Part shown: positions 1-20,733 of the stretch, piece by piece | Position numbering within the stretch: the stretch's first letter is position 1 | Layout: every line of letters begins with the position of its first letter | From: Macrostomum lignano | Lineage: Eukaryota | Assembly: GCA_002269645.1 (NCBI GenBank) | Contig: NIVC01005220.1 | Coordinates: 1-20,733 of the forward strand | Length of the DNA stretch: 20,733 nt | Direction: 5' to 3' | Notes under the pieces: model-generated | What the model was told of the DNA's origin: nothing | Seen by the model: only the letters and a program-made list of their open reading frames with translations | Databases searched by the model: none | Made by a program: the position numbers and the translations under genes

Positions 1-296
1 AAAAACTGTTTTGTTGAGCATGGATTTCTACCCTAGAATCCTGTAATTATTTTTATTACGCTGAATTGTAGTTCACTTAAAACATACACACAAACAACGC
101 GTCAGTTTTAGTTTTTGGAATCATAGAGTTTTAATTAGACTTTGGAATATTTAATGACTTAGATCATAGCGATTCAAACTAAGCCCTCAATAATAAAATC
201 ACTGAAATTTGCAGAATATGACAACGATCACTTAGCTAAGCTACTTAGTACTTTTTGTACTTTTTTGTCTTGATCGCCTGTCTGTCTTAAAATTGC

Positions 297-336
297 CCAG
301 CGATTAAAATTCGCTGGAGCTGGAGTGGCGACACTG
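297..336. mobile_element. Possible right terminus of a DNA transposon that begins upstream of the window
   Basis: TGGCGACACTG (326-336; reverse complement CAGTGTCGCCA) resembles CAGTGTTGCCA-type TIRs. It is preceded by the hairpin CCAGCGA-N7-TCGCTGG (297-317). The partner end is not visible. Confidence 0.3.
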
Positions 337-415
337 CACCCGATTTAAAATTCAAATCAATTACGCTTCTTTATTCTAGAAATTCAATTTCTTCCAAAGT
401 CTCTAAAAGTCTCTT

Positions 416-1478
416 GATCTTCTACTCTCCTCTCCCCTCTACTCTACTCTCCCCCCTCTACTCTACTTTCCTCCCCTTCCCCTCTACTCTACTCTCCTCT
501 TCCCTCCCCCTCTACTCTACTCTTCTCTCTCCTCCTCCTCTACTCTCCTCTCCCCCCTCTACTCTACTCTCTCCTCCTCCTCTACTCTCCTCTCCCCCCT
601 CTACTTTACTCTCCTCTACCCTCTACTCTACTCTCCCCTCCCCCTCTACTCTACTGTCCTCTCCCCCCTTACTCGACTCTCCTCTCCCCTCCCTTCTACT
701 CGACTCTCCTCTCCCCTCCCCTCTACTCTACTCTCCTCTTCCCTCCCCCTCTACTCTACTCTTCTCTCCCCTCCTCCTCTACTCTACTCTCCTCTCCCCC
801 CTCTACTTTACTCTCCTCTACCCTCTACTCTACTCTCCCCTCCCCCTCTACTCTACTGTCCTCTCCCCCCCTCTACTCGACTCTCCTCTCCCCTCCCCTT
901 CTACTCGACTCTCCTCTTCCCTCCCCCTCTACTCTACTCTCCTCTTCCCTCCCCCTCTACTCTACTCTTCTCTCCCCTCCTCCTCTACTGTCCTCTCCTC
1001 TCCCCCCTCTACTTTACTCTCCTCTACCCTCTACTCTACTCTCCCCTCCCCCTCTACTCTACTGTCCTCTCCCCCCCTCTACTCGACTCTCCTCTCCCCT
1101 CCCCCTCTACTCTACTCTCCTCTTCCCTCCCCCTCTACTCTACTCTCCTCTTCCCTCCCCTTCTACTCTACTCTCCTCTTCCCTCCCCCTCTACTCTACT
1201 CTCCTCTTCCCTCCCCTCTACTCTACTCTCTTCTCCCCCTCTACCTTACTCTCCTCTACCCTCTACTCTACTCTCCTCTCCCCTCTACTCTCTGCTCTCT
1301 CCTCTCCTCTCCATCTCTACTCTACGTTTCTACTCTCCTCTCTTCACCTCTCCTTCCCCCCTCTACTCCTCTACTCTATTCTCCTCTCCTCTCCTCAGCT
1401 CACCTCTCTACTCTCTCCACACTTCTCCTCTCTACTTTCCCCTCCTTATCTTTCCTCTTCCTTCTCTCCTCTCTCCGT
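416..1478 (+). repeat. Degenerate polypyrimidine satellite (CTCTA/CTCCT/CTCCC pentamer mix) with about 200-230 bp higher-order period
   Basis: Almost purely C/T with A in CTCTA units. The marker CTAC(T/C)TTACTCTCCTCTACC recurs at 601, 803, 1009 and 1241. ORF 414..1523 is a by-product. Confidence 0.95.
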
Positions 1479-1966
1479 ACTCTGGCCCGAAGTCATGCGC
1501 TAAGTTGTCAATCTAGCCCTTGACGGCTTGAAGTAAAAATTTTGCCGACGTCTAAGTTAATGAACAAACAAACTGAAACAAGCAAGGATCTATAATGACA
1601 CTTACCTTCTGCGTTGACTCGAAAATAGACGCCTAAGTAGAAAGTGTAGAAAAAGTGAGAGTTGAATTAGAAAATTAGAAAGAAGTAAGAAAATTATTTA
1701 GTAAGAGAGCGTAGGAAGGAAACTGAGTTTCAGTTGCAAGTGTTTAGAGTTTAGACTGGAGACTGCAGACTGCAGAGTTAGAGTTCGACGAGCTTTCCAA
1801 CCGGTTCAAATCGGTTTATACTGGACAGATTGCTTTGTCTGCTTTCTGGGAATTTTCCACTCCCCATTTTCCATTACTGTTGTTTACGGAAAGTGGGGGA
1901 AAGAAACTCCGTGCACTTAGAGGACAAGTGAGTTCGCATCTCCTCATCCAATGGCAGCTCGCTATT

Positions 1967-4914
1967 CTCTTCGGTGGCAGAGGAATAGAATAGAATAGAA
2001 TAGAATAGAATAGAATAGAATAGAATAGAATAGAATAGAATACAATAGAATAGAATAGAATAGAATAGAATAGAATAGAATAGAATAGAATAGAATAGAA
2101 TAGAATAGAATACAATAGAATAGAATAGAATAGAATAGAATAGAATAGAATAGAATAGAATAGAATAGAATACAATAGAATAGAATAGAATAGAATAGAA
2201 TAGAATAGAATAGAATAGAATAGAATAGAATAGAATAGAATAGAATAGAATAGAATAGAATACAATAGAATAGAATATTCTTGGATACTGCACTGTCTAA
2301 GAAGAATTATTTATTCTTTTTTCTCTTTAGACTGTTATTTTTGGCTGCTAAGAAATTATTTTACCTCGCGTACTTCAGCCGCACTACTAAGTAGTGCAAA
2401 AAGGATATGAAAGGTAGAATCGTGTTTTATGCGCATAGCGAATGACTTTGCGACTGTCAATACACATTACTGGACTGGTCACCAGAGGAAATGTGCTATA
2501 GCAAATTATCTATGCAACAAACATACTGCGCGAGAACACACTGCCCTTCCATGGGGGCGCTGTATTTGGGAGTGCTGTCTTTGGGTGGCGCTTGATCTCG
2601 CCACACTGATTTTGGGCGAGATTCTTACCAGCCCTCTGAGATCCGCCCTCTCTCCCCGGATTCACCCAGCAGCGCAAGCCGGTGGTGGGCAGCAGGAGGC
2701 CATCGGGCTGCAGAGGCCCCAAACCGGAGCCCCACAGAAGCTGCTGCTCTTCGGTGGCAGAGGAATAGAATAGAATAGAATAGAATAGAATAGAATAGAA
2801 TAGAATAGAATAGAATAGAATAGAATAGAATAGAATAGAATACAATAGAATAGAATATTCTTGGATACTGCACTGTCTAAGAAGAATTATTTATTCTTTT
2901 TTCTCTTTAGACTGTTATTTTTGGCTGCTAAGAAATTATTTTACCTCGCGTACTTCAGCCGCACTACTAAGTAGTGCAAAAAGGATATGAAAGGTAGAAT
3001 CGTGTTTTATGCGCATAGCGAATGACTTTGCGACTGTCAATACACATTACTGGACTGGTCACCAGAGGAAATGTGCTATAGCAAATTATCTATGCAACAA
3101 ACATACTGCGCGAGAACACACTGCCCTTCCATGGGGGCGCTGTATTTGGGAGTGCTGTCTTTGGGTGGCGCTTGATCTCGCCACACTGATTTTGGGCGAG
3201 ATTCTTACCAGCCCTCTGAGATCCGCCCTCTCTCCCCGGATCACCCAGCAGCGCAAGCCGGTGGTGGGCAGCAGGAGGCCATCGGGCTGCAGAGGCCCCA
3301 AACCGGAGCCCCACAGAAGCTGCTGCTCTTCGGTGGCAGAGGAATAGAATAGAATAGAATAGAATAGAATAGAATAGAATAGAATAGAATAGAATAGAAT
3401 AGAATAGAATAGAATACAATAGAATAGAATATTCTTGGATACTGCACTGTCTAAGAAGAATTATTTATTCTTTTTTCTCTTTAGACTGTTATTTTTGGCT
3501 GCTAAGAAATTATTTTACCTCGCGTACTTCAGCCGCACTACTAAGTAGTGCAAAAAGGATATGAAAGGTAGAATCGTGTTTTATGCGCATAGCGAATGAC
3601 TTTGCGACTGTCAATACACATTACTGGACTGGTCACCAGAGGAAATGTGCTATAGCAAATTATCTATGCAACAAACATACTGCGCGAGAACACACTGCCC
3701 TTCCATGGGGGCGCTGTATTTGGGAGTGCTGTCTTTGGGTGGCGCTTGATCTCGCCACACTGATTTTGGGCGAGATTCTTACCAGCCCTCTGAGATCCGC
3801 CCTCTCTCCCCGGATTCACCCAGCAGCGCAAGCCGGTGGTGGGCAGCAGGAGGCCATCGGGCTGCAGAGGCCCCAAACCGGAGCCCCACAGAAGCTGCTG
3901 CTCTTCGGTGGCAGAGGAATAGAATAGAATAGAATAGAATAGAATAGAATAGAATAGAATAGAATAGAATAGAATAGAATAGAATACAATAGAATAGAAT
4001 ATTCTTGGATACTGCACTGTCTAAGAAGAATTATTTATTCTTTTTTCTCTTTAGACTGTTATTTTTGGCTGCTAAGAAATTATTTTACCTCGCGTACTTC
4101 AGCCGCACTACTAAGTAGTGCAAAAAGGATATGAAAGGTAGAATCGTGTTTTATGCGCATAGCGAATGACTTTGCGACTGTCAATACACATTACTGGACT
4201 GGTCACCAGAGGAAATGTGCTATAGCAAATTATCTATGCAACAAACATACTGCGCGAGAACACACTGCCCTTCCATGGGGGCGCTGTATTTGGGAGTGCT
4301 GTCTTTGGGTGGCGCTTGATCTCGCCACACTGATTTTGGGCGAGATTCTTACCAGCCCTCTGAGATCCGCCCTCTCTCCCCGGACTCACCCAGCAGCGCA
4401 AGCCGGTGGTGGGCAGCAGGAGGCCATCGGGCTGCAGAGGCCCCAAACCGGAGCCCCACAGAAGCTGCTGCTCTTCGGTGGCAGAGGAATAGAATAGAAT
4501 AGAATAGAATAGAATAGAATAGAATAGAATAGAATAGAATAGAATAGAATAGAATAGAATAGAATACAATAGAATAGAATATTCTTGGATACTGCACTGT
4601 CTAAGAAGAATTATTTATTCTTTTTTCTCTTTAGACTGTTATTTTTGGCTGCTAAGAAATTATTTTACCTCGCGTACTTCAGCCGCACTACTAAGTAGTG
4701 CAAAAAGGATATGAAAGGTAGAATCGTGTTTTATGCGCATAGCGAATGACTTTGCGACTGTCAATACACATTACTGGACTGGTCACCAGAGGAAATGTGC
4801 TATAGCAAATTATCTATGCAACAAACATACTGCGCGAGAACACACTGCCCTTCCATGGGGGCGCTGTATTTGGGAGTGCTGTCTTTGGGTGGCGCTTGAT
4901 CTCGCCACACTGAT
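1967..4914. repeat. Head-to-tail tandem array, 4 full units plus 1 partial (units start at 1967, 2747, 3326, 3901, 4471), each about 485 bp unique plus a (GAATA)n tract
   Basis: Units start CTCTTCGGTGGCAGAG and appear identical by eye except for microsatellite length and one site (CCGGA-TT/T/CT-CACC). The last unit stops at CCACACTGAT (4914). Confidence 0.97.
1983..2277 (+). repeat. (GAATA)59 microsatellite with CAATA interruptions
   Basis: 295 nt. Shorter copies lie at 2763-2857 (19 units), 3342-3431 (18), 3917-4001 (17) and 4487-4581 (19). Each has CAATA as the third-from-last unit. Confidence 0.98.
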
Positions 4915-5211
4915 CCATTGGCACTGGAGTTATCGCAGCTATTCTTAACAAAATAACTCAGGTTGAAAGAGATCTTGCAGAGTGGATCGCGAATAATATA
5001 TATTTGCTACTTTTCCTCTGCAGTGCTTGAGGCTCTAGCTTAATCAGCTTTCCAGATATTCAATGGCGGAGATTCCGAAAAATTCTAATGTATTCAAATG
5101 GGGGAATTCGGGAAAATCAATCAGGAATTGCCAAGCTGTAGTAATAAACTCAGATTTGAGATTCTACAGATCATTAGAGCGTGCCAGTCGGTGTCTTCCG
5201 CAGAATGAAGG

Positions 5212-5452
5212 TTCTTGGGTCAGGATAGGAGATTCTTGGGTGAGGCTATTCTTGGGTCAGCATGGAAGATTCTTGGGTCAGGATAGGAGATTCTTGGGTG
5301 AGGCTATTCTTGGGTCAGCATGGAAGATTATTGGGTCAGGATAGGAGATTCTTGGGTGAGGCTATTCTTGGGTCAGCATGGAAGATTCTTGGGTCAGGAT
5401 AGGAGATTCTTGGGTGAGGCTATTCTTGGGTCAGCATGGAAGATTCTTGGGT
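5212..5452. repeat. 58-bp minisatellite, 4 copies plus 9 nt, each unit built from three TTCTTGGGT sub-repeats
   Basis: Unit TTCTTGGGT-CAGGATAGGAGA-TTCTTGGGT-GAGGCTA-TTCTTGGGT-CAGCATGGAAGA starts at 5212, 5270, 5328 (one C>A change) and 5386. Confidence 0.96.
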
Positions 5453-5745
5453 ACTGACACTTCGATGACATGTTTTATCAGTTTGAAGAATACCTTGCAC
5501 GGCTTTAGACTCAGTTTTCGAGCTGGTATCTAAGCACAGTCTCATTCAAGCTGTAGTTAAGCCAGTATTATCTTCACTTCAGCAGCGCATACAACTTATC
5601 CGATTTCAGTGGCGTCCTGGTTCATTTTGCCCCTACTGAGCGGTGGAATCTCCATTGCCCTGTTCTACTTTATCCAGGTCTTCATCCTTATACTAAGGTG
5701 ATTATGTAAAGCTTTAAAAATGTTTACTTTTAATTTGTGATTGTG

Positions 5746-5887
5746 TGCACAAGCGCGCACTAGCAGAGGCGCACACTGGCAGAGGCGCGCACCGGCACAA
5801 GAGCGCAGCAGCACAAGAGCGCACTGGCAGAGGCGCGCACTTTTGACACGCTGTAGCATAAGCGCGCTGTCTGTCTGTCTGTCTGTC
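5746..5887. repeat. GC-rich short direct repeats (GCAC(A)CTGGCAGAGGCGC / GCACAAGAGCGC) followed by a (TGTC)5 microsatellite
   Basis: Three GCAGAGGCGC and two GCACAAGAGCGCA copies at 5750-5840, then TGTC x5 at 5868-5887. Confidence 0.8.
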
Positions 5888-6383
5888 AGACGGCATGTCT
5901 GAGAGAAACCCTACAAACTGAAACACACAGGGAAGGCAGAAACAAGTATTTGCAGAATGCGAGTAAAAACAGACGCCAGCCTATAAATTGGTCCATAAAA
6001 TATTTCTTTATATTGTTTGTCACAGATAAGACGCCCAAGCTAATTACAAAAAAACAGCCGCAAAAAAGATTAAGCTGAAAATTGTCTGCCCAACCAAATT
6101 TAAAAACTGTTAAAAGACCAACAATTAAAGTAATAAAGTTGAAGAGAAAAAATACAATAGTAGGCACTATCTACTGCTATAGGTAAAATTAAACGAGGCA
6201 CTGATAAGAAAACGATAAAAAATATTTTACGAGCGTACTACCAAAGCGAGAGAAAAGTGAGGGATGGAAAAATAACAGATAAAATTGAAAAAGTCCATAA
6301 ACAGACCGACACCGCAGATAATAGTTAAACAGCTACAACTAGCTACTTAAGGACAGTAGTGCAAGCGCATGCTAGTGCAGTTT

Positions 6384-7877
6384 TTAAATAATCGACGAAT
6401 TCAGCCGGAAATTCGGCTCCGAGTTCAGCTGCTGGTGACCAGACAGTGTGGCGTCGAATTCGCCCTCGTAATCTTCGTCATCGTTATCCACTTTGACATC
6501 AAGATCGAGGTCGTCCTCGGATTTCGGATCGGCGGAGGCCTGCAGGTTAGGGGTGGCGACCGAGTTTTTGAAAGGCCATTTGAGGACAGGGAGATGATGA
6601 TAAATGAGGTCATTCAAGGATGAGGAAATATATGCCATGAAAGGTCGATATTTAGGGACACGGACAGGGGTCATGTAGGACAAGACAAGGGGTTATTTAG
6701 GGACATGAGTATTGGTCATTTAAGGTCACAAACATCATGACGGTATCACATGTTTAGTTGCACGCATATAAAGTGGTGAGTCATACATTAACATGGGTTG
6801 ATAAAATTTCCCAGCTCACCGATCGATTATAGCCTAGCCGGGAGTCGGTCTCGCCGTCTCGACTATCGTCGTTGCCCCCAGCCAGCGATGCGGCTAAACA
6901 AGCGGCCACATCGAAGGCGGTTGTAGCGGCAGCAGCGTTAGCAGCAGTCCTACTACCCATAGTATTGCTGCCTAACACAGCAGCGCCGGTAGTATTCGCC
7001 AGTGGCAAATAAATTTTTCTAGCCACCACCGTCTGCTTCTGCTGCTGCTGCTGGCTGTCAGAGCCGGTCGCTCCCGATGCCGGGTATCGCCGACGGCCGG
7101 AACGGGCGCGCAGCTGCGGCTCCCCTGCACTCAGGCGTCTCTGCGCGAGAGATAAGAATAGGAAAGGGGTCAAATGAGGACAATAATTCTAAGCAGAGGT
7201 CATTTCAGGACAAAAATCAACCCTGGGGTCAGTTGAGGACAAAAGTCTACCCAGGGGTCATTTGAGGACAGAATCTATCTGGAGGTCATTTGAGGACAAA
7301 CTAATATACGTAAAGATCATTTGAGGGCAAACATCTACCGTGGGGTCATTGAAGACAGAGGTTATTTGGGGCAAAAAAAGTGCGCAGGGGTCAACTGTCC
7401 TTACCTGGCCAACAGTTGTGACGGCGGCGGCGGAGGCGGCGCACCACCCCGTCGGAACAAGGCGGCAGCGTCAGCGCCTTTGACAGTCGCCGATTGGCCC
7501 GCCTGGGTCGGCCGCCGAGATCGCCAAGACTGGGCGACATGGACGACGCCTGCTCCGTCGAAGACTGCTGCGGCAGAGTTGTTGTTAAAGAGTCGGTGGC
7601 CATCGACGCGGCAGCGGCGACGGCGGCTGCGGCCGTGGCGTCGAGTAGAGGCTGGTCCAAGACAACGGCTGCCGACAGCTGCTGGCGAGAGCAGACGGCT
7701 CGACTCGAAGGCTCTGCTGGCAGGCGCGGCAACAGCGGCGCCGAATGATGAAGCGCAGTTTAGCCGAACGATCGCGCTCCGCAAGGACCTGCAATTGCAG
7801 CTGCATGCGAAGATTGGTCAGGTCCATCTGGAGGTCGTCCACACGATGCAGGCGTTTCTCGTAGTGCTGCCGAATCT
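6384..7877 (-). pseudogene. 3' exons of a multi-exon gene (coiled-coil, Ala/Gln-rich low-complexity and acidic tail); first visible exon frame-disrupted
   Basis: Exons 7877-7405 (acceptor TTTCGCCCCCAG, donor GTAAGG), 7140-6820 (acceptor CTCTCGCGCAG, donor GTGAGC, phase 0/0, open) and 6539-6384 (acceptor CTAACCTGCAG, ASADPKSEDDLDLDVKVDNDDEDYEGEF...stop). The coiled-coil frame (IRQHYEKRLHRVDDLQMDLTNLRMQL) hits stops at 7587 and about 7471. No family recognised. Confidence 0.55.
7166..7392. repeat. Intronic 27-30 bp degenerate minisatellite with core GGGGTCA-NNN-GAGGACA
   Basis: Cores at about 7166, 7196, 7225, 7254, 7282, 7312 and 7342. The same family occurs at 6608-6730 and 7938-8096, i.e. 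in each intron or upstream flank of the 6384-7877 gene. Confidence 0.85.
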
Positions 7878-8231
7878 CTGGGGGCGAAAGAAATGACAAG
7901 AGACTGTTAGGCGGCAAACAAGGACACAGGACTTCTAGAGGTTAAAGGACACAAAAGGTCTCTTAGAGGTCGAATGAGAACACAGAACTATAAGGGTAAA
8001 ATGAGGACACAGGACTGTTAGGGGTCAAATGAGGACACGGGACTGTTGAGGGTCAATTGAGGACACGGAGCTGTTATGGGTCAAACTAGGACACGCGGGG
8101 ACTGTTGTTGTGATAAGTTTTTGCATCATGTAGCAAACAGACCATGGCACATTTGCACTAATGCACCATATCTAGACCAGCAGTATCTGAAATAGAAGCA
8201 AAAGCCATTTATAAGATAATATACATGTAGG

Positions 8232-8523
8232 TCAGTGAAGCAAATATCTAAAATTGTTAACAGAAGTATAAAAGAAAAATGAACAAGAAAAAATGGTGCT
8301 CAGTTAGCCGATTCTAAAAGTGAATCGTGGATCCCCTGAGCCACGAAGAGGCCGAACACCGTTCAGGGGGTTAATCCATAGTTCACTTTGCAGAGCAAAA
8401 CAAATTCCACAGCACAGTAAACAGTGCACAGCGGTCTTTTGCAGCATTGAACTAAGGATCAATCCCGCCACTAAGAGCGGGAAGCCACAGCAAGAAATGC
8501 AAAGCGGCCAGCTTTTTGAAAGC
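8232..8523 (-). repeat. 292-bp direct repeat, copy 1 (identical to 12212-12503), strongly structured
   Basis: Base-by-base comparison shows no difference at an offset of 3980. The copy begins 68 nt after the SET stop codon on the minus strand. Confidence 0.97.
8294..8512 (-). ncRNA. Candidate structured RNA or 3'UTR element, at least 7 consecutive hairpins ending GCACCA then T6
   Basis: Stems GCCGC/GTGGC, TCCCGCT/GGCGGGA, ATTGA/TCAAT, CCGC..GCAC/GTGC..GTGG, TTTGC/GCAAA, TGGAT..CCCCTGA/TCAGGGG..ATCCA and CGATTC/GAATCG. G-U pairs on the minus strand become A-C mismatches on the plus strand. I recognise no snRNA, 7SL or RNase P motifs. Confidence 0.45.
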
Positions 8524-8591
8524 CGATAAAATCTTATAGCGAACTCCCCATGCAACGGGGGCTGATGGTTTCAGAGAATAAACTTAGCCTT

Positions 8592-10553
8592 TCAGTCTTT
8601 AAGCCACGGATGCAGTCGAAGCACATCCGAGCGCCTTTCTCCATAATCGTAGAGTAGCTCCTCGCCTCGAGCAATGTCTCGAATGGCTTGGAAGACCAGA
8701 TGCGGTTTATTGTTTACATCAGCAACAATCGGCTTCAAGTTATTTCTTCGCCGGCTATGGTTAATGTACCGACCGACGTACTGGAAAGTGTTGGTTGCGT
8801 CGATGCAATAAGCTTGATCTCGCCAGGAAAAGAAAAACAAGAAGCAGCATGGCTTCCCTTGCTTTACAATATCTTCCTCCCGGGCGAGGCGTGCTTTTTG
8901 TCCTTGGATTAATTCTCCACCGTAAGTACAGACGACAGTGCCTTTTGGGAGGTCCGTACGGGCAAATGCCCCCAGACCCTCTGCGTCGACGCTACCGGCC
9001 TGAACCACGACGTTGCCGGTAGAAATCATTGTCTGTCGAACCACATCGGCCATAGTGAGTTGCCTCATAGACGCCATTTCGGTCGGCAGGGATCGCTCTG
9101 GACTCCCACGGCTAGCTCGGCCGTGAGGCGTCACGTGAAGGAGCGGCGTGCATGCTCCGTCCGGAGTTGTGATAGTGTCCGGGACTAGACGCTCGCGATT
9201 AGCTGCCATTGCAGGAGGGGCAACCGCAGCAGCGTGGCTATTTGAGTCCTCAGGCGAAGTCACAGTCGGCTCGAAAGGCGGATCATTGGACAGGCCATCT
9301 TTATTGGCTTCTCCTCTTTGGAGCCGAACGCTAAGGGGAACCTGACAGTGAAGAAAATGAAGAGGACAAATGATTCATAGTGGTAACGGCATACAAATGC
9401 AGATTAACCCCAACGCTTTAATCTTTGCATTGAATAAACATGCAACAAAATTGTTCCTAAGAACACTGTTTCACACAATAAACTGTGGACTTCATTTAGT
9501 TTGACCAACTTACTTCATTGGAGGTCGCCGGTACAGCGTCGGTAGATAAGGCGACGTCTATAGTTGCAGCAGCGGCAGACTCCGGGACCAGAAGCTCGCG
9601 ATTAGCTGCCATTGCAGGAGGGGCAACCGCAGCAGCGTGGCTATTTGAGTCCTCAGGCGAAGTCACAGTCGGCTCGAAAGGCGGATCATTGGACAGGCCA
9701 TCTTTATTGGCTTCTCCTCTTTGGAGCCGAACGCTAAGGGGAACCTGACAGTGAAGAAAAAAGTACATCATAATGGTTACAACATGCAATTAAAGATGAA
9801 CGTAACCCTTTGTTATTTTCATTAAACATACATGCAACCCAGCTGATGGTAAGATAATTGCTCTACACCATAAACCATGGGCCAGCATAAAAGACCCCAC
9901 CCCTTGTTGTTAATCCCTAATATTTCCTTTTGAGCAAAGTATCTAAAAGCTTTTATTTATTCATTTTTCACTTTCATCTTCTCAAATTTACCAAACATTC
10001 AACTTTTTAAGAAAAGTTGCGACCTGACCTGACCCGCGACCTGATGCTTTCAAGGTTACAGGCCGCAGCGTTTTAACAACAAAAAACCATGGACACAAAT
10101 TTTAGTTTAACACACCTCATTGGAGGTCGCCATTTCAGCGTCGGTAGCTAAGTCCGCGTCCATTGTTATAGCGGCGGCAGATTCCGGCAGGCTTTCAAGC
10201 GGCAAGGCTGGATTAAGATTTAGTTGAGGCCGGATGCCGTAAAAGGCCAACAACCGCAGGCCCTCAATTCTGTCATATGCCCTTGCCCTCGCATCAGCTA
10301 CGGCTGCACGGCCGACAACAAATGCTTCGCCGAAATGGCACAGCCGCATGTGTTGTCTCATATTAGAGGCGGCAAATGAGCTGCACAGCTGGCAAAGCTT
10401 TAAATCTCTTTTGCCATGCCAACGTTTGTAGAGAATGTAGGCTTCGACTCGATCGTAGTTTGCTGTATGCTTGCTTCGAGCGTGTCGAAGGAGGGTGGCG
10501 GACCGATTGGTGGAATAGTCACACATCGGGCAAATAAACTGGTCAGGGTCCAT
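8592..10553 (-). CDS. SETD8: Double C2H2 zinc finger plus PR-Set7/SETD8(KMT5A)-like histone H4K20 methyltransferase, 3 exons, about 472 aa
   Basis: Exons 10553(ATG)-10116, 9744-9514 and 9341-8592; GT-AG introns, both phase 0; 1419 nt in one open frame. SET motifs GLGAFA, VVCTYGGEL, YCIDAT, GRYINHS, GEELLYDYG and the SET8-diagnostic C-terminal HPWLK are present. N-terminal fingers are CPMC..HARSKH and CQLC..HMRLCH. The symbol is family-level, not an orthology claim. The frame is open upstream to an acceptor at 10631, so the start may be further 5'. Confidence 0.9.
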
Positions 10554-10819
10554 ATTGAATTGATTCAAGTTTTCAACGTAAACGTTTAGAGTAAAATTTA
10601 GTTCTCGATAAAACGTGTCGCGCAAACTTTCTGAAAATGAGGAAAAATCAAAATGAAACCTTTAACTACGGTGAAAGATGAATGAACTAGGCATCTTGGT
10701 AATAGGTACTTTACAATGCACTCTTAAAGACTGTCAGACTGAAAGCAAAGAAGGCATGTTCCGCTCGCTCGTAGTCTCAGGACAATAATAAAAGGCAGCT
10801 GAACAGATCAAATCAAATG

Positions 10820-10825
10820 TTTATT
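10820..10825 (-). terminator. Polyadenylation signal AATAAA of the zinc-finger gene
   Basis: AATAAA on the minus strand about 90 nt after the TAA at 10916, followed by T/G-rich sequence. Confidence 0.55.
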
Positions 10826-10915
10826 TGAAAGGTTGGGCGATACAACGGACTTGATAACGCATTACAGTCCCGAATTTCTGCATAGTAGCATTAGGTTGCC
10901 AGTCACACTGAAGTT

Positions 10916-11533
10916 TTAAAGCAAATCGAGTAGTGAAACGGAATTCGAAATTGTAGGATTTGCATTTTGTTGCAACGAAACGCTGGGAGAAGCTGGATTA
11001 AAAAAGCCATTGAAATCATTGTCTAACGTAGTTACACTACAACTGTGGCAGGGGCATGTACAATGGCTATCAGGGCAATTGAAAATGTTTGAACGTAAAA
11101 CACTTGGACCGGAGAGCTGTGAATCGGCACACTTTTCGGAGGGGTTCCTGGCGGCTAGTGATTGCAGCTTAGAAATTAAAACTTCAGCGTTTTCTTTAGC
11201 CTCGTCTAAGTTATAGGTAGATTGCGAATTTCCATTTGTCTTAGATTGCTTTCCATGTTTTACCCTAACATGGCTTGGTAAATTCGAAGTGATAACACTG
11301 CAAACAGGACACTGATAGAGGTAACCCGATTCGGTTCGCTTCTTTGCCTTTAAAAGTCCAAAAAGGCGGATTGTGGCATCAATTTGCTCTTCAGTGGCAT
11401 CAGGGTGCTTTCGATTGCAATGTACCTTGAAACCAGATGCGCGTCCTGTCCAAGCATTGCAGATCAAACAGGAAATCTGCGTATGAACCTGCACCATGTG
11501 AGACATTGTCCCGCGGGTGACATTCAAGAGCAT
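10916..11533 (-). CDS. Stand-alone double C2H2 zinc-finger protein with Cys/His-rich C-terminal patch (205 aa ORF)
   Basis: CLICNAWTGRASGFKVHCNRKH and CPVCSVITSNLPSHVRVKH, then CPDSHCTCPCHSC. It has its own stop and a downstream AATAAA. The start codon is uncertain (ATG at 11533 or a downstream Met). Confidence 0.8.
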   Translation of the reverse strand: MLLNVTRGTMSHMVQVHTQISCLICNAWTGRASGFKVHCNRKHPDATEEQIDATIRLFGLLKAKKRTESGYLYQCPVCSVITSNLPSHVRVKHGKQSKTNGNSQSTYNLDEAKENAEVLISKLQSLAARNPSEKCADSQLSGPSVLRSNIFNCPDSHCTCPCHSCSVTTLDNDFNGFFNPASPSVSLQQNANPTISNSVSLLDLL

Positions 11534-12211
11534 CGGGAAAACGTTGTGGGCTTATTATTATACTGCTTCCAGGGAGGTTAGGCAAATTAAGTCTTAATTT
11601 TTGTATTCTAAGACAATGACGGAGAGGAAATGCTTTAGAGTATAAAAAATTCTGAATCTCACATCTGAATCTCCTATCCTCTGATCGGAACCAGGTCTAT
11701 CTTCCAACATGAACATCCTTTCCTCTCAACTGAAACCCTCGAGTCCGAGTCAATAAGGCTACAGGCCAAGCAGGGTGCCATTAGTTAGTGTGGGCAGTTA
11801 CATTTTCAATCTCCCCAGCCAAGCCTAAAGTGCTGCTATAAATGGGATAATGAGTGCATGGCGGGATGGGTCACTGCTATTGCTTATGGTTAACACGTAA
11901 CAAAAGTAAAAGACAAAAATGTGTATATCACGATTACTAGTTCCACTTTTATTATACTTTCGCGCTATCTTTGAAGCAGTATGCAAATATACTATTGGCA
12001 TAGCGGGCGTCTAAACGCAGGCTAACATAAGAGAACTGACAAATTGCAGTGAGTGTCAAAGTGTAGTACAACGAAAAGGGACAAAAGTAAGACGCATATG
12101 CGCCTCTCGCTGCAACGACAGGCGACTGCATATAAATGCATGAAATATTAAGTAATACAAACGAGAGAATAAAACACATTCAAGAAAGTTGCTCGTAGTT
12201 ATAAATTTCAA

Positions 12212-12503
12212 TCAGTGAAGCAAATATCTAAAATTGTTAACAGAAGTATAAAAGAAAAATGAACAAGAAAAAATGGTGCTCAGTTAGCCGATTCTAAAAG
12301 TGAATCGTGGATCCCCTGAGCCACGAAGAGGCCGAACACCGTTCAGGGGGTTAATCCATAGTTCACTTTGCAGAGCAAAACAAATTCCACAGCACAGTAA
12401 ACAGTGCACAGCGGTCTTTTGCAGCATTGAACTAAGGATCAATCCCGCCACTAAGAGCGGGAAGCCACAGCAAGAAATGCAAAGCGGCCAGCTTTTTGAA
12501 AGC
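12212..12503 (-). repeat. 292-bp direct repeat, copy 2 (structured core 12274-12492)
   Basis: Identical to 8232-8523. Begins 163 nt after the transposase stop. Confidence 0.97.
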
Positions 12504-12666
12504 TGAAATACTGCTTACTTTGGTAGGCTGTAAACTTTACAGTAAATTTCTAAGAGAAATCGGTATACGTTTATAAACTGGTTTAGAATTTCATGTAAAC
12601 AAGCTAGTTTACATCCGAAATATGATTATCCTATGGATAACAGTTTCAAGTAATCGAGTTTCGGAA

Positions 12667-15457
12667 TTAAATACTATCAATCCATTCTTCATCTGACTCA
12701 GACTGCTCACGACTTGATTCAACGTCTGAATGACTCGGGGCTTCAACGTCATCTGGCTGATTTACGTTGGTACCAGCGTCGTTTGGATGCTGCGCATCAG
12801 CAGCAGCAGCTTCAATGCTTGCGTCAATGTGATCAAAGCGAAGAGCTTGAAGTTGCTTTAAAATAGTCTGAAAGAGGCATCGAAACTGGGCTGGCAATCC
12901 AGGTTGATGATGGAGTGTTTCACAGTGCTGTTCAAGTTTAATTTGAACGTCACGCCACTCTTGCACAATAATGATCTTTTCCTCCGCTAGACGATTCAGC
13001 TTGTGATACAAGTCAACCACCCGTCGCTTGAACCTCTCAGACACATCGATCGAAAGACCGAAGTAGAAGTCTGACTGGAAGTCGCGAAGCTGAATCATAG
13101 TGGGCACGCGAAGGCCTGGCGGAAGCGAGCGGGCGGCCATTCGAATGTCTGCATTTAAAGCCGCAACCTTGCGTAGACATGCTCGATTTTCTTTTTGTCC
13201 ATCTGAGCAGCCACTCTGACGGATCCAATAGAATCGTTCCAAAGCAAGTGCCTTAAGCTTTGCGTAAGGTTCCCTGCTCAATGGAGAGTCGCTATTGGGA
13301 TTTATGGCTTCTGCATGCCATTGTTGAGCAAGATTTAAAATGGCTACCTCAGAGATTCCGGCAGGAATAGTTAATTTGTTGTTCCGCATCAAATCGCCAG
13401 CTTGTAGAAGCAATTGCTCCATTTCAGCTGAACAAGACGCGGCTGTGCGAGTTATTAGTTTTAATCGAGCAGAAAACCAATTGGAGGCGTACAACAACTG
13501 ATTAGCATTGAAGCAATGCAAAATGTAAGACATACAAGCACTTCTGCGATCGGACCGCATGTACTTTAAGCTTTTACCAAACGGTCGTAGTGCAGACCAA
13601 GCGCGCTCCGTATTCTCCCCGTCGCAAAGACCCGCTCCAGGAGTTACCCGCACGGAGTACTTTAGTTGGCATTGTCTCTCGTGGCCCAGCACATGAAAGG
13701 CGTTCACAGCGCACGTGACACTGTTAAGCTGTACACCAGATGCTGACACCATGGACTTGACACGATTGGAAATGCGACAACCTGATTTTAGGAAAAAGTT
13801 TTTAAATGAATAAATAATTGAGCTTCGTGTCGCAGTACGCATGCACGTACATAAGTAAGCACAAGCATAAGTAAGCACACACTATAAGTGTATAGTGTAA
13901 ATAAGTGCAGCATGATAGAAACACGATAAAAATCAACTCACCAACATCATAGATAAAAATGAGATCCTTTGAGACGGGCTGTGTCATTAGGTAATGACGA
14001 AGAGTCTGTTCTGGATAGCACAGGCCCTCACCAGCTGTAATAATGTTGCAACCTGTCAGAAGCCTGTTATGCCGGCAAAATAAGCCAAAGAAACCGTTGA
14101 CATCGTGCTTGCTGGCCCTGATCACGGGTTTTTCTGTTCCAGCCTTCCAGTTAGTGCAGCCTTCTGCAGACACTTGTGTCGTAGGAGGCGGTACAGTTGC
14201 TGGTTCTACATGAATAAGCGGTGACGGCAATGAGCGTTCAGAATCTGGCACTAGACGTTGCTTCGAACCCATACTTTGTAGTCTTCGCCATCCAAATAGA
14301 GCATCAGCACAAACTACAGACTTCCGACTTGAATTTTGGTCAGGACACAAAAGACAACTAGCAGGCCAGCTTGCTGAACACCTCTGCAACTCTCGAAACC
14401 GCAGTAGGACTCCATTACGCTGCAATCTCTGATACACTCGATCGGCTAAACCAGGGTTCCAGCGACCTTGTCCTACGACGGAGCCTTTGAAAAGACAGGT
14501 AATTGCACGAGACAGTGGCAGTTGACCGTCAAAGCACAAGGAGTCAAGAGTTGATAGAAAGCTAATTGAAAAAAATGTTAACAATTCGCCAACGCGTGAC
14601 TCGCTTCCAGGAAAGTATCCTTTTGCTAGCATGGCATCAACTTTATCACAGGATTGGCACGTATAAATTCTGGCGCAAACAATTCCGTTGATGTCAATAA
14701 TCTGAATTTCGGATGATGTTGTATACTCAGAAGACAAGCTTGATTCGCTACAGCAGAATAGAGAGACAGGCTCTTCTTCTTGAATGTCTTCAAACATTAG
14801 CGATTGAGCCTAGGAAAAAGGGTTAAATTTTGTATGCGGTGTTATAAAAATATTATTCCGTACTAAGGCTATTAGCATTCTAAATACTTTTGTTTCACGT
14901 CAAATTTAATACAGCGTTATACTGCCAAATAGGCGTCATTGTTTTCTTCACAGTAAACTAATATCCTTAGAAATTGCAATTTAGATTTTAAAACAACTTA
15001 CATTCCACTGGAGGAACTTGTGAGCAGCAAAATTTCCATGCGTTATCTTTTTACAATCACTGCAGACATCGTACTGACAATGAACACATCGGAAAACTCC
15101 AGGCTGCATGTCGCAACGAACACAGCATTTTAACTCGAATGACTGTTTATAACCGGCAGTGTAACTTTCCACAATGGCCGTGTAGTCTTCCCATTCCGTG
15201 AATTTAGGCGGCTGTTCAAACTTATTACTAATCTGTTCAGGCATAGAGTCATGGTTTCCTGCACCCAGATCTTGTGAAAGACTGCCGCCAGTGACTGTGG
15301 AACACGAGGAAGCCGTGGCAATCGATGTAGTACTTTCCAATGCATTAGGCGCATTAGACGTTCGCAATATCCTTGGCCTTCCGCGTTGGCCAGTCATCAG
15401 TACTACTTCAGATTGTCTTTTTCTCGATTTCGCATTTAGTTTTCTTGACGAAATCAT
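12667..15457 (-). CDS. KDZ (Kyakuja-Dileera-Zisupton) family transposase with N-terminal CxC-type cysteine cluster, 3 exons, about 812 aa
   Basis: Exons 15457-15002 (donor GTAAGT), 14809-13942 (acceptor TTTTTCCTAG, donor GTGAGT) and 13781-12667 (acceptor AAATCAG); 2439 nt in frame. KDZ motifs VCADALF, GFFGLFCRH, IYDVGC (formed by splicing), NAFHVLGHERQC and GAGLCDGENTERAWS are present. The cysteine cluster reads CVRC..FRCVHC..CSDC..H..H..W and CQSC..GYFP. Confidence 0.92.
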
Positions 15458-16793
15458 TGCTGAAATTCGTGAGGATCATTCTGAATTGTATATTACATCA
15501 TATGCTAAGCTCAAAAGGTGTTTATCTATATCAGTGTCTTTTTAGAGCAGGTGCTTAGCCATCTGCTCAGCCACCTGCAAGGCAACCTGCTCAGGCATTG
15601 CAGCTCAGGCAGTGGCTGGCTTGGAGCATCAGCTGATTTGATTAAAGTTGATTAAAATCTAGCAGATTTATAGTCTATAATTTGTTATCCATAGCCATAT
15701 TGCATTGAGTTGTGTTTATAAGTATATAATAAGCAGCTTAAATTATTATTTGGTGTAATTGGGATGCTTTGGAATATGTTTTCTAAATTTTCCACTTCAT
15801 CTTGTATTCTTGATTGTTGTATTTTCTTACAAGTCTTTTCTGGGTCCTTATGTCTATGAAAAAGGGTAGGCCTACCTGCATATAGTGGCTCTTTGATTTT
15901 AATTTATAAATTTTAGATGTATACATTTTTTGTTTTAATAGTTGCAGTTTAATGAGCCACAACACAAATGCCCACAAAGTTTTTATCAGTTTTATTTTAT
16001 TTGGAATATTCCAATAAATTATAATATATAAATATATATTATTTATCCTAACAAAAAGAATTCTATATGAATATTATATTTACATATTTATAGTCACAGA
16101 ATCATGCACTGAAAAAGTTCTTCTTAGGCTTGATAACAATATAGAAACATATAGAAACTAATAGATAAAAGTCTTAAATAACATTTATCATTTTTGATAT
16201 TCTGTTTTTTAATTTGACTAAGAACATCTAAAGAAATCATACTTTTTTATTAGAATATTTAAACTTATTTAAAGGCAACAAAGGTACAAAAGAATAGGCA
16301 GCCTTATGGTCATAACATTATGGTTTTAACTTTTTTCTGTCAATTCACTAACTTTGAATTACCAATAGATTAAAAATTTAATAGATTATATGGCCATTAA
16401 TGTTTATATCTAATTATGCAAATACTATAATTTTATCTATAGTTTGTTTCAATCTTCCAAAGCTTTTTATTTGTTTTCAAAAGGTACACAAAGTTAATGA
16501 TGTCTTTTGCTTAAAAAAATGTTCAATTTTTTATAAAAATAGCTTTTTGCCAACTGATATTATACTAATCCAACATTTTACCATTCATTTTTGGCATTTG
16601 TTATTTGTCCAATGACTGGACAAATAGCCTTTTTGCTATTTGTCTGCTTAAATTGCTAACACAAGTATCTGTTTGTTTTATGATGAATATTCTAAATTTT
16701 TAAGACCTTTTCTTGTATATTAATTAATATTTTCTTATATACTGTTAGCAAAGCAATGTATTCAATTTGGCATAATTTTGTATATAAGACACA

Positions 16794-16955
16794 CTAGTTC
16801 CCAGTGAGCTCCGCGAAACCCACAAACCCAAGGACACGCGCGAAGCGCGTGTCCTTGGGTTTGTGGGGTGAGCGGAGCGAACGCGCGAGGCACAAAGTGC
16901 CGAGCATGAGGAACAAACAGCCAGCCAATGCGCGAAGCGCATTGGGTGGTCTGGC
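16794..16955 (-). mobile_element. Helitron-type 3' terminus (non-autonomous); 5' end not determined
   Basis: A perfect 23-bp stem 16819-16841/16845-16867 is extended by GCTCCGC/GCGGAGC (16808-16878). On the minus strand it is followed after 10 nt by CTAG and then T (16797-16793), matching the canonical hairpin-CTRR|T signature. Confidence 0.65.
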
Positions 16956-19135
16956 TTGTGACGAATATAATAATATGAGACGTGTGCATCGAAAAAATGA
17001 CAAGAAAAATCTCACAAAAACTGCTGTAACTTCAAAACTACAAGTGCGAATTTCACAAGTGAGGTGTCATTTTAAAGAGAAGAATCTGATCTATTTAACG
17101 AGTATAGTTTTGTATGGATTCACTGCGGAGAAAAGGAACAGGCTTCAGTTGAAATGTTTGTCTTAAGATTATGTCTTTACAAAAGTGCATTTCCTCATGC
17201 ACATTAAAACTCGAGCTAAAAATGTTCGAGGGTTATAGGTGCGCCTTACTAAGATGCATAACATTATTGGGTTGTTTTTTTCAATTGTATCAAAAAGTTG
17301 GCACTTTGGTTGCAAAAAATGCAAAAATTGAAAATGTACTTTTACAGTTTTTTGCATTTTTTTCTATACTGCTAATAGTTAAGCATACATACTATGCACC
17401 AATTGATGCGCAATTCAAAGATACACAAGTGTGGAAGTTTTCAATTCCTAAACATTTGAAATCAGAAAGTTATCGACGAAAGACTAAAAATCATGATCTC
17501 AAACTGATTTGAGGAAAAGTGCTCATTATAATTTTTGGAATATGGAAGAAACAATTCAACGCCGTCATCTAATTCCAAACTAACTGTACTTTAAGGTACT
17601 GCGATGATTTTTTTATTGAAAGAGCGAAACCTGTTTAAATATTTGAAAAAATGGAAAAAAAGTACCTTTTTTCATAGAAATACACTCTTTTGACTGCTTA
17701 ATCCGATTTCCAACAACAAAATAGTTGCTTTCCTGCTGGTGCAAACCGTTATTAGGGTGAATTTTCAAAATTGCATACTGTGCCAAAAGTAAACTGAAGC
17801 TTAATATTTATAAACATTAGAAACGGGACCACTAATGGGTATTTTACTTTGGTTACTTACTATGGACTAAACTGGCACTGGCAGAGACAGATTTGAGAGA
17901 AACTAATTGCTCCATTGTATTTGTATTTGGCTCCAGCGTTACAAATTACAATAGCTATTTCGGGGTCTAACCGGCTAAGTTATCAAAAAAGCTAGATACC
18001 AATCACCAGTTTCATCATCAGCTATACCTACCACGATTTTATAGTCACATGCAACAGTAATACCCTCCTTTAAAAGTTTTCAATATCTAAAATGATGTGT
18101 TAAATTTTATAAAATTTCATAAACAGTGAAATTTTAGCTGTTTACGTGCTGGTGGTTTGAACGTAGCTACTTTGTGCGAAAATACACTGTCATTAATACC
18201 GTACCTATTATTGTATTTATTGTATTGAAAGTTGATGTGTAAATTGTACTTTTCTATTTTTTTGTCATTCGTTATCGCACTCGGGCCGGCCTGCCTGCCT
18301 TGTGGGGTGTGGTGGCCTTGGCCACTTTCTCCCCCTTCTGCTAGGATCCAAAGCAAGCTTTCAAGTGTACATTTAATATTATCGATCGATTATTTAAAAC
18401 AAGCCTCTAGTGGCTGGTGTTGAGAGTGAGTGGCCTTGAGTGTACGCGAAAGCAAGAGGAAGCCCATGGGCGGACTATATGAACCTTCCTTTAGTGGAAA
18501 GTTGGGCCTTGTGCATTGGATAGTGTACGCTACACAAGACAGAAGGTAAAGAGAAAGAGAACGACAGGCTAGCCAATAGCGATAGCATGTGCTTCTTTCT
18601 CTCCAGTCCACTATGGTAGGGGGGGGGAGGGGGGTGTCATACGGCCCAACTCTAACCCCCATACCCAAAACAGCGTACATGTAGAATAAGAAGGGATTGG
18701 GTCCAGATAAGTCTTCCCAAATGTACATGTATGTACAAAGACAAACACAGACAAGAAAAATGGCTCTAAAAACCATTGTTATTGTTACACTGTGTGTCTA
18801 TTTTTATTAACTTGACTTTGACTTGTCTTTAGGCCCTACTCTAGCATGGTCAAGGATAATTACTGTTACTTCATACCTAATTTACAATTAATTGCATAAG
18901 ATTAAGAAGGAATAATACAATCGAGGTCGAACCCATGATCACTTGACCCACCCACCCATGATCACTTCTGATTCTGACCTACATGTATCTACTATATCCT
19001 GCCAGTTTCTCCAGTTTTATGGGTCTTGGTGTCGGTGATTCGAGCAATTCCATTACATTTTATCGGTGCAGTGCGTCTATTAATGCTTAGCTACTTGTAT
19101 ATGTGTTGCAGAACTTATGCTCGTAGTTTCCCTTC

Positions 19136-19914
19136 TAGGGATGTTGACCCCGGGAGTGCTCCCCGGGGAGCTTGTCGGGGAATACTCTCCGGGGAATTTA
19201 ACCGGGGACCCTGGGGAGAAAAAATATGAAAAAATGCATTTGTAACTTAATTTTTGCCATTAAAATAAGAAACTGATTCACAGAAAGCTGATTGAAACTC
19301 TGTCTATGCTCTTTTACCGCATAATTGCTTATTTCAATGCATTACATGTATTTGAAACACAACACACGTTTGATTGTTTTTTCACTAATAAGTCATTCAA
19401 TCAAGCAAATTGCACGTAGAAAAGAAACCCGTCAGGAAAAAGAAGCCTTACTGACTAGTGACTGCTGTGTTGGTCTGCGTTGACGGCTTGACGCAGGCGC
19501 AGCGCTGCGTCATGCGTCAGGCACTGACGCATAGGGGGTGTCATACATATACTCCCTATTAGACAAGGACAAAATGGTGATTTACATATATATGCAAGAA
19601 ATAAAATTCCGATTATAAAAACAGTCTCATTCATTAATTATCCTCTCACGAGCGTAGCTGTTTAGCATGCATTCCAACAAATGCACTTTTCCGATAAAGG
19701 TGCGCGCACGATTTCGTGATGCCACATTGTCAAATACAGTTTAAAAAAAACATTGTTTAAAATTTTTACCCCTGCGCCTTGAACATGTAGTACAAAGCTT
19801 AAATCAAAGTTTAAAAAATTCCACTTACAATCTAAGTGATCCGCCGTTTTAACTTATTTTTTCTTTTCACCGGGGTCCCCGATAAGATAATTCCCTGGGG
19901 AATCGACATCCCTA
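19136..19914. mobile_element. hAT-superfamily non-autonomous element (MITE-like, about 780 bp)
   Basis: TIR TAGGGATGTTGA (19136-19147) versus TAGGGATGTCGA (reverse complement of 19903-19914) is Ac-like (TAGGGATG). The 8-bp TSD TTCCCTTC lies at 19128-19135 and 19916-19923, with one extra A at 19915. Inverted CCGGGG(A/T) subterminal repeats occur at both ends. Confidence 0.85.
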
Positions 19915-20733
19915 ATTCCCTTCCTATAAATCATTTGACGTTAGAGACATTTTACAACTCTCGCCCTACTTTATCTATTAGGCTAACTTTATGTATGACA
20001 CGACGCAAAATATTAGGAGCATCAGCGTTAATAATGCCTTGAAAGTCTTTAAATAATCGATACAACACTAGGTATTATAAAATTCCAACCCGCAAAGCTC
20101 ACTGGGGCGAAAAGACTTTGTCTTCATTAACTAGTATAACAACATAATAAACTAATAATCAAGATACAAATAAGAAGTCTTTAAAGTCTAGGAATATTTA
20201 TCCTTGTAGTTTCTATGAAATAGATTTTTTAGCATTATTAATTTAATTGGACAAATGACAAAATGTCTATTTTGTCCAGTATTAACTAGATGAATAAGAA
20301 AGCATGGTCATAATCCAGTAACTGGACAAATGACAATTGCTTTATTTTTTAGATTGTATGCTAGTATAGGCCTTATATTATACATAAAGAACATTTGGCA
20401 GAAAAATTAGTAGCAAGGCAATGGTGAGCAAAATATTGACTTTTTACTATTTTCCAAATATGTCTATCTTATCTGGCTGGAATGAGCCACCTGACATAGG
20501 CCCTACTCACTATATATTCCACTCTTGACTCCAAGGTGCATATAGGAAAAAGATTATTTAAGTGTAAGGTGTGCGATGAAAAAATACAAAGTGGGACTGT
20601 AGCCTAAGAGCAATGCTGTTACCTAGCTATTTAAGAAGTAGTACTTCAACCAACCTGCTGTCTAGCAACAAATGAGATCTACTGTCACTGACATATGACA
20701 AGCATATCTAAGATGCTTAAATTTAAAAAAATT

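Follow-up and report, generated by a model that had tools for sequence, protein, structure and literature searches.

The transposon, its genes and the spliced leader

The window, the whole 20,733-nt stretch of DNA that was analysed, sits in the 764-Mb genome of an animal (G000) and carries a row of genes on the minus strand from 15.5 to about 6 kb: a B-box/CxC1/KDZ transposase gene, a zinc-finger-like gene, a C2H2-SET gene and a low-complexity gene. The CxC1-KDZ transposase gene (12667..15457, minus strand) has two GT-AG introns, an 812-aa open frame and a leader acceptor at 15460. The C2H2-SET gene (8592..10601, minus strand) is KMT5A/PR-Set7-like, the closest relative of its SET domain being KMT5A/SETD8, and has a 472-aa spliced frame with a leader acceptor at 10631. 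Both frames are intact when the GT-AG introns present in contigs of four public runs are removed. Between these two genes lies the zinc-finger-like gene (10916..11533, minus strand), which ends at an AATAAA (10825-10820) and is not followed by a ribozyme. The transposase scores 68 and 32.9 bits for KDZ, over the cut-off, with CxC1 under the cut-off, and the presence of CxC plus KDZ in one transposase identifies the element as a KDZ (Zisupton-type) transposon. One end of the element was placed by comparing flanks; the other end was sought and not found.

The cargo of this KDZ element includes an intact fusion of a KMT5A/PR-Set7-like (H4K20-type) SET domain with a C2H2 finger (window 8592-10601), and at least four further repeat families of G000 carry SET-type cargo genes related to it. 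The zinc-finger-SET gene has an internal exon duplication (9178-9357 and 9581-9760; introns 9342-9513 and 9745-10115), and exon skipping was seen in one run. The last gene of the row holds two degenerate 28-29-nt tandem arrays of one type (7180-7330 and 7908-8074), one inside a spliced intron and the other spanned by contigs without a joint. Elsewhere in the window, positions 16799-20129 are a 3.3-kb insertion, missing from most copies, with repeated ACTAGT on its flanks and short inverted ends, one end also bearing a 34-bp hairpin (16808-16878); we take it to resemble a Helentron-type non-autonomous element. A 575-580-nt tandem unit is present in five copies around a 10-nt microsatellite (1880-4914) and is common to the duplicated copies of the region, as is a CT-rich satellite (400-1480).

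An identical non-genomic leader is joined at 15460, 11533 (in all four runs), 10631 and 8187 in contigs of the four public runs, supposed to be RNA and known as assembled contigs, so that strand, ends and levels are unreadable. This leader is the 3′ part of the published Macrostomum lignano leader (PMC8629364, excerpts), which makes this flatworm, or a species close to it, the probable host. The presence of the leader at four sites makes it likely that the element is a trans-spliced operon. The junction 11533-10631 works on a plain AATAAA, without a ribozyme, and the gap from this signal at 10825 to the acceptor at 10631 is about 190 nt. The acceptor at 8187 (minus strand, with AG) belongs to the next cistron, lies 108 nt behind the predicted ribozyme described below and was found in one of the four runs among the matches listed.

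The repeat module and its predicted ribozyme fold

Behind the zinc-finger-SET gene lies a 295-nt repeat module (8232..8526, minus strand). A second copy (12212..12506, minus strand; ribozyme at 12349-12275) lies behind the KDZ gene, 3980 nt away and 99.7% identical, and the nearest leader site behind it is 742 nt off among the matches listed. A preliminary description of this DNA had given the element as 8294..8512 and had noted the second copy. The element is real and the copy is where it was placed, but the repeat is wider. The motif coordinates quoted there are also correct, as are the loop of 7 nt and the terminal ACCA-T6, and its broader proposal of an element structured at the RNA level, placed at the 3′ ends of genes and likely involved in processing, stands. 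Comparison with shuffled sequences gave -82.8 kcal/mol for the minus strand (z -4.92, none of 200 shuffles as good) and z -3.43 for the plus strand. The count of at least seven hairpins was too high, since 8294-8512, folded at minimum energy, shows six terminal loops.

The 5′ stem domain of the module (8370..8525, minus strand) consists of a long interrupted stem, closed by a 14-bp helix, together with three short hairpins. This 156-nt domain folds at -62.1 kcal/mol (z -6.09, 0/200 shuffles as good) and stops 1 nt short of the predicted cut. A pattern search revealed a bulged hairpin (8403..8427, minus strand) common to the modules of the window element, referred to as family 1, and those of family 2 (see below), located 33 and 23 nt, respectively, upstream of the cut sites. 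This pattern has 50 matches in G000 against none for the reversed control. Of these matches, 41 are modules of family 1 or 2; the remaining nine belong to two repeats, and the seven inspected have neither the fold nor a KDZ/SET gene. At its 3′ side the module ends with a U-rich tail (8232..8294, minus strand), the sequence of which is partly common to family 2.

In G000, the family-1 module has 21 matches: 18 near-identical copies on nine contigs, two diverged and one truncated. Most of these copies are duplicated segments rather than separate insertions, because six of the seven copies checked have one flank in common, and a reading of them as nine young insertions was dropped on the same ground. 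Of the non-family loci reached by a 12-mer search with the 3′ end of the module, 20 were inspected and all proved unrelated. Two further loci (L022, G000:C159:35990-37788, and L023) carry a 69-nt tandem array with 27 pattern matches, which is unrelated to the ribozyme.

The 3′ 75 nt of the module (8295..8369, minus strand) can be arranged as an HDV-like double pseudoknot, with a predicted cut at 8370/8369. On the minus strand, P1 has 7 bp (8369-8363/8339-8333), P2 has 8 bp (8360-8353/8302-8295), P3 has 3 bp (8352-8350/8342-8340) and P4 has 6 bp (8327-8322/8314-8309). L3 comprises 7 nt (8349-8343), and P1.1 is formed by U8347-A8332 plus C-U, that is, by one standard pair. The cytosine at 8307 is predicted to be catalytic from its place in J4/2 (8308-8303), and we take it to be the equivalent of C75 in HDV numbering. 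P1, P2, P3, P1.1 and P4 are nested in the correct order and the core bases are present, i.e., the catalytic C and A of J4/2 and the U and G of L3. The G at +1 of the viral consensus is absent from family 1, which has C1-G; families 2 and 3 have G1-U. However, G at +1 is not universal in the HDV-like class, as illustrated by the active Caenorhabditis briggsae ribozyme, which has C1 and a P1.1 of U-A/C-U and cleaves at 9.3 per min (PMC13635239, excerpts).

In the nested-fold ensemble, the helices formed by the P1 and P2 strands (8369-8363/8339-8333 and 8360-8353/8302-8295) split 0.39/0.60, which would be the behaviour of two pseudoknot halves. Rfam gave a divided answer: the whole window has no matches at E up to 1, and a 401-nt query has one weak match of note, RF02682 over 8369-8296, with 21 bits (E 0.1), below the gathering score of 44 bits. 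The family-1 copies are too little diverged for pair changes to prove the fold: across four sequences there are no two-sided changes, nine one-sided compatible changes and six broken pairs, five of which fall in a single copy (L020) that is likely decayed. A search of G000 with the core pattern returned 27 matches, 20 of them family 1 and the others unconvincing. The 7-bp register of P1 is fixed because two metagenome homologues (see below) keep the same six bases after P1, and a 6-bp register was set aside on this basis. We regard it as nearly certain that the 3′ 75 nt of the module has an HDV-like ribozyme fold, and cleavage at 8370/8369 with C8307 as the general acid is predicted with good probability.

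Related modules, LINE heads and poly(A) signals

A second family of KDZ elements in G000 has a transposase that is 48% identical to that of family 1, and each of its three genes is followed by a repeat particular to this family. BLAST detects no similarity between the family-2 and family-1 modules, and the two families are not alignable with MAFFT. The order within the family-2 module is that of family 1, with the bulged hairpin followed by the HDV-like fold and the U-rich tail, and the fold (three copies) has G1-U, a two-pair P1.1 and a long P4. The first two repeats take in the end of the KDZ coding sequence; the third follows the last recognisable gene, and no cistron was found in the 9 kb downstream of it. 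With Rfam, the family-2 module gives chance miRNA matches only.

Family 3 has the zinc-finger-SET gene in common with family 1 (49-65% in SET), and no KDZ gene was found near it. Its three copies, behind three genes, show a canonical HDV-like fold with G1-U and a 175-nt J1/2. The sequences of P1, P2, P3 and P4 differ among the three families in a comparison based on descriptors rather than on alignment, and the catalytic C and the U and G of L3 are retained in all three. Inside one element, the module copies are 95-99.7% identical. A strict descriptor matched only families 1 and 2 among 635 kb of redundant loci and gave no matches in 1.09 Mb of shuffled DNA. Families 2 and 3 were spotted by eye first and the descriptor was widened afterwards; in its widened form it matches the shuffled DNA (1.09 Mb) three times. 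No convincing fold is present at six other SET-bearing loci or at ten weaker KDZ loci.

Between the family-3 ribozyme and the 5′ end of a non-LTR retrotransposon (LINE), identity is 73-75%. All 22 LINE copies that were fetched, with 10 different flanks, start at G1 of P1, the predicted cut site, a pattern that would be expected of an active 5′-processing ribozyme. Family 3 kept the ribozyme part of the LINE only and, relative to the LINE, has one extra P2 pair, changed on both strands, and a closed seventh P1 pair. Across family 3 and the LINE the core is nearly invariant, and there are 10 two-sided compensatory pairs in the J1/2 domain. Judged by sequence, the family-3 ribozyme derives from the LINE head. 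In the non-LTR family in question (L284-L305 and L336-L338), the HDV-like ribozyme at the head is 250 nt long, and its 175-nt J1/2 is structured. Another abundant repeat (L042-L064, e.g., G000:C251:165044-165114) shows a canonical HDV-like core with two hairpins and (CAA)n tracts ahead of it; remnants of a non-LTR-like 3′ ORF lie close by.

Outside G000, the family-1 core pattern occurs in 79 metagenome stretches, among them two unrelated contigs with full folds in which P1, P2 and P4 differ from family 1. A family-1 covariance model recovers only these two metagenome cores and not families 2 or 3; three weak descriptor rows (L363, L365 and L385) were dropped, and a KDZ search of the metagenomes gave no relative. 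One of the two contigs with full folds (L367) has four HDV-like folds within 3 kb (358-436, 901-977, 1484-1562 and 2479-2556), lying between small phage- or plasmid-like ORFs.

The poly(A) context differs among the families. In the window, AATAAA is absent on the coding strand from either stop codon to the end of the repeat, as first described; the copies nearest to the modules are at 8711, inside the SET frame, and at 11953, downstream. The KDZ side of family 1 has a TATAAA (12575) 226 nt upstream of the cut, and the SET side has no poly(A) hexamer outside the frame. Family 3 has no hexamer upstream and an ATTAAA just behind the ribozyme. The earlier idea that the element replaces a poly(A) signal holds for part of these cases but not for family 2, where AATAAA/ATTAAA precedes each of the three ribozymes by about 100 nt.

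Possible roles of the module and comparison with known systems

With a ribozyme fold between a stop codon and the next acceptor, the nascent transcript would be cut behind the gene. The downstream piece would start with a 5′-OH and be capped by the pseudoknot, such that XRN2 could not attack it until the leader is added. We infer that transcription would continue and that the next cistron would be rescued for leader addition. The resistance to XRN2 is suggested by analogy with published HDV insertions, where cleavage leaves a 5′-OH downstream product that is not degraded and fails to sustain XRN2 termination (PMC6938672, excerpts). After the upstream 3′ cut in nematode operons, trans-splicing and elongation face competition from XRN2 (PMC5025045, excerpts). 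Taken together, these two observations suggest that the ribozyme would separate the cistrons and shield the downstream one. A cistron-separating cut that leaves an exonuclease-resistant downstream end is, as a model, the best reading of the module, and we give it a probability of about 0.5. Three observations go against shielding: a family-2 module lies behind the last gene, one junction is free of a ribozyme, and one contig reads through. This last contig, of X1, covers 7810-9220 without a break, and uncut RNA (or DNA) thus exists across 8370/8369. Among the matches listed, contigs on the SET side end at 8429 and 8434 in two runs, about 60 nt ahead of the predicted cut, and one KDZ contig ends at 12535, 40 nt behind the TATAAA; these stops, seen in the four runs alone, are not counted as evidence.

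The main rival is that an active ribozyme serves the upstream gene by releasing or shortening its mRNA, either through 3′ end formation resembling co-transcriptional cleavage or through removal of the poly(A) tail, i.e., self-attenuation of the transposon genes. This role does not exclude cistron separation, and the two may operate together. It fits the module after the last gene of family 2, the lack of a hexamer from stop to cut on the family-1 SET side and in family 3, the family-3 ATTAAA, which would place the ribozyme in the 3′ UTR, and the closing of the 5′ domain 1 nt ahead of the cut. A parallel exists in Leishmania, where hallmark elements of SIDER2 within 3′ UTRs promote endonucleolytic decay (PMC4035085, excerpts). 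We nevertheless find it somewhat unlikely, given the canonical signal upstream of every family-2 cut and the position of the family-1 leader acceptors after the module. Alternatively, the family-1 fold might be slow or inactive and act in the intercistronic RNA as a structural roadblock (xrRNA-like) or as a protein-binding element. Both the C at +1 and the one-pair P1.1 deviate from the viral consensus, the X1 contig reads through, and termination is impaired when an xrRNA follows a poly(A) site (PMC6938672, excerpts). However, the C. briggsae ribozyme, with a core of this type, is fast, the catalytic C and the L3 U and G persist in three families, and families 2 and 3 are canonical, which leaves a slow or inactive fold improbable.

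It is quite improbable that the modules are neutral passengers, LINE/SINE heads that were inserted and then copied by internal duplication or gene conversion. Such an origin agrees with the LINE derivation of family 3, the near identity of copies inside an element, the KDZ coding end contained in the first two family-2 repeats and the other abundant HDV-like repeats in the genome. What argues otherwise is that the modules are always on the sense strand and behind stop codons (eight positions in three families), that the LINE contributed nothing beyond its ribozyme, and that the fold persists between families 1 and 2 with its helices rewritten. The ACCA followed by T6, together with one B-box-like 9-mer in the 5′ domain, could also point to a tRNA-like substrate of RNase P/Z, a conformational switch or a Pol III RNA, in line with the armless-tRNA, mascRNA or viral TLS readings of the preliminary description. 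The 48-nt acceptor-like stem on which they were based can be drawn, but its pair probability is about 0.003. Strand 8302-8295 instead forms 8 bp with 8360-8353, compatible with 8369-8363/8339-8333 as a pseudoknot, and the alternative helices coexist rather than switch. ARAGORN finds no tRNA, the ACCA forms the end of a P2 strand and is not present in family 2, no family has an A box, and the T6 run is missing behind the family 2 and 3 copies. This group of readings is therefore highly improbable and already largely excluded.

HDV-like ribozymes are a known class, typically found at retrotransposon heads (PMC3774820 and PMC4035085, excerpts), and the function of cellular ones outside such heads is stated as open (PMC13635239, excerpts). 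The accessible parts of the open-access literature contain no report of HDV-like ribozymes in KDZ or other DNA transposons or in this host, and none of ribozymes as eukaryotic operon separators. We tentatively suggest that, at least twice independently, animal DNA transposons organised as trans-spliced operons captured retrotransposon-head ribozymes and amplified them for use as protein-free separators of cistrons, which would make 3′ ends and block torpedo termination. If so, this would represent a ribozyme-based route to eukaryotic operon processing in which the polymerase is kept going through the operon without SL2-type machinery, and it could provide a compact multi-gene expression tool for a trans-splicing animal. 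The placement of the module would give it a sharp role, where a single mutation at C8307 should uncouple the cistrons. In addition, family 3 would document the transfer of a ribozyme from a LINE to a DNA element.

Among known ribozymes, that of C. briggsae is alike in the double pseudoknot, the C at +1 and the P1.1 of U-A plus C-U; it is likened here by description rather than by sequence, and the excerpts give no function or transposon context for it (PMC13635239). Unlike it, the flatworm module has a 156-nt upstream domain. In the case of the Rfam family RF02682 (HDV-F-prausnitzii), L3, J1/4 and J4/2 align across the full model, and family 1 differs in having C1-G instead of G1 and in missing one G of J1/4. 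The heads of non-LTR elements such as R2 (PMC3774820, excerpts) and L1Tc/SIDER (PMC4035085, excerpts) belong to the same fold class, with a P1 of 6 or 7 bp. The flatworm modules, however, are internal and repeated behind genes rather than located at the element end, and their host is a DNA element, which needs no RNA intermediate. Nematode operons face the same problem, in that the 3′ cut of gene 1 must spare gene 2, and they also have a U-rich stretch (the Ur motif) ahead of the acceptor. They use protein together with SL2 snRNP recruitment, and the excerpts describe no ribozyme (PMC5025045 and PMC7668243). Kyakuja-Dileera-Zisupton transposons (Pfam PF18758 and PF18802) share the CxC1 and KDZ domains and accessory zinc-finger genes with the flatworm element, which differs from them in being leader-spliced and probably polycistronic and in carrying a KMT5A-like SET gene and predicted ribozyme modules.

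Follow-up and report, generated by a model that had tools for sequence, protein, structure and literature searches.

The analysed window is a stretch of 20,733 nucleotides from Macrostomum lignano (contig NIVC01005220.1, assembly GCA_002269645.1). It is probably one copy of a recently amplified and transcribed KDZ DNA transposon of more than 24 kb. This transposon stably carries two further genes: the zinc-finger gene Z1 and ZnF-SET8, a zinc-finger gene with a SET8-type domain. The mechanism proposed below is part of this reading. The mobile element seems to carry its own putative chromatin-marking enzyme. The initial annotation had proposed an animal KDZ element with SET8 cargo, and this proposal holds up: the unit is multi-copy, its genes are linked, a second family has the same arrangement, and the SET domain is probably not that of the canonical orthologue.

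Genes and surroundings of the repeated unit

An intact KDZ gene had been described as co-oriented with a ZnF and a ZnF-SET gene, which agrees with our models: all lie on the minus strand, and those of KDZ and ZnF-SET match annotated proteins. The span of 7 kb given for them is right for the three genes but not for the repeated unit that holds them. The unit length of more than 24 kb is a lower bound, the 10-kb flanks at the 3' side being filled by satellite arrays.

The KDZ gene has three exons (15457-15002, 14809-13942 and 13781-12667), with introns of 192 nt (GTAAGT..AG) and 160 nt (GTGAGT..AG). The spliced product of 812 amino acids is identical to the annotated M. lignano protein PAA45899.1 (P0166). 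Exon 1 (15002-15457, minus strand) starts with the ATG at 15457, encodes a basic N-terminus and a B-box-like zinc finger (weak match), and is followed by the donor GTAAGT after 15002. Exon 2 (13942-14809, minus strand) presents a CxC-like cysteine cluster and the first half of the KDZ core, ending in ...IFIYDVG. Exon 3 (12667-13781, minus strand) contains the second half (C..H..H..C..DGE..ER..W) and a coiled, acidic C-terminal tail, with the stop at 12667. The Pfam KDZ match (PF18758, E=4e-34) spans the exon junction and is unbroken over positions 4-212 of 217. All the nearly invariant KDZ residues are kept, and the ORF is intact. A domain scan of the 46 longest KDZ relatives found no SET domain, which weighs against the reading given above, and a Ulp1 domain in nine.

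Z1 is a stand-alone ORF for two zinc fingers (10916-11533, minus strand; 205 amino acids, own stop codon). It is 100% conserved in four of five copies and frameshifted in L087. The ZnF-SET cargo is, judging by sequence, a zinc-finger module paralogous to Z1 (BLASTP of Z1 against exon A, E=3e-5) joined to a SET domain of a divergent SET8/KMT5A type. Its exon A (10116-10630, minus strand; ATG at 10553) encodes two C2H2-type fingers. The first of these is a classic C2H2 finger, with CTCF fingers as the top PDB matches (E=1.6e-5). The acceptor at 10631/10630 is a probable spliced-leader trans-splice site, and the CDS annotated for 497 aa opens with the first complete codon past it. Exon B' (9514-9744, minus strand) adds 77 codons in frame. 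It is the product of a 403-bp tandem duplication (9178-9357 vs 9581-9760, 99% identity), and another copy has a 409-aa model that skips it. Exon B (8592-9341, minus strand) holds a linker and the complete SET domain in a single exon, ending in ...HPWLKD*. The exons match the annotated 486- and 497-aa proteins exactly.

A 98-aa acidic protein gene lies at 6384-6960 on the minus strand, in two exons (about 6960-6814 and 6548-6384), where P0178 was placed by tblastn. It carries the Mlig004599 name and is the third annotated gene of the cluster. Genes that share such a prefix derive from a single transcriptional-unit cluster (PMC5730564); in the RNA-based annotation, the KDZ, SET and 98-aa genes form one such cluster. 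The upstream region of the unit (15458-16797, minus strand) has a probable promoter near 15500-15650, followed by AT-rich DNA. We propose that a precursor is transcribed from a promoter upstream of KDZ. It would be cut into separate mRNAs in two ways: by trans-splicing of a spliced leader onto the acceptor of exon A (10630), and by the formation of 3' ends within the repeated 3' modules.

A scan of the flanks, which covered window positions 4800-8600 and 15800-20733, revealed no further protein domain. A satellite with units of about 575 bp, each with a (GAATA)n run, occupies 1983-4914. It is common to all copies, and so lies inside the repeated unit. A non-coding insertion of 3.3 kb (16798-20134), with an ACTAG target duplication and no Pfam domain, is nested only in the copy group of the window. 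It is missing from L087-L090, where the empty site is visible, and homology to the other copies resumes beyond it, at 20135-20733.

The SET domain and its putative activity

The SET domain (PF00856, E=3e-20) has human KMT5A/SETD8 as its top solved relative (6e-27), and the next non-KMT5A matches score 5e-17 and 3e-13. Canonical KMT5A orthologues share 55-68% identity with the human protein; the window SET shares 34-51% with any of them. In the tree, the canonical KMT5A clade leaves out the element-borne SETs of families 1 and 2 in 70% of bootstraps, and these two are paired in 67%. On this evidence from the SET tree, a check that the initial annotation had suggested, the window ZnF-SET is not the canonical PR-Set7/KMT5A orthologue.

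The equivalents of SETD8 Y245, N298/H299, Y334/Y336 and H347/W349 had been reported as kept, and all seven are present in the alignment with human KMT5A/SETD8. We propose that the SET domain would be targeted by the zinc fingers to particular DNA sites, the most plausible being sequences of the element itself. At these sites it may monomethylate a lysine; judging from the SET8 residues that are kept, H4K20 would be the likeliest. This putative mark would influence how the element is silenced or repaired.

It is possible, though rather unlikely, that the SET domain is carried along and is no longer an H4K20 methyltransferase. It would then act on a different protein, such as a repair factor or the transposase, or be no more than a binding module. 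This possibility draws on the identity of only about 38-45% to human SETD8, on the GxG motif (EGLGA vs GKGRG) and on family 2, where F replaces H347. Human KMT5A has non-histone substrates, and molecule names annotate it as an N-lysine methyltransferase. However, both families keep the SAM-pocket and catalytic residues (NH, Y245, Y334, Y336 and W349) and the C-terminal flank PWL(K/N). The equivalents of E259, C270 and D338(E) are also kept in the window.

Copies, borders and direct repeats

The KDZ–ZnF–ZnF-SET unit of the window (family 1) is present on at least 9 contigs. ZnF-SET adjoins KDZ on 9/9 annotated contigs, where six distinct KDZ proteins (at least 90% identity) each have a partner SET protein with an adjacent accession number. 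Co-occurrence at several loci, proposed earlier as a check, is thus borne out, with sharp 5' borders. We read six family-1 loci directly (L081, L087-L090 and L092), and they share 99.3-99.9% identity with the window across 11-18 kb. The M. lignano assembly is redundant as a result of hidden polyploidy, with 180-312 Mb in duplicated blocks (PMC5730564), so some of the nine contigs are one and the same insertion.

A second family, of ancient divergence, shows the same linkage of KDZ and ZnF-SET. The KDZ protein of family 2 has 47% identity to that of family 1, and the SET domains share 35% protein identity. This family has its own ZnF-SET and ZnF genes: ZnF-SET directly follows KDZ in L083 and L084, and a Z1-like gene is present in L082 and L083. 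Family 3 consists of one KDZ copy (33% identity), with neither ZnF-SET nor ZnF gene.

The 5' border of family 1 is sharp and begins CAGAGC. L081 and L087 have unrelated upstream DNA, and L090 represents a third context, so that there are at least three. Likewise, three unrelated 5' flanks join the sharp border of family 2, which begins CAGTTT. The array of the ~159-bp satellite and some 230 bp ahead of it are 92-93% identical between the two families, and nothing else aligns. The 5' border could therefore be that of a satellite-bearing unit and not of the KDZ element.

These borders bear on whether the unit is mobile. A multi-copy host gene cluster would combine a domesticated KDZ gene and a lineage-specific ZnF-SET8 paralogue in a trans-spliced operon of a satellite-rich region. 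Segmental duplication and polyploidy would have copied this region, with gene conversion preserving its uniformity. We consider this improbable. It would fit the duplicated blocks of the assembly, the expression as one transcriptional unit and the ZnF-SET protein, which is 100% identical in all family-1 copies read. It would also fit the same satellite arrays on both sides of every copy, and no terminal inverted repeat, target-site duplication or empty site was found for the KDZ element. However, two families so far apart retain the same gene set, and each has several unrelated 5' flanks at a sharp border beginning CAG. The gene numbering (g1-g29) points to about 10 near-identical copies, more than ploidy would account for. 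The KDZ ORF is intact with all its conserved residues, and some copies are frameshifted or truncated, as in decaying transposons.

The identical 3' element shared by the KDZ and ZnF-SET genes, noticed in the initial annotation, is a 292-bp direct repeat (100% identity; sharp borders) on the minus strand. One copy (12212-12503) starts 164 nt past the KDZ stop, and the other (8232-8523) 69 nt past the SET stop. These two sites are the same in every family-1 copy. A sub-threshold HDV-ribozyme-like fold (RF02682, 21 bits vs a gathering score of 44) lies on the minus strand at 8296-8369, and again at 12276-12349. Its L3 and J4/2 motifs match and a P2 helix could form, but there is no clear P1.1. 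The fold is absent from the family-2 repeat. In family 2, 553-bp repeats (100% identical, unrelated to the 292-bp repeat) form the bracket at equivalent positions, and the first of them shares 47 nt with the end of the KDZ coding sequence. L082 lacks 1833 bp of L083, bounded by these repeats; the SET cassette has been lost. We favour reading the 292-bp element as a direct repeat on either side of the SET cassette over regarding it as a mark of the transposon's ends. Such a position between identical repeats makes loss by recombination possible, as one family-2 copy illustrates.

That the genes are chance neighbours, a KDZ copy having landed by an unrelated SET8-like gene and a short SINE- or MITE-like repeat having inserted twice, is very improbable: the sharp-bordered, identical 292-bp element, the composition (GC3 of 0.41 in KDZ/Z1 vs 0.52-0.55 in ZnF-SET) and the independent expansion of KMT5A-like genes elsewhere would suit it, but that element occurs at only two positions in the loci read, with no target duplication, tRNA match or Rfam match at the curated threshold found, an unrelated repeat holds its place in family 2, and the co-occurrence of KDZ and SET in both families practically refutes it.

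Comparison with known systems

We found no earlier description of KDZ and SET8 paired in one element. Fungal KDZ elements of the Kyakuja/Dileera type carry TET/JBP genes (Iyer et al. 2014; Kojima 2025, PMC12730594). They belong to the same superfamily (PF18758) and likewise have a distinct gene, next to that for the transposase, whose product writes or edits an epigenetic mark. Kyakuja elements lack TIRs, have the ends 5'-CA..TG-3' and a TSD of 7-8 bp; both flatworm families begin 5'-CAG. In contrast, the flatworm element has an animal host, is far larger with internal satellite arrays, and carries SET8 and zinc fingers instead of a DNA-base dioxygenase.

The 'gigantic' KDZ1-KDZ3 of Cryptococcus are also large multi-gene elements, with a transposase, two further genes and several near-identical copies (PMC11343200). 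KDZ1 of Cryptococcus neoformans is active (10.9 kb, three genes, 236-bp TIRs, 8-bp TSD), and its transposition was observed directly (PMC11343200). However, the extra genes there have no known domain, whereas those of the flatworm are ZnF and ZnF-SET; the flatworm's ends are incomplete and its mobility is inferred. In fish, Zisupton (Böhne et al. 2012) is an animal element of the KDZ superfamily with a chromatin- or SUMO-related enzymatic domain (Ulp1). This domain is fused to the transposase; Zisupton also has CxC7-type cysteine clusters and lacks a SET domain.

SET lysine methyltransferases were captured by or fused with DNA transposons in HarbingerS and MuDR of Phytophthora (Kojima & Jurka 2014, as cited in PMC12730594) and in SETMAR. 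The comparison covers the presence of SET, whatever its subtype; the transposase superfamilies and hosts differ, and SETMAR is a domesticated host fusion, not the cargo of a mobile element.

Divergent SETD8-type SETs have multiplied in a lineage-specific manner in Hydractinia (65 KMT5A-like genes), sea urchin (61) and Hydra (PMC10368294). The authors read these expanded genes as embryonic chromatin regulators and not as cargo of transposons. Some of the proteins are joined to domains typical of mobile elements, DNA_BRE_C tyrosine recombinase and integrase zinc finger (S8 table, PMC10368294). However, SET is mostly N-terminal in long proteins there, and no KDZ partner is reported.

Finally, VANC of the Arabidopsis VANDAL elements (MuDR) is not a SET-family enzyme. 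The analogy may be one of function alone, in that the element codes for an accessory protein which recognizes the element's own sequence and alters its chromatin state.

Gene content of the window and identity of the SET domain

Within the searched span of the window (4800-20733), all the coding content that we found is on the minus strand and falls between about 6.4 and 15.5 kb. No credible domain came from six-frame Pfam scans of 4800-8600 and 15800-20733. Three exons make up the KDZ gene (15457-15002, 14809-13942 and 13781-12667, minus strand), and they are separated by canonical introns (GTAAGT..AG and GTGAGT..AG). Its product of 812 amino acids is identical to an annotated M. lignano protein. 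The Pfam KDZ profile (PF18758) matches it with 118.7 bits against a cut-off of 26.6 (E = 4e-34). This match is a single stretch that spans both exon junctions and covers profile positions 4-212 of 217. We took the nearly invariant columns from an alignment of 150 KDZ proteins, whose first sequence is identical to the window protein over residues 182-696. All 20 of these 20 columns are present (core residues C..H, GE, YD..C, H..H..C and DGE..ER..W). For the N-terminal CxC cysteine cluster, CxC1 gives a weak match of 15.5 bits, below the cut-off of 26.9. One relative from a second KDZ family (family 2) carries the UniProt name CxC2 domain protein.

An exhaustive HMMER search with the spliced KDZ protein returned a 97% identical protein, together with relatives at 46% and 33%. 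The metagenome scan with the KDZ query gave no relative. None of the 46 longest KDZ relatives scanned holds a SET domain, and Ulp1 is present in 9 of them. The family of the window's element (family 1) comprises six distinct KDZ proteins with at least 90% identity, spread over 9 contigs. Their genes are named Mlig004599g2 to g29, plus Mlig022522g1. M. lignano models called 'B box-type domain-containing protein' or 'hypothetical protein' belong to a transposon family.

The initial annotation had proposed co-oriented KDZ, ZnF and ZnF-SET genes, and these are confirmed as intact models on the minus strand. The ZnF gene, Z1 (11533-10916, minus strand), encodes 205 amino acids with two fingers. In the ZnF-SET gene, a zinc-finger module is fused to a SET8/KMT5A-type SET domain. 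It consists of exon A (10630-10116, ATG at 10553), exon B' (9744-9514) and exon B (9341-8592), all on the minus strand, with the complete SET domain within exon B. Exon A is a paralogue of Z1 (E = 3e-5), and its first finger is a classic C2H2. Exon B' arose by a tandem duplication of 403 bp (9178-9357 versus 9581-9760, 99% identical). It is in frame; its 5' part is a copy of the SET exon, whereas towards its 3' side it is similar to the end of exon A (80%). The annotated model of 409 amino acids from another copy omits it. Our exon model reproduces the annotated SET proteins of 486, 497 and 409 amino acids. A further gene of two exons (6384-6960, minus strand) encodes a protein of 98 amino acids (P0178, Mlig004599g5/g28). 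It is acidic and low-complexity, with no recognisable domain.

The closest solved relative of the SET domain is human KMT5A/SETD8 (6e-27). The KMT5A matches span 6e-27 to 2e-22, followed by a Cryptosporidium SET protein (5e-17) and EZH2 (3e-13). The SET protein ends in HPWLK, the C-terminal flanking motif. Aligned to SETD8, it keeps the equivalents of Y245, N298, H299, Y334, Y336, H347 and W349, and all seven residues claimed by the initial annotation therefore stand. The equivalents of E259, C270 and D338(E) are likewise kept. The SET domain of family 2 has the same catalytic and product-specificity residues, except that H347 is replaced by phenylalanine.

The case against a cargo gene is that ZnF-SET is simply the true, single-copy PR-Set7 orthologue. 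The window SET domain is 34-51% identical to canonical KMT5A orthologues, and those share 55-68% with the human protein. The SET metagenome scan provided 80 loci as canonical KMT5A comparators, and none of the 80 has KDZ or ZnF neighbours. At these loci the canonical KMT5A genes split the SET domain near residue 65; the window SET is unsplit. We built a neighbour-joining tree with 21 SET8-type domains, a set that does not hold M. lignano's own KMT5A. Both element-borne SET domains pair in 67% of the bootstrap trees, and the canonical clade, human included, excludes them in 70%. This separation appears moderately supported, with long-branch attraction as a possible influence. On identity, tree, copy number and exon structure, the window SET does not behave as an orthologue of the canonical single-copy animal KMT5A. 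The orthologue explanation fails, with a gene that is multi-copy and mostly placed outside the canonical clade.

Linkage of KDZ and ZnF-SET in two families

We inspected the contexts of five KDZ variants of family 1 (loci L081 and L087-L090). In all five, the annotated SET gene (409-497 amino acids) lies about 2 kb after KDZ, and the gene of 98 amino acids then follows in four. The co-occurrence at several loci that had been expected is present: SET protein accessions adjoin KDZ accessions on all 9 of the 9 contigs. Across the five loci, the ZnF-SET exons encode 100% identical protein, and one locus has a frameshifted Z1.

The loci are 99.3-99.9% identical to the window across 11-18 kb. The M. 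lignano assembly is redundant owing to hidden polyploidy (PMC5730564). L081 and L092, another family-1 locus, are clearly in the same context as the window. Comparison of L081 with L087 shows unrelated DNA upstream of a sharp border starting CAGAGCATATTCC. L090 represents a third context, in which homology to the other copies begins 23 bp past the window's end. Family 1 has at least three different 5' contexts on its contigs, and homology among copies with different 5' flanks takes in the SET gene. The repeated unit reaches about 5 kb upstream of KDZ and, on the other side, more than 10 kb beyond the KDZ stop codon; the window's copy exceeds 24 kb. Its upstream stretch holds an array of satellite repeats of about 159 bp each. 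In its downstream part are minisatellites, the gene of 98 amino acids and a satellite whose unit measures about 575 bp.

Family 2 (P0171) has a KDZ protein 47% identical to the window's and occurs on 5 contigs. Its ZnF-SET gene lies directly after KDZ in two loci, L083 and L084. This gene shares 35% identity with the window's in the finger module and 35-38% in the SET domain, and it retains the motifs FYGG, GRYINHS, ELLYDYGER and FPWLN. A Z1-like gene is found in L083 and in a third locus, L082 (31% identical, with the HP..T.EQI motif in common). The gene order is KDZ, ZnF-SET, Z1 in family 2, against KDZ, Z1, ZnF-SET in family 1. The three family-2 loci have unrelated 5' flanks up to a sharp border starting CAGTTTATGGCC. 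That this second family has its own KDZ/ZnF-SET linkage is the strongest evidence for the cargo reading.

In family 2, L082 has lost its ZnF-SET gene between direct repeats. A third KDZ (L086), 33% identical, lies between host genes, and neither a SET nor a ZnF gene is present within 10 kb of it.

The annotation of M. lignano is built from 'transcriptional units' assembled from RNA-seq. Units were clustered at 95% identity, with a single name prefix per cluster, and trans-splice and poly(A) sites then served as the cut points between genes (PMC5730564). The prefix Mlig004599 is common to KDZ, ZnF-SET and the gene of 98 amino acids. Since this annotation is based on RNA-seq and the prefix is shared, the element is transcribed. 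The annotated ZnF-SET coding sequence is 5'-partial, and its start coincides with the first complete codon behind the exon A acceptor. A single precursor, processed by trans-splicing, probably underlies all three genes. Two UniProt models of 1347 amino acids, P0177/P0180 (A0A1I8J3S7, A0A1I8J1A4), fuse KDZ, ZnF-SET and the open reading frame of 98 amino acids. In these models the KDZ end ...DVESS continues at window position 10630, the acceptor of exon A. These fusions may be prediction artefacts or rare read-through products.

Repeats, borders and satellites

The initial annotation described an identical 3' element in the first and last genes. It is a direct repeat of 292 bp with 100% identity and sharp borders (8232-8523 and 12212-12503). 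The copies begin 69 nt after the ZnF-SET stop and 164 nt after the KDZ stop. They show no target duplication, and the element has no match in the genome or viral collections. An origin as a SINE or known RNA was rejected, with no tRNA and no Rfam family at the curated threshold.

In family 2, the ZnF-SET cassette of L083 lies between direct repeats of 553 bp, again 100% identical. The KDZ coding sequence overlaps the first of these by its final 47 nt. In L082 there is one repeat copy and no cassette, and the difference is exactly 1833 bp. The bracketing repeats leave the cassette prone to recombinational loss. The arrangement parallels that of the 292-bp repeats in family 1, although there is no sequence similarity between the 292-bp and the 553-bp repeats. 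A segment of 254 bp of the family-2 repeat reappears after the Z1-like gene. Given this recurrence, the shared 3' modules resemble gene ends that were re-used.

At a permissive threshold, an HDV-ribozyme-like fold was observed in the 292-bp repeat (8296-8369 and 12276-12349, minus strand). It scores 21 bits with RF02682 against a gathering score of 44. L3 (CCUCUxCGUGG) and J4/2 (GGCUAA) agree with the consensus, and helices P1, P2, P3 and P4 can all be traced. The GG of P1.1 is absent, a possible P2 helix also arises in 5% of shuffles, and the family-2 repeat holds no counterpart. In short, the fold stays below the gathering score and does not form the complete nested double pseudoknot of HDV-like ribozymes.

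The 5' borders are sharp in both families, and each starts with CAG. There is no inverted repeat of at least 40 nt within the window. The best short inverted pair considered as a terminal inverted repeat (TIR) was a 15-mer containing a palindrome, and it was judged to be chance. No inverted partner for the end of the 292-bp element exists in the window. A sensitive blastn of the window flanks for TIRs or target site duplications (TSDs) found nothing.

We also considered the motif GGGGTCAWWTGAGGACA (28-29 bp) as a subterminal repeat, and this was rejected. It has 12 copies in three arrays on the plus strand (6572-8093; 0.09 expected by chance), all of them downstream of the SET gene. Being confined to one side, the motif is a minisatellite. 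Two other arrays lie at the low end of the window. The first (421-1473) is CT-rich and low-complexity, with periods of 28 and 206 bp. The second (1983-4914) is the satellite of about 575 bp per unit, with a (GAATA)n run in each unit; it is found in all copies, and its length varies. In loci centred on the gene of 98 amino acids or on the SET gene, the additional downstream DNA consists of satellite arrays.

The array of satellite repeats of about 159 bp each lies just past the window's high end (L081 2159-3827; L087 5216-7162; L082 1896-7322). This array, which may belong to the element, and about 230 bp before it are 92-93% identical between families 1 and 2, and the remaining DNA of the two families is unalignable. 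Such likeness could reflect concerted evolution, exchange between the families or a shared protein-binding platform.

Two further structures were observed. Downstream of family-2 copies there is a satellite with a 387-bp unit, followed in L082 by its own inverted copy (L082 16363-22480). The palindromic junction lies near 20200-20450. Either two elements joined tail to tail or an artefact of assembly could account for it. In the window, 16798-20134 is an insertion of 3.3 kb, non-coding, with the direct repeat ACTAG on both sides. It opens with a palindrome of 34-nt arms (16808-16878). The insertion is found in the window and in L081/L092, and L087-L090 show a clean empty site. It appears to be a nested non-autonomous element within one KDZ copy.

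The cargo reading and its precedents

The initial annotation proposed an animal KDZ element with a sequence-targeted histone methyltransferase as cargo. A KDZ element with ZnF-SET8 cargo is well supported, because ZnF-SET co-occurs with KDZ in every family-1 copy, the linkage extends across deeply diverged families and the genes are co-transcribed. Being common to two such families, the linkage is old. From the conserved residues and the architecture of the protein, we infer that the favoured mechanism would be lysine monomethylation, probably of H4K20, guided by the zinc fingers to the DNA of the element itself.

A fuller version describes a giant, currently active KDZ transposon. Its trans-spliced, operon-like transcript would give a ZnF protein and a ZnF-tethered SET8-type enzyme that writes H4K20me1 on the element's own copies. 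We consider this complete version rather unlikely. Under it, the internal array of satellite repeats of about 159 bp each would perhaps be the marked target. The element would then influence how it is silenced, when it replicates or how its breaks are repaired.

The element copies are young and transcribed, and the host offers RNAi, transgenesis and inbred lines. Therefore, what a transposon gains from a histone methyltransferase is testable here.

Several known systems bear on this reading. KDZ elements with TET/JBP genes have been described, as has the capture of SET genes by the HarbingerS and MuDR elements of Phytophthora (PMC12730594). The Cryptococcus KDZ1 is an active element of 11 kb with three genes (PMC11343200). 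The TSDs are 8 bp in Zisupton and 7 bp in Kyakuja, whose CA..TG ends have no TIRs. Transposon domains are widely found fused to chromatin domains, among them SET (10.1101/2021.11.30.470311). In our literature search, no paper linked either SET8/KMT5A or Macrostomum to KDZ or Zisupton. Three invertebrates have expanded sets of KMT5A-like genes, with 65 in Hydractinia, 24 in Hydra and 61 in sea urchin, and some of the expanded proteins hold tyrosine-recombinase or integrase domains (PMC10368294). At least some invertebrate KMT5A-like expansions may be transposon cargo and not host regulators.

Transposons are usually viewed as targets of host chromatin marking. The elements that bring their own epigenetic factor are few: TET/JBP in fungal KDZ, SET in oomycete Harbinger/MuDR, and VANC in plants. 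None of these precedents is a SET8-type writer in an animal. If the fuller version above is true, this would be the first animal transposon shown with a sequence-targeted histone writer for its own use.
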